From the NCBI GenBank assembly GCA_021737325.1, contig JAIPED010000001.1:206-64205 (forward strand): DNA of 64,000 nucleotides, written 5' to 3'. Shown piece after piece: positions 1-64,000 of the stretch. The translations under genes and the position numbers were made by a program. The stretch is from Deltaproteobacteria bacterium. GTDB taxonomy: Bacteria; Desulfobacterota; Syntrophia; Syntrophales; JAIPED01. Numbering within the stretch: position 1 is the stretch's first letter; each line of letters begins with the position of its first letter. The notes under the pieces were generated by a model. It searched no databases and was not told the DNA's origin. It was given only the letters and a program-made list of their open reading frames with translations.

Positions 1-105
1 TTAGTAGTTTTCCCATCACTATGCTCCTTGGTCATTTTATTTTTCCCCCAACGCCACCTTGGCGGGACGCTGGGGATACTTTAAAAAAAGTGCGCAGTTT
101 TTTGG

Positions 106-339
106 TTAGGTACCCTCAGAAACGGGAGCAATCTGCGTAAACCGAATGTTCTGTTGCACCTCCGCAAGTATCTGTAGCGCTTCTGCCTCAAAGCCGGTCA
201 TGATCTCCACCCGCATTATCCCTTCCTGCGGGTTGATGGTGGTAACGCTAAAAATGCCCTCATAGCCCTCCAGCAGGTGTTGGAAAAGGACGATATCGCG
301 GCGGGGAACACCCCTTATCAAGAAACCCTTAACGCTCAT
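106..339 (-). CDS. DUF4911-like small protein
   Basis: ORF-track 106..375. The core RRDIVLFQHLLEGYEGIFSVTTINPQEGIMRVEI resembles my memory of the DUF4911 family. The start is ambiguous (GTG 375, ATG 354, ATG 339); 339 was chosen to minimise overlap with the upstream gene ending at 329. Confidence 0.5.
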   Translation of the reverse strand: MSVKGFLIRGVPRRDIVLFQHLLEGYEGIFSVTTINPQEGIMRVEIMTGFEAEALQILAEVQQNIRFTQIAPVSEGT

Positions 340-1111
340 CGGCGCTATCGCCATTCGCCAAATTAACCAACTCACTATCGGACATCACCCGATAAACGGC
401 TATATCTAACATCTTCGCCCGATAAAAACGCCACTGGTACAAGCCGCGCAAGCGTGATTGCTGTCGGGGCGTTAAATCGGCAAAACCCGCCAGTCTGGTG
501 TAGCCATCCTTATCAAAGATCCGTGGCGACCATTTAATCTGCGCAACGCTGTTAAACGACTTCCGGGCGGCATCGGTTACCCCTGCTTCTTCCATCTTGC
601 GCGTAAATTCCCGATGAATAGCGAACAGGTGGAAAACATCGTGTCCCGCATATTCAATTTGTTCGGCAGAAAGGGGGCGCTTATCCCAGCGGGAACGCTG
701 TAGCGATTTATTCTTAACAAACTTTATCCCCAGAACCTCTTCAATAACGCGGGCAAGGGAAAGGTCGCTGTAGCCAAGCAGCGTCGCGCCGCGTTGGGTA
801 TCGAAGATGCTGTTAAAGGTAAATCCGTAATCTCGCTTGAGTAGGCGGATATCGTTTTCCGCCGCGTGGAAAATTTTTGTCTGCCAATCGCTGGCAAACA
901 TCTCGCCAAGGGACACAAGCGGAATCGTTCCCAACGGATCGAAGATGTACACCTTGGTCTCGGTGGCAATTTGCACCAAACAGAGCTTCTCGCGAAAATA
1001 CCTCATGGAATCGTATTCCGTATCAATACCCAACACCGAGGAGCTGGCAATATCCTTAAGCGCCTTTTGCATTTTTTGCGGGGCATCAACAAAAACAAGC
1101 CTATTTACCAT
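329..1111 (-). CDS. 3'-5' exonuclease, ribonuclease D-like (DEDD family)
   Basis: Exo motifs LGIDTEYDS, HAAENDIRLL and YAGHDVFHL in ORF 329..1153. Start moved to ATG 1111 (MVNRLVFVD), giving a 7-nt overlap with the upstream gene. Confidence 0.8.
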   Translation of the reverse strand: MVNRLVFVDAPQKMQKALKDIASSSVLGIDTEYDSMRYFREKLCLVQIATETKVYIFDPLGTIPLVSLGEMFASDWQTKIFHAAENDIRLLKRDYGFTFNSIFDTQRGATLLGYSDLSLARVIEEVLGIKFVKNKSLQRSRWDKRPLSAEQIEYAGHDVFHLFAIHREFTRKMEEAGVTDAARKSFNSVAQIKWSPRIFDKDGYTRLAGFADLTPRQQSRLRGLYQWRFYRAKMLDIAVYRVMSDSELVNLANGDSADER

Positions 1112-1842
1112 AGCGTTACCACCAAAATCCCTATCGCCAGCGCCGCCCAGCAATAATCCCGAGTACGCAACTGCGGCTCACACAGGCGGCTCCTTTTCCC
1201 TTCGAGACAATAGCCGCGAGCCACCAACCCCTCGGCAATACCCTCGGCGCGGGTAATGCTACCGCCAATCAGCGCACCTGCCATCATTCTGGCTTGTTTC
1301 ATTCTTTGGGTAAATCTAACGCTAGGCAATCGCGCCCCCCTTGCATGCTGCGCCTCCGCAATCTGGCTCATTTCTTCCAGCAAAAGCGGCAAAAAACGGA
1401 TTGCCAACGCCAGCGTCTGCGCCAAAGCGTTTACGGGCAGGCGCAGGATTTGTAGAGGAGAGAGTAAAAATTCTAGCGCCGTTGTTATCTCCAAGGGGGA
1501 AGAAGTGCGGATGAACACCGTACTGAGCAACAACAGCAGGGAAAAACGGCAAACAAGCAGAAGCCCCACCAACACTCCCCCCTCCCGGTCAACAAGCGCA
1601 TGCAGAGCGACGATGAGGATGAAGATGGGCAAGGCGGGCTTTAGCGATAACCAAACCTCGCGGTAGTCCAGCCCCGCAACCAATAGCGCGGCAAAAACCA
1701 GTAGCGCAAGAGTGCCTAGCAACGCTCCTCCCGCGGAGAATACCGCCGCGCTAAAAGCAATTATCAGTAAAATTTTAACCCGCGTATCAATACGATGAAG
1801 CGGGGTTTTCTTGGCGCTGTACCTTCTGGTAGCAATTTCCAC
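1105..1842 (-). CDS. ecfT: ECF transporter T component (EcfT/CbiQ family)
   Basis: 245-aa polytopic membrane protein with an Ala-Arg-Gly coupling motif (AQHARGARL). It lies directly downstream of an ECF-type ATPase. Confidence 0.75.
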   Translation of the reverse strand: MEIATRRYSAKKTPLHRIDTRVKILLIIAFSAAVFSAGGALLGTLALLVFAALLVAGLDYREVWLSLKPALPIFILIVALHALVDREGGVLVGLLLVCRFSLLLLLSTVFIRTSSPLEITTALEFLLSPLQILRLPVNALAQTLALAIRFLPLLLEEMSQIAEAQHARGARLPSVRFTQRMKQARMMAGALIGGSITRAEGIAEGLVARGYCLEGKRSRLCEPQLRTRDYCWAALAIGILVVTLW

Positions 1843-2666
1843 TAGGCGGTGCTCCTTTGCAGGAGGTTCAGGAGCTGCGTATAAGCCGCTTCTGTAGTTG
1901 CCGCACCGCTATCAATGTTAAAACCTTGCTCTTTTAACCTGCCCAACAGCTCGGCAATGGGGGGAATTTTTATCCCCGCCTCTTGCAGCAAGTCCTTCTT
2001 GCTAAAAACTTCCTGGGGTGTGCCGCTACATAAAATTTTACCCGCTCCCATGATGGCGATATTATCGGCAGATAGCGCGTCTTCCAGGCAATGGGTGATA
2101 TGGATAACGGTTATTCCCGTTGCGAGCAATTCGGTTATGACGCGCCGCAACGCCTGCGCCGCCCGATAATCAAGAAAAGCGGTGGGTTCATCCATGGCAA
2201 TAACTTCTGGTTCCATCGCCAAGATCCCCGCAATTGCCACCAGCCGTTTTTCTCCGCCCGAAAGGGTGTGGGTTTCGCGCTCACGCAGGTGGGTAATACC
2301 CAGCTTTTCCAGCGATTGGTCTATCCGCTGGCGGATTTGCGGCGGGGGTAAAGCAAGGTTTTCCGGCCCAAAGGCGATATCCTCCTCAACGGTGGCGCCG
2401 ATGATCTGTATTTCGGGGTTTTGAAAGATAATTCCCACCTGCTGACAAACGGCAGAATTGACGGAATTATGCCCCTCCCCGATGACAACTTCCCCCAGGG
2501 TGGGCTTTAACAATCCGTTTAAGTGCTTTAGAAGGGTAGTTTTGCCCGAACCGTTCGCCCCACAGATGCAGGCGTATTGGCCGCGTTTAACCTCCCAGGA
2601 GATACCATCAAGAGCGTTGTTGGTGGCATGAGGAAATCGGTAATAAACATTCCTTAATGAAATCAT
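1842..2666 (-). CDS. ECF/ABC transporter ATP-binding protein (EcfA/CbiO-like)
   Basis: Walker A GANGSGKTT, signature LSGGEKR, Walker B VIAMDEP. Overlaps ecfT by 1 nt. Confidence 0.85.
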   Translation of the reverse strand: MISLRNVYYRFPHATNNALDGISWEVKRGQYACICGANGSGKTTLLKHLNGLLKPTLGEVVIGEGHNSVNSAVCQQVGIIFQNPEIQIIGATVEEDIAFGPENLALPPPQIRQRIDQSLEKLGITHLRERETHTLSGGEKRLVAIAGILAMEPEVIAMDEPTAFLDYRAAQALRRVITELLATGITVIHITHCLEDALSADNIAIMGAGKILCSGTPQEVFSKKDLLQEAGIKIPPIAELLGRLKEQGFNIDSGAATTEAAYTQLLNLLQRSTA

Positions 2667-2684
2667 GACGCTGGCGTTATGTTA

Positions 2685-3374
2685 TCAAAGCCCCTGTTGG
2701 CAAGGACTTTGTGCCCCGTTTCCTTGACGACCGCTTTTCTGCGAGAAAAAAAGAGAGGCAATGGCAGAGGCCATTAGCGCATAGCCCGCGCTGGTGGGAT
2801 GTACACCATCGGCTTGTACCAGCTCCGTTTGCGCAAAGCCCTGCGCCACCTGCAACTCCCAATAACGATGCACTGCGGCAAAAGGCAGTGAGCGGCGCTG
2901 CGCCAGATTTTCTATTCCCGCATAGAATGTTTCTATCATGGCACCGTATTCCGTAGCTCCAAGGTAACAAGAGGTTACCAAAACAACCTCCGCTTCGCTC
3001 GTAGCGGTAATACCATCCACAATCCGCTCTAACGAAACGGCAAACTGCGCGGGGGAATAGCCATCAAAGGCATCGTTAAGCCCGAATTGAACCAACACAC
3101 AGGCGGGTTGATAAGCTAAAACAGCGCTTTGCAGTCGCAGGAAGCCATCGCGGGCGGTATCACCAGGAACACCCGCGTTTATCAATTTAATAATCGCCTG
3201 CGGGTAGGCGCAGGTTAAATGTTCGCGCAAAAATTGGAGGTATCCCTTATTCACCCTCCAGCCATGGGTGAGCGAATCGCCCAGAGCGACGATTACCGTC
3301 TCCTCACCAGCCGCCAGTTTTTTGATCGTTCTTTCTGGAAGCATCGTTGCTGCATTCACGCTACTCTCCTCCAC
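2685..3374 (-). CDS. SGNH/GDSL-family hydrolase
   Basis: Block I VALGDSLTHGW, block III GLNDA and C-terminal DGVHPT are typical SGNH blocks. Confidence 0.8.
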   Translation of the reverse strand: MEESSVNAATMLPERTIKKLAAGEETVIVALGDSLTHGWRVNKGYLQFLREHLTCAYPQAIIKLINAGVPGDTARDGFLRLQSAVLAYQPACVLVQFGLNDAFDGYSPAQFAVSLERIVDGITATSEAEVVLVTSCYLGATEYGAMIETFYAGIENLAQRRSLPFAAVHRYWELQVAQGFAQTELVQADGVHPTSAGYALMASAIASLFFSQKSGRQGNGAQSPCQQGL

Positions 3375-3486
3375 CTATGGAGTTATCCCAGAGATCTTTC
3401 GCCACCACCAATGGCACTGCTTACTTCCCTTGAGCAATTTTTGCCCATATGCATAGCCGCCACCGTACTATTCGCGTTGGCAAGTA

Positions 3487-4983
3487 CTAGCGGCGGCGGG
3501 TTTGGTTACGCACCGCCATGATAAACTGGTAGATGATAAAGGCGGTAATTAGACGGCAAAACGACCACCAGAAAAAGATTATCTTTCCTTGCTCGTAAAT
3601 AATGCGCGGGTCGGTTAGCGGGTTAAGGAAAAGTAAAAGTTTCTCCCAACTCCAGTACTGATAAAGCGGCGGTGGCGGGAAAAATCCCAGTTGAGAGACC
3701 CCTTCCATTACCAGAAAAACGAGAACCACGGCACAATAAACACCCAATGCCCGTAACCAGCTTTGCGAGAAATTGGAAACCGCCTTGTTGATGGTAAAAA
3801 CCACCTCGTCCTGACTGATCCCCTGCTCCTTCTTGAGCTCCTTTTCATATTCGCGCATCTCAAGGGCGTAAAACATGTTGGCGGCGATGACATTTCCTTG
3901 CTGTTCGTTGGCAAACTTAAGTTGGCGAAAGGTATCGCGGTCGCAGATAAAACGCTCTTCCATCCCCTGCGTGCGCCCCCAATCGACGCCGTCAAAAAGG
4001 CAGGCACTGAGGCGGGAGTTGGTAATTTCGATTTGACAATCACGCAGACGAACACGGTTGAACTCCGCTTTTTCGAGGTTGATATTCCCTATGGTAAGTT
4101 TGTCAGCGACCGTCAAATTAACCAACCGCAGGGTTCCGCCTTCGTTGATCATAGGTTTAATAGCTAATTCCTTGGCCCTACCACCAATTGTCAGACGGCT
4201 TGCTTTTTTTAGGTAAACTGAGGAAAAATCCGCCTTGCGGGAAAACTCTGCCTCCTCAAAATACGCCTCGCGGGAAAATTGTGCCACCCGAAAATCTGTG
4301 AAACTGTAAAATTTAGCTAGATTAAAATTTGCACAACTGGCATGAACAGAAAATTTGGTGGAGACAAAGTCAGCAACACCGAAAAAATATGCTGAATAAA
4401 AATTCGCATTGCCCATAAATTGTGCTCCTTGAAAATTAGCATTGACGGGAGAATCTGTTATCCCAAAATGTACTCTCCCAAGGTATGCTTCATCAAAAAA
4501 AATAGCATGTTGAAAGTTTGCCTCACTAAAAAACTGCGCACTACCGAAGTCTGTTTTATCAAGAAATTGCACAGCAGAAAAATTTGCCCCACGATGGAAT
4601 AGTACCCAACTAAAACAAACCATGCCGTGAAATTGCGCGTTGAAGAAAGAAACGGGCTTAGAAAAACATTTATCGTAAAGTCCGAAGTTCTTGTTCGCGT
4701 CCGTAACTGGAGGAAAAATGAAACGAGAAAAATCGTAGTCTTCTACGACATCCGTCTCCACTATTATTTCTTCGCGGAGGCGCTGCCAGAAGCGACCGAC
4801 CTTCTGCCATGATTTATCCCAGTTGCGGGTCTCACTTCCTTCAGGGGTTGTAACAGCTTCATACCAGTCATCCTTTGCCCGATGAAACAGGCAAAGGCGA
4901 TTCGCCAGATCGTCGTAGTTTTGAACGGTGGCGGTATCGAGTTTTAGTGCTCTGTGGCATATTGTACATCGCGCCTCTGCCAT
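3487..4983 (-). CDS. pentapeptide-repeat protein with N-terminal CxxC...CxxH element and C-terminal transmembrane region
   Basis: Long run of A(N/D)F-type pentapeptides (ANFSAVQFLDKTDFGSAQFFSEANFQHAIFF...). N-terminus has CTIC-x21-CLFH. The C-terminal ~90 aa are hydrophobic (ALGVYCAVVLVFLVM..., IIFFWWSFCRLITAFIIYQFIM). Confidence 0.8.
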   Translation of the reverse strand: MAEARCTICHRALKLDTATVQNYDDLANRLCLFHRAKDDWYEAVTTPEGSETRNWDKSWQKVGRFWQRLREEIIVETDVVEDYDFSRFIFPPVTDANKNFGLYDKCFSKPVSFFNAQFHGMVCFSWVLFHRGANFSAVQFLDKTDFGSAQFFSEANFQHAIFFDEAYLGRVHFGITDSPVNANFQGAQFMGNANFYSAYFFGVADFVSTKFSVHASCANFNLAKFYSFTDFRVAQFSREAYFEEAEFSRKADFSSVYLKKASRLTIGGRAKELAIKPMINEGGTLRLVNLTVADKLTIGNINLEKAEFNRVRLRDCQIEITNSRLSACLFDGVDWGRTQGMEERFICDRDTFRQLKFANEQQGNVIAANMFYALEMREYEKELKKEQGISQDEVVFTINKAVSNFSQSWLRALGVYCAVVLVFLVMEGVSQLGFFPPPPLYQYWSWEKLLLFLNPLTDPRIIYEQGKIIFFWWSFCRLITAFIIYQFIMAVRNQTRRR

Positions 4984-5048
4984 TCACTTAGTCCTCCCTG
5001 TCTGTTTCTACCCATGGCGTGTTACCCGCAGGAAGCTGAACCGCCCAA

Positions 5049-5240
5049 TCAATCCTCCCTTAGGCTCTTGCGCAACAAACTGGAAATGGGATCAAAAAGA
5101 TACTGCAAAAATGTTCTGCTACCAGCATCGGCATATACCTGCACGGGCATACCAGGCACTATTTCGCGGCCTTGGAGCTTTGCTAACTCTTCCCCCGCCA
5201 CGGTAACTCGCACCAGATAATAGGGCTCTCCATTTTTCAC
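5049..5240 (-). pseudogene. 3' remnant of a HlyD-family (type I secretion membrane-fusion) gene
   Basis: The 63-aa ORF ...LVRVTVAGEELAKLQGREIVPGMPVQVYADAGSRTFLQYLFDPISSLLRKSLRED matches only the conserved C-terminal end of HlyD-family adaptors as I remember them (PGMP..V.I.TG.RT.L.YL..P). No upstream coding continuation exists. Confidence 0.6.
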
Positions 5241-5363
5241 AACCCCAAAATCATCTAACCGTTACTAAAAATTATCACACACTGAACATACTTTCCGAGA
5301 TGAAAGCATATTTTTGAATAGGTTATGCCTTATTCCATTATGGGATAAAGCACCCCAGCCGCG

Positions 5364-5712
5364 AAGTGTCATCGGCGGTGCGATTTCAACCGCCGTGTGC
5401 CATTTTCACCGCCCTGCGTCATTGCCGCGTACCGTTGGTGGTGTGCCTTTGGCGAAGCATCATTTCGAACACCGTTTGTTCTCATTTCGACCACCCCCTT
5501 CTGTCATTTCGACCGTAGGGAGCAATCTTAAGGCTATCAAGCCAACCTAAGAACAAGATTTCTCGCTCGTTACACTCGCTCGAAATGACAAAGGTGCGTT
5601 TCTCTGACTCGAAATGACATAGCTTTTCCCAAAATGCCCAGGGGTTATTGGTGCACATCACTTTTATGCGGTGCGCCATTGGGGAAGTGTCATTTACACC
5701 GCCCTGTGCCAT
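5364..5712. repeat. cluster of degenerate ~20-nt GTCATT(T/C)...-type mini-repeats in both orientations
   Basis: Forward copies: gtgtcatcggcggtgc, cattttcaccgccctgcg, tcatttcgaacaccg, tcatttcgaccacccc, gtcatttcgaccgtaggg. Reverse copies: tcgaaatgacaaagg, tcgaaatgacatagc. A further gtgtcatttacaccgccctgtgcc lies at 5687. Confidence 0.7.
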
Positions 5713-5726
5713 AAAAATAACCCATC

Positions 5727-5752
5727 CCTGTAGGCGGTTAGCCGCCTACAGG
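5727..5752. repeat. perfect 11-bp stem hairpin (REP-like)
   Basis: cctgtaggcgg-ttag-ccgcctacagg. Confidence 0.8.
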
Positions 5753-6014
5753 CCTGCCTCATACAAGATTCAGAGAGCAGGAATGCTCCCTTTGTATGAT
5801 TGGATATTGCGCCCTACTTCTTGCCACTCTAAATAACCGAAGAGAAAAATTGCTCTTGCTGAAAGTTTCGCTTCGCATCCGCCCCGCAAAATGACAAGAG
5901 GGGCATCCCCCACCAAGGAGGTACGCCATAATCACCTTGACGAAAACGGGAAACATTGCGTAGCCACTGCCCTCCCACAGGGTTAGCCAACCACTAAAAG
6001 GAGAAAACCATCCC

Positions 6015-6758
6015 ATGTTGGAAGTTAAAGACCTGCGTTATGCCGTAAACAACAACGGGGCCAGCCAGGAGATCATTCCCGCAATGTCCTACCGTTTCCA
6101 GAAGGGGCGGTTTTATGCCATCACGGGCCCCAATGGTAGCGGCAAAACAACGCTCGCCAAGCTGATTATGGGTATCTATGCTGCCACGGCGGGGAAAATT
6201 ATTCTTGATGGGGTGGATATTACCGCCAAGCCCGTCAACGAGCGCGCCCAAGCGGGTATTGCGTATAGCTTTCAACACCCCGCTCGCTTTAAGGGTATTA
6301 CCTTCCGCGAGTTGATCTCCATTGCCGCCAACACCGATGATGCGACGGAAATCCTCCGCCTGATGAAGCGCGTGGGCATCTGCTCACTTTCGCATCTGGA
6401 TATCCCCGTGGATGGCAAGCTTTCTGGCGGTGAGATTAAAAAAATTGAACTGGCAACAACCATCGCCCGCAACCCCAAGGTCGCGATCTACGACGAACCC
6501 GATACTGGGATTGACCTCTGGACGATTGAGCCGATGGTGAAGCTTATCAAAAATGAGCAGGTAAACCATGGCACAACCACCATTGTCGTGAGCCATAACA
6601 AGGCATTTTTAGAGGCGGCCGATACCGTACTGATCCTGCGCGGCGGTCAGTTTTTCTTTGACGGAACCTTCGCGGAGGCGCTTCCTCATCTTAATAACAT
6701 CAGTGTTTGTGATTACAGAACTTGTGGAGATAAAACCTACGATGAATGCTTTCGATAA
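6015..6758 (+). CDS. sufC: SufC-like Fe-S cluster assembly ATPase
   Basis: Walker A GPNGSGKTT, signature LSGGEIKK, Walker B IYDEPDTGIDL. Overlaps a downstream SufB/D-family gene. Confidence 0.8.
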   Translation: MLEVKDLRYAVNNNGASQEIIPAMSYRFQKGRFYAITGPNGSGKTTLAKLIMGIYAATAGKIILDGVDITAKPVNERAQAGIAYSFQHPARFKGITFRELISIAANTDDATEILRLMKRVGICSLSHLDIPVDGKLSGGEIKKIELATTIARNPKVAIYDEPDTGIDLWTIEPMVKLIKNEQVNHGTTTIVVSHNKAFLEAADTVLILRGGQFFFDGTFAEALPHLNNISVCDYRTCGDKTYDECFR

Positions 6759-7668
6759 ACTGGATAAAGAGCTACTTAGGGCCGTTGCGGATTTGGAGGG
6801 TATTCCCAAGGGAGCCTTCAACATCCGTAAAAATGGCGCCCTGCTGGCGCGGGAATGCAACGCCAATATCGAAATTGAGAACAACGCTAAGGGCACAGGG
6901 ATTATCATTCGCATCAAGGCCAACACCCGCAACGAATCGGTACATATCCCCGTGATCCTTTCGCAAGCGGGGCTCTACGATGTTGTCGAAAACGATTTCA
7001 TTATTGGGGAAAACTGCGATGTGGCAATTATTGCAGGCTGTGGAATCCACTGCGGCTCCGACCAGCAAGAAGGACATGCGGGAATTCATTCCTTCCATCT
7101 CGCCCGCAACGCGAGGGTGCGCTATGTGGAAAAGCATATCGCCATTGGCGATGGCTCTGGGAAACGCGCCTTGAACCCCACGACCAAAGTGCAACTGGAC
7201 AGCGGGGCACATTTGGAAATGGAACTCACCCAGCTCGGCGGGGTTGACGAAGCCCTGCGCGTCAATGAAGTGGTTGTTGATGAAGGCGCGTCGCTACAAA
7301 TAATTGAAAAGGTCATGACCGCAAAAAGACAAACGGCAACCTCCCAAACGAGCATTTTGCTACGCGGAAAAGGCGCTCGCTCCAACATGATTTCCCGTTC
7401 GGTTATCAGGGACGATTCCCGGCAGGTGTTATACGCCGTGATGGAAGCAATGGCCCCTTGCTTCGGACATATTGAATGCGATGCCATCATCATGGACCGT
7501 GGCACCAACGAAACCGTTCCCTCATTAAAAGCCCTGCACCCCGATGCGGAACTCACCCATGAGGCATCTATCGGCAAGATCGCCGATGAGCAACTGATGA
7601 AACTCATGAGCCTTGGCCTTTCCTACGATGAGGCGGTAAACAGGATTATTCAGAGCTTCCTGAAGTAG
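6742..7668 (+). CDS. SufB/SufD-family Fe-S assembly scaffold protein
   Basis: 308 aa starting from ATG 6742, with a GGAGA RBS 11 nt upstream. C-terminal ...THEASIGKIADEQLMKLMSLGLSYDEAVNRII is typical of SufB/D. ORF-track start 6658 rejected. Confidence 0.75.
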   Translation: MNAFDKLDKELLRAVADLEGIPKGAFNIRKNGALLARECNANIEIENNAKGTGIIIRIKANTRNESVHIPVILSQAGLYDVVENDFIIGENCDVAIIAGCGIHCGSDQQEGHAGIHSFHLARNARVRYVEKHIAIGDGSGKRALNPTTKVQLDSGAHLEMELTQLGGVDEALRVNEVVVDEGASLQIIEKVMTAKRQTATSQTSILLRGKGARSNMISRSVIRDDSRQVLYAVMEAMAPCFGHIECDAIIMDRGTNETVPSLKALHPDAELTHEASIGKIADEQLMKLMSLGLSYDEAVNRIIQSFLK

Positions 7669-7731
7669 ATTTCCCTTTTGTTACCTCTTCCCTCCGAGGT
7701 GGGGGGAGGTACTGTATGAGAAGATTCTCTT

Positions 7732-8445
7732 ATGGTTGAAACTATCAACTCCTTGTTTCTTGATTCTTTGGAAAGCTCTCGCTTGCTGGCTTATCTTTTC
7801 GCCTACGCTAGCGGCTTAATTGCCTCCTTCACCGCATGTGCCTATTCGCTACTGCCCGTAACCATTGCCATTATTGGTGCGAATAGCGCACAAACCCGCC
7901 AACGGGGCCTGTTGCTTTCCCTTGCCTATACCCTAGGATTGGCGGTGATGTACACCGCGCTAGGTGCCCTGGCGGTTTTGGCAGGGGTGTTTTTCGGTAG
8001 CATACAGACAAACCCCTTGGTTAATTTTGCCGTGGGCGGGCTTTTTGTCACCATGGGGCTTTCGCTGTTTGGTCTTTTTCCTCTTCCCCTTTTTACTCCG
8101 AGCTTTGTCGGTTCCGTGCGTCAACAGCGCAATAAGAGTCTTCTTGGCGTTTTTCTTCTGGGAATTGTCTCTGCGCTGGTGAGTAGCCCCTGCTCTAGCC
8201 CCATACTCATCGCGCTCTTGGGCTATTCGGCAAGTAGCGGTAATGTCTTTTTCGGCATGAGCTTACTCTTTTGCTTTGCCCTGGGAATGGGAACACTGCT
8301 TATTCTGGCGGGGACCTCGGCGGGGTTATTGACAAACCTGCCCAAGGCAGGAGCGTGGATGGAGAAAATTAATAAAATGGCGGGGGCAATTTTAATTATG
8401 GTCGGTGGTTATTTTTTGGTTAACGCCATTATCCTCTGGAGATAA
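7732..8445 (+). CDS. ccdA: cytochrome c biogenesis/thiol-disulfide transporter CcdA (DsbD-family)
   Basis: 237-aa polytopic protein with conserved Cys in TM1 (FTACAYSLLP) and TM4 (SSPCSSP). Confidence 0.8.
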   Translation: MVETINSLFLDSLESSRLLAYLFAYASGLIASFTACAYSLLPVTIAIIGANSAQTRQRGLLLSLAYTLGLAVMYTALGALAVLAGVFFGSIQTNPLVNFAVGGLFVTMGLSLFGLFPLPLFTPSFVGSVRQQRNKSLLGVFLLGIVSALVSSPCSSPILIALLGYSASSGNVFFGMSLLFCFALGMGTLLILAGTSAGLLTNLPKAGAWMEKINKMAGAILIMVGGYFLVNAIILWR

Positions 8446-8447
8446 CA

Positions 8448-8918
8448 ATGAAAACAAAATCAGTTGCAATCTTAATACTCGCTAGCGTTTTGGTCATGGC
8501 AATACTCTGCCCGCTGTCTGCCGCCAATAACCCCTCCCATTTTTTGCTTAAAGATATGCGGGGGGAAGCGTACGATTCGCGCCGAGTATTGGGGAAAAAG
8601 CCGCTTTTAATAGTATTTTCTACGACTTGGTGCCCCTCTTGCAATAAGCTTCTCCCCGAGTTTCGGCGCATCCATCGGCAATATACGCCCAAGGGATTGG
8701 AGATGATCTCCATTAACATTGGCGAATCAAACAAAAAGGTTGCGGCTTGGCTCTTCAAAAATCAGGTTCCCTACCGTGTACTGGTGGATGAAACAGGCGC
8801 GGTCGGAACAGCGTATCAGGTTATGGGAGTGCCAAGCATGGTGCTCATCAATAAAGAGGGCAAGGTGGTTTGTAACCCCTGCACTTCTTTGAAGCCAATC
8901 GATGATTTACTGAAGTGA
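8448..8918 (+). CDS. TlpA/ResA-family periplasmic thiol:disulfide oxidoreductase
   Basis: Signal peptide plus the thioredoxin motif WCPSC. Adjacent to ccdA. Confidence 0.8.
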   Translation: MKTKSVAILILASVLVMAILCPLSAANNPSHFLLKDMRGEAYDSRRVLGKKPLLIVFSTTWCPSCNKLLPEFRRIHRQYTPKGLEMISINIGESNKKVAAWLFKNQVPYRVLVDETGAVGTAYQVMGVPSMVLINKEGKVVCNPCTSLKPIDDLLK

Positions 8919-9871
8919 ACGAATTTCTACCCCAAAACACTCCGCTGGTATTTATGGGCACCCCCGAATTTTCCGCTTCCGTTTTACGGGCGTTAATTGC
9001 GGCGGGGTTTCCTCTTCGCGCCGTTGTTACCCGTGCCGATGCGCCCACAGGCAGGGGACAGATGTTAGTTGCGTCCCCCGTAAAAGCTGTCGCCGAGGAA
9101 CACGGCATTGCGGTAATCACACCCCAGCGCCTTGTTACCACTACGGCAGAGTATCTACGGGAACTCAACGCCAAACTGTTTGTCGTTGTCGCCTATGGCA
9201 AGATCCTCAAGGCGGATATCCTCAACATCCCCCCGCTTGGTTGCATTAATGTGCATCCCTCGCTCTTACCCCAATACCGAGGACCTGCGCCCGTTAACTG
9301 GGCTCTTTTTAACGGCGAGGAGAATAGCGGTATCTCCATCATGCGGATGGATGAGGGCATCGACACCGGCGATGTTGTTCTGCAAGAGGTGGTGCCAATC
9401 TTGCCCGACGATGACTACGGCTCGCTTTTAGCCCGTTACGCTACCCTAGCGGGAAGCATGCTCATACGAGCAATTACCCTAATCGCCACTGGTAAGGCGC
9501 ATTATCTCCCGCAGGATGATCGCCAAGCAACCTACGCACCGCTGATTACTAAGGAGCTAGGACAGATTGATTGGGCGCTACCCGTAAAGAGAATCGCCAA
9601 TTTGGTCCGTGGACTATCCCCAAACCCCGCGGCATATACCTTTATTGATGGCAGGCGCTGGAATGTCTATGTGGCGGGGTTTCAAGAAATCAACCACGGA
9701 GAACCTGTTGGCAAAATTATGCCACTAACTGCCGCGGGGCTACCCATTGCCGCAATTGATGGATTCGTCTTGCTACGAGAGGTACAGGTGGCAAATAAAA
9801 AACGCCTGCCGGTGCGCGATTTACTGAACGGCTACAAAATCGTCAGCAACTTTGTGGATGGCAAGCCGTAG
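8915..9871 (+). CDS. fmt: methionyl-tRNA formyltransferase
   Basis: VFMGTPEFSA..., INVHPSLLPQYRGPAPVNWAL, and the C-terminal Fmt domain. Confidence 0.9.
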   Translation: MNEFLPQNTPLVFMGTPEFSASVLRALIAAGFPLRAVVTRADAPTGRGQMLVASPVKAVAEEHGIAVITPQRLVTTTAEYLRELNAKLFVVVAYGKILKADILNIPPLGCINVHPSLLPQYRGPAPVNWALFNGEENSGISIMRMDEGIDTGDVVLQEVVPILPDDDYGSLLARYATLAGSMLIRAITLIATGKAHYLPQDDRQATYAPLITKELGQIDWALPVKRIANLVRGLSPNPAAYTFIDGRRWNVYVAGFQEINHGEPVGKIMPLTAAGLPIAAIDGFVLLREVQVANKKRLPVRDLLNGYKIVSNFVDGKP

Positions 9872-9905
9872 GGCTACAAATCCAATAGCGCCGAGAAGAA
9901 AGAAG

Positions 9906-10652
9906 ATGCGCACACACTACCTACAACATGTTCCCTTCGAAGGTTTAGGCAGCATTGCCCCTAGGCTCCAACTTTGGGGCGATACGATAACTGGATCCCG
10001 ACTTTTTGCTGGCGAGCGCTTACCCGTAGTAACAGAATTTGATTTTCTGATAATCGTTGGAGGCTCTATGAGCGTCAACGACGAGGAGAAGTTCCCTTGG
10101 CTGGTACAGGAAAAACACCTCATTCGTGAGGCAATTGAAGCCGGTAAATCGGTGCTCGGCATTTGTTTAGGCGCCCAACTCATCGCCAGCGCCCTGCACG
10201 CCAGGGTTTTTCGCCAGGCAAAAAAAGAGATTGGCTGGTTCCCCATACAGGGAACTAGCCACGACGAAGCTATTGCCGCCAGTACGGGGCTTTTTCACTT
10301 CCCCGCAACAGAAACGGTATTCCATTGGCACGGAGAAACCTTTGAGCTTCCCACGGGGGCACAGAGGCTCGCTAGTAGCAGGGCTTGTGCCAACCAAGCG
10401 TTTCAACTGGGTCAGCGCGTTATCGGGCTTCAGTTCCATCTGGAAGCAACGGCTTCAACGGTTCAGGAGATTATTGCCAACTGTGGGGAGGAATTGGTTG
10501 CTGCGGAGTATGTCCAAACTGCAACGACAATCCTTGCCGCCAGCCAAGATCGCTACCAAAAAATAAATAGCCTCATGGATGCTATCTTGGAATTTCTCCG
10601 CCGTCCCTCTGATGTTGTTTGGGATGCTGCAATACCGTCGCGGCAAGAATAA
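9906..10652 (+). CDS. class I glutamine amidotransferase-like protein
   Basis: GATase1 nucleophile elbow LGICLGAQLIA, then HWHGETF. Start moved to ATG 9906 (MRTHYLQH). Confidence 0.75.
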   Translation: MRTHYLQHVPFEGLGSIAPRLQLWGDTITGSRLFAGERLPVVTEFDFLIIVGGSMSVNDEEKFPWLVQEKHLIREAIEAGKSVLGICLGAQLIASALHARVFRQAKKEIGWFPIQGTSHDEAIAASTGLFHFPATETVFHWHGETFELPTGAQRLASSRACANQAFQLGQRVIGLQFHLEATASTVQEIIANCGEELVAAEYVQTATTILAASQDRYQKINSLMDAILEFLRRPSDVVWDAAIPSRQE

Positions 10653-10669
10653 CAACGCCAGCAGTACGA

Positions 10670-11944
10670 TTACTTCCCCATCTTAATCGCACAGAGATCG
10701 CCGCACATTGTACAACCCTCTTTTTGTGCGCTATCGCTCGTTTCCAAAAGCTCCCTCGCCTTGGCGGGGTCAAGGGAAACGCTGATCTGCCCTTCCCAAT
10801 CAAACACCTTGCGAAAATGCGCCATTTTATCGTCCCGCTCCCTGGCGTTGGGAACACCCTTGGCAATATCAGCGATATGCGCGGCAATTTTGGCGGCAAC
10901 AACACCATCGCGAACATCCTGCAAGAGAGGAAGGCGCAGATGTTCGGCAGGGGTTACATAACAGAGAAAATCCGCACCGGCTGACGCCGCTATTGCCCCG
11001 CCAATCGCGGAGGTAATATGGTCGTAGCCAGGAGCAATATCAGTTGGTAGCGGTCCTAAAACATAGAATGGCGCACCATCGCATAGCTGCTTTTGCAAGA
11101 TGATGTTCGCTTCAATATCCCGTAGGGGCACATGTCCAGGACCTTCAATCATCGCCATTACTCCCCGCGCCCGCGCCCGTCGCGCCAATTCACCCAGTAA
11201 CGCTAACTCTTCTATCTGCCCCCTATCCGTGGCATCAGCAAGGCAACCAGGCCTTAAGCCATCGCCCAACGATAGCGTCATATCAAAGTGATAAGCGATA
11301 TCCAGCAGACGGTCGAATTGTTCGTAGAGGGGGTTTTCGCGCTGGTGATGACGCATCCAATTCGCGGTGATGGAGCCACCACGGCTAACAATCCCCAGTT
11401 TACGATTGTCAGTGGTGGCAAGGCTGGCGGTGTGTTGGGTAACGCCGCAGTGGACGGTGATAAAATCAACACCATCCTCGCCATGATCGGCTATCGCTTG
11501 AAAAAGATCATCCGCCGTCATCTCCAAGAGGCTTTTTCCCGCGCCCAAAAGCAGGGAAACAACTTGATAAATCGGCACGGTGCCAATGGCAACGGAAGAG
11601 GCGGCGATTATGTTCTGCCGTATTTGGCGTAAATCCCCACCCGTGGAAAGATCCATAATGGCATCGGCGCCAACCTCAATGGCAACCCGCATCTTTTCCA
11701 ACTCTTTTTCCCAGTCTAACCGATCGCGGGAGGTGCCGATGTTGGCATTGACCTTCGTCCTTAAACCTTTGCCAATGGCAAGCGGCGCGATAGCCTGATG
11801 CCTATTGTTCTTGGTAAGGACAATCGTGCCCTTGGCAATGCCTTCTCTGATATACTCTGCACTAACGCCTTCGGCTTTAGCGCACAATTCCATATCCGCA
11901 GTTATTCTGCCCGCAAGGGCCTGTTGTAGTGTCGTCATTGTCAT
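10670..11944 (-). CDS. thiC: phosphomethylpyrimidine synthase ThiC (short form)
   Basis: 424 aa with ...DLSTGG..., FITVHCG and a C-terminal CTMCGDLCA cluster motif. Confidence 0.92.
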   Translation of the reverse strand: MTMTTLQQALAGRITADMELCAKAEGVSAEYIREGIAKGTIVLTKNNRHQAIAPLAIGKGLRTKVNANIGTSRDRLDWEKELEKMRVAIEVGADAIMDLSTGGDLRQIRQNIIAASSVAIGTVPIYQVVSLLLGAGKSLLEMTADDLFQAIADHGEDGVDFITVHCGVTQHTASLATTDNRKLGIVSRGGSITANWMRHHQRENPLYEQFDRLLDIAYHFDMTLSLGDGLRPGCLADATDRGQIEELALLGELARRARARGVMAMIEGPGHVPLRDIEANIILQKQLCDGAPFYVLGPLPTDIAPGYDHITSAIGGAIAASAGADFLCYVTPAEHLRLPLLQDVRDGVVAAKIAAHIADIAKGVPNARERDDKMAHFRKVFDWEGQISVSLDPAKARELLETSDSAQKEGCTMCGDLCAIKMGK

Positions 11945-11958
11945 CCTTCCTTTCCTTT

Positions 11959-12711
11959 TTACGAAACATCCCCAGCAATTAGCCTGCCTCGGACAAAGTT
12001 TTTCGCCAATTCCACCGCTGTGGCTAGCCCTTCGCCACGGGCCAGAAAACAGGCCAAGGCGCTAGCAAAAGCACAACCCGTTCCATGATTGTTGGCAGCA
12101 GCGATAAAGGGCGCGGAAAAAATCTGAAATTCTTTCCCGTCAAACAGGATATCCACCGCATAATCGCCCGCCCAATGCCCGCCGGTTAAAACAACCTTTT
12201 GGGCCCCTTGTCCTCGTAACTTCACCATTGCTTCTCTGGCTTCAGGAAGGGAAGTTATCTGCAAGCCCGTTAACACCTCCGCTTCGGGAATGTTGGGCGT
12301 TATCACCCAGGCCAGAGGCAAAAGCTCCTGCTGCAAGGCTTGCACCCCTTCAAGGGAAAGCAAGCGCGTACCCGAAGTGGAAACCATCACGGGATCAACC
12401 ACCAGCAATTCCTGTGCATGATGTTTGAGCTGCTTGGCGACGGCGCTCACAATCTCCGCCGTTCCTAGCATTCCTGTTTTTACCGCCACTGCTTTTTCTG
12501 CGGCAAACACCGCCTCTAGTTGTTGGCGCACAAAGTCAGCAGGGAGGATTTGCATTGCCACGATGCCGTCTTTATTCTGCGCGGTAAGCGCGGTGAGGAC
12601 CCCCTGCGCGTAACCGCCTAATAGTGTTATTGTGCGAATATCCGTCTGCATCCCCGCCCCACCCGAAGGGTCGGAGCCCGCAATGCTTAATACCCTTGGT
12701 TCCGCTACCAT
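11959..12711 (-). CDS. thiD: hydroxymethylpyrimidine/phosphomethylpyrimidine kinase
   Basis: VLSIAGSDPSGGAGMQTDI and the C-terminal GTGCAFASA motif. Confidence 0.9.
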   Translation of the reverse strand: MVAEPRVLSIAGSDPSGGAGMQTDIRTITLLGGYAQGVLTALTAQNKDGIVAMQILPADFVRQQLEAVFAAEKAVAVKTGMLGTAEIVSAVAKQLKHHAQELLVVDPVMVSTSGTRLLSLEGVQALQQELLPLAWVITPNIPEAEVLTGLQITSLPEAREAMVKLRGQGAQKVVLTGGHWAGDYAVDILFDGKEFQIFSAPFIAAANNHGTGCAFASALACFLARGEGLATAVELAKNFVRGRLIAGDVS

Positions 12712-13358
12712 AGCGGATCCTTGAAGTGTTGAACCACCAATAACTGCCCATGACGGATAGAGACAACACCCTGCGTACCTATTAGTCTATTACTAATGCC
12801 AATTGGTTCATCCGTCTTTAAGGCACCGTTGAGCAACTCATACTCAAAACCAGAAAGGGTAACCCCCTGTGCGCTGCCTCCGAAGGGCAAGAAAGAAACC
12901 AACTGGCCGGGAAATCCTTGGATTTGCCGATTTGCCGAAACGACAAAAAGCTCGCAATCGTCCTCCACAATCCGTAGCATGGTCCCCGCGGTTTTACTGC
13001 CCAGCAGGGCAATATTTGCCAACGCATGGTCGATCCTTCCGCCTAGTGCTCCGTAGATGCTAATCCTCTTAGGCTTGAGCAAGAGTGCAGCTTGCAGACT
13101 TAGGGCGGTATCGCTTTGGTCTTTATGAGAAGGGTGGCGCTCAATATCCGCTCCTTTTTTAGTAAAAACATCAAGCATCTCGGCGGAAATGGAATCCATG
13201 TCTCCCACAATAAGATCAGGAACTAGTTTGCCACCAGCTAGGTGATTAGCGCCCTTATCGGCACAAATGACCGTTGCCTTTTGTCCCATCAGAAAGGGAA
13301 TAAATCGTTCCTTATTACGAATCTCGCCGCCAGAAATGAGCGCAACTTCTCTAGCCAT
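12705..13358 (-). CDS. thiamine pyrophosphokinase
   Basis: VALISGGEI..., ICADKGANHL, PDLIVGDMDS, GALGGRIDHALANI. Start at ATG 13358 overlaps the tatD stop by 8 nt. Confidence 0.8.
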   Translation of the reverse strand: MAREVALISGGEIRNKERFIPFLMGQKATVICADKGANHLAGGKLVPDLIVGDMDSISAEMLDVFTKKGADIERHPSHKDQSDTALSLQAALLLKPKRISIYGALGGRIDHALANIALLGSKTAGTMLRIVEDDCELFVVSANRQIQGFPGQLVSFLPFGGSAQGVTLSGFEYELLNGALKTDEPIGISNRLIGTQGVVSIRHGQLLVVQHFKDPLW

Positions 13359-14142
13359 CTTGAGAACCTTCCTCCCGTAAACTAATTCCAAAGAGTTTTT
13401 CCGCGTTGGCGGTGGTGGTCAAAGCCACCTCTGCTACTGTTATGCCTTTTATTTCTGCCAGAGCTTGTGCCACCAAGCTAACATAGGCTGGCTCGTTGCG
13501 CTTCCCGCGATGTGGCCTTGGCGTCAAAAAAGGACAATCGGTTTCAATTAACAATCGTGATAACGGTACAAACTCCACCACCTCGCGCAATTCTTGCGCC
13601 TTGGGAAAGGTTACTACCCCCGTAATGGAGATGTAGAAACCTTCATCAAGGCACTGGCGGGCAAAAGCAACATCTCCCGAAAAACAATGAAAAACACCAC
13701 CGCGACGGTGGGGAGAAGACCGAATAATTGCCAATGTCTCCGCATGAGCATCGCGGTCATGGATGACAACGGGCAACCCCAACCGCGCTGCGATTGCCAA
13801 TTGCTCGGCAAACCTCTCCCGCTGAACGGCACGGGGGGAAAGGTCATGGAAAAAATCTAAACCAATTTCGCCATAGGCAACGACCTTGGCAGATTGCGCC
13901 AGCTCTTCTAACTGCGGATAGGTAGCGGCAACGATGCTCTGCGCATCATGGGGATGAACCCCCACCGTGGCATAGATGCACGGATATTCCTGCGCCAATT
14001 GTACCGCCCTTGCCGAATCGGAAAGGTTCAAGCCCACACAGATGATCGCACCAACACTACAACCCTGGGCACGAGCAACAACCTCCCCTAAATCGGAAGT
14101 AAAATCGGACATTTCTATATGAGAATGGGTATCGACTAACAC
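13351..14142 (-). CDS. tatD: TatD-family metal-dependent hydrolase
   Basis: LVDTHSHIE, GEIGLDF, VIHDRDAH, ETDCPFL. Confidence 0.9.
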   Translation of the reverse strand: MLVDTHSHIEMSDFTSDLGEVVARAQGCSVGAIICVGLNLSDSARAVQLAQEYPCIYATVGVHPHDAQSIVAATYPQLEELAQSAKVVAYGEIGLDFFHDLSPRAVQRERFAEQLAIAARLGLPVVIHDRDAHAETLAIIRSSPHRRGGVFHCFSGDVAFARQCLDEGFYISITGVVTFPKAQELREVVEFVPLSRLLIETDCPFLTPRPHRGKRNEPAYVSLVAQALAEIKGITVAEVALTTTANAEKLFGISLREEGSQDG

Positions 14143-14339
14143 TCTTCGGTGGATTCTTCTTCTGGTAAATCCTCTTCCAAGACCGTTTCCATCACGGCGG
14201 CCTCTGAAGCTAAATCTGGGAGAGAACGGAGATGTTCGGAAAGTTCTTTCTTGCTGACACTAACCGCCAAAAACGATTTTTGTAGCACCCTCTTATCAAA
14301 ATTTTCTTTGGGTAACTCCGAAGCAATTTTTGTTGCCAT
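14136..14339 (-). CDS. small conserved-looking hypothetical protein (67 aa)
   Basis: ATG 14339 is preceded by aagagaggaaaatgt (RBS). The 7-nt overlap with tatD suggests it is the first gene of the operon. It has an acidic tail. Function unknown. Confidence 0.45.
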   Translation of the reverse strand: MATKIASELPKENFDKRVLQKSFLAVSVSKKELSEHLRSLPDLASEAAVMETVLEEDLPEEESTEEC

Positions 14340-14707
14340 ACATTTTCCTCTCTTGGTGAATTCCGGTTGGGCGCGGAGGTGTAACATCAAACATCTTTTG
14401 TTGGTCAATGTTTTTTTGTTCTCCCGCCTTCTCGCAGGGGAGTGGTTTTAGCGTTTTCTGTTGCCGCAAAAGGTAAGCATCGCCGTGATTTTAGCGTTGA
14501 TGACGCCCCACTCCCCCCCACGACTTTTCGTTTCCTTGCGAAAAGCCTCCATGGTTGCCATTGTTAAGATGAGGGGAGAAAAGAAAGGCAGCGAGGCAAA
14601 AACTACGAGCAAAGAACATAAAAAACGCCGGAGCCGGAGAAAGCAATAACGGCGTTGACTTAAGCCGTGGCAATGATTTACCTCTATTCCCAGAGAGGGG
14701 CGGATAA

Positions 14708-15172
14708 ATGAAAACCGTTGTGATTCATACCGATGGCGCCTGTTCGGGAAACCCTGGACCTGGGGGATATGCCGCAGTGCTAAAATACGCCACAAATTGC
14801 AAGGAGGTGGTGGGTGGGTTTAGGCTAACGACCAACAACCGCATGGAGTTGTTTGCCGCGATTGCCGCGTTAAAAGTATTAAAAGAGCCTTGCACCGTTT
14901 CCCTAGTTACCGATTCGCAATACCTCTACAATAGCATGGTTAAGCGCTGGGTGGATAACTGGCAACAGAAAAATTGGCAAAGAGGGGGGAGAAAAATCCC
15001 CAATAGCGACCTTTGGCAAGAATTGCTCCAACTCTCAGCAAAACACAGCATCACCTGGGAATGGGTGCGCGGACATAGCGAAAATGCCGAAAACGAGCGT
15101 TGCGATCGGCTAGCGCGAGAAGCCATTAAGCAGGGAAACCTCCCAGCCGATACGGGCTACGAAACCCCCTAA
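14708..15172 (+). CDS. rnhA: ribonuclease HI
   Basis: IHTDGACSGNPGPGGYA, ...TNNRMEL..., WVRGHSENAENERCD. Confidence 0.92.
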   Translation: MKTVVIHTDGACSGNPGPGGYAAVLKYATNCKEVVGGFRLTTNNRMELFAAIAALKVLKEPCTVSLVTDSQYLYNSMVKRWVDNWQQKNWQRGGRKIPNSDLWQELLQLSAKHSITWEWVRGHSENAENERCDRLAREAIKQGNLPADTGYETP

Positions 15173-15189
15173 AATCCCCGAGGCGAAGC

Positions 15190-15981
15190 ATGGCGGCAAA
15201 AAAGCGCAGGAACAAGGTTTTGTTGTTTTTTCAGTTGCTCCTGCTGGGCATTATCGCCTTCGTGGCGGTATCGTTTTTTTACCCCAATGTTTCCCGCTTG
15301 CAGCATCAAAACCCGCTGAAAACCTCTTTTATGGAACAGCGCGAACAGGACTGGCGCGCTAAGGGAATCCACCGCGAAGCGCGGGTGGTTTTTGTTCCCC
15401 TCCGAGAAATATCACCCGTAACTGTCAAGGCGATCCTCATCGCCGAGGATGCCAATTTTTGGGAACATGACGGTTTTGATTTTGATGCCATCGCCAAGGC
15501 GTTCACCAAAAATCTTCGCCAAAGAAAGTTCGCCGCAGGAGGATCAACCATTAGCCAGCAACTGGCAAAAAACCTCTTTTTATCGCCCGCCAAAAACCCT
15601 ATCCGTAAAATCAGAGAGGCCATTCTCACTTGGCGTATTGAAAGGAACCTTTCCAAACGGCGCATTGTAGAGCTATATTTGAATTATGCCGAATGGGGCA
15701 ACGGCATCTTTGGCATTGAACGAGCTTCGCACCACCACTTCAACAAATCGGCAAGGGAGTTAACGGCGCAGGAAGCGGCAATGCTGGCGGCAATTTTACC
15801 TAACCCCCGTCGTCCTCTTGGCCATTCGGCCGCAAAGCGGGCAGAGCGGATCTATCGCATCATGAAGTTGCGGGGAATTGTCATTGAGGATTTTGACGAT
15901 GTGAATAACTCCCAGAGCACCGAGCAACAAGAAGATGAACAGCAATCTGAGGAAGGAGAACAACAGGAACAACAAAACTAG
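15190..15981 (+). CDS. mtgA: monofunctional biosynthetic peptidoglycan transglycosylase
   Basis: GT51 motifs AILIAEDANFWEHDGFD, GGSTISQQLAKNLF and RKIREA. Unusual Q/E-rich C-terminal tail. Confidence 0.88.
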   Translation: MAAKKRRNKVLLFFQLLLLGIIAFVAVSFFYPNVSRLQHQNPLKTSFMEQREQDWRAKGIHREARVVFVPLREISPVTVKAILIAEDANFWEHDGFDFDAIAKAFTKNLRQRKFAAGGSTISQQLAKNLFLSPAKNPIRKIREAILTWRIERNLSKRRIVELYLNYAEWGNGIFGIERASHHHFNKSARELTAQEAAMLAAILPNPRRPLGHSAAKRAERIYRIMKLRGIVIEDFDDVNNSQSTEQQEDEQQSEEGEQQEQQN

Positions 15982-15984
15982 CGA

Positions 15985-16710
15985 TTATTCCCCGCTTTGA
16001 GCGCCAAGGAAATGCCCAATTGCTTCCCCGATCAATAAACCCCGATCAATAAAATCAGGACCATAGGCTTTACCTGTGAGACTGCGAAATGATCCCCGCA
16101 CCCTGCGGACACCCGCCATGCCGCGTTCCCAGTTTTCATGGAGCTTTTTAAGGCTGATTTCTCTAAGTGCGAGCATCTCCCAGAGGGTTGAAGTGAAATT
16201 CTCCGGCCCCCAGAGAAACTTATCGGCATCGTAAAGAGCGTTAGCCAGAAGGGATTTATCGCCAATTGCCGCCCAGCGCTCTTCCTGAAAGGCTTCATGA
16301 ACCGCAATGGCGTTCGCAACCCGTTCACAAAAATCCACATCCAGGGGGAAATCCGCCAACAGCAACCGCGCCCGTTGCGCCCCTAATAAGGCGTGATCCT
16401 GCTGGTTACGGCAGATGTCGTGCAACAAACCGGCTACCAGCGCCATGATAACTTCATCCGCATTGCCATCATCACAAATAACTATCGCGGCGGCAAAAAG
16501 CGCTACGCTCTGGGCATGTTTGATGCCGTGCCCAACAGCAAGGCTTTCCTTGCCCAGCAACGCAAACACCCGCTGTACCAGTTCATTGCGGGCAAAAACC
16601 TCTTCCGCTTGCCGTAACTCTTGGTGGCGTTCGTGAAAAAACTGCGGCTCACCAACGCGCTTCGCCGCGGAAAATGCCGCTTCCATCACCCGCTGAAAAT
16701 CGCGGTTCAT
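15985..16710 (-). CDS. HD-domain protein
   Basis: HGIKHAQSV ... LLHDICR (H...HD pattern). Start taken at ATG 16710. Confidence 0.65.
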   Translation of the reverse strand: MNRDFQRVMEAAFSAAKRVGEPQFFHERHQELRQAEEVFARNELVQRVFALLGKESLAVGHGIKHAQSVALFAAAIVICDDGNADEVIMALVAGLLHDICRNQQDHALLGAQRARLLLADFPLDVDFCERVANAIAVHEAFQEERWAAIGDKSLLANALYDADKFLWGPENFTSTLWEMLALREISLKKLHENWERGMAGVRRVRGSFRSLTGKAYGPDFIDRGLLIGEAIGHFLGAQSGE

Positions 16711-16714
16711 ACTA

Positions 16715-17398
16715 TCACTTCGGGGGCCTCTCACCAAAGATACCTCTACCGATACGGATAATGGTTGCCCCTGCCGCTATCGCTTCTTCATAATCATCGG
16801 ACATTCCCATGGATAGCTCATCCAACGGCGCGTTGGAAAGATTGAGCAAACGCAACTCGCAGGCTAAATCTCTTAACCTGCCGAAGTATTTTGCCGAGCC
16901 GTCGGGAGGGGGAATCGCCATCAAACCCCGAACGCGGACATTTTCCCAATCCGCCATCGCGCTTAAGAGCTCCCCCGCCTCTCCTGGAGCAAGACCTTGC
17001 TTACTCTCCTCCGCCCCGAGATTTATTTCTAGAAGCACATCCTGCACCTTGCCCAGGCTTCGCGCCCGTTTGTTGATTTCGCGGGCCAGTTCAATCTTAC
17101 CAACCGAATGGATCATGTCAAACATGGCCACGGCGTGCTTGGCCTTGTTAGTTTGCAAATGCCCGATAAAATGTAGCGCGGGCGCGGTGCTGATGGTGCC
17201 GAATTTGTTTTGCGCCTCCTGCAGATAATTTTCCCCGATGGCATCAATCCCTGCCAAGACGGCTTGGGCAATTTTATCTGTCGTAACGGATTTGGTAACC
17301 GCCATTAACCGTACCGCACCAGGGTTGCGTCCCGCACGGGACAGCGCTAACGCCATCTTGGCACGGATGTGGGCGATATTTTGTGCTATTTCTGTCAT
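16715..17398 (-). CDS. yggS: YggS-family pyridoxal-phosphate homeostasis protein
   Basis: LMAVTKSV..., IGENYLQEA, HFIGHLQTNK, LSMGMSDDYE. Confidence 0.9.
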   Translation of the reverse strand: MTEIAQNIAHIRAKMALALSRAGRNPGAVRLMAVTKSVTTDKIAQAVLAGIDAIGENYLQEAQNKFGTISTAPALHFIGHLQTNKAKHAVAMFDMIHSVGKIELAREINKRARSLGKVQDVLLEINLGAEESKQGLAPGEAGELLSAMADWENVRVRGLMAIPPPDGSAKYFGRLRDLACELRLLNLSNAPLDELSMGMSDDYEEAIAAGATIIRIGRGIFGERPPK

Positions 17399-17402
17399 TT
17401 TT

Positions 17403-17978
17403 CTATCCGCTAAATTGGATTGCGCCTAATGCTAACAAGGTTGCCACAACTTCACTCAAGGGCAAACCGATAACACCCGTGTAGGAACCGCTAATGGCGC
17501 TGATAAACGCCGCACCCGCTCCTTGCAGGGCATATCCACCCGCCTTGTCATAGGGCTCGGCGCCGCTGGTATAGTTATCAATCTCGGCCGCCCCCAAGGG
17601 GCGAAATGTTACCAGAGAGGAGACACATTGTACTACCCGTAAATCTTCCTTAATAACGGCAAAACCCGTATGCACCGCATGAGTTCTGCCACTAAGCGCT
17701 TGGAGCATGGACACCGCTTCGTGCTTGGCGGCGGGTTTTCCCAAAATTTTATTATCAACAACCACCACCGTATCGGCACCAAGCACCCATGATTGCGGCT
17801 GTGCTACCTTCTGCGCCTTTTCTGCGGCAAGGCGAGCAACCAGCGCTTGCGGGGTTTCTTGTTCTTTCCTCGTTTCATCAATGTCGGCGGCGATGATGGC
17901 AAACTCAAAACCCAGCAACTCCAACAGCTCCTTCCTGCGAGGAGAAGCCGATGCAAGGATAATTTTTGCCGTGGGCAT
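17403..17978 (-). CDS. maf: Maf-family nucleoside-triphosphate pyrophosphatase
   Basis: IILASASPRRKELL and the GAEPYDKAGGYALQG motif. Start set at ATG 17978, which forms a TAATG overlap with the upstream stop. The ORF track extends to 18008. Confidence 0.85.
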   Translation of the reverse strand: MPTAKIILASASPRRKELLELLGFEFAIIAADIDETRKEQETPQALVARLAAEKAQKVAQPQSWVLGADTVVVVDNKILGKPAAKHEAVSMLQALSGRTHAVHTGFAVIKEDLRVVQCVSSLVTFRPLGAAEIDNYTSGAEPYDKAGGYALQGAGAAFISAISGSYTGVIGLPLSEVVATLLALGAIQFSG

Positions 17979-19615
17979 TAGTTTGGGCATTTTTCCCTCT
18001 GCAAACATTGCCGCGCCCTTGTTACCGTGAGGCGATAACTGGCAACATCCCCGTTGATGCGCTCTTCATTCCACCCACATTTTTGTCCGATAAAACGGGC
18101 CAGCTCTGCGGCAACGCCAATGCCGTTATCCTCTTCACAAAGTGCCAGTGCCGTGCGCCTTAAGAGAACATCGCTGATACTCTCAATAAACTCGTTTTCC
18201 ACGATATAATCCACCTCCGCATAGAGGTAGCTACTAGTACCGACAGGTTTTAACAACTGGGGATCATCGGCGATTTTTGCCAAGATTATTTGCGCATTGG
18301 TACCATAGCGAGAAAAAAGACGACGCGTCAAACCAACATCCTGCCGCTGCGCGGCAGCCATTGCGGCAATAAGCGTTTCTTGCTGCGCTGGGGCAAAATC
18401 GCCGCCCGATATTGCCACCATTGGCGCATTGTAAAACCCTCTGCGCCCCAGCAGCCTGCGCGCCACCTTGGCCACGGCGCTCTTTGCCATAAGGCGATAG
18501 GTGGTCAGCTTCCCGCCCGCAATGGAAACTAGCCCCCGAGGGGAAACGATGACTTCAAAATCGCGGGAAAGATCATCTTCCTTCATACCTTCGTTACTTC
18601 CGATAAGTGGCCTCACCCCCGCGTAGGTAAAAAAAACATCCTCCCTGCCCAGTAGCGCTTGGGGAAATAATTTGTTTAGCCCTTCCAACAGGTAATCAAC
18701 CTCGGCGCTGGTGGCTTCTTGCGCGTCATCTATTTTTTGACAAAAGTTATCGGTGGTTCCCACCAGCAGGGTATCATGCCAGGGAACAAGATAGAGCCCC
18801 CTCCCGTCCCTTGGTGATTCCCAAGCAATGGTGTTGGCGACATTTAACCGCTCTTTTTTTAGCAGTAGATGAATGCCCTTTGCCTTGTGGAGGTTAAAAA
18901 ACTCCTGCTCGCCGGCAAGTTGAATAATCTCATCCGCCCAAGCACCAGTCGCGTTGATAACCGACCGCGCTTTCACGGTAAGCTCACGCGGGGAAATACC
19001 ATCTTGGATGGTAATGCACTTAACCTCGCCCTGTAGATCAATGGCGGTAACGGTGCCGTAGTTGAGTAAATCCGCGCCCAATTCGTGGGCTTTTTTAAGA
19101 GTGTCAATCACCAAGCGGGCATCATGCGCCTTGCAATCGTAAAAACCCATCGCGCCTCGTAATCCCCCAGGGGATAGGCTCGTCTCCGCCGCCCGCGCTT
19201 CTTGGTTGCTAAAAAAGCGCGGTGAGCCGATGTTACGAAAAATCGCCAGCGCCGTGTAGAGATAAACACCCACCATCATCGCCCAACGGGGAGTTTTGTA
19301 TCCTTTGTAGTTGGGAACGAAAAACATCGTGGGCTTGACAATATGCGGGGCTATGCGGGTGGCAAGGTTATGGCGCTCCGCACAGGCATCAAAAACCAGC
19401 TTAAAATGCCCATGCTCCAAGTAGCGCATTCCGCCATGGATGAGCTTGCCCGATTTGGAGCTGGTGCCGCTGGCAAAATCCGCCTTTTCTACCAACAAAA
19501 CCTTCAACCCGCAGAGCGACGCTTCCAGCGCCACCCCCGCGCCAGTGATACCGCCACCAACCACCACGATATCGTAGATTGATGCAGTAAGTTTTGCCCA
19601 GGCTTGGCTTCTCAT
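17978..19615 (-). CDS. FAD-dependent glycerol-3-phosphate dehydrogenase/oxidase (GlpD/GlpO-like)
   Basis: YDIVVVGGGITGAGVA..., GTSSKSGKLIHGGMRYLE. 545 aa. Confidence 0.85.
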   Translation of the reverse strand: MRSQAWAKLTASIYDIVVVGGGITGAGVALEASLCGLKVLLVEKADFASGTSSKSGKLIHGGMRYLEHGHFKLVFDACAERHNLATRIAPHIVKPTMFFVPNYKGYKTPRWAMMVGVYLYTALAIFRNIGSPRFFSNQEARAAETSLSPGGLRGAMGFYDCKAHDARLVIDTLKKAHELGADLLNYGTVTAIDLQGEVKCITIQDGISPRELTVKARSVINATGAWADEIIQLAGEQEFFNLHKAKGIHLLLKKERLNVANTIAWESPRDGRGLYLVPWHDTLLVGTTDNFCQKIDDAQEATSAEVDYLLEGLNKLFPQALLGREDVFFTYAGVRPLIGSNEGMKEDDLSRDFEVIVSPRGLVSIAGGKLTTYRLMAKSAVAKVARRLLGRRGFYNAPMVAISGGDFAPAQQETLIAAMAAAQRQDVGLTRRLFSRYGTNAQIILAKIADDPQLLKPVGTSSYLYAEVDYIVENEFIESISDVLLRRTALALCEEDNGIGVAAELARFIGQKCGWNEERINGDVASYRLTVTRARQCLQREKCPN

Positions 19616-21273
19616 AACAACTTCCCTGGATTCATTATCCCCGCCGGATCGTAGGCGTTTTTTAAAGAAGCAAGTAGCGCTTTTTCCCTTTCTCCTAGCG
19701 CAGCGAGGAAGTACTCTCTATGATCCAAGCCAACACCATGATGATGGCTAATCGGTGCGCCAAAAGCCACAATAGCTTCGCTTGCCGCCTTTTTTACCTC
19801 GTGCCATTGGGCCAGTTCCCTCCCCTTTTGCTGATTGGCAACGAAGGTAAAATAAAGCGACGCACCTTCTTTGTAGAGGTGGGAAATATGGGCAAAAACG
19901 GAAAAATTAACCCCTTGTTGGGAAAACGCCGAGGATATTGCCGCAATGACGCGGTGGTGTAAATCGCCGATTTTTTCCCAGGTTGTTGCCGTTTCTAGCG
20001 TGTCAATAAGGATACCGTTGTTGAGGAAATCATCGCGCAGATAAGGCAAAAAGAAACGATCTTTGAGCCATGACTTCCCAATGGAGGAACCAACATAGAG
20101 GTTACGGTAGCGGCGAAAAACTTCATGCACCAATGAGTGCATCCGCTCATTTTCCTTTCTGCTTCCTTCAAACCCCACCATCATTAAAACGCGCTTACCC
20201 GCACCAAACCCCATGAGATGAAAATAGGAAAATCCCAAGGCGTACAGGACTCTTTTGAGCTTCCTGGCGGGCTTTCTGTTGAGCTTGATCATGGATTCTG
20301 TTTCTTCCTCATCGGAAATGCGGATCAAGGCGGGAACGATGCCGTTTTGTAGCAATTCGCGGGACGCGGTGAAGGCGGAAGCAAAATCGGGGAAGAAGTA
20401 GGAAACATATTTCTTTTTGGGAGGCAGGGAGGAAACTTTCACACACAGCTCGGTGATAATTCCAAGAACACCCTCGCTACCAATCAGGATGTTCTTCATA
20501 TCGGGACCGCAGGCCTGATGTGTTCCCGCAGGAAGAACAACGACCCCGCGAGGGGTTACCATCGTCAAGCCAATGACGAGGTCCTCTATCTTGCCATAAT
20601 GGGTGGAGTTTTGCCCCGCCGAGCGCGTTGCCGCCCAACCCCCGAGGGTAGAAAATTCAAAGGATTGGGGAAAATGCCCCAGGGTGTATCCCCTGAGGTT
20701 GAGCTCTTCCTCCAATTCAGGGCCAAACTTGCCCGCCTCCACGCGAGCATAGAGGGCTGTTTCATCAATGGCAACGAGGCGATTCATCCGCGCCAAATCC
20801 ACACAGATCACTCCCCCGGCAAGCGGCAGAGCCTCCAAGCCACCCACAACGCTGGTGCCACCACCAAAGGGAACGACGGCTATTTGCAACTCTTCACAGA
20901 GGGCGAGGATCTTTACCAAGTCTTCGCCATTTGTGGGATAGACAACCACATCGGGAGCCTGCGCGATGGCCAGAGAGCGGAGGCGGATTGCATCACGATA
21001 GCTCTTGCCATAGGCGTGAATAATCCTTTCGTAGTCATCGCTAAAAACCGTGTTTTCTCCTAGTAGGTTCTGCAATTTTTCCCGCACGGAAAATGAAATG
21101 ACGGAAGCATTGAGCACAACATCGCGCCAATTAAAGTCTCGCTGATAGATGACCTCCTTCACCGCAAATTTCTCATGCAGATAATCCACGATGCCTTGAC
21201 GATGCGCCAAATCAAAGGAAACCCCCTCACGCCCCCAGCCCCACCATTTCATCCGATAGCCATGCTGCTTCAT
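19612..21273 (-). CDS. FAD-linked oxidase, alkyl-dihydroxyacetonephosphate synthase-like
   Basis: N-terminal KWWGWGREG, FAD-binding PCMH-type block VVPFGGGTSVVGG, C-terminal HHHGVGLDH. ATGA overlap with the glpD-like gene. Confidence 0.7.
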   Translation of the reverse strand: MKQHGYRMKWWGWGREGVSFDLAHRQGIVDYLHEKFAVKEVIYQRDFNWRDVVLNASVISFSVREKLQNLLGENTVFSDDYERIIHAYGKSYRDAIRLRSLAIAQAPDVVVYPTNGEDLVKILALCEELQIAVVPFGGGTSVVGGLEALPLAGGVICVDLARMNRLVAIDETALYARVEAGKFGPELEEELNLRGYTLGHFPQSFEFSTLGGWAATRSAGQNSTHYGKIEDLVIGLTMVTPRGVVVLPAGTHQACGPDMKNILIGSEGVLGIITELCVKVSSLPPKKKYVSYFFPDFASAFTASRELLQNGIVPALIRISDEEETESMIKLNRKPARKLKRVLYALGFSYFHLMGFGAGKRVLMMVGFEGSRKENERMHSLVHEVFRRYRNLYVGSSIGKSWLKDRFFLPYLRDDFLNNGILIDTLETATTWEKIGDLHHRVIAAISSAFSQQGVNFSVFAHISHLYKEGASLYFTFVANQQKGRELAQWHEVKKAASEAIVAFGAPISHHHGVGLDHREYFLAALGEREKALLASLKNAYDPAGIMNPGKLL

Positions 21274-21582
21274 TTTCTCTTACCTACCTTTTACCGGGAT
21301 ATGTGGCTTTGCGCATAGGCAAGCGCTTAAGGAAGGTCAAGGCGAAGTTAGCCAAAAGCCGATGCAATCAGGAGCGAGTACATTGGTCGCTGGGGCGACT
21401 AACAATTGGGGAGGACTTTTCGTAAAGTAGCCACAAAACAAACAATCTCATAACACCCACCAGACAAACCCCAAGACTGTTTTGATATGATTGTACAGAG
21501 GCTTACAGCAAAAAGTATTTTCTTGCGGTCAATGCTTAGTTGTTTTTATGGCAAAGCGCCGTTGTTTTCTATTTTAATAAAA

Positions 21583-21734
21583 AAGACCACCGCACAACCT
21601 ATTCCTCCAAGCAGTAACGAAAGAAGGAGCTTGTCTGCTGGTTAAAATAATCAAAATATTTCCAGCACATCTGGATTCCCGCTTTCGCGGGAATGACAGT
21701 CGGAAGCAAAGAGGTATAGTTGTGCAAGAGTCTT
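21583..21734 (+). mobile_element. MITE copy A (152 bp) with imperfect terminal inverted repeats and 5-bp TSD TAAAA
   Basis: Left end aagaccaccgcacaacct. The right end reverse-complements to aagactcttgcacaacta. It is flanked on both sides by taaaa and contains the hairpin attcccgc-tttc-gcgggaat. Confidence 0.75.
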
Positions 21735-21749
21735 TAAAAGGGGATTACG

Positions 21750-22949
21750 ATGAAGAAAATTCTGCCTATTTGCGTCTTTTTATGCCTGCTCGCTAGCTAT
21801 AGCTTTGGCAGTGAGTTGGGTAATACCCTAAGACAAGCTGAACAGGGAGATGCTAAGGCCCAGTATAATCTGGGCATGATGTATGCCAAGGGAGAAGGCG
21901 TTGAGCAGGACTATAAACAGGCGGCACAATGGTACACCAAGGCTGCCGGGCAGGGACAGGCTGACGCACAGAAAAATCTGGGAAGGATGTATGCCAGGGG
22001 CGAAGGAGTTGCGCAGGACCATAAACAGGCGGTGCACTGGTTCACCAAGGCCGCAGAGCAGGAAGATGCTGAGGCACAGAGCTATCTGGGGTGGATGTAT
22101 GTTAGGGGCGAAGGAGTTGCGCAGGACCATAAACAGGCGGTGCACTGGCACACCAAGGCCGCAGAGCAGGGAGACGCTTATGCGCAGTACTATCTGGGGG
22201 TGATGTATGAAAACGGAGAAGGCGTTGAGCAGGATTATAATCAGGCGGCACAATGGTACACCAAGGCTGCCGGGCAGGGACAGGCTAACGCACAGAAAAA
22301 TTTGGGAAGGATGTATGAAAACGGTCAAGGCGTAGAGCAGGACCATAAAGAGGCAGTGCACTGGTTCACCAAGGCCGCAGAGCAGGGATATGCTGACGCG
22401 CAGTACTATCTTGGGGTGATGTATGGAAACGGAGAAGGCGTTGCGCAGGACTATAAACAGGCGGTGCATTGGTACACCAAGGCCGCAGAGCAGGGATATG
22501 CTGACGCACAGAAAAATCTGGTAGTGATGTATGGCATGGGCAAAGGCGTTGAGCAGGACTATAAACAGGCGGCACAGTGGCTCACCAAGGTCGCAGAGCA
22601 GGGAAATGTTGGAGGACAGTTTGCTCTTGGCATGATGTACGCCAAAGGTCTACTAGGTGTAGCGCAGGATTATAAGCAGGCTATAAGGTGGTACACCCTG
22701 GCCGCAAAGCAGGGACAGGCTGACGCGCAGAAAGATCTGGGATGGATGTATGCCTCCGGCAAGGGCATTCCCCAAAACTATAAACTTGCTTATATTTGGG
22801 AGAGTTTAGCCGCAGCGCAAGGAAATAAAGATGCGTTAACAAAGAGAGACATTGTTGCTAAAAAATTATCCCCCGCACAAATAGCGGAGGCTCAGGAACT
22901 GGCGGTACAAATGCAAAAAAAGATCGATAGCCATCAGGGCAGGAAATGA
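21750..22949 (+). CDS. secreted Sel1-like repeat (SLR) protein
   Basis: Signal peptide followed by ~10 tandem 36-aa units (AQYNLG.MY..GEGV.QDYKQA..WYTKAAEQG.A.AQ). Confidence 0.88.
   Translation: MKKILPICVFLCLLASYSFGSELGNTLRQAEQGDAKAQYNLGMMYAKGEGVEQDYKQAAQWYTKAAGQGQADAQKNLGRMYARGEGVAQDHKQAVHWFTKAAEQEDAEAQSYLGWMYVRGEGVAQDHKQAVHWHTKAAEQGDAYAQYYLGVMYENGEGVEQDYNQAAQWYTKAAGQGQANAQKNLGRMYENGQGVEQDHKEAVHWFTKAAEQGYADAQYYLGVMYGNGEGVAQDYKQAVHWYTKAAEQGYADAQKNLVVMYGMGKGVEQDYKQAAQWLTKVAEQGNVGGQFALGMMYAKGLLGVAQDYKQAIRWYTLAAKQGQADAQKDLGWMYASGKGIPQNYKLAYIWESLAAAQGNKDALTKRDIVAKKLSPAQIAEAQELAVQMQKKIDSHQGRK
21850..22790 (+). repeat. tandem 108-nt coding repeats (Sel1 units)
   Basis: Near-identical blocks, for example ggcggcacaatggtacaccaaggctgccgggcagggacaggct at ~21920 and ~22244. 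Confidence 0.85.
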
Positions 22950-23101
22950 TATTTCGTGCGTTCGGATTACATGTTCCCCATAATTGCGTTGCCATATTTT
23001 CCATCAAATCGTTGACAACCGTGCAATTTAAGCCTCGCCACACATTTTTTGTGGCCACGGTTGTAAACCAATGCACCACATCCACCACCGAATACCCGTA
23101 G

Positions 23102-23130
23102 GGGCACCCCTTGTGGGTGCCCTTTATTAT
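23102..23130 (+). terminator. possible intrinsic terminator / REP hairpin
   Basis: gggcaccc-cttgt-gggtgccc followed by tttattat, ~150 nt downstream of the Sel1 gene. The motif ccgtaggggca recurs inverted at 23180-23190. Confidence 0.35.
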
Positions 23131-23287
23131 CATCGTTGCCATCCCCCTGCCCCGTATGTATTCAGGACTGTCACGGGGGCATGCCCCTACGGCAAACAGT
23201 GTTTATTAAAAGAAAGCCGTTTTAGCTTGGAATGTAGTGCCAATTTTGTTAATGCGCCGCGAGTTTTGCGAAAGATGGAGATTGTTG

Positions 23288-24811
23288 ATGAATAAAAAAC
23301 TTGTTGTTGCTCTGGTACTCCTTTTTCTTTTTCCCTCCACTATCTTAGCCATCTCCAGCAAAGAAACTCTCCGTTCGGGAGTAAAGGATGATGCCGAAAC
23401 CTTCTCGGCAGAGGAATCCTCCGCCAGCTCTGAGCAGAAAAATGGGGAAGCTGACGATATTTTTGAAGAGGCGCTGGAGTTGGTCGATGAGGCTAACGAG
23501 CTTATTGAAGAAGGCAAAACTGCTAAAGCGATCAAGATTTTAGATAGATCTTATCGGATGATGCTAAGCGGAAATGAAAATAACCGCCAGCAGGATGATC
23601 TAAGATTGGCAATTTCCCAATCAATCACCCATGCTTACGGTGCCAGCTTTTTCCGCACCAAGGGATTGCAAAGCGAGATACCCCTGCCTCTTAACGCGGA
23701 TGTGGAGGCGGAAATTCGTTCCTTTCAAACCCGCGAGCGGAGTTCTTTTATCGCCGCTTATCATCGCTCTTTTCTATACCGTCCGCTCATTGTCGCCGAA
23801 TTAAGAAGGGCGGGAATTCCCGAAGAGTTATCATGGTTGCCGCTGGTGGAAAGTGGCTTTAAGGTAAACGCCTATTCCCGCGCCCGTGCCTTGGGTTTGT
23901 GGCAATTCATTCCCTCCACCGGCTATCGCTACGGATTGGAAAGAGATATTTGGATTGATGAACGCATGGACCCCACAAAATCCACTGTGGCTGCAATCGC
24001 GTATCTTCGTGATCTCCATCATCTCTTTGGTGATTGGTTAACCGTGTTGGCTGCTTACAATTGTGGCGAAGGAAGGGTGATGAGGACCATTACCCGCGGG
24101 GGGGATGAGCAAGGGGATTATTTTTGGGATATGTACTCCAAGTTGCCCCGTGAAACGGCGCGTTATGTGCCGCGCTTTATCGCCACACTACACATCGTAA
24201 AAGATCCCGAAAAGTATGGGTTTGAATTACCCGCAGACGGTACAGCATTAGAAGACCATCGCATTTTAACTACAAATAAAACCATGCAACTTACCGCAAT
24301 CTCCAAGCTCGCGGGCATCGCTGATGAAATCCTTATTAGCCTCAATCCCGAGCTCCGTTTGAAAGCGACGCCTGATCGCGAATACTCCTTGCGGGTGCCG
24401 AAAGAAAACTACGCACACTTGGAGGCATCTATTGATAGCGTCCCTCAGTGGCGACATGTTGATAGCTCTCGTGCAGGAGTATCTTTTGTCCGCCACCGCA
24501 TTAGCAGTGGTGACACCCTCACCAGTATCGCCAGGCGATACGGAACCACCGTAAGCCAGATACGGGAACACAATGCCAGCCAACTCCGCAGGGGATTGAT
24601 CGCGGGAAAGACCATCATGGTGCCAGTTCGCCGTATAGCCGGTGGCGGTAAACAGAAGGGCGCGATAATGGGTGATTCTTATACGGTTAAAAAGGGAGAT
24701 ACGCTCTCAACAATCGCGAAAAGAAGTGGAATTGCAATTAGCGTAATTCAGCAGGAGAATGGCTTAACAGGCAATATCATCAGGCCCGGACAGGTCTTAA
24801 AGCTCAGGTAA
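23288..24811 (+). CDS. lytic transglycosylase (SLT domain) with two C-terminal LysM domains (MltD-like)
   Basis: Signal peptide MNKKLVVALVLLFLF. SLT catalytic region LVESGFKVNAYSRARALGLWQFIPSTG and AAYNCGEG. LysM repeats HRISSGDTLTSIARRYG and YTVKKGDTLSTIAKRSG. Start ATG 23288 has a GGAG RBS. Confidence 0.88.
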   Translation: MNKKLVVALVLLFLFPSTILAISSKETLRSGVKDDAETFSAEESSASSEQKNGEADDIFEEALELVDEANELIEEGKTAKAIKILDRSYRMMLSGNENNRQQDDLRLAISQSITHAYGASFFRTKGLQSEIPLPLNADVEAEIRSFQTRERSSFIAAYHRSFLYRPLIVAELRRAGIPEELSWLPLVESGFKVNAYSRARALGLWQFIPSTGYRYGLERDIWIDERMDPTKSTVAAIAYLRDLHHLFGDWLTVLAAYNCGEGRVMRTITRGGDEQGDYFWDMYSKLPRETARYVPRFIATLHIVKDPEKYGFELPADGTALEDHRILTTNKTMQLTAISKLAGIADEILISLNPELRLKATPDREYSLRVPKENYAHLEASIDSVPQWRHVDSSRAGVSFVRHRISSGDTLTSIARRYGTTVSQIREHNASQLRRGLIAGKTIMVPVRRIAGGGKQKGAIMGDSYTVKKGDTLSTIAKRSGIAISVIQQENGLTGNIIRPGQVLKLR

Positions 24812-24828
24812 CGATGGAGGAAGATTAA

Positions 24829-26154
24829 ATGATCACGCACCGAAATGAAAAAGTGTTTTTCGTGATGTTTTTATTGCTTATTTTTTTGGTGGCGGCGTTT
24901 TTTTTCTCCCCGTGGGGCGAAAAATTCGCCCCCAAAATTGTTATTAGTGGCGAAACTTCTCTAATCGGGGCACAGAAGGAAATTGCTTTAGATGTTGCTG
25001 ATACTAACAGTGGTTTAGCTCGTATAGAGGTTGCCTTTATTCAAAATGGAACAAAATACACCGCTTTTTTGAAGGAATTGGGCAAGGGAGAAGAAAATAA
25101 ATCGTTCCGTTCCGTTACTTTGTTAAAGCCCATAGAGATGGGGCTTAAAGCAGGCGTTGCAGAGTTGGAAATAACCGCCAGCGACCGTTCATTATGGAAA
25201 AATGAGGCAAAGATTTCTCAGCAGGTAGTCTTTGATTTCATCCCCCCACGCATCGCCATTAAATCAAAACTCCCCAATTATACCTCGCAGGGGGGATCAT
25301 CCGTGGTTGTTTATGAAGCATCCAAAAGACTCGTCAACACCAGCGTTGTTGTGCAAAATGAGAGCTATAGCGCCTTTCCCCTTGCGGGAAAAAACAACAC
25401 CTATGTTGCGTTTTTTGCCCTCCCGCTAAAGGGCAATCCCCGCGCCGCGATTCTCGCCGAGGACTTGGCGGGCAACCCCGTTCGGGTAAACATCCCCATG
25501 GTAGTAGCGACCAAGAGAATTGTTCACGACCGGATAGCAATATCCTCATCACTGTTGGCAAAAACCCAGGATTTTGCGCAACAATACAATAGCCTATTAG
25601 GCAAATCCGCTAGTGAAACTTTTAAGGCCGTCAACGGCGGGATTCGAGAGGAATCGGATAAACGCATTCGGGCGATATGCGCTGTTAGCGCTGGGCAAAA
25701 ATTCTGGGAGGGAGCCTTTTTACGAATGCAGGGCTCCGCAACAATGGCAAAATTTGGCGACCAGAGGACCTACCTGCATGAGGGAAAGATCTTGGGGCGT
25801 AGCGTCCATCTGGGTGTTGATCTGGCATCAACGGCAAATGCGCCGATAATGGCGAGCAACAACGGCATCGTGGTTTTTGCTGGCGATCTGGGCATCTATG
25901 GCAATACCGTTATCATTGACCACGGTCTGGGCTTGTTTTCCCTGTACGCCCACATGGACAGCATCGCCGTTGCCACGGTGGGAAGCATGGTTAAAAAAGG
26001 GCAGGTCATTGGGAAGAGCGGTTTAACAGGGCTTGCTGTGGGTGATCACCTGCACTTCTCTCTCCTCATCGGGGGTAATTTTGTAGAGCCGTTGGAATGG
26101 TGGGATGGCAGGTGGGTGGCAAACAATATTGAAGCGCGCATCAAAGCCATCTAA
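24829..26154 (+). CDS. M23-family (LytM-type) metallopeptidase
   Basis: N-terminal TM segment. HLGVDLAS..., IIDHGLGLFSLYAHM, GDHLHFS. Confidence 0.88.
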   Translation: MITHRNEKVFFVMFLLLIFLVAAFFFSPWGEKFAPKIVISGETSLIGAQKEIALDVADTNSGLARIEVAFIQNGTKYTAFLKELGKGEENKSFRSVTLLKPIEMGLKAGVAELEITASDRSLWKNEAKISQQVVFDFIPPRIAIKSKLPNYTSQGGSSVVVYEASKRLVNTSVVVQNESYSAFPLAGKNNTYVAFFALPLKGNPRAAILAEDLAGNPVRVNIPMVVATKRIVHDRIAISSSLLAKTQDFAQQYNSLLGKSASETFKAVNGGIREESDKRIRAICAVSAGQKFWEGAFLRMQGSATMAKFGDQRTYLHEGKILGRSVHLGVDLASTANAPIMASNNGIVVFAGDLGIYGNTVIIDHGLGLFSLYAHMDSIAVATVGSMVKKGQVIGKSGLTGLAVGDHLHFSLLIGGNFVEPLEWWDGRWVANNIEARIKAI

Positions 26155-26165
26155 AAACCGCCGCG

Positions 26166-26945
26166 CTATTGTTGCGCTCGCAGTTGCCGTGCCAACACCG
26201 CCGCACCAATGGCGCCATTTTCCTGCGGATATGCCGAAACCTTCACAGGAACACCTAACTTGTTACTGAGCGCCTTAACCAGGCCCGCATTTTTTGCCAC
26301 CCCGCCGGTCATGGTAACCTTGCTAGGACGCGCCAAGCGATTGCTCATCGCCAAGACCCGAGTGGCAATGGCTTGATGGATTCCGGCAATGATGTTTTCT
26401 CGCTTTTCACCGCTAGCGATAAGCGAGATTACCTCTGATTCTGCAAAGACGGTACAAATGTTGCTAATCGTGGCGGGATTATCGGCACGAAGTGAAAACT
26501 CGGCAAAGCTTTCCAAGTCCAACTCCAACGCCCTGGCCATGACTTCCAAGAATCGTCCTGTTCCTGCCGCACATTTATCGTTCATCAGAAAATTCTTTAC
26601 TCGTCCTGTGGCATCAAGCTCTATCGCCTTGCTATCCTGTCCTCCTATATCAATGACAAAACGCCCCTGAGGATCAAGGAAGTGGGCACCCGCCGCGTGG
26701 CAGGTTATTTCCGTTATCGCTTTATCCGCAAAGTTAACTGCACCCCTGCCATAACCCGTGGCGACAATGCTGGCCACATTACCTGCTTCAATACCTTGTT
26801 GCGCAAGCAATTCCTCCAAAACCCGTTTGGCGGCGGTGCTCGCGTTGTAGCCGGTAAAAGACACCCGCACCCCTAGCAACCTTGTTTCATCAAGCAGCGC
26901 AACCTTCGTAGAGATGGAACCAACATCAACACCCGCAAAAATCAT
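26166..26945 (-). CDS. BcrAD/BadFG-family ATPase (2-hydroxyacyl-CoA dehydratase activase-like)
   Basis: FAGVDVGSISTKVALL, cluster-ligand motifs NDKCAAGTGRFLE and ICTVFAESEV, then MTGGVAKN. Start at ATG 26945. Confidence 0.85.
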   Translation of the reverse strand: MIFAGVDVGSISTKVALLDETRLLGVRVSFTGYNASTAAKRVLEELLAQQGIEAGNVASIVATGYGRGAVNFADKAITEITCHAAGAHFLDPQGRFVIDIGGQDSKAIELDATGRVKNFLMNDKCAAGTGRFLEVMARALELDLESFAEFSLRADNPATISNICTVFAESEVISLIASGEKRENIIAGIHQAIATRVLAMSNRLARPSKVTMTGGVAKNAGLVKALSNKLGVPVKVSAYPQENGAIGAAVLARQLRAQQ

Positions 26946-27294
26946 TGCTTCTCCCTTCTTCTCTCCCTTGTTGAAGACCATTGCAGAACCGCGTTACTCC
27001 TGCCACCCGTCTTCACGAGTGCTAAGCTCCAGCGGGAGCCCCGAGGCACCTCTGAAATGTTTCCGTTGTTTTCTTCAATTGGGTAGCACTTTCGTTCGTT
27101 CCTGTTGGATAAACGATTTGCGCAAAGGCCTTTTGTTGGCGAAGGCACCATCCCCGCCACCGCATGGCAAGCACCTCTAAAGCTCTGGCACCTATGGAAA
27201 TTTTTCCTCGCCGCGGCTGGGAGAAATGACAGGAAACGCCAACACCCGCGCAAATTACAGGGAGCACTAACGCCACCAACGAATCTTACAACAT

Positions 27295-28134
27295 CTAGAA
27301 TTCCCGCACGGGGACAAGCGGCACGGGCGGGTAGATCTGCCCATGGCAAGGTGGCATGGAGTTGTAAACCCAGTTGACGGCTATCTCCCGTAGCCTCACC
27401 CCGCAACGCCGTTTGCTGTCGCTAATCACACCGCGCACCAACACGCTCTCCATCCCCATCGTTAAGCAGAACACGGCAACAACTGCCCCTGGGGGAATCT
27501 CGGCAATTTCCTCGGCATAGGCGCATGGTGAAAAAATCAACCTGTTGGGTGCAGCGGCGCGTAATTGAATGAGCGGGATGATGAGGGGAAAACCCTCCGC
27601 ATTGATATAGGCAACAAATTTAAGGGACCGAAGAGAATTAAAGAGCGACATGGCAAAGGGCTTTAGCCCTTCCCCCTCTTCCTTTGCCCTTCCTGCCGCC
27701 AGCAAACCAAGTAGCGAAGCGCAGGCGATCTTCCCCAAAGGCAGGCTTTCGGCTAGCGTTGTCGCGCAGAGGTTAAAGTAATGTACCGTGTTAATGCCGA
27801 AGTAGGTGTTGTACCGAAACATCGGCAGTTCATTGTAACGGATATAATCCTTGCCACTGGTAACGCTTCCCTCCCATAACGCCGTGCCGCGCCAAAGCTG
27901 ACGCTTGAGCGTCATCACCAAAAACCCCGTTTTACTGTTTGACAAAACATGCCGCTTGGAAAGCCCCACGCTGAATTGTCCCAGCATCAGCGTTTCCTCA
28001 TCTTTAGCCATGATGGAGGTGATGAGGGTGATATGGGGCAAGCCCGCTTCGTTGAGCGTGGCGAGCAAGCCAATTTTTTCTGCGGGAGAAAAAGCCTGTA
28101 GCGCCATCCTATCAAATTTTGCTGATTTAACCAT
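27295..28134 (-). CDS. tandem pyridoxamine-5'-phosphate-oxidase-like (split-barrel flavin-binding) protein
   Basis: Two PNPOx-like halves (LATLNEAGLPHITLITS... and FVAYINAEGFPLIIPLIQL...). Start ATG 28134 has a GGAG RBS. ORF-track start 28182 rejected. Confidence 0.55.
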   Translation of the reverse strand: MVKSAKFDRMALQAFSPAEKIGLLATLNEAGLPHITLITSIMAKDEETLMLGQFSVGLSKRHVLSNSKTGFLVMTLKRQLWRGTALWEGSVTSGKDYIRYNELPMFRYNTYFGINTVHYFNLCATTLAESLPLGKIACASLLGLLAAGRAKEEGEGLKPFAMSLFNSLRSLKFVAYINAEGFPLIIPLIQLRAAAPNRLIFSPCAYAEEIAEIPPGAVVAVFCLTMGMESVLVRGVISDSKRRCGVRLREIAVNWVYNSMPPCHGQIYPPVPLVPVREF

Positions 28135-28154
28135 GCCCTCTGCTCCAATGAAAT

Positions 28155-29156
28155 TTATTTTTGCGCAACGGGTCCGCTCCAAAAAACTATTGCGGGATCA
28201 ACACCAGAGCTCCGCGCTACTGCCGCCAAGCTTTCCATTTTGCTCTGCGGGACTAACTCCGTGTCGTGATACTCCCATTGCAAACCCAAGCGCCCATACT
28301 TATCGCGGCAAAGGTTGTTAAAGGCGCATAACTCCCAGCGCTGGGGAATCCCCTCCAGCTCAGTAGCGATAAAGGCGCCTAACGCCCGAATGTTTTCCTC
28401 ATCATCGGTGGCACCCGGAATTATCGGGCTACGGATCCACAGCGTCAAATCTCCAGCGCTTTGCGCGGCTTTGTTGGCGAGAAAGCGAGCATTGTTTAGT
28501 ATTCTTTCGTTCCCTTGCCCCACAAACATCCTGTGTTTTGCCGTATCCCGCATTTTTAAATCAAAAAGCACCAAGCGGGCATGGGCTACTAGCGCCGCCA
28601 GCGCGGTTTCTGAACAATGCCCGCTGGTGTCGATAGCGGTGTGTATCCCTTGTTTTGCTAAATGGGCAAGCAACCGAGCGACAAATTCGTGTTGTATCCC
28701 GGCCTCACCACCAGAAACCGTTACGCCGCCGCCCGAAGTTAAAAAATAGGCGCGATCTTTTTGCAACTCATAGGATAGCTCTTCAACCCCCCACCATGAG
28801 CCGCTTATTTTTAGCGCCGCACTGGGGCAATTATCCGCGCATTCCCCACAACCAGCGCAACTTGCTCGCTTAATCACAACGCGCCGCGCTTCAATGGCAA
28901 TGGCTTCATGACGGCATACAGCCACGCATTCACCACAAAGCAAACAGCCAACACCGAGCCATTGCACCTGCGGCAGGGGGGAGATGCTTTCGGGGTTGTG
29001 GCACCATCGACACGCCAAGGGGCAACCCTTCATAAAAACTGTGGTTCTTATCCCTGGACCATCATCGGTAGAAAACCGTTGAATTTCCAAGAGCAAACCT
29101 TTTTTCTCTGCTATCATTTCCTTCCTACAAAAACCGCATTCTCCGTCAGAGAGCAA
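28155..29156 (-). CDS. glycyl-radical enzyme activating protein (radical SAM with auxiliary ferredoxin-like clusters)
   Basis: CPLACRWCHNPE radical-SAM motif, plus CLLCGECVAVC and CAGCGECADNCP. Confidence 0.9.
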   Translation of the reverse strand: MLSDGECGFCRKEMIAEKKGLLLEIQRFSTDDGPGIRTTVFMKGCPLACRWCHNPESISPLPQVQWLGVGCLLCGECVAVCRHEAIAIEARRVVIKRASCAGCGECADNCPSAALKISGSWWGVEELSYELQKDRAYFLTSGGGVTVSGGEAGIQHEFVARLLAHLAKQGIHTAIDTSGHCSETALAALVAHARLVLFDLKMRDTAKHRMFVGQGNERILNNARFLANKAAQSAGDLTLWIRSPIIPGATDDEENIRALGAFIATELEGIPQRWELCAFNNLCRDKYGRLGLQWEYHDTELVPQSKMESLAAVARSSGVDPAIVFWSGPVAQK

Positions 29157-29174
29157 CGCATCCCCATGACAGGT

Positions 29175-31769
29175 TTACACCTCACGATGGGAAAGACGCT
29201 GGATGACCTCGTCTTGAAGCTCCTTACCCACGGTAACAAAATAGGCGTTATAGCCCGTAATCCGCACTAAGAGATGGCGGTAATCCTCGGGATGCTTTTG
29301 CGCTTCTTTAAGCATCGCTGGGTCTAGGATGTTGATCTGCAAGGCGCTACCGCCATTTTCTGCATAACCCCGTAAAAAAGCTTTGAATTTCTCTTTATGC
29401 CCCTGTTGCCCCAACAGGGAAGGGTTAAAGGTCATGGTGTGGCTCGCCCCGTTAGGGAGACAATTGACAAAGCCCGCAAAGTTCGCAACCCCGTTGGTGG
29501 TTTTTCCGCCCAACACCTTGCCCACAGAATTGGCATTTGCCGTGGGGCCGTTGAGGTCAGCACCGTTTACGGGGCAGATGGCGTTGGAAAGAAATTGTCC
29601 GCGGGCACGGCCATCGGGGCTTGCGGGCAGAACAAAACCATCCCCCGCCCAGTAATTCCAGCTTAACATTCCCGGCCGAAACTGCCGTTTGGTCGGGGTT
29701 GTTTGATGCTTCCAGGTCTCTGCGCACCAAACCTCCATAACCCGTTTTGCCAGGGCATCAGCTCCATCGTCATCACGGCCGTATTTAGGCGCTTTGTTCA
29801 CCGCCTGCGCCCGCAGCTTCTCATAGCCACACCAGTTAGCACGAAGCGCCAAGACCAACGCGGGAAGCGAACAAAGCTTTTTGACGAATACCAGATACCT
29901 AATGGCGAGCAAAGAATCCACCGTTGTGGCGTAGGTTACCGCTTCCATCGTGGTGAAATTTATCTCTGCCCCGCCGCGGGTAACATCCAGCGCTTTGGTA
30001 GCACAGCCACGGATGAGACAGGAGAGATACGGCGTGGGGAAAAAGCGGGCACGCAGGGATTCGGAAGCGTTTTGCACCTCCACACATTTGCTAATGATAT
30101 ACGCCGTTTGCTGTTCGTAGGCGCGGAAAAAATCTTCAAATGTGGTGAAGCTCTCCGCGGCGCCCGTGGCAGGTCCGTCGCGCCGCACCTTTTCCGTTTT
30201 ACCCGTTATGGGGTCGGTAAAGGGATGCAGGTCGTAACCACCCGTCAGCGCCAATTCCACCGCCTTGTAGAGGTTGATGTTGTTATCCACCGTGCCCGAG
30301 CGATCGTTGCCCACCATGGTGTTTTCCAAACAGCCCACGGGGGCGTAATCATAAACGCTCTCTTCCGTTATCAATTTCTCCAGTTGGGCTTTTTGCGCCT
30401 GCAACAGCATCCCCGCCAAGGAGCGTTCGTCAAAATTGAGGATAAAGGGGGCTCCTTGGGCGGCGAGCGTCATTTCTACGATCTTGTCCATTAGTTCAGC
30501 CGGAGAATTGCGATGGATGCGAACATTGGGCTTGGGCTCCAGTATCGGATACATCTCGGCAATGACTTCCAAAAACACATAGGTCAGCTCGTTGGTGGCA
30601 TCTCGGCCATCTCGGCCAAGGCCAGAAAGCGTCAGCAACTGTCCAAAGCCTGCCGTTATCCCTTGGTTGCCGTTACGAATCATCGCATCATAGGCGGTGT
30701 TGCAATGCATCCAAAAGCAGCGCAGGATCTCCTTGCCAAACTCCCGCTCCATGCCTGCGTTAATAGAAGCACGCCAATAGGGCAGGAGGTATTGATCAAT
30801 CCGACCAAAAGAAACGCCCGGGCCAGGATAATTTTCATCGCTCATCACCAACATGTGGTTCAGCCAAAGCGCTTGCAAGGCCTCCCAAAAATCACGGGGC
30901 GGCTCGTCGGCAATGCGCCTTAAATTGTTAGCCATCGTTAAAAGCTCCGTCTGCCGTGGCCAATCTTCGCCCGCGGCAAGCTCTTCACACAGAGTTGCGT
31001 AACGAAACGCTAGCTCCCGTGGCAGGGAAGCGGCAATGAGCATTGCCCGTAGTTGTGCGCCCCTTTCCCCCTCTTTTTCGAAGACCGTAAGTTCGTTGTA
31101 GCGTTGGGCGATCTCTTCGTGGATGCCGCGCCAGCCAAGGGTCAGAACCCTCTGGTGGTCAGGGATGATATGCCCGCTGGTTGCTCCCGCATTGCCGTAG
31201 CCGTGGTCATGGAACCATTTAACCAAGCGCCTTGCGCCTCGCTTGCCCAGCAATAATTCATCAAATTCCTTTTGCTCCGTTGCGGTGAGGCATAACGAGG
31301 TTTGCAGGTTAAAGCGCGCCCCTGCGAGCAAATCGCCCGGCAATATCTCCTGCGGCACCCGATTAACCATAACTTCCTTAACAAACCACGCCCGCCGCTC
31401 GGGCAGGCTCCACTGCCAGAAACCCTCATCCAGAGGAACATTACGCGCCGCCTGCCGAAAGCTCCCGCGAAGCGCTTGGAGCAACGGGTATGTTTCGGGG
31501 ACAATGTAATAGGTCATCTCGTTGAACTGCACATCCCAGGGCGCTCCCGTGCTCCAACAGGTAAACTCGTTGTTCCACCGGCGGGAAGCCCCTTGGAAAT
31601 AATAATCACGGAGCCATGTAATTCGGGGAGAAAATGGCGCTGGCTGTTGTCGTGAAGCGTCCAGCATAAACGCTGTTAATGATTCTGTTAATCCCTCTGG
31701 TGCCACCATAAAAGCCTCCTGTGGGGACATGGAATCCCCGTCTATTTGGTGAGTATCGGCTAAAGGCAT
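29175..31769 (-). CDS. glycyl radical enzyme (PFL-like fold), uncharacterised C-x-E class
   Basis: 864 aa. Thiyl loop PVGCLENTMVG (Cys-x-Glu). C-terminal glycyl-radical motif LLVRITGYNAYFV. Confidence 0.88.
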   Translation of the reverse strand: MPLADTHQIDGDSMSPQEAFMVAPEGLTESLTAFMLDASRQQPAPFSPRITWLRDYYFQGASRRWNNEFTCWSTGAPWDVQFNEMTYYIVPETYPLLQALRGSFRQAARNVPLDEGFWQWSLPERRAWFVKEVMVNRVPQEILPGDLLAGARFNLQTSLCLTATEQKEFDELLLGKRGARRLVKWFHDHGYGNAGATSGHIIPDHQRVLTLGWRGIHEEIAQRYNELTVFEKEGERGAQLRAMLIAASLPRELAFRYATLCEELAAGEDWPRQTELLTMANNLRRIADEPPRDFWEALQALWLNHMLVMSDENYPGPGVSFGRIDQYLLPYWRASINAGMEREFGKEILRCFWMHCNTAYDAMIRNGNQGITAGFGQLLTLSGLGRDGRDATNELTYVFLEVIAEMYPILEPKPNVRIHRNSPAELMDKIVEMTLAAQGAPFILNFDERSLAGMLLQAQKAQLEKLITEESVYDYAPVGCLENTMVGNDRSGTVDNNINLYKAVELALTGGYDLHPFTDPITGKTEKVRRDGPATGAAESFTTFEDFFRAYEQQTAYIISKCVEVQNASESLRARFFPTPYLSCLIRGCATKALDVTRGGAEINFTTMEAVTYATTVDSLLAIRYLVFVKKLCSLPALVLALRANWCGYEKLRAQAVNKAPKYGRDDDGADALAKRVMEVWCAETWKHQTTPTKRQFRPGMLSWNYWAGDGFVLPASPDGRARGQFLSNAICPVNGADLNGPTANANSVGKVLGGKTTNGVANFAGFVNCLPNGASHTMTFNPSLLGQQGHKEKFKAFLRGYAENGGSALQINILDPAMLKEAQKHPEDYRHLLVRITGYNAYFVTVGKELQDEVIQRLSHREV

Positions 31770-31838
31770 TGGCCCCTCGCGTTGGGAAAACCGCGCCTCG
31801 CAAGAGAAGACCGCGCCCCGTTGTGCTACAAGGGGGTT

Positions 31839-33641
31839 TTATTGCCCCGCCTTAGCTTGCTTAATCAGCGCTTGAAAATTAGCATCGCCCCATAAAGAGC
31901 GGAAATCTTCATCCTGCGGGGCATTTTTTGTATAGTCGCGGTTAAGCTTCACCGCCACGGACAAAAACTCCAAGGCCCTTTGCTTATCGCCCATGATGGA
32001 ACAAACGCAGGCTTTGTCGTACCACGCCTCATGTTTATCGGGCTTAAGCGCCAGCGCCTTGTCGTAGGAAGCCACAGCCTCTTCGTGCTTGCCCATCTTA
32101 AGCAGCGCAATCCCGCGGTTGTACCACGCCTCATGTTTATCGGGCTTAAGCGCCAGCGCCTTGTCGTAGGAAGCCACCGTTTCTTCGTGCTTGCCCATAT
32201 TATACAGCGCAACCCCGCGGTTGTACCACGCCGCATGATAGTCCGCCTTAAACGCCAGCGCCTTATCGTAGGAAGCCACCGCCTCTTCGTGCTTGCCCAT
32301 ATTGCCCAGCGCAATCCCGCGGTTGTTCCAGGCCTCATGGTAGTCTGCCTTAAGCGCCAACGCCTTGTCGTAGGAAGCCACAGCCTCTTCGTTCTTGCCC
32401 ATATTAACCAGCGCAATCCCGCGGTTGTACCATGCCTCAAGAGCGTCAGAATTAAGCGATAGCGCCTTATCGTAGGAAGCCACCGCTTCTCCGTGCTTCC
32501 CCATGCAATACAGCACATTCCCGCGGCTACTCCATGCAGCATGATACTCGGGCTTAAGTGTCAGTGCCTTATCGTAGGAAGCCACCGCTTCTCCGTGCTT
32601 CCCCATGCAATACAGCACATTCCCGCGGTTGTTCCAGGTCTCATGTTTATCGGGCTTGATCGCCAGCGCCTTGTCGTAGGAAGCCACAGCTTCGGCATGT
32701 TTGCCCATCTTACGTAGCGCATTCCCGCGGTTGTTCCATACCTCATGAGCATCAGGCTTACGCGACAGCGCCTTGTCGTAAGAAGCCACCGCTTCGGCAT
32801 GTTTCCCCACATAAGCCAGCGTATTCCCGCGGTTGTTCCAGGCCTCATGGTAGTCTGCCTTAAGCGCCAGCGCCTTATCGTAGGAAGCCAACGCCTCGTC
32901 ATGTTTGCCTAAATTAAACAGCTCATTACCTTTGAGGAAGTGATCTTGAGCGCTTAGGGTTTCCCCGAGGATCTCTTTGATTTCCGTAAGGCGGTTGTAG
33001 CGACTGAGCTCTTCTCGAGCATTTGTTGAGACGGCTTCGAGCGCCAGCAAGGGACTGAGCAATTGGGGGCTCATGGCGAGCGCCTCCCGCTGTGTTGAGA
33101 CGGCTTCGAGCGCCGGCAAGGGACTGAGCAATTGGGGGCTCATGGCGAGCACCTCCCGCTGTGTTGAGACGGCTTCGAGCGCCGGCAAGGGACTGAGCAA
33201 TTGGGGGCTCTTGGTGAGCAACTCGCGCTGAATGGTTACAACATTCTCTTTCATGCGCTCAATATGCCGCACGGCTTCCCGCGCCTTTTGCAGTTCCGCA
33301 TCTACCCTTGCCAGCTTTTTCTGGATATCAGACCAGCTACGAAAACCGAAAAATCCGGCACAGGCTAATAACATTGTCAAGAGCAGTGAGAACATCGTCA
33401 AGAACACAGAGAGCCATGTTCCAAAGGTGTCAACCATGTTGTTGGCCGCATGGACCAACTCCCAATCGGGACGCAGATCCGCTAGCTCGGGCGGCGCAAC
33501 GGTTGTCAGGCGAGGAGTTTCATTTGTTGGCGGCGCCGCAACGGCGGTAGCGCCACAGCAAGTAAACATTATCAGCACCGCAAAGAGGAACAGAACCGCT
33601 CTTTTCACCGCTTCAACCTCCTGATGATAACCGTCAACCAT
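31839..33641 (-). CDS. membrane-anchored TPR-repeat protein
   Basis: N-terminal hydrophobic segments, a 3x23-aa repeat, then ~11 near-identical 34-aa TPR units (EAVASYDKALALKPDKHEAWYNRGIAL..MGKHE). Confidence 0.88.
   Translation of the reverse strand: MVDGYHQEVEAVKRAVLFLFAVLIMFTCCGATAVAAPPTNETPRLTTVAPPELADLRPDWELVHAANNMVDTFGTWLSVFLTMFSLLLTMLLACAGFFGFRSWSDIQKKLARVDAELQKAREAVRHIERMKENVVTIQRELLTKSPQLLSPLPALEAVSTQREVLAMSPQLLSPLPALEAVSTQREALAMSPQLLSPLLALEAVSTNAREELSRYNRLTEIKEILGETLSAQDHFLKGNELFNLGKHDEALASYDKALALKADYHEAWNNRGNTLAYVGKHAEAVASYDKALSRKPDAHEVWNNRGNALRKMGKHAEAVASYDKALAIKPDKHETWNNRGNVLYCMGKHGEAVASYDKALTLKPEYHAAWSSRGNVLYCMGKHGEAVASYDKALSLNSDALEAWYNRGIALVNMGKNEEAVASYDKALALKADYHEAWNNRGIALGNMGKHEEAVASYDKALAFKADYHAAWYNRGVALYNMGKHEETVASYDKALALKPDKHEAWYNRGIALLKMGKHEEAVASYDKALALKPDKHEAWYDKACVCSIMGDKQRALEFLSVAVKLNRDYTKNAPQDEDFRSLWGDANFQALIKQAKAGQ
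31990..32900 (-). repeat. tandem 102-nt coding repeats (TPR units)
   Basis: Repeated blocks such as cttgtcgtaggaagccac.gc.tcttcgtgcttgcccat with 102-nt periodicity. Confidence 0.85.
33025..33231 (-). repeat. 3 x 69-nt tandem coding repeat
   Basis: gttgagacggcttcgagcgcc.gcaagggactgagcaattgggggctc... starts at 33025, 33094 and 33163. It encodes SPQLLSPLPALEAVSTQRE.LAM. Confidence 0.9.
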
Positions 33642-33667
33642 CCCAACGCGGGCGATAGAACCACCCC

Positions 33668-34672
33668 TTACAAGGATACCGAAACCCGTAGATTGCCGCC
33701 CCTGCCTAAAATGTCATGCAGGTGAAGGTAACCCAGTACTTTATTATCCGCGCTCGTAACAACGAGGGTGGTTATTTCCAGCTTCTGCATTTTGGCAATC
33801 GCTTCGGCAAGTGAAGCATCCATGCCGATGGTCTTGGGCGAACGGCTCATAACTTCATCAACGAGCTTCTCATTAAAATTAAAGCTGTTGCAAATATGAC
33901 GACGGATATCGCCATCGGTGAGGATCCCTGCCAACTCCCCTTCCTGATCCGTAACAATGACGAAGCCGACATTTTTGTCGTTCATCTTTTTAACCGCTTT
34001 ACTCGCCTTTATGCCCAACTTCACCTGAGGAACCCTGCTCCCTTTTACCATCGCTTTTGCCACCTTGGCAAAAAGCCGCATCCCCAGCGTACCGCCAGGG
34101 TGAAATTTGCAAAAATCCTCCTCGCCAAACTTGCGCTTTTCCATAAGCGCAACCGCAAGCGCATCACCCATTGCTAAGGCTGCGGTGGTGCTGGCGGTGG
34201 GAGTCATGCCAAAAGGACAGGCTTCCTTTTCTACCCCCGTATCAATGACCACCGTGCTTAACGCCGCCAGTGTGGATTTTTTCTTGCCGGTAAACGCAAT
34301 TATTTTAACCCCTAATTCGCGCACCGTCGCGAGGATCATATTTAGTTCTTCGGTCTCACCACTGTTGGATAAGGCGAGGATAACATCACCCTTGCCCACG
34401 ATTCCCATATCGCCGTGCATCCCTTCAACGGGATGGAGAAATAACGCCTGCGTCCCCGTGCTGGTCATCGTGGCGGCGATTTTTCTGCCGATAAGCCCTG
34501 ATTTGCCAATCCCTGTTACAATAAGCCGCCCCTTGGCGTTAAAAATTAGCGAAACCGCCTTGCCGAAGTTGTCATCCAATTTTTCTATCAGCTTAGCAAC
34601 GCTCTTAGCCTCTATCTCCAAAACCCGCCGCGCACTCTTCATTGCATCATCCATCGCTCTTCCCTTCATCAA
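33668..34672 (-). CDS. kpsF: arabinose-5-phosphate isomerase (KpsF/GutQ family; SIS + 2 CBS)
   Basis: GRLIVTGIGKSGLIGRKIAATMTSTG, LSNSGETEE, and C-terminal CBS pair. Confidence 0.88.
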   Translation of the reverse strand: MMKGRAMDDAMKSARRVLEIEAKSVAKLIEKLDDNFGKAVSLIFNAKGRLIVTGIGKSGLIGRKIAATMTSTGTQALFLHPVEGMHGDMGIVGKGDVILALSNSGETEELNMILATVRELGVKIIAFTGKKKSTLAALSTVVIDTGVEKEACPFGMTPTASTTAALAMGDALAVALMEKRKFGEEDFCKFHPGGTLGMRLFAKVAKAMVKGSRVPQVKLGIKASKAVKKMNDKNVGFVIVTDQEGELAGILTDGDIRRHICNSFNFNEKLVDEVMSRSPKTIGMDASLAEAIAKMQKLEITTLVVTSADNKVLGYLHLHDILGRGGNLRVSVSL

Positions 34673-34788
34673 TAACCATATTTGAAATTTGTGGTGTTTC
34701 TTCTTGCCCTAATAGCGCGTTAGCAGCCTCGCGCTGATCCCGCAAAATCGGGGCTGGCGCTAACAAATCACCCCTGCAATGACAATCT

Positions 34789-36783
34789 TCATTCGCGATA
34801 GTTAAAATTTACCTGACAAGAAAGCTTGGCGTTAAAATGCCCCTGAAACTCGCAAAGCTGACGCGGGTTGCCGATGACCCCGACCAAATCGCCCACTTGA
34901 AAGCGATAATCCACCGTGGGGTTGTTGGTGATGTCTTCGTTATTCACAATGCTCACGACCGTGATCCCCATTTTTTTCCGCAATTCCAATTCGCCCAGCG
35001 ATTTACCCGCGAAGATGTTGCCCTCCTCAATCTTAAACCACTTTAAATCAATCGTATTATGCACATTTTTTAGATGTGAAATGAGGCGATATTCGGATTC
35101 ATTATCGTAGAGCGGGGCGTAAAAATTTTTCCGTACCTGATCAGAGTAGTTAATTATCTCTACAGGTGAAACATTAAGGTTAAGTAGCGTTTGCCTGCTA
35201 AATTCCAGCCCCGCTTCTAAATCGGGCTCCACCACCATGTAAATACCAATATCGCTAAGCTCTTGCACCTGCTCCAAACCCTGGGCGCGGGCGATGATGG
35301 TCAAATTAGGGTTAAGCTTCCTGGCGTTGGTGGCAATGAGCCGCAATGGCTCAATCGCGGGAATCGTTACCAAGAGCAATCGGGCATTTTCAACATGGGC
35401 GGCGGCTAAAACGGGCTCTTGGGTGGCATCACCGTAAACGGTTGTGTTCTCCTGTGCTTTGGATATCTCCACAGAGCGGTGGGTATTCTCAATGACCACG
35501 AAGCTGATATCCAATTGCTTTAACAATTTGGCGATGTGCGTTCCTGTCCTTCCCGCACCTACAATCACAACATGATTGGCAATATCCCCAATATCCTCCG
35601 CAATTGCTTCCCGAGGGCTTCCGCCAAAAAATTTGCGGTGCAGGTTATAAACGGGTTGCGCCAGCTTAGAAAAGAGGGGCGTGAGCAACATCGTAATAAC
35701 GGCAACGGCAACTACGAGGGAGTACAAATCGTCGCTGACCGCATCGTTGTTCTTTCCCAAGGTCGCCAGCGCGAAGGAAAACTCGCCAATCTGAAACATT
35801 CCTAGGGCAACGGCGTAGGGAATGATATTTACATAGCCAAAAACGCGGGCGACTAACCCAAAAATAAGGGATTTCCCCACGAAAACCAGCACCAACAACA
35901 ACAGCACCGCTGACCAATTTTCCCAGAGAAAAGAAAGGTCTAGCAACATCCCGATGGAAGCAAAGAAGAGCAAACCAAACATATCCCGCAGGGGAATAAT
36001 ATCACTTAGAGCCTGAAAGCTGTACTCCGATTCACCAATCACCATCCCCGCGACGAAGGCGCCTAGGGCAAAAGACAAGCCCACAATGTGGGTCGCATAA
36101 CCAACCCCCAAGCCAAGAAACAACACCAGCAGAATGAACAATTCCCTAGAACCCCAGTGGGAAATATAACGGAAAAGAAACGGAAAGAAGCGCGTTCCGA
36201 TGAAAATCATGACCACCAAAAAAAACGCCGCTTTCAGCGCGGAGAGAAGTAGCAAAGAAATACCCGCTTGCGGCTCTGAGATAATGGGCAGGATAATCAT
36301 CAGGGGAACAACTGCCAAATCCTGCACGATGAGCATCCCAATCATCACCTTGCTTGACAGTGTTCCAATGAGCCCCCGTGCCATCATTGTTTTAAGAATT
36401 ACCATCGTGCTGGAAAGCGAGAGCATCGCGCCGAGCCAAAGGGAGGCCTGCCAATCCAGCCCCAGTGTGGGACCGATGGCATAACCAAGGAGCATCGTGA
36501 GCACCATCTGGATGGGAGTGCCTATCAGGGCGATGAGACGCACGCTTTTGAGCTTGGTAAAAGAAAATTCCAGGCCTAACGCAAAGAGCAGTAACGCCAC
36601 GCCTATTTCGGCAAGCTTTTCAATATCGTCCGTTGCGGAAACGGTCAGATCTAAAAAATTGGGACCAACGATAAATCCTGCAAAGATATAACCGATAAGC
36701 AGGGGAAGCTTTATCCGCTGCGCAACAGCGGCGCAGACTGCGGAAAAGGCGATGATAACGATGATATCTCCCGCAATACCCAT
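34789..36783 (-). CDS. CPA2-family cation:proton antiporter with TrkA-N/TrkA-C (RCK) domains
   Basis: ~12 TM N-terminal domain, Rossmann [18 protein letters not shown], and C-terminal TrkA-C-like domain. Confidence 0.85.
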
Positions 36784-36862
36784 TGGTTCTCTCCTTAGTT
36801 GTCAGTAATGGAGATAGAGATAACTTTGCGGCTTCCCCATGATGCCGACACCCCCACAGCGG

Positions 36863-38776
36863 TTAACGGACCTTCGCCCCCGCAAGCGGCTCTTTATCAA
36901 AACCGATCAGGCTCAGTTTTCCTTCCTTGCCATCCGTGGCGAGAAGCATCCCGCAAGATTCCTGCCCCATGAGCTTGGTTGGCTTAAGATTGGCGACAAC
37001 GACGACTCGTTTCCCCAAGATCTCTTCGGGGCGGTAATCGTTGGCTATGCCCGCGATTATTTGCCGTTGCTCGCCACCAATATCCACCCGCAGTTTGAGG
37101 AGCTTTTGCGATTTGGGCACCGCCTCGGCCGCAACGATGGAGCCCACTCGCAGATCCAGTTTGGCAAAATCATCGTAGGCAACTTCCGCCAACGGGACTT
37201 CCTTTTTTAATACAACTTCTCCGTTGGGATTACCCGTTGATCCGTTATCCTCATATTTTACCCGCGGAAAGAGCGCCTCTCCTTTTTGCATGGGCAAACC
37301 TGCCGCCAAGGAACCCCAAGCCTTAGCCTGATTAAAATCTTGCGGCGCGGTAATACCAAGCGCGGCGAACATCTTTTGTGCGGTTAACGGCATCACGGGG
37401 CTAATTAGGATGGCAATTATTCTGAGCGCTTCCAGCAGGTTATACATAATCTCTCGCAAGCGAAGAGTGCCCTCCGCCGATTTGGCGAGCGTCCATGGCT
37501 CATTTTCCACAATGTACTTATTGGCCCTGTTGATTAACCCCCAGGTACCCATGAGCGCTTTATGAAAAGCTAAGTTAGCAAAACCTTCCTCATATTCCAC
37601 CATCGCCCTGCGGGCGGCAAGCTTTAAGGTATCATCACCCGTTGCCTCCGATGGAGGAGCGGGGGTTTTGCCCCCACAGTAGTTTGTCGCCATCGTTAAA
37701 ACGCGACTGGTGAGGTTGCCGAGATCGTTTGCCAAATCGGTGTTGATTCGTTGCACCAGCGCCTCTTCAGAGAAGTTTGCATCCAAACCAAAGACCATAT
37801 CGCGCAGCAGAAAATAGCGAAAGGCATCCAAGCCATATTTATTTTTGAGGTCGAGTGGCTTCACAACATTGCCTAGACTTTTAGACATCTTTGTTCGCTC
37901 AATGTTCCAGTATCCATGTACATTGAGGCTCGCATAGGGAACAATTCCCGCGGCTTTTAGCATCGTAGGCCAGTATATGCCGTGGGGCTTCAGAATATCC
38001 TTGGCAATCAAATGCTGTGCAGACTGCCAAAATTGGGAGAATTTTCTCCCTTGCGGATAGCCCAGCGCGGTGATGTAATTGATCAGCGCATCAAACCAAA
38101 CATAGGTAACATAAGCGTCATCAAAGGGCAGGGTTATCCCCCAGGTCAGCCTTGTTTTTGGCCGGGAAATGCACAGATCCTCCAAGGGTTCTTTCAGAAA
38201 CGCCAGCACCTCGTTGCGGTATCTTTCAGGACGGATGAAGTTATCGTTCTTTTTAATGTGTTCAATGAGCCAGTCTTGATATTTGCTCATGCGGAAAAAA
38301 TAGTTGTTTTCCTTGCGGTACTCCGGCTCGGTTTGATGGTCAGGACATTTGCCGTCAACAAGCTCCTTTTCGGTGTAAAAGCGCTCGCAACCAACACAAT
38401 AAAATCCACCATACTCGCCAAAGTAGATATCGCCCGCATCGTAAACCTTTTGCAGGATGGTCCTGACCGTTTCCACATGCTGGGCATCGGTGGTGCGAAT
38501 GAAGTGGTCATTGGTGATCAGCAGCTCTGGCCACAGGGCGCGAAATTGCTCGCTAATTCTATCGGCATATTCCTGAGGGCTAACCCCGTTACTCGCAGCG
38601 GCGGCGGCTATTTTATCCCCGTGCTCATCGGTGCCGGTGAGAAAAAAGGCATCGTCGCCGCGCAGACGATGATAACGAGCCAGGACATCGGCCACTATCG
38701 TCGTATAGGCATGACCAATATGAGGACTAGCGTTGACATAATAAATCGGCGTTGTTACAAAATATGCTCCGCTCAT
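36863..38776 (-). CDS. metG: methionine--tRNA ligase with C-terminal tRNA-binding domain
   Basis: PHIGHAYTT (HIGH), KMSKSLGN (KMSKS), and C-terminal Trbp111-like DLRVGSIVAAE. Confidence 0.93.
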   Translation of the reverse strand: MSGAYFVTTPIYYVNASPHIGHAYTTIVADVLARYHRLRGDDAFFLTGTDEHGDKIAAAAASNGVSPQEYADRISEQFRALWPELLITNDHFIRTTDAQHVETVRTILQKVYDAGDIYFGEYGGFYCVGCERFYTEKELVDGKCPDHQTEPEYRKENNYFFRMSKYQDWLIEHIKKNDNFIRPERYRNEVLAFLKEPLEDLCISRPKTRLTWGITLPFDDAYVTYVWFDALINYITALGYPQGRKFSQFWQSAQHLIAKDILKPHGIYWPTMLKAAGIVPYASLNVHGYWNIERTKMSKSLGNVVKPLDLKNKYGLDAFRYFLLRDMVFGLDANFSEEALVQRINTDLANDLGNLTSRVLTMATNYCGGKTPAPPSEATGDDTLKLAARRAMVEYEEGFANLAFHKALMGTWGLINRANKYIVENEPWTLAKSAEGTLRLREIMYNLLEALRIIAILISPVMPLTAQKMFAALGITAPQDFNQAKAWGSLAAGLPMQKGEALFPRVKYEDNGSTGNPNGEVVLKKEVPLAEVAYDDFAKLDLRVGSIVAAEAVPKSQKLLKLRVDIGGEQRQIIAGIANDYRPEEILGKRVVVVANLKPTKLMGQESCGMLLATDGKEGKLSLIGFDKEPLAGAKVR

Positions 38777-39651
38777 CTCTTTGTCTCCTCGCTATGGATT
38801 TCTTCCAAAGGAACAACCGTCGCGACTTCATCAATCTCCACGACAATGCTGTTGGTAACCACGCTATGCGAGAGCACCTTGCCATCCCCCTGTTTAGTAC
38901 GTACAAACTGCCCCACCTTGGGAAAGGAGGCTTTTATCGCCACATAGGTTTCGTATTCGTAGGCAAGACAACACATCAACCGTCCACAGATGCCTGATAT
39001 TTTTTCGGGGTTGATCGCGACACCCTGTTCCTTTGCCATCTTGATGGAAACCCTGTCAAAACTAGAAGCAATGCTCGTGCAACACACCTCCCTGCCGCAA
39101 CTGCCAATTCCTCCCACAATCCGTGATTCGTTACGGGAACTGATTTGTCGCAACTCCACACGCATGCGCAACTTTTGCACGAGGTCCTTGACCAAATCGC
39201 GAAAATCAACACGACTGTCTGCAATAAAATAGAATGTCGTTTTGCGCCGATCCAAGGATGTTTCCGCCATCACAAGTTTCATCGGTAAATCTCTGGCGGC
39301 AATCCTCTCCTTACAAAACAAAACACTCTCTTCGGCAAACTCACTATTCTTAACAAAATTTTCTTTGTCCTTCGGGGTGGCAACGCGCAGTATTCTTAGC
39401 GGTTTTTCTGTCTTGCCCCCCTCGTTGGTACATTTTGGGCAACAACCGCCAACCTCGCGGTAGAATTTTAGCAATTCCGCAAACATCTCTCCGTTAGCAG
39501 TTTCAATAACAACTTCGCGGGCATCCTCAAGATGAACAGCCTCAACGGCGGCAAAATCTATCAGCCGCTCGCAGGAATAGCGCACCGCCACCAACCTATT
39601 ATCCGCCTCCTGCCCGATACTCTCGGCGGCTTGTTTGATTTCTTCCATCAT
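38773..39651 (-). CDS. PSP1-domain protein (YaaT/RicT-like)
   Basis: PSP1 C-terminal domain with Cys-rich ...GSCGREVCCTS... and CGRLMCCLAYE. 4-nt overlaps on both sides. Confidence 0.85.
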   Translation of the reverse strand: MMEEIKQAAESIGQEADNRLVAVRYSCERLIDFAAVEAVHLEDAREVVIETANGEMFAELLKFYREVGGCCPKCTNEGGKTEKPLRILRVATPKDKENFVKNSEFAEESVLFCKERIAARDLPMKLVMAETSLDRRKTTFYFIADSRVDFRDLVKDLVQKLRMRVELRQISSRNESRIVGGIGSCGREVCCTSIASSFDRVSIKMAKEQGVAINPEKISGICGRLMCCLAYEYETYVAIKASFPKVGQFVRTKQGDGKVLSHSVVTNSIVVEIDEVATVVPLEEIHSEETKR

Positions 39652-40625
39652 CCCCTCATCTTGCCGATTATTTTCAATCCTAGCGCCTCCAGTAGCAACT
39701 GTTTGTTGGCATTAGCCGTAAGCCCGCGCATAGCGCTATGGATGATACGGCTAACCTCGGTGCAATGTCTTAACGAAAACCGTTGCGCCATTTCTCTAAT
39801 AACATGCTCGACATCTCTGTTAATAACCCCTGCCGTATCCTGCCTGACAAGGAATAGCGCAACATCCCGAAAGGCGCTTCTAACAATATCCAGACTTTTA
39901 GCTACTTCTTCCTTATCGGAACCCATCGCTTTTACAAAGGAAAAAATTCCCATTTCTTTTTGCAAAATCAACCGCTGCAATGCGCCGAACAAATTGCTGC
40001 GATGCGCTAAAAAATCTTCTTGGAACATCGCCAAGGCCGTAGCGGCACTACCACCTGCAAGCGTCGCCACAGTCCGCGCCTGTAGGGGATCGCAACTGGT
40101 AAGCTCGCCCAACAATTTGGTCAAATCATCGTCGCTTAGAGGGCTAAAAGGTATCTTCTGGCAGCGCGAAAGCACGGTCGGTAGCAACGAGCGGTAACGG
40201 GCGGTAATGAGAAAAAACACGCAGGATTCCGGCGGCTCTTCGAGAGTTTTTAAAAAAGCATTTGCCGCATCGCGGGTCATCTTCTCGACATCGTCAATGA
40301 TGAAAATTTTCCTCGTCGCCTCAAAAGGGCGCAGGATGGATTTTTCTTGCAAGAGGCGAATTTCATCAATCTTGATAGAGGCCGTTGGCGGAATAAAAAC
40401 GAAGATGTCGGGGTGGTTGCCATTGAGCGCTTTGCGGCAGGAAGTGCACTCCCCACAAGCAACGGGGGCGCTCACCGGGCAGAGTAACGAGCGGGCAAAT
40501 TCCATCGCCACTAGCTTCTTGCCAATCCCCTCCATCCCGTAAAATAGGTAAGTGTTTGCCAAGCGATTAGCCCTTGCCGAATCGCGCAACATTGTTAACT
40601 GTTGTTCATGCCCGTAGATCCTCAT
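39648..40625 (-). CDS. holB: DNA polymerase III subunit delta'
   Basis: NTYLFYGMEGIGK, CGECTSCRKALNGNHPD, and FIIDDVEKM clamp-loader motifs. Confidence 0.88.
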   Translation of the reverse strand: MRIYGHEQQLTMLRDSARANRLANTYLFYGMEGIGKKLVAMEFARSLLCPVSAPVACGECTSCRKALNGNHPDIFVFIPPTASIKIDEIRLLQEKSILRPFEATRKIFIIDDVEKMTRDAANAFLKTLEEPPESCVFFLITARYRSLLPTVLSRCQKIPFSPLSDDDLTKLLGELTSCDPLQARTVATLAGGSAATALAMFQEDFLAHRSNLFGALQRLILQKEMGIFSFVKAMGSDKEEVAKSLDIVRSAFRDVALFLVRQDTAGVINRDVEHVIREMAQRFSLRHCTEVSRIIHSAMRGLTANANKQLLLEALGLKIIGKMRG

Positions 40626-41317
40626 CGCTCTAATATTCTCATCATTACCGTCTTTATTCTCGCGGCGATTTCCCCCGTGCTGAGCAAGCCATCAATTACG
40701 ATTACTCGCTGGGGATCTTCCGCGGCAATGCGTAAAAAACCTTCTCGCACCCGCTGGTGAAAACTCAACTCCTCGGCTTCAAAACCATCAAAGTTGGGGG
40801 TAGTTGCCACGGGGGAAACACTTGCCGCCGTTACGCCTCCCTGCTCTGCAAAACAGGCGCCATGCTTCCTTTTGCCAACGCGCTCTAGCCCCACAGCAGC
40901 AGGAATATCTAAAAGAAAGGTAGCATCGGGAAGTATCTCGCCCGCGGTAATGGCACATAGCGATTTTATCATGGCTACATCAATGCCGCGAGCATACCCC
41001 TGATAAGCGAGTGTCGAATCGGTGAAGCGATCGCAAAGCACGCATCGCCCATGGGAAAGGGCGGGTATAATAACCTGCGCAAGATGTTGCGCCCTATCGG
41101 CACAGAAGAGAAATAACTCCGCCATCTGGTTAGGTCTGATGTTGGCATCGTTGAGTAATTGCCGCCGCAACAAGACGCCCAGAGGAGTGCCCCCCGGTTC
41201 CATCGTGGTGAGATGCGCCACACCCCGCTCCTGCAAACAAGCCGCAAGCAGGCCTATTTGGGTGGATTTCCCCGCGCCTTCAACCCCTTCAAATGTAACG
41301 AATAAACCTCTTGGCAT
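40622..41317 (-). CDS. tmk: dTMP kinase
   Basis: FVTFEGVEGAGKSTQ P-loop and DRFTDSTLAYQG. Contains an extra ~25-aa segment in the LID-distal region. Confidence 0.9.
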   Translation of the reverse strand: MPRGLFVTFEGVEGAGKSTQIGLLAACLQERGVAHLTTMEPGGTPLGVLLRRQLLNDANIRPNQMAELFLFCADRAQHLAQVIIPALSHGRCVLCDRFTDSTLAYQGYARGIDVAMIKSLCAITAGEILPDATFLLDIPAAVGLERVGKRKHGACFAEQGGVTAASVSPVATTPNFDGFEAEELSFHQRVREGFLRIAAEDPQRVIVIDGLLSTGEIAARIKTVMMRILER

Positions 41318-41546
41318 CCCGCCTCTGCCCCTTGTCGCTACTGCTGATGTTGTAAAATAAAATCCCAGCTCTACAGTGTTCGCCGGGTAATTGTCCGCAT
41401 CTGTTCTCCCTTGGGCGGGTGCGCATACCTTTTCACCCCCTTCTCGTCAAACAGCAAGAGAATACAGCGGGTTTAGAGGAAGGAAGAAAGGATAAAAATA
41501 ATGTGCGCTCTGCGACATTCAGCTTCTCAACTCCCCGAGAAACACC

Positions 41547-41574
41547 CCCTTCTCTGCGTAAGCGCAGAGAAGGG
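41547..41574. repeat. perfect 12-bp stem hairpin (REP-like)
   Basis: cccttctctgcg-taag-cgcagagaaggg. Confidence 0.8.
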
Positions 41575-41722
41575 CTTAACTGGGTTTTGGGGAAGTTGCA
41601 TGAAGGGAACCAAACAACATCGTCAGAAACTGGCAGTAGTAGCATCTCGCATTGTCATCCTTCTTTTTCTTGCGCAAAGGAGCATTAGCTACTACGGCAT
41701 TACCCCTCAAGGAGGTGTTATT

Positions 41723-42196
41723 ATGGCGGATAAAACAAAACTTGGTTACACCTTTCCCCCTTACACATTTGTGGCGGAGCGCGGAAAGATGAAGGAATTT
41801 GCGATGGCAATTTCGCAAAAGGAAAATGAGGGAGGCGTTGATCCTCTCTATGTGGACAAGGAAGCGGCTATTAAAGCGGGCTATACCGATATCATCGCCA
41901 CCCCCACATTTACCACTTGCTGTGCCATGTGGGGCGGTGGCGGCTTGATGAAGATCGTCGCCGATTTGGGCATTGATATTTTCCGCCTGCTACACGGCGA
42001 GGAATCCTACGAGTATTTCGCCCCCATCCATCCTGGAGATGTTTTAACCTCTTCCATGAAGGTCGTGGATATCTACCAAAAAGAAAAGAAGGATAAGCCT
42101 GGCAGGTTTATGGATTTTACCCTGTTGGAAACCACCATTAAAAATCAAGCGGGAACATTGGTCATGTTAGGTAAAACAACGGTTGTGGAAAGGTAA
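41723..42196 (+). CDS. MaoC-N/FAS1-like dehydratase domain protein
   Basis: Start ATG 41723 has an AAGGAGG RBS. Hotdog-fold partner encoded immediately upstream of a MaoC hydratase gene. Confidence 0.7.
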   Translation: MADKTKLGYTFPPYTFVAERGKMKEFAMAISQKENEGGVDPLYVDKEAAIKAGYTDIIATPTFTTCCAMWGGGGLMKIVADLGIDIFRLLHGEESYEYFAPIHPGDVLTSSMKVVDIYQKEKKDKPGRFMDFTLLETTIKNQAGTLVMLGKTTVVER

Positions 42197-42201
42197 AAAC
42201 G

Positions 42202-42660
42202 ATGGAAAAGACGCTCTTTTTTGAAGATATGGTCGCTGGTGCTACAGCGTTTGAGTTTATTGCAGATCCAATAACCAGAACCGCGCTGGTTCGCTACGCG
42301 GGGGCTTCAGGCGATTTTAACCCCCTCCACCATGATGAAACTTTTGTCTCGTTGTTTGGAATGCCCCGAGTAATCGCGCAGGGAATGCTGGTTATGGGGA
42401 TTACCTCACGAGCAATCACCGATTTTATCGGCCAAAAAAACCTCCGCTCCTTTGGCGTGCGCTTTTCGGGGATGACGGAGCCAGTCGATCTCAACAAATT
42501 TGAAGAGACGAAGGCAAGAGCAACGCTTAAAATCGTGGCACGGGTAGCGCAAAAAGACACGGATAGCAGAATCGTAACCTTTGATATTGAAACAAAGGAC
42601 CTCAACGATTCGGTTAAGCTCACTGGCACCTTTTCCGCGGTTTTACCGCTTAAATCTTAA
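42202..42660 (+). CDS. MaoC-family (R)-specific enoyl-CoA hydratase/dehydratase
   Basis: Hydratase-2 motif YAGASGDFNPLHHDE. Confidence 0.82.
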   Translation: MEKTLFFEDMVAGATAFEFIADPITRTALVRYAGASGDFNPLHHDETFVSLFGMPRVIAQGMLVMGITSRAITDFIGQKNLRSFGVRFSGMTEPVDLNKFEETKARATLKIVARVAQKDTDSRIVTFDIETKDLNDSVKLTGTFSAVLPLKS

Positions 42661-42794
42661 CGAATGTAATAAAAATCGCAACCATTTCGCTACTATAGGG
42701 TTGCTTGACATTAGCGGATTGTTTCTGTTAGCGCCACCGCCATCGCTTGGATCCCTTGGGACTGAGACGGCCCTGAATGATTGTTACTTTAACG

Positions 42795-42834
42795 AGCCTC
42801 TCGCCCAAAACAGGGCGAGGGGCTTTTTGTTTTG
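42795..42834 (+). terminator. strong intrinsic terminator
   Basis: 12-bp stem agcctctcgccc / gggcgaggggct (one G.U pair), loop aaaaca, followed by ttttgttttg. Lies 25 nt upstream of the panC start. Confidence 0.75.
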
Positions 42835-42859
42835 TCGCTAACGATAAAGGAAGCTGAAA

Positions 42860-43720
42860 ATGAAGATTATCAGAACCACCGCGGAAATGCAGGCTTTCTC
42901 CAACGCACAGCGCGAGGCGCAAAAACACATCGCCTTTGTCCCGACGATGGGCTATTTCCACGATGGGCATCTGGAGTTAATGCGAGCAGGAAAGAGATGC
43001 GCCGATATCCTGGTAATCAGCATCTTCGTCAATCCTACCCAGTTTTCCCCTAACGAGGACCTGCAAGCCTATCCCCGCGATTTTGACCGTGATTGTACTC
43101 TGGCGCAAGAGGTGGGTGTTGATGTCGTTTTTGCTCCCGAAAATGACGCCATGTATCCCAACGGTTTCCAAACATTTGTGGCGGTGGAAAAGCTAACGCA
43201 AAACCTCTGCGGCAGATACCGCCCCCAACATTTCCGTGGAGTAACAACCGTATGCGCTAAGCTCTTCAATATCATTAAGCCCCACACAGTTATTTTTGGC
43301 AAAAAAGACTACCAACAATTAGCCGCCATCAGCCGAATGTTGACAGATTTAAACATGGATATTGAGCTTGTTGGTATGCCCATTGTACGGGAAGCTAACG
43401 GACTGGCCATGAGCTCACGCAACACCTACCTCAATGCCACCGAACGAAAATCCGCCTTGGCGCTCTCGCATTCGCTAAGAGAAGCGCGATCGTTTTTTTT
43501 GCGCGGGGAAAACAACGCGCAAGAGTGCATCATGCTTGTTCGTAGCATTATTGATGGATATTCGCATACCGCAATTGACTATATTCAGATCTGTGAAACG
43601 AAAAATTTTACCGATATTGCTACAATTACCCAGGGATCGTTACTGGCGCTTGCCGTCAAGGTGGGTAAAACGAGGTTGATCGACAATTATGTTTTTGGTG
43701 AAGAACTTAATCTCCCATAA
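42860..43720 (+). CDS. panC: pantoate--beta-alanine ligase
   Basis: [33 protein letters not shown]. Confidence 0.93.
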
Positions 43721-43731
43721 CGAGGTGTGCA

Positions 43732-44085
43732 ATGAACCGAACCATGCTAAAATCAAAACTCCACCGTGCAACCGTAACCGATGCTAACCTAGATTACGAA
43801 GGGAGCATCACCATACCAGAAGACTTAATGAAACTGGCGGACATTGTCCCTTATGAACAAGTGGCGATATACAATGTTACCAATGGTGAGCGCTTCACCA
43901 CCTACGCGATTACCGGGGCAAGACAATCAGGAGTAATATGCATTAACGGTGCCGCCGCGCATAAAGCGCGGCGAGGCGATATAATAATAATCGCCTCCTA
44001 TGTGATGGCAACCGAAGAAGAGGTTGTCAGTTGGTCTCCTAAATGTGTCTTGCTGGACAAGAATAATGCCGTCAAGCACTCCTAG
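43732..44085 (+). CDS. panD: aspartate 1-decarboxylase
   Basis: [24 protein letters not shown] (self-processing G-S site). Confidence 0.93.
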
Positions 44086-44743
44086 AGCGGAAGAACAGCT
44101 TAATCTCTTCTCGCGGACGGCGGAAGAGCTGTCTCTTTTTTTAGAAAAAATTTCGGGAAAGCCCCTTATCCTGAGTATCACGGAAAATACACATTCGCTT
44201 ATCTCCGTAAAATGGCAGGGGAAAAAAACACGGGTAAGGATAAGTAGTGTTTTTTTACAAGCAGGTTACCCCGTTTTAGCCGAAATCGGCAAACTTATCG
44301 CGCACGGCTCCACTATCCCCACGCCGTTGGTAAGGCGCTTTATCCGCGAAAATATCACCCCAAAAATAACCGATAAAGTCCTTCCGTGCACCACAAAAGG
44401 GAAGTTCTTTGACCTGCAAGAATTATTTAACGCTTTCAACGAGAGCTACTTCGCCAACCGGATAACAGCGTCTATTTCCTGGGGCAGGCAACAAAAGCGC
44501 CAGGGAAGAACCCTCGGCTCCTATGACCATACCCGCCAAAGAATCATAATAAGCCGCCATCTGGATAAAAGCAGTGTACCACGCTACGCGGTCGAATATG
44601 TCATTTTCCATGAAATGCTCCATGCGGATATCGGTATCGCGGTAAAAAATGGGCGGCGCGTTCTCCATTCGCCCGATTTTCGGGAAAGAGAAAAAGGCTA
44701 CAAAAAATACGCCGAAGCGCGAAAATATTTTGGTGATAAATGA
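44066..44743 (+). CDS. SprT-like zinc metalloprotease-domain protein
   Basis: [17 protein letters not shown]..., HExxH ([11 protein letters not shown]) and downstream HSPDF. Start ATG 44066 overlaps the panD end. Confidence 0.65.
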
Positions 44744-45420
44744 AGGATGCGGTTGTTTTGTTAAGCGGCGGCATTGATTCCGCAACAGTTGCGGCAATGG
44801 CGAAGGAGCAAGGATTTATCCTGCATTGTTTAACCTTCGATTATGGACAGCGGCATCGGGCAGAGATTGCCGCCGCCAGGATCCTCGCGCAAGAGCTAAA
44901 GGCGCAAAGCCATCTCATCACCAATATTGATCTGCGCGTGGTGGGCGGCTCCGCACTTACAAGCGCAATGGATGTCCCCAAGGATCGCCCACAAAGTTGC
45001 CACCAGATACCTATTACCTATGTTCCCGCCCGTAACACCATCTTCCTCGCTTACGCCCTCGGATACGCCGAGGTGTTGAATACCGGCCATATTTTTATCG
45101 GGGTAAACTCTGTGGACTACAGCGGCTACCCTGATTGCCGCCCCGAATATATCGCCGCGTTTACCGCAATGGCTAACCTCGCCTGTAAATTATCCGTAGA
45201 AGGAAAGTTAACCTACCAAATCCATACCCCGCTTATGGCACTGAGCAAGGAGAGAATTATTCAAGAAGGCACTCGGCTGGGCGTTGATTATGCAAAAACG
45301 GTTAGTTGCTACGATGCCTCCGAGGCGGGACTCGCTTGTGGTCATTGCGATTCATGCTTGATTAGAAAAAGCGGCTTTGCGTTGGCGGGCATCCCCGATC
45401 CCACACGCTATCGCGCATAA
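44740..45420 (+). CDS. queC: 7-cyano-7-deazaguanine synthase
   Basis: [13 protein letters not shown] and the C-terminal Zn motif [10 protein letters not shown]. Confidence 0.92.
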
Positions 45421-45467
45421 CGAAATTAACGGTTATTTGTAGCGGTGCTATAAATACCTTTAGCCGT

Positions 45468-47204
45468 TTACTTCATGATGACGATGGCGCTACCGACATC
45501 AACACTATCGCCTTCTTCAAAAAGGATATCAACCACCACTCCTGCCTGCGGGGCACAAATGTAGGTGTGCATTTTCATCGCCTCTAACTCTACCAAATGA
45601 TCGCCTGCTTCCACCGTGTCCCCTAGATCCACCAGAATACGGGCCACCTTTCCCTTTATCGTGGATTTTACCGAGTTTTGCTCGGCTACAGCCAGGCCAG
45701 AAGGCGGCACGGAGAGAGGATGTTGCCTAGCCGTTTTTCCGCAAGCCACCGTTTTCCCCAGGGGACAGATTTCCTCCGCACAGTTGGTGCAATCGGTCTT
45801 ATAAACGCTGTTATCTACGATATAGTACTCATGGGGGGAATAATCAAAAACTGCGGGATGGGTCTCTAAATAATCCGTACCGTAGTTCCGCTTTTTAAAG
45901 TCCTCCTCATCACAGATTGTCAGATAGAGCGGTATGGTAGTTTTAGGCCAGGCAATAATAGTTTCGCTGAGACTGCGCTTTAGCCTCTGTACCGTTTGCT
46001 CCCACTGATATCCCTTAACGATGAGCTTTGCCAAGAGAGAGTCATAACAAGAAGGAACGCGGTAGCCCTTGTAAATAGCGCTATCCACGCGAATGGCGGG
46101 ACCTCCCGGCAGGGTGTATAGCTCAATAAATTTACCTCCATCGGGGTTAAAGTTATCTTGGGGATCCTCAGCGTTGATACGGACTTCAATGGCAATGCCA
46201 TCAAAAACTACCTCTTCCACCGATAAGGATTTACCAGCGGCGGCAAGTATTTGCTGTTCGACGATATCAACACCAACGATCATCTCCGTTACGGTATGCT
46301 CTACTTGTAGCCTACCATTGACCTCCATAAACCAGATTTCCTGGGTGGCAATATCAAACAAAAATTCCACGGTACCCGCCCCCAGATAACCCTGTGCACT
46401 AGCGAGCTTAACGGAAAGGTTTTGAATGCTCGTAGCAATAGCCTCGGGCAAACTGGCAGGAGCAACTTCAATTAGTTTTTGATGCCGTCGTTGGATGGAA
46501 CAATCACGGGTGCCCAGGTGCATCGTCCTTCCTTGGCTATCGGCAAGGATTTGCACTTCAATATGGCGGGGTCTGGCGATGTATTTCTCCACATACACCA
46601 GCGGATTATTAGTGGAGAGTTTCGCCTCTGCGCTGGCAGAGCGGAGATGTTCTTGCAAGCGAGTACCGCTCTCCACCCGACGAATACCCCGCCCACCACC
46701 ACCAAAGAGCGACTTGATGATAACGGGATAGCCGTACTGCTGTACAAAAGCTTCCGCCACCGCAAAACCGCGTTCGTCGGCAAGGATCGCTTCCGAGCAG
46801 GGAAGGATGGGAGCGCCGCTATCCAGGGCAGCTTTTTTGGCGAGGAGTTTATCGCCAAAAAGACGCAGCGTCTCTGGCTTAGGGCCGATGAAAATAATCC
46901 CGTTAGCGGCACATGCGGCAGCGAAATCTGCATTTTCGGAAAGGAAACCACAACCAGGGTGAATGGCATCAATCTTATATTGTTTTGCCAAGGTGATTAT
47001 TTTTTCCCCGTTGAGATAATCGCTGTTGGGACCATCGCCTATGTGAACCGCTTCATCGGCAAATCGCAGATGGTATGAATCAGCGTCGGGGGTTTCATAG
47101 ATAGCTACCGCACCAATATCCATGTTTTTCAGCGTGCGAATAATACGGATGGCTATCTCGCCACGATTGGCCACAAGCACCCTTTTAATCGCCACATTAC
47201 TCAA
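45468..47204 (-). CDS. biotin carboxylase fused to a C-terminal biotinyl (BCCP) domain
   Basis: KRVLVANRGEIAIRIIRT, ATP-grasp core, and C-terminal EAMKM biotinylation motif. The linker contains CTNCAEEICPLGKTVAC. Confidence 0.88.
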   Translation of the reverse strand: MSNVAIKRVLVANRGEIAIRIIRTLKNMDIGAVAIYETPDADSYHLRFADEAVHIGDGPNSDYLNGEKIITLAKQYKIDAIHPGCGFLSENADFAAACAANGIIFIGPKPETLRLFGDKLLAKKAALDSGAPILPCSEAILADERGFAVAEAFVQQYGYPVIIKSLFGGGGRGIRRVESGTRLQEHLRSASAEAKLSTNNPLVYVEKYIARPRHIEVQILADSQGRTMHLGTRDCSIQRRHQKLIEVAPASLPEAIATSIQNLSVKLASAQGYLGAGTVEFLFDIATQEIWFMEVNGRLQVEHTVTEMIVGVDIVEQQILAAAGKSLSVEEVVFDGIAIEVRINAEDPQDNFNPDGGKFIELYTLPGGPAIRVDSAIYKGYRVPSCYDSLLAKLIVKGYQWEQTVQRLKRSLSETIIAWPKTTIPLYLTICDEEDFKKRNYGTDYLETHPAVFDYSPHEYYIVDNSVYKTDCTNCAEEICPLGKTVACGKTARQHPLSVPPSGLAVAEQNSVKSTIKGKVARILVDLGDTVEAGDHLVELEAMKMHTYICAPQAGVVVDILFEEGDSVDVGSAIVIMK

Positions 47205-47425
47205 GATAGTCGTTCTCCTTTTTGTCCTTGGGACATCAGCTTTTGCAGAATATCCGCCCTCGGGGAGCTAACAGTTTGCCGCATAAAAAGCAAAGGTTGC
47301 CTATACCGATTATCGGCTACCTGATACCCCTACGAAAAATATCTCGTTATAAAGCAAAGGAATTTATGATAGCGGTTTCGTTCCTTTCAGGAGCGGCGTT
47401 TATTGTTTTTACAAAGGAGGGGCGT

Positions 47426-48952
47426 ATGTTTGTCAGGGTCAACAGTTGTGCCACGGAGGGGATAAGGTCTTATGGTATTTCCGTGGAAGTGGATGTTTCC
47501 TTCGGGCTACCCTACTTCGCCACAGTCGGCTTGCCGGATACTGCGGTTAAAGAAAGTAAGGACCGAATTCGCGCCGCAATGAAAAATTCTGGCTATCCCT
47601 TTCCCCAAACTCATATCACGGTAAATCTTGCGCCCGCCGATGTGAAAAAGGAAGGTTCTTCGTTTGATTTGCCCGTTGCCTTGGCTTTGCTTGCCGCCCA
47701 GGGAATTATCCCTCCCGCTGCGCTTACCGATTTCTGTATAGTCGGCGAATTATCCTTGGATGGATCGGTAAAAGGGATTTGCGGGGCCCTCTCCTGCGCT
47801 TTTTTCTCTCGCGAAGCCTCGTTAAGTGGCATAATCCTCCCGGCAGTCAACGCCCTGGAAGCAGCAATGGTTGAGGGTATTCGTGTCGTTGGTGTGGCAT
47901 CGCTTGCCGATGTGGTGGAGTTTTTACACGGAACGAAGGAAATCCCTCCTACGGTTTTCGATGCGCAGGCCTATTTTTCCGAGCATCAAAATCACTCGTT
48001 GGATTTTAGCGAGATCAAAGGACAAGAAGGCGTCAAACGGGCCATGGAGGTTGCGGCGGCGGGAAACCACAATGTCTTGATGATCGGACCGCCGGGTTCG
48101 GGAAAATCAATGATTGCTCAGAGACTTCCCTCCATTCTGCCAGATATCTCCTTTGACGAAGCCATCGAAATAACAAAAATATACTCATCGGCGGGAATGC
48201 TGGGGGAGGGGCAACACATTATCGCCACCCGCCCCTTCCGTGCCCCTCACCATACAACCTCCGACGCGGGGTTAATTGGAGGCGGGCAATATCCGCGCCC
48301 TGGAGAAATTTCTTTGGCGCATCGGGGCGTGCTTTTTCTTGATGAAATGCCAGAATTTAAAAGAAGCGTTTTGGAAACGCTACGACAACCGCTGGAAGAA
48401 GGACAGATCACCATAACGCGCTCAGCGTTTAGCGCAACATACCCCGCCGATTTCATGCTCGTTTCTGCGATGAACCCCTGCCCCTGCGGCTTTTATGGAG
48501 ATCGCCTCCGACAGTGTCGCTGTTCATGGAAACAAATTCAAAGCTATCAATCGCGCATTTCCGGCCCTCTGCTGGATCGCATTGATATCCACATTGAAGT
48601 TCCCTCAATGCGGTATTCGCTGTTGGCGCAGTCTGCGGACGGTGAAAAATCAAGCACCATCAAGGAACGGGTAAACAACGCCAGACAGATCCAGCATCGC
48701 CGCATCGGTTCCAGTACCGCCAATAACGCCAATATGACGGATCGGCAGGTGCGAGAATTCTGCCATCTTGACGCGCAATCTCAGGGACTCATGGAAATGG
48801 CGTTCTCCCGCTTGGGGCTTTCCGCACGAGCAAGCGCAAGTATCCTGAGGGTCTCCCGCACTATCGCCGATCTAGAGGACTCACCAAACATTCAGCCGCA
48901 CCACATAAGCGAAGCAATTCAGTACCGCAGCCTTGATAGGAAAATTGTTTAG
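47426..48952 (+). CDS. YifB/ComM-family Mg-chelatase-like AAA+ ATPase
   Basis: Start ATG 47426 has an AAGGAGG RBS. Lon-like N-domain, Walker A GPPGSGKSM, LFLDEMPEF, Zn-ribbon CPCGFYGDRLRQCRC. Confidence 0.9.
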   Translation: MFVRVNSCATEGIRSYGISVEVDVSFGLPYFATVGLPDTAVKESKDRIRAAMKNSGYPFPQTHITVNLAPADVKKEGSSFDLPVALALLAAQGIIPPAALTDFCIVGELSLDGSVKGICGALSCAFFSREASLSGIILPAVNALEAAMVEGIRVVGVASLADVVEFLHGTKEIPPTVFDAQAYFSEHQNHSLDFSEIKGQEGVKRAMEVAAAGNHNVLMIGPPGSGKSMIAQRLPSILPDISFDEAIEITKIYSSAGMLGEGQHIIATRPFRAPHHTTSDAGLIGGGQYPRPGEISLAHRGVLFLDEMPEFKRSVLETLRQPLEEGQITITRSAFSATYPADFMLVSAMNPCPCGFYGDRLRQCRCSWKQIQSYQSRISGPLLDRIDIHIEVPSMRYSLLAQSADGEKSSTIKERVNNARQIQHRRIGSSTANNANMTDRQVREFCHLDAQSQGLMEMAFSRLGLSARASASILRVSRTIADLEDSPNIQPHHISEAIQYRSLDRKIV

Positions 48953-49007
48953 TGATAGCGCGCTACGGACAACGCTATCTTTGGGAGGAAAAGCTGTGAA
49001 AATAAAG

Positions 49008-50069
49008 ATGAAACCGCGCACGAGCACCAGAATGAAAGAGGTTCTCGCGGATGAAGGTAAGTTGGGTTTTGGCAAAATTTTTAGCGATAATATGTTCTTG
49101 GTGAAATACCTTGAGGGCAAAGGATGGCATTCCCCACAAATATGCCCCTATGCCCCTTTCAAAATATCGCCCGCAGCGCTATGTTTGCACTACGGACAAC
49201 TAATTTTTGAAGGCCTCAAAGCGTACCGAGGAGATGATGGTTCAATCTATCTTTTCCGCCCCCTGGATAACATCCGCAGACTTAACGCCTCCGCCTCCAG
49301 GCTTTGCATGCCAACGCTGGACGAGGATTTTTGCCTGAAAGCAATAACCGAACTGGTGAAATGCGAAAAAGACTGGGTGCCACATTCCCTGGGGGCTTCG
49401 CTGTATCTGCGCCCCACGATGCTTGCCACACAACCTTTGCTGGGGGTGCAGGTCTCCATGGAATACCTGTTTTTTATTATCACCTCCCCCGTTGGCGCTT
49501 ACTATGCGAGTGGTTTTGCGCCGACCAAGATTTATGTTGAGGAAGAGTTTGTCCGCGCTGCCCCTGGCGGCATCGGTTATTGTAAAGCTGCTGGTAACTA
49601 TGCGGCAAGCCTGTTTGCGTCCCGCGAGGCCATGGCAAAGGGATATAACCAGGTTTTGTGGTTGGATGCTGTGGAAAAGAGTTTTGTTGAAGAGGTGGGA
49701 ACAAGCAACATCTTTTTCCTCATCGGCGAACAGCTCATCACCCCGCCGTTAGCGGGAACCATCCTCCCTGGAGTTACCCGCGCCACGGTGATTGAAATGG
49801 CCAGATCTTTTGGTGTTGATGTTGTGGAGCGCAAAATTTCCATCGCTGAAATCATCAGCGCCGTGCAGGAGGGAACCCTTTCCGAAGCATTTGCCTCAGG
49901 AACGGCGGCCGTCGTTTCCCCTGTGGGGCTGATCCACTACAAGGGAGTTGACTATACGATAAAGAAGGGCGGCATCGGAAAACTTACCCAAAAGCTCTAC
50001 AACGAGATCATCCATATCCAATACGGGAAGAAGAAGGACAATTTTGGCTGGAGGGTTAAGGTTATCTAG
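49008..50069 (+). CDS. ilvE: branched-chain amino acid aminotransferase
   Basis: LGFGKIFSDNMF..., LHYGQLIFEGLKAYR, GVTRATVIE. An alternative GTG start at 48996 sits closer to the GGAGGA RBS. Confidence 0.9.
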   Translation: MKPRTSTRMKEVLADEGKLGFGKIFSDNMFLVKYLEGKGWHSPQICPYAPFKISPAALCLHYGQLIFEGLKAYRGDDGSIYLFRPLDNIRRLNASASRLCMPTLDEDFCLKAITELVKCEKDWVPHSLGASLYLRPTMLATQPLLGVQVSMEYLFFIITSPVGAYYASGFAPTKIYVEEEFVRAAPGGIGYCKAAGNYAASLFASREAMAKGYNQVLWLDAVEKSFVEEVGTSNIFFLIGEQLITPPLAGTILPGVTRATVIEMARSFGVDVVERKISIAEIISAVQEGTLSEAFASGTAAVVSPVGLIHYKGVDYTIKKGGIGKLTQKLYNEIIHIQYGKKKDNFGWRVKVI

Positions 50070-50103
50070 ACCTTTTACCTTTGAAAAAGGCTACTTATGT
50101 TCC

Positions 50104-50149
50104 TTCTCCACAGAACTGTGGATAAACGCCTTGATATGCCTGTTGATAA
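50104..50149. promoter_or_regulatory. cluster of DnaA-box-like 9-mers
   Basis: ttctccaca (50104-50112, 1 mismatch to TTATCCACA), tgtggataa (50117-50125, perfect, inverted) and tgttgataa (50141-50149, 2 mismatches). Confidence 0.4.
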
Positions 50150-50313
50150 GCAGCCTAACTGTTGAATTATTGGTGTTTTTTAACGGATTGCCCGTAGCTA
50201 TGGCACTTAATTTTTGACAATAATTTCAGCGCGTTAGAAGTATCCCAATGCTTTTAGGGGCTTGTGAAGCTCATTTTTTTGTTAATTGCAGAACATTTTG
50301 AAAAAGAAAGGAC

Positions 50314-50982
50314 TTGTTTATGAAGCTACGCCTTATTTTTATCTTTGCCATTGCTGCCGCCCTGCTTCCTCATCTCGCTTTTTGCGGGGAGAACACCCCA
50401 ATTAACGCCGCAATGATCTCCGCGAAGGTGCAAACCGCCTACCAAGGGATAGAGTCCCTCTCCGCGAATTTTGCCCAAGAAACCACCCCGCAAATCACGG
50501 GTAAAAAGAATGTAGAGCGTGGGGAGGTTTTTTTGCAACCTCCGCTGAATATGCGCTGGGAATACACCGAACCCGAAAAAAAAGTGATGATAATAGATAA
50601 TCAGATCTCCTGGTTTTATCTACCGGAGAAGAAAGTTGCCTACCGCCAGACAAGTGAAAGCTTGTTTGCCTCACAAACACTCATCGCTATATTCAGGGGA
50701 ACAACGACCATCAATACCGACTTTGAGGTTTCCTTAGTTGCCACATCTCCCAAGTACCACACACTACATCTCGTGCCGCTTAACGATATCGGCACCAAAG
50801 AGATTGTCTTGAAGATCGATTCTCAAACCTTTTTAATAACATACTGCGCTTTTGAAGATTTTTATGGCAATCATAACGCCATAACATTCACCAACATCGC
50901 TCTAAATGGAGAGATGAACGCCGGTTTATTCCAATTCAGACCTCCAGCAGGCGTTCACCTCATTGATATCAATGAAAAATAA
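50314..50982 (+). CDS. lolA: LolA-like outer-membrane lipoprotein carrier protein
   Basis: Signal peptide. LolA-family blocks (...SLSANFAQET... GEVFLQPPLNMRWEYTEPEKKVMIIDNQISWFYLPE). Confidence 0.75.
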   Translation: MFMKLRLIFIFAIAAALLPHLAFCGENTPINAAMISAKVQTAYQGIESLSANFAQETTPQITGKKNVERGEVFLQPPLNMRWEYTEPEKKVMIIDNQISWFYLPEKKVAYRQTSESLFASQTLIAIFRGTTTINTDFEVSLVATSPKYHTLHLVPLNDIGTKEIVLKIDSQTFLITYCAFEDFYGNHNAITFTNIALNGEMNAGLFQFRPPAGVHLIDINEK

Positions 50983-50996
50983 GGAGCGGTAAGACG

Positions 50997-52043
50997 ATGG
51001 CAAAGATAAACGCGGCGATATTTGGAGCCAGCGGTTACACGGGGCAGGAATTGGTCAGAATCCTCCTCTCTCACCCCCAGGTTAATTTAATTGCGGCTTC
51101 TTCGCGTCGCTATGCGGGAGTCCCTCTGGCAAAGGTCTATCCCTCCTTGTTGGGCAAGACCGATATGGAATTTATCAATGCAACGGCAAGCGAGGTGGCC
51201 AAAAGCGCGGATGTTGTCTTTTTGGCGTTGCCTCATCAAGTCTCCCAAAACGCCGCGGGAGAAATTGCTCTCACGGGCAAGCGGATAATCGATTTAAGCG
51301 CCGATTTTCGCCTTGCGGATGTTAAGACTTATGAAGAGTGGTACACCAAGCACACCCAACAAGATTTGCTAAAAAAATTCGTTTACGGACTCCCAGAATT
51401 GTTCCGTGAGGAAATTAAGGGAGCCCAGATGATTGCCAACCCTGGGTGTTATCCCACAAGCATCCTCCTGGCCTTGGCCCCTGTGGTGAAAATGGCGCTA
51501 ATCAAGAACGATTCTCTCATCATCAACTCCTGCTCGGGAGTTTCTGGCGCAGGGAGAGAACCCTCGGTCGGAAGCCTTTTTTGCGAGGTTGCGCAGGGAT
51601 TTAAAGCCTATAAAGCGGGCGGCAAGCATCGTCATACGCCCGAAATTGAACAAGGACTGACCCGTTTCGCGGGTGCGCCAGTCAAGGTAACCTTTACGCC
51701 CCACCTCCTTCCCGTTAACCGTGGCATTCTTAGCACTAGCTACGCTTCGCTCGCCAAGAAAGTTACCGCGGCGGAGATCCATGCCTGTTTTCAGGATTTT
51801 TATTGTTCAGAAAATTTTGTCCGTATCTATCCTCTAGGGGAACTGCCCAATATCAACGCGGTAACGGGCACCAATCTATGCGATATCGGCATTGCCTTGG
51901 ATGAGCGAACGGAGCGACTCATCATCGTCTCGGCAATTGATAATCTAGTTAAGGGCGCCGCAGGACAGGCGGCACAAAACATGAACATTATTTTTGATTT
52001 CCCAGAAGGGCAAGGATTGGAAACAACAAGCATTTTTCCATAA
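50997..52043 (+). CDS. argC: N-acetyl-gamma-glutamyl-phosphate reductase
   Basis: IFGASGYTGQELVRIL, active site NPGCYPTS. Confidence 0.93.
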   Translation: MAKINAAIFGASGYTGQELVRILLSHPQVNLIAASSRRYAGVPLAKVYPSLLGKTDMEFINATASEVAKSADVVFLALPHQVSQNAAGEIALTGKRIIDLSADFRLADVKTYEEWYTKHTQQDLLKKFVYGLPELFREEIKGAQMIANPGCYPTSILLALAPVVKMALIKNDSLIINSCSGVSGAGREPSVGSLFCEVAQGFKAYKAGGKHRHTPEIEQGLTRFAGAPVKVTFTPHLLPVNRGILSTSYASLAKKVTAAEIHACFQDFYCSENFVRIYPLGELPNINAVTGTNLCDIGIALDERTERLIIVSAIDNLVKGAAGQAAQNMNIIFDFPEGQGLETTSIFP

Positions 52044-52069
52044 AAATGCGCAAAATAGGGGGGAATAAA

Positions 52070-52831
52070 ATGGGGGAAACATCGTTTGAACAGGTTGGTG
52101 GTGTTGGCGTTTTAGTGCTTGAGCGCCCTGAGCGCAAAAACGCGCTGTCTTTAGCGCTCCTGCAAGAGTTGTTAGCAACAACGGAAATGCTCAAAAAACG
52201 AAATGATGTTAAGGTTCTTATTATCAAATCTTCCAGCGAATCGTTTTGTTCAGGGCACAACCTCAAGGAGCTACATAGCGAAAATTCCGAATTGCATCGG
52301 GAGATCTTCTCTGTCTGCGGTCGCTTTATGCTCTCGTTACAGCAGATTCCACAGGTAGCTATCGCCCAAGTGCGTGGCATTGCCACCGCCGCTGGCTGTC
52401 AGCTTGTCGCCGCTTGCGATTTAGCGATTGCCGAGGAAGGGGCAATATTCGCCACCCCGGGGGTGAAGGTGGGAATTTTCTGCACGACCCCTTCCATACC
52501 GCTAGGCCGAACGATTGGTCCCAAACGAGCGTTGGAGATGCTCTTCACGGCCAGCAATATCTCCGCCACACAGGCGCAAGAATGGGGATTAATCAATGAA
52601 ATAACTTCCGCCGAAGCGTTAGAATTGCGCACCATGGAGCTTGCTCAGCAAATAGCCTCGCATAGCGCGGAAGTCCTTGCTTCGGGAAAGCGGGCTTTTT
52701 ATCACCACATCCAACTGACCACCGAAAATGCCTATCAATGCGGAACGGATTTCATGGTGGAAAACTTGCAAAAAAAAGCCGCCAAGGAAGGAATTGGCGC
52801 ATTTTTAGAAAAGCGCCCGCCCGTTTGGTAG
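52070..52831 (+). CDS. enoyl-CoA hydratase/isomerase (crotonase) family protein
   Basis: LERPERKNALS, FCSGHNLKE, GIATAAGCQLVAACD. Start ATG 52070 has a G-rich RBS (ORF track 52046). Confidence 0.85.
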   Translation: MGETSFEQVGGVGVLVLERPERKNALSLALLQELLATTEMLKKRNDVKVLIIKSSSESFCSGHNLKELHSENSELHREIFSVCGRFMLSLQQIPQVAIAQVRGIATAAGCQLVAACDLAIAEEGAIFATPGVKVGIFCTTPSIPLGRTIGPKRALEMLFTASNISATQAQEWGLINEITSAEALELRTMELAQQIASHSAEVLASGKRAFYHHIQLTTENAYQCGTDFMVENLQKKAAKEGIGAFLEKRPPVW

Positions 52832-52864
52832 CGCAGTTACTGTTCTCTGCTATCCTTGAGAACA

Positions 52865-53623
52865 TCAGAAGAAAAATTCGCCGTTGCTGATGATTTTTCC
52901 TTCTGGGTCGAAATTCCGTTCTACGACACGCGCCCGTCCTTGATGATTAACGGCAAGCATGTAAGAGGCACGGGTATGGTAGCCGCTGGTTTTTACAAAG
53001 ATGGGGGAGAGTATCTTTTCCCAATAGGGCCCCACACCCGTGTTGGGCAGGACATCGTCGGGGGCGGGAGTGGCATCGGCCAGCAAGGAAAAGATGCTCT
53101 CATCGTCAATGGCGTTGCTTTGTAGCAACTTGCTAAATTCCTCCTTGATGCGTGTAACCTTCCACCAAGGAACATCCAACAAGCTGTTGGATAACCCATA
53201 GATCCCCGGCACGAGTGCTAGTATGTCTCCATTAGAGCGGTTGGAATAATAGTAAAGATCGGCAAATGTGCCCAAGATGAGGTTAAAACCGCTGTAGAGT
53301 TGCGCCGTTTTTTGCAATTCGGATAAAAACTCGACGGGGTTTCGTTGTAAGCGCAGATAGCCAGCAACCAATTCTCCCCTTGAAGGAGTTTCTGGCAAGC
53401 GCGGGGAAACCTCCCGAAAGTTGGTAACCAAACCTACGCGCCCTTCCCTCGTTACACCAAACCAAGTGCCACCCGCTAAGAGGTCTCGTCCGGCCAGCAG
53501 TTGGGGCGATGAAGCCCAAAAATCTATCGGCGCGCTGGGACGATCGGCAAATTCATCACGGTTGCCGATAATCATTAAGGGTAGCTCTGCGGATTGATGG
53601 TAGGCGCATAAAACCGTACACAT
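52865..53623 (-). CDS. NRDE-family (TANGO2/DUF833-like) protein
   Basis: N-terminal MCTVL..., IIGNRDEFADRP. Confidence 0.8.
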   Translation of the reverse strand: MCTVLCAYHQSAELPLMIIGNRDEFADRPSAPIDFWASSPQLLAGRDLLAGGTWFGVTREGRVGLVTNFREVSPRLPETPSRGELVAGYLRLQRNPVEFLSELQKTAQLYSGFNLILGTFADLYYYSNRSNGDILALVPGIYGLSNSLLDVPWWKVTRIKEEFSKLLQSNAIDDESIFSLLADATPAPDDVLPNTGVGPYWEKILSPIFVKTSGYHTRASYMLAVNHQGRARVVERNFDPEGKIISNGEFFF

Positions 53624-53626
53624 TTT

Positions 53627-54388
53627 TCAGCACCCCTCCAAGCTTTCTCCGATGGTGGTCATAACCTTACTCGCATAGTCGTTGATGACGACATCGGCAC
53701 CATCATCAAAGGCTGTTTCCCCAAGGTTGATTATTGCCACCTTGGCACCGTTCCTTTTGGCATGGAAGGGAATGCTGGCCGCAGGATATACCACTAAAGA
53801 GGAACCAACCACTAACAGCAACTCTGCCGCAAAGGACAGTTGCGTCGCTGTCTTCAATGGGAGCGGTGGCAGAGCTTCGCCAAAAAGAACAACATCAGGT
53901 TTTAACATCCCCCCGCAAGCATCGCAGGCGGGTAGATGTTGGCAAGCGCCATGCTGCGCCAACACCTCGTTGGTAATGAATTTGGCAGAACAATTAAGAC
54001 AGATAATCCGCTCCAAGGTGCCGTGAAGCTCATGTACCATGCGCGGTGTACTGCCCGCCTTTTGGTGTAGCCCATCAATGTTTTGCGTGATGACACCTAA
54101 AACCTTACCCATCGCCTCCAGCTTGGCGATACCGATATGGGCGGGGTTTGGTTGCGCCAAACGCAACTCAGGATTAGCCAAGAGGAATTGCCATTGTTTA
54201 TCACGGGCTTCTGGCGATTTGAGGTATCTTTCAATTGTGAAATCAGCGGGATCAAACCGCGACCAAACGCCGCCGGGCGAGCGAAAATCAGGTATCCCCG
54301 ATTCGGTACTTACCCCCGCGCCGGTAAAAATGACTATTTTATCTGTCTCACGGATGAGAGTTATCAGCCTGTCTATTTTATTATTCAT
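53627..54388 (-). CDS. SIR2-family NAD-dependent protein deacylase
   Basis: FTGAGVSTESGIPDFRSPGG, QNIDGLH, Zn ribbon CLNC...CDAC. Start ATG 54388 has an AAGGAG RBS. Confidence 0.9.
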   Translation of the reverse strand: MNNKIDRLITLIRETDKIVIFTGAGVSTESGIPDFRSPGGVWSRFDPADFTIERYLKSPEARDKQWQFLLANPELRLAQPNPAHIGIAKLEAMGKVLGVITQNIDGLHQKAGSTPRMVHELHGTLERIICLNCSAKFITNEVLAQHGACQHLPACDACGGMLKPDVVLFGEALPPLPLKTATQLSFAAELLLVVGSSLVVYPAASIPFHAKRNGAKVAIINLGETAFDDGADVVINDYASKVMTTIGESLEGC

Positions 54389-54484
54389 CTTACTCCTTTC
54401 TCGGAGAAATTTGTGCACTAACGGTAAACTATATCGTTCGGTAGCCACTCTTTGCACAAGTTAATCTCTGAAAAACACTACTTG

Positions 54485-54691
54485 AAGACTCTTGCACAAC
54501 TGTACCTCTTTGCTTCCGACCGTCATTCCCGCACCCGTTTCCACGAGTGCAGGCTCCAGCGGGCAACCGCAAAAAACAAAATGCAATAGAATGACGCATC
54601 CAGATGCGCTGGAAATATTTTGGTTATTTTAACCAGCAGACAAGCTCCTTCTTTCGTTACCGTTTGGAGGAATAGGTTGTGCGGTGGTCTT
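54485..54691 (-). mobile_element. MITE copy B (207 bp), inverted relative to copy A, with 5-bp TSD ACTTG and a nested ~55-bp insert
   Basis: The reverse complement is ~95% identical to copy A over the first ~100 nt and the last ~45 nt. acttg flanks both ends (54480-54484 and 54692-54696). Confidence 0.78.
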
Positions 54692-54697
54692 ACTTGT

Positions 54698-55462
54698 TCA
54701 TTGTTTTTTGGTTGCGAGGTACTTGCATGCCATCACCAATAAAACGGCGCAGAAGCAAAATAACAGTACTGAAACGCTAACAGCATGGGCAACGGAAGCT
54801 CCCAACACGGAACCGCAAAGAATGCCGAGAATAACCCTGACAATCCCTTCCGTGCGCACATTACCTCGGCGCCAATGGGCGTAGGCACCAACGATTCCTG
54901 TGGGAACCATCACCAACAACGCCGTTCCCTGGGCGGATACCTGTTCCATTCCCGCAAAAACCACCATCCCCGCAACCATAATACCCCCACTACCAACACC
55001 GAGCAGGCCGGAAAGAAAGCCTCCTAGGGTGCCGATAAACACGAGGAGCAATACTCGAGAGAATCCCGCCGAGGGAACGAGCGAGGTAAAATACGGCTTG
55101 GAAAGGAGGAGCGCGACGGAAAGAATCAGGAAAAATCCAAAGAAGCGTTTGAGTTTCCATTCTGGCTGCCGATTGCAGTACCGCACCCCCAGAAAAGAGC
55201 TTCCCATTGCCGCCGACGCGATAATTACCGCGGCAATGACATCAAGGGTGCCATGGAAATGGTAGGCAACAGAACCAAAAATACCCGCAAAAATAATGGC
55301 CACCAAGCTTGTCCCATAGGCCTCCTTTTGCGAAAATCCACCCCAGAAGGTCAGCAAGGGAATCATTACCAACCCACCGCCAATGCCCAGCAAGCCGCTA
55401 AAAAAACCCGCCAGACAACCAATACCAAGAAATTTATTTGCCATTTTTTGCGCCACCGCCAA
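54698..55462 (-). CDS. TauE/SafE-family sulfite-exporter-like membrane protein
   Basis: 254 aa, ~8 TM, G-rich helices (GLLGIGGGLVMIPLL, GLLGVGSGGIMV). Confidence 0.82.
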   Translation of the reverse strand: MAVAQKMANKFLGIGCLAGFFSGLLGIGGGLVMIPLLTFWGGFSQKEAYGTSLVAIIFAGIFGSVAYHFHGTLDVIAAVIIASAAMGSSFLGVRYCNRQPEWKLKRFFGFFLILSVALLLSKPYFTSLVPSAGFSRVLLLVFIGTLGGFLSGLLGVGSGGIMVAGMVVFAGMEQVSAQGTALLVMVPTGIVGAYAHWRRGNVRTEGIVRVILGILCGSVLGASVAHAVSVSVLLFCFCAVLLVMACKYLATKKQ

Positions 55463-55562
55463 TCGTTAACAACCCGCTACGGCGCATAAATCTTTTTTCA
55501 CCCGATAGCCAGAGACAGGTTAAGTGGAATTTCTGCGCTCAGTCGCCGATGAGTTCGACTCT

Positions 55563-55787
55563 TGGACCACTGCACCGTTTGGCTTGTTGTGGTCATATAA
55601 AACGACTGTTATGAAAGTGGAATGCCATGCTTTTCGGGGCCATTCCCGCGCAAACGGGCAACCGCAAAAAGCAAAATACACTAGAATGACGCATCCAGAA
55701 ACTGCTGTAATATTTATGGTTTTTTTATCGGTTTCCCACTGATGCGCACTGCTGTTGGTTGAGGGATGGGATCGTGCAATGGTCTTT
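55563..55787 (-). mobile_element. diverged MITE copy C
   Basis: The ends ggaccactgcacc (55564) and the reverse complement of 55770-55787 (aaagaccattgcacga) resemble the family terminal repeats. The internal block gggcaaccgcaaaaa.caaaat.ca.tagaatgacgcatccaga is shared with copy B. No intact TSD. Confidence 0.5.
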
Positions 55788-55816
55788 ATTTAGCAGTATT
55801 TAAATTGCTTTAAGTT

Positions 55817-56332
55817 TCATTGAGGGTAGTCTTTCTTGAAAGTTAAACAATGCAATTCTTTAAAACGATCATGAAATCCCCAGCCAATTCCATCAGTGTG
55901 CGAGACAATAGTCGAACATCTTTCTTGATAGTCTTGGTATAAATTATCTTTTATGATTAGTTCCATGGCTGAGTCAAAAGAGGATTCAATTGATGAATAA
56001 AATCTCTCATCAATATCGCCATGTTCGTTCGTGTAATCTACTCCTTGTTCTACATGAAAAAGAAGTAAATCGATTATGTTTTGGTTTGATTTTGTGGTTT
56101 TCTTAAAATCAGATATTATTTTTCTAACCACACCAATCCTTGCTTCGCCTAAACCTCTTGATGGGAAATATTCTTGCTTGATAGATTTTTTAAATTTATT
56201 GAGCACATCGTCGCTTTCACCTAATAGATTTGATTAATATTCTTGAACATTTGGGATTTGTTTCGAGAGGGTGATAACTTCACGAACGAGTTCATCTTTT
56301 GATTTGCCAACCAGATATTCTTTAAGCTTCAT
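55817..56332 (-). pseudogene. DUF6155-like gene interrupted by an in-frame TAA
   Basis: ATG 56332 opens MKLKEYLVGKSKDELVREVITLSKQIPNVQEY, then TAA at 56236..56234. The same frame continues SNLLGESDDVLNKFKKSIKQEYFPSRG... to the stop at 55817. The family call is from memory of the DUF6155 pattern (...EYFP.RG..., FY.S...SF). An in-frame upstream ATG also exists at 56368. Confidence 0.55.
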
Positions 56333-56397
56333 GGTAGTGCTACGAGCACTAGTATTTATGGTCTTCATTATGCCGTTTTAATCGCCGTTAATAATTG

Positions 56398-56457
56398 TGC
56401 TAACGATAATGGCAAGTTGCGCCGCTTTTTGGCGTCAACTTGACCAGCTTGTTATCC
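56398..56457 (-). mobile_element. attC-type (59-base-element-like) recombination site
   Basis: Minus strand: GGATAAC-AAGCT-GG(T)CAAGTTG(A)CGCC-AAAAAGC-GGCGCAACTTGCC-ATTATC-GTTAGCA. This gives an R''-like ..TAAC, an R'-like GTTAG.., an 11-bp L stem plus GG/CC with two bulged bases on one arm, and an unpaired spacer. It overlaps the stop codon of the upstream gene. Confidence 0.65.
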
Positions 56458-57297
56458 CCAATGTTCAATTTTTCCTTCCACGAAGTTTATAAATGCAGAA
56501 CAGACAACCAGCATAAACTTTGCATCATTAAAGTCAGTCTTTTCTAGCTCGGTCATGGCGTGACGAATACCACCCTCATCAGATGTATATCCATACAAAC
56601 TACTGAATGCGGTCTTTAAAGCAGGATGTAAGCCAATATCCGTTTCAAGCTTTTTTATTAGCTGTCCAAGCGTGCCCTTTTCTTGACCTGTGGTTATTGC
56701 AACAAAACTTTCAACTGCTGATATAGATTCTTTTATTGAATTTCTATAATCCGGCGATCCGCGATCCGAGAGCAATTCAAGTGCGCGTCGCAGATGGGTT
56801 CTAACAGGGCCAGCACTTTTCTCTAGTGCGAGCTCTATTTCTGCCACTTCATGCTGTTCAGTTATGCGTGTAATGGTTCCGTCAACGAAGCGGTAAGCAG
56901 ACATCTCTTTTTCAAGAAGAGCATTACAGCTTTTGGTGAATTTTTCAGGAAATTGATATTTGTTAAAATTGTTAGCAACAAACTCAATAAAGTCGTAAGC
57001 TTCATACCATTCACAGTCGAAAAAGTAGCGCCTCAATTGTTCTAGTACTTTTGTCCAATTGTTGCCCAGTTGGTCAAGTGGTTCCTTAAAATAATCAAGC
57101 CAAAGCCGTTTACACAATAATTGATGATCTTGATTGCTACTCAGGTAATGGCCATAAACATGCCTCGAAAAGTGAACATGATCCCAAACATGCAACTTGA
57201 GCAAGCTCCATAAGCCATTGCGCAAAGGCCCATCCATTGATTCAATTTGGATGATTTCCCGAATTGGTTTATAACCATACCGTTCAGAAAAACTCAC
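56452..57297 (-). CDS. AbiJ-NTD4 / HEPN(AbiJ)-like abortive-infection protein
   Basis: N-terminus MSFSERYGYKP..IQIESMDGPLRNGLWS (AbiJ N-terminal domain 4 pattern). C-terminus ...DYRNSIKESISAVESF...LYGYTSDEGGIRHA (HEPN_AbiJ pattern). GTG start with an AAGGAG RBS. Confidence 0.7.
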   Translation of the reverse strand: MSFSERYGYKPIREIIQIESMDGPLRNGLWSLLKLHVWDHVHFSRHVYGHYLSSNQDHQLLCKRLWLDYFKEPLDQLGNNWTKVLEQLRRYFFDCEWYEAYDFIEFVANNFNKYQFPEKFTKSCNALLEKEMSAYRFVDGTITRITEQHEVAEIELALEKSAGPVRTHLRRALELLSDRGSPDYRNSIKESISAVESFVAITTGQEKGTLGQLIKKLETDIGLHPALKTAFSSLYGYTSDEGGIRHAMTELEKTDFNDAKFMLVVCSAFINFVEGKIEHWG

Positions 57298-57390
57298 TCT
57301 TTCTCCTTATGGCCAATCTCGGCGGTAAGCGGTCCCGCGTAGCGGGAGTCCGTCTTGGCTGCATGGTTCTTCGCCCGAGCAGAGCGAGGG

Positions 57391-57454
57391 GAATAACACT
57401 TGAGTTCAGCGGCGTGCGGCTTTTTACGCAGGCCGGTGGAATGATGGGTTGGGC
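57391..57454 (-). mobile_element. attC-type recombination site
   Basis: Minus strand: GCCCAAC-CCATCATTCCACCGGC-CTGCG-TAAAAAGC-CGCAC-GCCGCTGAACTCAAGT-GTTATTC. R'' fits RYYYAAC. R' starts with GTT but its purine positions are poor. The L'/R' arm CTGAACTCAAGTGTTA resembles class-1 aadA-type attC (...CTTAACTCAAGCGTTAG) as I remember it. Confidence 0.6.
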
Positions 57455-57475
57455 GGCATTTGCAAATAATGGTGT

Positions 57476-58051
57476 TCACTTGACAAAAAACTCCTCCGCC
57501 TGCGCTAAGAACTGTTGGTAGAACTGCGCCCCAGCCTCTGCTACTGACACGACGTTCATGGGATCGACGGGACTGCCCAAGTGAGTTGTTGGAATAGGGT
57601 AAGTGCGACCGCGATTCACCACAGGCAAGAGCGTAGTTCTGGCGGGAAGAAAATCCACTCTTATCTTCTGCGGCGACTTAATTGAGATGCGCCCGTTGTT
57701 TATTTCCATGCGCTCGATGTAAAGGCTGTTTCCCTCTGCGGCATTGATTCCAATGCCCCCTGGTTCCCGCCCAACAATTTCATTGACTGTGTGTTCGTCC
57801 GCACCACGCACGTTTACGAGGTATGCGAGTAATGGGTCGGTCTTTCTAGGGCCCTCAAACCTGCCTTTCCAGCCATTCCACTTCGGGCTCTTTCCGAATT
57901 GGCTGAACGCCTTGTTCCAAACACGTTCCAGGCGTCCAAGAAACTCTTTCCAGTTCTCTTCAAATTCGTCCAGCGCTTTCGCACTGCGCATTGCGTCAAT
58001 CGCAACGCGGGCCTTCGCGAGTTCAATGTGCGGCTGTTCGGAATGCTGCAT
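57476..58051 (-). CDS. uncharacterised protein with helical N-domain carrying an Rx4H (HEPN-like) motif and a beta-rich C-domain
   Basis: 191 aa. Helix-rich residues 1-100 end in DPLLAYLVNVRGADEHT (R82-x4-H87). GC-richer than the neighbouring genes and followed by an attC-type site. Confidence 0.6.
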   Translation of the reverse strand: MQHSEQPHIELAKARVAIDAMRSAKALDEFEENWKEFLGRLERVWNKAFSQFGKSPKWNGWKGRFEGPRKTDPLLAYLVNVRGADEHTVNEIVGREPGGIGINAAEGNSLYIERMEINNGRISIKSPQKIRVDFLPARTTLLPVVNRGRTYPIPTTHLGSPVDPMNVVSVAEAGAQFYQQFLAQAEEFFVK

Positions 58052-58163
58052 GGCCTACGACGCCCGATCTCGGCTGGCACCACTGGCGTGGGCGGCAGTC
58101 CGCCTTCGTGTGCATGCCATGGTCAGCCACCTTTTAGAATCTCAAAGGATACTAAGTCAGAAT

Positions 58164-58838
58164 TTAATTTTGCTGATCTCGCATTGTACATATAATACTA
58201 TCCATTACCCCTGTGATTTGAACAGCTACTTGTTGCCAAGCAATGAGTGCAGCCTTATCTCCAGAAGCATAACCCCACATATTGTATTCTCTATGCTCAG
58301 CCGCTAAGGGTATTGTAAATTTAATTGGCTTATCACCTCTATAGTCTTGAAGCTCAATGTCGACCCAAGCTGCACCATTCCACCAACCCTCTCCTGAGAT
58401 TGATCCAGCTAATACAGATTGCTGACCAGAAAAACTTCCAACAACAGAGCCCCATGACCCTGTTGCGCTAACTTGAGCTGAGCTAATTGCATTTGAGAAA
58501 GCTGTTGTTGATATTAAACGATTTCCAAAAGAAGACCCAAGCGTAACTATCCGAATCCTGACTGCAACACGGCCGGGTTTTATCATTTTGAAATAATCAT
58601 ACCATTCGATTGAAGAACCATAGATCCGTTTCAAATCTGCTTGTAGTTGTGATGCAGCATCACTAGGTTCTTTAGTGGCTCTCCCATCAAAAACAGCTAT
58701 TAGAATTGGTAATTTTAATTCAAGACCTACTCTTTCAGAATCTGAAAGTGTAGGAGATATGTGACGCTCTGCTACGCATCCACTGCATAAAGTTAGAAGA
58801 ATCGTAAATGACATAATTAGCAGATGTTTGTTTTTCAC
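58164..58838 (-). CDS. lipoprotein of unknown function
   Basis: GTG start with a GGAGG RBS. Signal peptide MKNKHLLIMSFTILLTLCSGC with a lipobox-like CSG|C. No family recognised. Confidence 0.7.
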   Translation of the reverse strand: MKNKHLLIMSFTILLTLCSGCVAERHISPTLSDSERVGLELKLPILIAVFDGRATKEPSDAASQLQADLKRIYGSSIEWYDYFKMIKPGRVAVRIRIVTLGSSFGNRLISTTAFSNAISSAQVSATGSWGSVVGSFSGQQSVLAGSISGEGWWNGAAWVDIELQDYRGDKPIKFTIPLAAEHREYNMWGYASGDKAALIAWQQVAVQITGVMDSIICTMRDQQN

Positions 58839-58930
58839 TAATTTCCTCCAGCTAACCAGTTATATTATCTGAACGATTTTCGTTAGAAGTATCAAAGGGG
58901 GCTTGGCATGTCAAAAATGAAATGCTGTTA

Positions 58931-59010
58931 CAGCCAAGATAAAATGTCCCATTTGCTGAATGGTTGGCTGGGAATTTTTATAAAGCTACTCCGCCATGCT
59001 TATGCTTCCT
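58931..59010. repeat. direct repeat DR1 (~80 nt) with palindromic core
   Basis: cagccaagataaaatgtcccatttgctgaatggttggctgggaatttttataaagctactc... matches 60171-60257. Core hairpin cagccaa...ttggctg with an inner ccatt-tgctg-aatgg. Confidence 0.85.
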
Positions 59011-59064
59011 TACCAAAAATTCTCACAAACTCGCCCTCAATAGCCAACCCGCTCCGAGGCGTTA

Positions 59065-59445
59065 TCAACTCATTTTAGTATTTTTTAGACGAAGGGAAAC
59101 ATGGAAAAGGATTACACATACTAACATTGCCGTTAGTAAAAGTAGAAAGGCAAGGATTAGAAAAGCCGCCGCAAACACTAAGCGCAGGTTAACACCCAAG
59201 GGGTATAGCAACAGCCAGACGAAGATAATGCCAGCAACCAATTCGGTGCTGAATAATAGCCATACAACAGCTGCATGAGCTTTACCTGCTAACCGCGAAA
59301 TAAAACTTCCTATGTAACCAGGGAAATAACGATTCTTGGTGCTTTCTACTAGCCTGGGGAACAGTGCTATGGATACGGAAAAAACCCCCGCCCCGAGAAT
59401 CAGCATGGGAGTAACATAGGCGATGATATTCGTTTCGTTCAACAC
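59065..59445 (-). CDS. small polytopic membrane protein (3-4 TM), unknown function
   Basis: 126 aa. Hydrophobic segments IIAYVTPMLILGAGVFSVSIALF, AAVVWLLFSTELVAGIIFVWLLLY and LRLVFAAAFLILAFLLLLTAMLVCVILF. The GTG start overlaps the upstream gene by 7 nt. Confidence 0.65.
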   Translation of the reverse strand: MLNETNIIAYVTPMLILGAGVFSVSIALFPRLVESTKNRYFPGYIGSFISRLAGKAHAAVVWLLFSTELVAGIIFVWLLLYPLGVNLRLVFAAAFLILAFLLLLTAMLVCVILFHVSLRLKNTKMS

Positions 59446-60023
59446 GCTACCTCAGAATCGCTGGCATGGTCATACAATGGTAAACCACTGACATTATTTA
59501 TATCTATTCTCTCTGCGTCCGTCCGCAACCTTTCAAATTCTTCCTTAAAAACCCGTTGGAATCTTTTTGTTGCTTTTTCGGTGCATTGCACCATTTCATA
59601 GGTGCTCTCCACATCGTGCTCAGATTCAATCATGACATTATCTGCCATCAAAATGCCATGTTCTGGTGGTCTGCTGTGTTGATGGCGAAAAACTGTTAAC
59701 CTTTCGGGATACTGGGAGAGAAGCTCCTCTAACTGTCCTCTCTGCTCTTTCGCCCAAATTTTATCGCCAAACAGCAGGGTGAGGGAACGACAATTATTGT
59801 CGGCAAGCGACACCTTGAGAAACTCCAGACATTTGCATTCTCCGTAGATACAAAGGACATGGTATGGCTCTTTCCGCTTTGCCTGCCTTTCCCGCCATTC
59901 TTTCTGTACCTCCCGCACGGGGTTTTCCTCTTTTTTAGCAGGAATATTGGGCACAAAAAATACATAACCCACACCCCAAATCTTAGTTCGCTTAAAAGCA
60001 GATCCCATGTGAACGCTCCCCAT
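59439..60023 (-). CDS. uncharacterised soluble protein (194 aa)
   Basis: ORF with no family I recognise. Translationally coupled to the downstream membrane-protein gene. An alternative start at M6 is possible. Confidence 0.6.
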   Translation of the reverse strand: MGSVHMGSAFKRTKIWGVGYVFFVPNIPAKKEENPVREVQKEWRERQAKRKEPYHVLCIYGECKCLEFLKVSLADNNCRSLTLLFGDKIWAKEQRGQLEELLSQYPERLTVFRHQHSRPPEHGILMADNVMIESEHDVESTYEMVQCTEKATKRFQRVFKEEFERLRTDAERIDINNVSGLPLYDHASDSEVAC

Positions 60024-60170
60024 CTATGCGTTGCTCGCAACTTGTCGTTTCCAATGCGATTATCAAACACTTCCCAACAACCACAGGGCGGAGGTGCTAC
60101 TCTCGGGATATTTTTTTGTCAAGGACGCATAGAACAGTTATGCTGCAGCTAAGTCAAAATGCCCTTATTT

Positions 60171-60257
60171 CTGCCAAGGTAAATTGTTCCGTTTGCTGAA
60201 TGGTTGGCTGGGGATTTTCATAAAGCTACTCTGTAATTCTTATGCCGCTGCTTCCTC
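60171..60257. repeat. direct repeat DR2 (~87 nt)
   Basis: ctgccaaggtaaattgttccgtttgctgaatggttggctggggattttcataaagctactc... lies 1240 nt from DR1. A partial extra copy of the left sub-element is at 60141-60165. Confidence 0.85.
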
Positions 60258-60511
60258 GTCCCCTTGGTGCGACATTCCTCTTTTTATAGCTTCCGCAAGG
60301 GTGATAACGGGGGAGCAAATTGTTCGGCTGGATAAAATTTTCAGACTGTTTGTGATCCCTGGACAAATGCCTTCTCTAAGGACAAAATATCCCTACAGAC
60401 ACGGATGTAAACCCGCAGCAACAAAGCCCCGCAGTTGCCTCTACCCATGTGGGCATTGACTTAATTCCCCCGTTCCTATAGCCGCGCCCAAAATAAGGGA
60501 GAAAAACAGGA

Positions 60512-61594
60512 ATGCTGGATAAGCTAAAAGCGATCGTAAAAAGATTTGAGGAAATAGAAGAGCAACTTGCTTCACCCGAAATTATAGCCAAACAAAGTGT
60601 TTATCAAAAGCTCGGCAAGGAGCATTCCAACCTCACGCCACTTGTTACCAGCGTTCGTAGTATGTTCGCGGTAAAAGAAGAGCTGGAAAACCTCGACACA
60701 CTGATGCGCTCCGAAGAGGCGGGGTTTCGTGAACTCGCTCGGGAAGAAATGACAAAGCTACGGGAGGAATTATCCCTTCTAGAGGAAACGATAAAGGTTC
60801 TGTTGTTACCGAAGGATCCCAACGATGAAAAAAATGTCTTATTGGAAATTCGCGCTGGCACGGGTGGCGAAGAAGCATCGCTCTTTGCCAGCGACCTTTT
60901 CCGCATGTACTCGCGCTATGCTGAACGCAATTCTTGGAAGATTGAATTGCTAAGCCATACCGCTTCATCAGTGCCTGGCGGGATAAAGGAAGTAATTGCG
61001 GAGATTGCAGGATCGGGCGCCTATAGCAAATTGAAATTTGAAAGTGGTGTGCATCGCGTACAGCGGGTTCCGGCAACGGAAGCCCAGGGGCGAATACACA
61101 CATCTGCCGTAACCGTCGCCATTCTTCCTGAAGCCGAAGAAATTGATGTTAGCATTGAGCCTAACGAACTGCGCATTGATGTCTTCCATGCCAGCGGCCA
61201 TGGAGGACAATCAGTCAATACTACCGATTCGGCGGTTCGCATTACCCACTTACCCACGGGCATGATTGTTTCCTGCCAGGATGAAAAATCCCAGTTGAAA
61301 AATAAGAACAAGGCGATGAAGGTTTTGCGTTCACGGCTGCTGGATATCAAAACCCAAGAGCAAAACGCCAAGATTGCCAGCGAAAGAAAAAGTCAGGTGG
61401 GAAGCGGTGATCGTAGCGAGCGCATTCGTACCTACAACTTCCCCCAGGGGCGCATGACCGACCATCGCATTACCCTTACTTTATACTCTTTGGACAAGTT
61501 TTTGGATGGTGAGATTCAAGAAGTGATTGATGCGCTTACCGCCCATTTTCAGGCGGAATTGATCAAGCAAAATAGCGACAACATCGCCTCATAA
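60512..61594 (+). CDS. prfA: peptide chain release factor 1
   Basis: PAT-region [17 protein letters not shown] motif [11 protein letters not shown]. Confidence 0.95.
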
Positions 61595-61647
61595 GCGGAA
61601 ATGATAAGTAATGGCGAGAAGTTATTGCTACTGAAGAGCGATGAACA

Positions 61648-62574
61648 ATGACGAGCGTTGGGGAAACCATACAGCAAGCAACCGCGAAACTTTCCGCGGC
61701 GGGGATTCTAACGGCAAGGTTAGACGCGGAGGTTTTACTGGCGTTTCTTTGGAAATGTTCACGCACACAAATAATAGCGGGCCATGAAAAATTGTTATCC
61801 CCTGCCGATCAACAGGCCTTCATTGCGCTGATCTCCCGCAGGATAGAAGGAGAGCCTGTTGCCTATATTACCGCGCAAAAAGAGTTTTGGGGGATTCCCT
61901 TAAAGGTTAGTCGCAGTGTTTTAATCCCCCGTCCCGATACGGAGATCCTCGTGGAAACTGTTAGCAAAATTGCCACAAACATAGTGGGTGCTGACACCAA
62001 AACTACCGCCGAAAGAACGACGGCAAGCGGCGGCGTTAATGGTGCCACCTCGCATCGCCTCGTTGCCGCAAGAGGCGGCATAACCATTTTAGAACTAGGC
62101 ACAGGCTCAGGAGCCGTGGCATGTGCACTTGCAAGCGAGGGGTATCGTGTTACAGCAACGGACATCTCTGTTGACGCTCTCACACTCGCCCAGGAAAACG
62201 CTCGGCGCTTAAAACAGGACATCACTTTTGTTTTAAGTGATTTATTCGCCAACATTGCTTCGCGGTTTCATATTATTGTTGCCAACCTCCCCTACATTAC
62301 CGATAACGAGTACGAAGACTTACCCATATCTGTTAGGTATTACGAACCCTCACTGGCGCTTCGTGGAGGAAAAGATGGCTTGGAAGTGATCCGCCGCGTT
62401 GTTGCCGAGGCGCAGAATTTTTTACTGCCCGAAGGCTGGCTCGTTTTGGAGATCGGCTCGCGGCAAAACGAGGAAATTGGGAAAATGTTTATCACAAATG
62501 GTTATCAGCTAACGGAAATAATTGGCGACCTTGCTGGTTTGCCGCGAGTGGCGTTAGGCAGAGCACCTTTATAA
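61648..62574 (+). CDS. prmC: release-factor glutamine N5-methyltransferase
   Basis: LIPRPDTEILVE, ELGTGSGAVA, and the NLPY variant of NPPY. Contains a T/G/A-rich ~20-aa insert before the SAM motif. Confidence 0.88.
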   Translation: MTSVGETIQQATAKLSAAGILTARLDAEVLLAFLWKCSRTQIIAGHEKLLSPADQQAFIALISRRIEGEPVAYITAQKEFWGIPLKVSRSVLIPRPDTEILVETVSKIATNIVGADTKTTAERTTASGGVNGATSHRLVAARGGITILELGTGSGAVACALASEGYRVTATDISVDALTLAQENARRLKQDITFVLSDLFANIASRFHIIVANLPYITDNEYEDLPISVRYYEPSLALRGGKDGLEVIRRVVAEAQNFLLPEGWLVLEIGSRQNEEIGKMFITNGYQLTEIIGDLAGLPRVALGRAPL

Positions 62575-62595
62575 TACAGCACGGGAAGGATAAAA

Positions 62596-63849
62596 ATGGA
62601 TAAAATCGTCATTAGGGGAGGAAGGCCGTTAAAAGGAGAAGTCGTCGTTAGCGGCGCGAAAAACGCCGCTCTGCCCGTGTTGATCTCCGCTTTGCTCACC
62701 GATCGTGAATGTCGCTACCTCAATGTTCCGCAGTTGGTGGATACCCAGACAACACTAGGGTTACTTACAGAAATGGGGAGCACTATCGTTGCCGATAAGG
62801 AAGGCATTGCCATACAGATAGCTGAACTTTCCTCCCCTGTCGCTCCCTATGACTTGGTGCGCAGGATGCGCGCTTCTATCTTAGTGTTAGGCCCCTTGGT
62901 GGCGAGGGTTGGCAGGGCGAAGGTCTCCCTGCCAGGCGGATGCGCAATTGGAGCACGACCCGTTAACCTGCACATTAACGCCCTGCGGAAGATGGGGGCA
63001 CAGGTGGATATTGAAGACGGCTATATCGTCGCCAGCGCTAAAAGGCTACAAGGGGCCAAGATTTACTTTGATACCGTAACGGTAACGGGCACAGAGAACA
63101 TCATGATGGCGGCAACACTGGCACAGGGCACCACGGAATTGCAAAATGCCGCTCGCGAGCCTGAGGTGGTTTCACTTGCAGAAACGCTAATTGCAATGGG
63201 GGCCAAGATACAGGGTGCGGGGACAAGCACCATCGTTGTTGAGGGAGTGGGGCGCCTAGAGGGCACCACAGCAACAATTATGTCGGATCGCATTGAGGCC
63301 GGCACCTTGATGATCGCTGCGGCGATAACCAACGGTGATGTAGTCGTTAAGAATTGCAACCCAGAGCATCTCTTGTCGTTAAGTGAATTGCTTCAGCAGG
63401 CAGGTTGCGTGTTGGAAAAGATGGATAACGCCATACGAGTTCAAGGTGTTACGAGACCAGAAGCTCTTGATATTGTTACTAGCCCCTATCCTGGATTTGC
63501 CACCGATTTACAAGCGCAGATGATGGCCTTTATGTCCCTTGCCAAAGGCACGACACTGATAGCGGAAACGGTATTTGAAAATCGCTTTATGCATGTTGGC
63601 GAGCTATGCCGGATGGGAGCCAATATTAAGATAGATGGCCACACGGCAAAAATTGTCGGTGTTAAATCCTTGCAGGGCGCCCCCGTCATGGCGACCGATC
63701 TGCGCGCATCGGCATCTTTGGTATTGGCGGGTTTACGAGCAACGGGGAAAACCGAAATTTCCCGCATCTATCATCTTGACCGCGGCTACGAAGCGATGGA
63801 AAAGAAATTCGCCCTGCTAGGAGCCGATATTAGGCGGGTCAAAGGATAA
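62596..63849 (+). CDS. murA: UDP-N-acetylglucosamine 1-carboxyvinyltransferase
   Basis: [10 protein letters not shown], active-site loop [12 protein letters not shown]. 417 aa. Confidence 0.95.
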
Positions 63850-63866
63850 CGGGAGGAAAACGGGAT

Positions 63867-64000
63867 TTGGAAATACGGATATTAAAAACAACCGAGCAAG
63901 ACTTCGCCCAAAAATGGAGCACCATCAAGAAACGCGGGGGAGTTTTTAACGATGATGTTTTGCAGAGCGTTGGGGAAATTCTCCATCTGGTAAAAACGCA
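63867..64000 (+). CDS. hisD: histidinol dehydrogenase, 5' partial
   Basis: TTG start 9 nt after GGGAGGA. LEIRILKTTEQDFAQKWSTIKKRGGVFNDDVLQSVGEILHLVKT fits the HisD N-terminal pattern. Runs off the window. Confidence 0.55.
   Translation, partial: MEIRILKTTEQDFAQKWSTIKKRGGVFNDDVLQSVGEILHLVKT

Follow-up and report, generated by a model that had tools for sequence, protein, structure and literature searches.

An AbiJ-like gene cassette in a probable two-attC array without a nearby integrase on a Deltaproteobacteria chromosome

We analysed a 64-kb stretch of a Deltaproteobacteria MAG chromosome (hereafter the window) and found that an AbiJ-like gene is held in a 993-nt unit bounded by two attC sites. 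Our analysis indicates that the locus is quite probably a two-attC orphan array (CALIN, cluster of attC sites lacking an integron integrase) located in a mosaic-GC island, which has prfA on one side and TauE/Sir2 genes on the other, and that the AbiJ-like unit is one of its cassettes. The array is composed of ORF191 with a weakened attC, the 993-nt unit with its own canonical attC, and a DUF6155 gene that is interrupted by a nonsense codon. The attC sites, the cassette boundaries, the family membership of the protein, the recurrence of the cassette at other loci and the absence of intI from the window are computed results, which are described below.

A surrogate attC covariance model (R1) was built from six outside sequences without any sequence of the window. 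The seeds were the aadA1 attC of plasmid R100, two attCs of locus L005 and three sites from loci L024 and L003. A hand-written scan of R''/R' boxes and folding had given 855 window matches, and it was discarded as its criteria were too loose; a stricter version served only for picking seed sites. The aadA1 seed was verified on R100, whose copy showed a 100% match and lies between aadA1 and qacEdelta1, beside intI1, and its best-place identity was at least 99% in 1962 records, many of them plasmids. The integrase adjoining the L005 seed attCs matched TIGR02249 with an E-value of 1.5e-143. R1 revealed two matches only in the window (128 kb of strand searched), one at 57391-57454 (-) with 37.0 bits and E=7.1e-07 and the other at 56398-56457 (-) with 27.9 bits and E=1.6e-04, which lie on either side of the ORF and on the same strand as the gene; the next best match had E=1.3. 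A broader model (R2), which contained 15 sites but not the upstream window site, was run with filters off on the full 64 kb and recovered the same two sites, the upstream one at 30.1 bits and E=8e-06, and no third attC. Both models are small (6 and 15 sequences for R1 and R2, respectively) and serve as surrogates for the model of IntegronFinder. In the R2 alignment, 89.8% of cells were paired, compared with 22-42% in slid controls, and compensatory changes were present in 7 of 10 L-stem pairs, although this pairing statistic is supportive rather than independent because the alignment was fitted to the model. Rfam gave nothing at gathering thresholds and only noise in the island at E<=1.

The upstream site is the attC of the ORF191 cassette (57391..57454, minus strand), a 64-nt hairpin with the R'' box GCCCAAC at 57454-57448 and the R' box GTTATTC at 57397-57391, the GTT of which occupies 57397-57395. 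It is a weakened copy; the site is homologous to an attC of locus L085, but the bulged A is missing and two C.C mismatches are present in the stem. The downstream site is the attC of the AbiJ-like cassette (56398..56457, minus strand), an imperfect 60-nt hairpin with R'' GGATAAC at 56457-56451 and R' GTTAGCA at 56404-56398, with its GTT at 56404-56402. On its bottom strand a T and an A are bulged at a distance of 7 bp from each other, and the layout corresponds box for box to that of the aadA1 attC of R100. Folding bore out the sequence-only reading, which had taken both hairpins as attC candidates: the bottom-strand DNA folded with z = -4.2 at the downstream site and z = -3.1 at the upstream site, and the fold of the upstream top strand was weak (z = -1.3). 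Both hairpins are genuine attC sites, beyond chance.

The hairpins could alternatively be read as intrinsic terminators or as REP-like repeats specific to this genome, as each closely follows an ORF on its 3' side and has an A-rich loop, and as other dispersed intergenic repeats (D1 and D2) occur in the genome. We regard this as exceedingly improbable and largely refuted, however, since the hairpins match a model made from integron attCs of other organisms, R100 included, since they carry no T-tract and the terminator scan called neither of them, and since neither has a second copy in the window. Moreover, the upstream hairpin is homologous to an attC that stands within the L085 attC array, and homologous genes bear attCs at the same position.

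The two covariance-model matches define the ends of the AbiJ-like cassette proper. Running from G|TT to G|TT on the minus strand, it covers 56404..57396 and is 993 nt long, with T 57396 as its first base and G 56404 as its last base, and it holds a single intact ORF. The G|TT of the upstream attC (57397|57396) forms its 5' boundary. The span of ~990 nt given by the sequence-only reading was thus close, although that reading had placed the upstream GTT at 57394. We found that the cassette start, G+TTATTC, forms six Watson-Crick pairs of seven plus one G.T with the cassette's own R'' (GGATAAC), whereas the present downstream neighbour, GTTAGCA, is complementary to this R'' at five of seven positions. 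The R'' box therefore pairs better with the start of its own cassette than with its present downstream neighbour, as a once-circular cassette predicts. Homologous cassettes in the loci L083, L042 and L021 open with G|TTATCC and have an RBS within ~20 nt after it.

The leader of the window cassette (57298..57396, minus strand) measured 99 nt and not the 93 nt counted earlier, and it contains the RBS AAGGAG at 57308-57303 and a GC-rich stretch of ~80 nt. Upon comparison of the leaders, that of L083 reads G|TTATCCCTAAGGAGAAAGAGTG, while that of the window reads TTATTCCCC, followed by ~80 nt and then by TAAGGAGAAAGAGTG; the ~80 GC-rich nucleotides of the window copy are absent from the homologous cassettes. 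Neither the fetched loci nor a metagenome scan for exact matches gave a match to this extra stretch. In the predicted fold, the ~80-nt insertion pairs with the start-codon region, and the RNA fold was not significant (z = -1.2). A sigma-70 consensus scan, read with the host being a deltaproteobacterium, revealed no sigma-70-like promoter on the cassette strand from 59793 to 56400, which agrees with the earlier description of the cassette as promoterless.

The AbiJ-like gene itself lies at 56452..57297 on the minus strand (the end coordinate includes the stop codon) and encodes 281 residues. It begins with a GTG start codon at 57297-57295, which is separated from AAGGAG by a 5-nt spacer, and its stop codon TAA (56454-56452) lies inside the downstream R'' GGATAAC. 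One ORF with an AAGGAG RBS between two attC-type sites, and a downstream attC that overlaps the stop codon and has its GTT at 56404, had been proposed from the sequence, and both points held, with R1 and R2 matching both sites. The encoded protein is identical to NCBI K9K75_00285 (MAG: hypothetical protein, Deltaproteobacteria bacterium). Residues 1-159 matched Pfam PF18863 (AbiJ_NTD4) with E=5.6e-39 and 134.5 bits against a cut-off of 34, and the PADLOC family PDC-S32 (PDLC04997) matched over the full length, covering residues 1-277 of 281 with E=1.7e-113. At least 7,962 homologues were found at E<=1e-5 among 8,000 scored candidates, and the best 120 matches showed 66-85% identity to the window protein, which keeps all invariant positions of the family. 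The PDC systems are 145 candidates that were nominated because they sit inside BREX, DISARM or type I R-M loci (bioRxiv 10.1101/2024.01.29.577857); a search of the literature for mentions of PDC-S32 found none.

To the N-terminal domain is joined a helical domain (56455..56820, minus strand; approximately residues 160-281) with a HEPN-like predicted fold. The isolated domain gave no Pfam match even at E<=10, and neither HEPN nor Abi_C (PF14355) was found; the family profile retrieved no sequence from the PDB. Foldseek with the full-length model gave mostly noise, and the C-terminal domain was modelled separately instead. The AlphaFold2 model of this domain alone had a pLDDT of 77, and 6 of its 7 top Foldseek matches in the PDB were HEPN structures (1ufb, 2hsb, 2q00, 1o3u, 3o10 and 1wol), with probabilities of 0.96-1.00, TM scores of 0.55-0.63 and E-values of 0.06-0.3, which are not significant; helical bundles can match by chance. 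Among 40 diverse homologues, seven showed weak matches to Abi_C, the best with E=0.029 and under the 24-bit cut-off. These matches are colinear, with profile positions 7-46 falling in one half of the domain and positions 46-82 in the other. In addition, three of the same 40 homologues matched DUF4145 and one matched Ymh; Abi_C, DUF4145 and Ymh are all HEPN families (PMC3710099).

The Rx4-6H motif is absent from the domain: no arginine stands 4-6 residues before H246, and no histidine stands 4-6 residues after R245 or R185. Across relatives of 37-52% identity, the invariant positions include H168, K189, E190, S193, E196, Y235, G243, R245-H246 and C266, while R185, N186 and E250 are nearly invariant at this level of identity and invariant among closer homologues. 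The sequence-only reading had recognised both an AbiJ N-terminal domain 4 and an AbiJ-type HEPN domain. The former stood, with the AbiJ_NTD4 match given above, and the latter is reduced to a likeness of fold together with the sub-threshold Abi_C matches of relatives, with no Pfam match and no Rx4-6H. On the basis of the predicted model, we describe the C-terminal domain as HEPN-like, with a motif that is not the canonical one, and would regard a place in the AbiJ HEPN family as tentative.

On the upstream side, the array contains ORF191 (57476..58051, minus strand), which encodes a complete protein of 191 residues that belongs to a conserved family, for which no Pfam, NCBIfam or PADLOC family was found. 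We identified 197 homologues, most of them 191 residues long, and the named ones include Ralstonia, Paraburkholderia, Burkholderiaceae and Betaproteobacteria MAG sequences. A locus of one Betaproteobacteria MAG (L085) carries a copy of ORF191 with 93% amino acid and 88.6% nucleotide identity and an attC on both flanks; its array neighbours are IS110-family transposases and acetyltransferase, GrpB and PIN/RHH genes, which differ from those of the window. The window and L085 are homologous at the nucleotide level over 58065-57401, a span that opens with the first bases of the cassette and ends within its attC. The L085 cassette starts with G|TTGGGC, and GTTGGGC is the exact complement of the R'' box GCCCAAC of the window. 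In the window, the 5' junction of the ORF191 cassette is GAGATCGGGC and not G|TTGGGC, and neither an attC nor an attI was found upstream of it. On the other side, directly after the attC of the AbiJ-like cassette, lies the DUF6155 gene (55817..56368, minus strand), the distal 129 residues of which matched Pfam DUF6155 with E=9.7e-12. Its single-frame translation has one internal stop, an in-frame TAA at codon 45, and its GC content is 32-34%. This gene may be a third, decayed cassette. The covariance models found no attC upstream of ORF191 or after DUF6155, and with a nonsense-interrupted DUF6155 gene that is followed by no attC, the array looks partly decayed; the AbiJ-like gene is intact.

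The array lies in an island of ~55.5 to 60.4 kb in which the GC content swings from 32% to 53%, flanked by prfA-prmC-murA on one side and by TauE-Sir2-TANGO2 on the other side. No tRNAs were found, and PADLOC revealed no defence gene neighbours. The dispersed intergenic repeats D1 and D2 are also present in this genome; the 78-nt D1 repeats at 58928-59005 and 60168-60245 were ruled out as long attCs, having no complementary arms, no GTT box and noise-level model scores. We found no tyrosine-recombinase motif in the window, and tblastn searches of the window with the IntI of L005 and the IntI1 of R100 gave a best E-value of 0.8, inside an ECF-type ABC ATPase. The ORF at 1842-2666, which was tried as an IntI on this weak similarity, is an ECF-transporter ATPase. 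There was likewise no trace of a former intI in the window, nor an IS110 or similar element, and no complete integron, with intI and attI beside the array, was found; on its upstream side the island is bordered by prfA. With two attC sites 934 nt apart, no third site and no intI in 64 kb, the structure is a two-attC CALIN.

To place the cassette in a wider context, we compared the loci of its homologues. By R2, an adjacent attC was present in 6 of 80 genome loci, with attCs on both sides in 3, and among the metagenome loci the corresponding counts were 21 of 80 and 7. The same gene family thus stands beside different attCs, which is the check that the sequence-only reading had proposed. All 61 attC matches in the two locus sets (61/61) were on the gene strand, and their lengths were 54-130 nt. 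In the complete integron of L005, an AbiJ_NTD4 homologue lies ~3.3 kb from a true intI. Most homologues lie outside cassettes; for example, that of L084 stands beside an IS110 element between inverted repeats. As homologues occur both in cassettes and outside them, the gene travels on several vehicles.

Two further readings accept the attC sites and differ in the history of the array. The array may be a fossil, a decaying remnant with real attCs in which the unit is no longer mobile and only the AbiJ-like gene is under selection, as a fixed gene of the island. This is conceivable but somewhat unlikely. It is favoured by the lack of an integrase in 64 kb, by the loss of the bulged A and the two C.C mismatches of the upstream attC relative to its L085 homologue, by an ORF191 cassette without a proper 5' junction, and by the nonsense codon and missing attC of the DUF6155 gene that comes next. 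However, the attC that belongs to the cassette itself (56398-56457) has a canonical form and a strong fold, attC sites tolerate sequence change if the structure is kept, and integrases act in trans; in addition, the window is only a 64-kb part of the MAG, so that intI may lie elsewhere. The array may also have arisen through integrase-mediated insertion of cassettes at a non-integron site (attG, consensus GWT) instead of through loss of the integrase from an integron, and we hold this origin, too, to be a tentative possibility rather than a probable one. Small CALINs are common, with two cassettes in 1362 of 2961 and no recognisable intI pseudogene near 95% of them (bioRxiv 10.1101/2022.09.11.507474), and such an origin agrees with a window that has no remnant of intI and no IS110 or similar element. 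The junction on the right, G|TTAGC, is in keeping with GWT. On the left the junction reads A|TC and not G|TT, and both flanks look foreign (GC of 32%-53%), so the original target is not reconstructable.

For the orphan array of cassettes that we prefer, the following mechanism can be proposed. Each cassette would once have been a circle, which an integron integrase would have inserted at G|TT via the folded bottom strand of attC. Since no integrase is present in cis, re-mobilisation would be possible only with IntI supplied in trans, and the degraded upstream attC probably cuts the chance of excision. The mobility ascribed to the cassette by the sequence-only reading is therefore kept as a potential only, given the window without an integrase and the degraded upstream attC. 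As the gene has no promoter of its own, it would be expressed by read-through from upstream transcription. In the protein, the N-terminal domain would sense infection and keep the HEPN-like C-terminal domain inactive until it is triggered, upon which the C-terminal domain would cleave RNA and arrest the infected cell. Such an AbiJ-like mode of action appears most likely for the window protein by analogy with the family; we infer the abortive-infection role from the family names, and PDC-S32 is a candidate defence family.

The window protein might instead have no anti-phage function and be an RNase toxin of stress response or addiction that stabilises the array, or its helical domain might not be a nuclease. 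We consider this unlikely, although Rx4-6H is absent, PDC-S32 is a candidate family only, PADLOC gave no defence neighbours, and a role in stress-induced dormancy has been suggested for HEPN genes in integron cassettes (PMC3710099). Against it, genes inside BREX, DISARM and type I R-M systems served to define the PDC families, an architecture with AbiJ_NTD4 is linked to HEPN proteins of the Abi type (PMC3710099), and integron cassettes are documented as defence reservoirs (bioRxiv 10.1101/2024.07.02.601686). Furthermore, the gene stands alone, without an antitoxin partner, but it has stayed intact and occurs very widely. A bolder combined proposal, which we judge distinctly improbable, would hold jointly that the AbiJ_NTD4 family has a domain descended from HEPN whose active site is rearranged, an invariant adjacent Arg-His dyad and a Glu replacing Rx4-6H, that it counts among the most frequent single-gene defence cassettes in environmental integrons, and that the GC-rich ~80-nt leader stretch is a translational brake on a toxic effector.

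With known integron cassettes and CALINs (PMC4889954; Loot et al., bioRxiv 10.1101/2022.09.11.507474), the window cassette shares one promoterless ORF with a short leader, G|TT boundaries and a 60-nt attC in which R''/R' boxes, bulged bases and an imperfect L stem are present, and, as in known CALINs, two attCs lie less than 1 kb apart with no integrase. The differences are that the window array contains only two sites, the upstream one of which is degraded, that its first 5' junction is not G|TT, that the leader has ~80 extra nucleotides, and that the host is an uncultured Deltaproteobacteria MAG. A comparison at the level of the cassette gene is offered by Taranis, an Abi_C cassette of the Vibrio cholerae superintegron with reported anti-phage activity (Darracq et al. 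2024, bioRxiv 10.1101/2024.07.02.601686). Likened by description, Taranis and the window gene are both single-gene cassettes encoding a variable N-terminal domain and a C-terminal domain, which is of the HEPN family in Taranis and of predicted HEPN-like fold in the window protein. In contrast to Taranis, which matches Pfam Abi_C and is distantly related to AbiJ_NTD5, the window protein has AbiJ_NTD4 and falls under every Abi_C threshold, and whereas activity against phage is reported for Taranis, the family of the window protein is a candidate only.

In AbiJ proteins, a HEPN RNase is joined to N-terminal domains that vary (Anantharaman et al. 2013, PMC3710099). The window protein follows the same domain logic as Lactococcus lactis AbiJ and the AbiJ HEPN family, whose HEPN domains have AbiJ-NTD4 as one defined N-terminal partner (PMC3710099), and it resembles them in its predicted C-terminal helical, HEPN-like bundle. 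It differs in that Rx4-6H is conserved in AbiJ (PMC3710099), while the window protein has the invariant adjacent R245-H246 with E250 instead and its Abi_C similarity is sub-threshold. With regard to PDC-S32 (Payne et al. 2024, bioRxiv 10.1101/2024.01.29.577857), of which the window protein is a full-length match, the PDC families were nominated in BREX, DISARM and type I R-M loci, whereas the window copy lies in an integron cassette, an independent mobile and defence-rich context.

The recognition of integron cassettes as reservoirs of anti-phage genes is recent, and the concept is already known; the present locus is a well-supported but ordinary case that leaves current concepts unchanged. 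Together with the attC-flanked homologues, it provides independent contextual support for the candidate PDC-S32 as a cassette-borne defence gene across bacterial classes. The compact protein of 281 residues with its non-canonical HEPN-like motif is a candidate for experiments. The locus also illustrates the sharing of cassettes between classes, as an ORF191 cassette that is 88.6% identical to a betaproteobacterial one is present in a small array without an integrase on a deltaproteobacterial chromosome.

Positions 57388-55083 of the window were also recovered, at 100% identity, in an independent assembly, the Logan contig L001 (SRR12088349). This contig breaks 8 nt inside the 5' boundary of the AbiJ-like cassette, within the R' of the upstream attC, and the break could be due to low coverage or to alternative upstream neighbours in the sample. 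The leader of the cassette contains a stretch of about 80 GC-rich nt (57310-57392, minus strand) that is missing in the homologous cassettes, and no match for this stretch was found elsewhere. In the predicted RNA fold, which was not statistically significant, the 5' part of this stretch (CUCGCUCU) was paired with AGAGUGAG, which spans the GUG start codon of the AbiJ-like gene.

A homologue of this gene (80% identical) was found at L084, a locus on a 215-kb contig, where inverted repeats, each about 46 bp long (about 7860-7910 and 8900-8950), flank it on either side and it adjoins an IS110-family transposase between the core genes parE/parC and nadA/nadC. No attC was found at this homologue, and the AbiJ-like gene appears to be carried there by another kind of vehicle.

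The DUF6155 gene directly after the downstream attC (55817-56368, minus strand) contained one in-frame TAA at codon 45 (56236-56234), which marks it as a pseudogene, as the product of a sequencing error or as a candidate for read-through. About 30 nt past its stop, we found TGCTAAA, which has 6/7 identity to TGCTAAC, the R'' expected to complement GTTAGCA; this motif may be all that is left of a former attC. At L003, an array in a Desulfobacteraceae MAG, two attC sites (3936-3995 and 3998-4057) lie back to back with 2 nt and no ORF between them, and the pair resembles a cassette that is empty or has no ORF.

We also observed a direct repeat of 78 nt in minus-strand orientation (58928-59005 and 60168-60245; 85% identity between copies), which extends to about 110 nt when the alignable flanks are counted and has an inverted repeat, CAGCCAA...TTGGCTG, nested within it. 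The direct repeat matched no Rfam family and was rejected as an attC by both covariance models (R1 and R2). Each copy lies upstream of a minus-strand gene unit: one precedes a lipoprotein-like ORF (58164-58838), the other the ORFs 59439-60023 and 59065-59445, and the two units are unrelated. The repeat could have arisen by duplication of a promoter or regulatory region. A dispersed intergenic repeat, likewise with no Rfam match, was present at 54470-54640, 55655-55699 and 21634-21734, with segments 93-96% identical. Its copies lie immediately upstream of Sir2, TauE and a Sel1/TPR-like ORF (21750-22949), in a constant orientation relative to the downstream gene at all three places, and about 66 nt are missing from the middle of the 21.7-kb copy.
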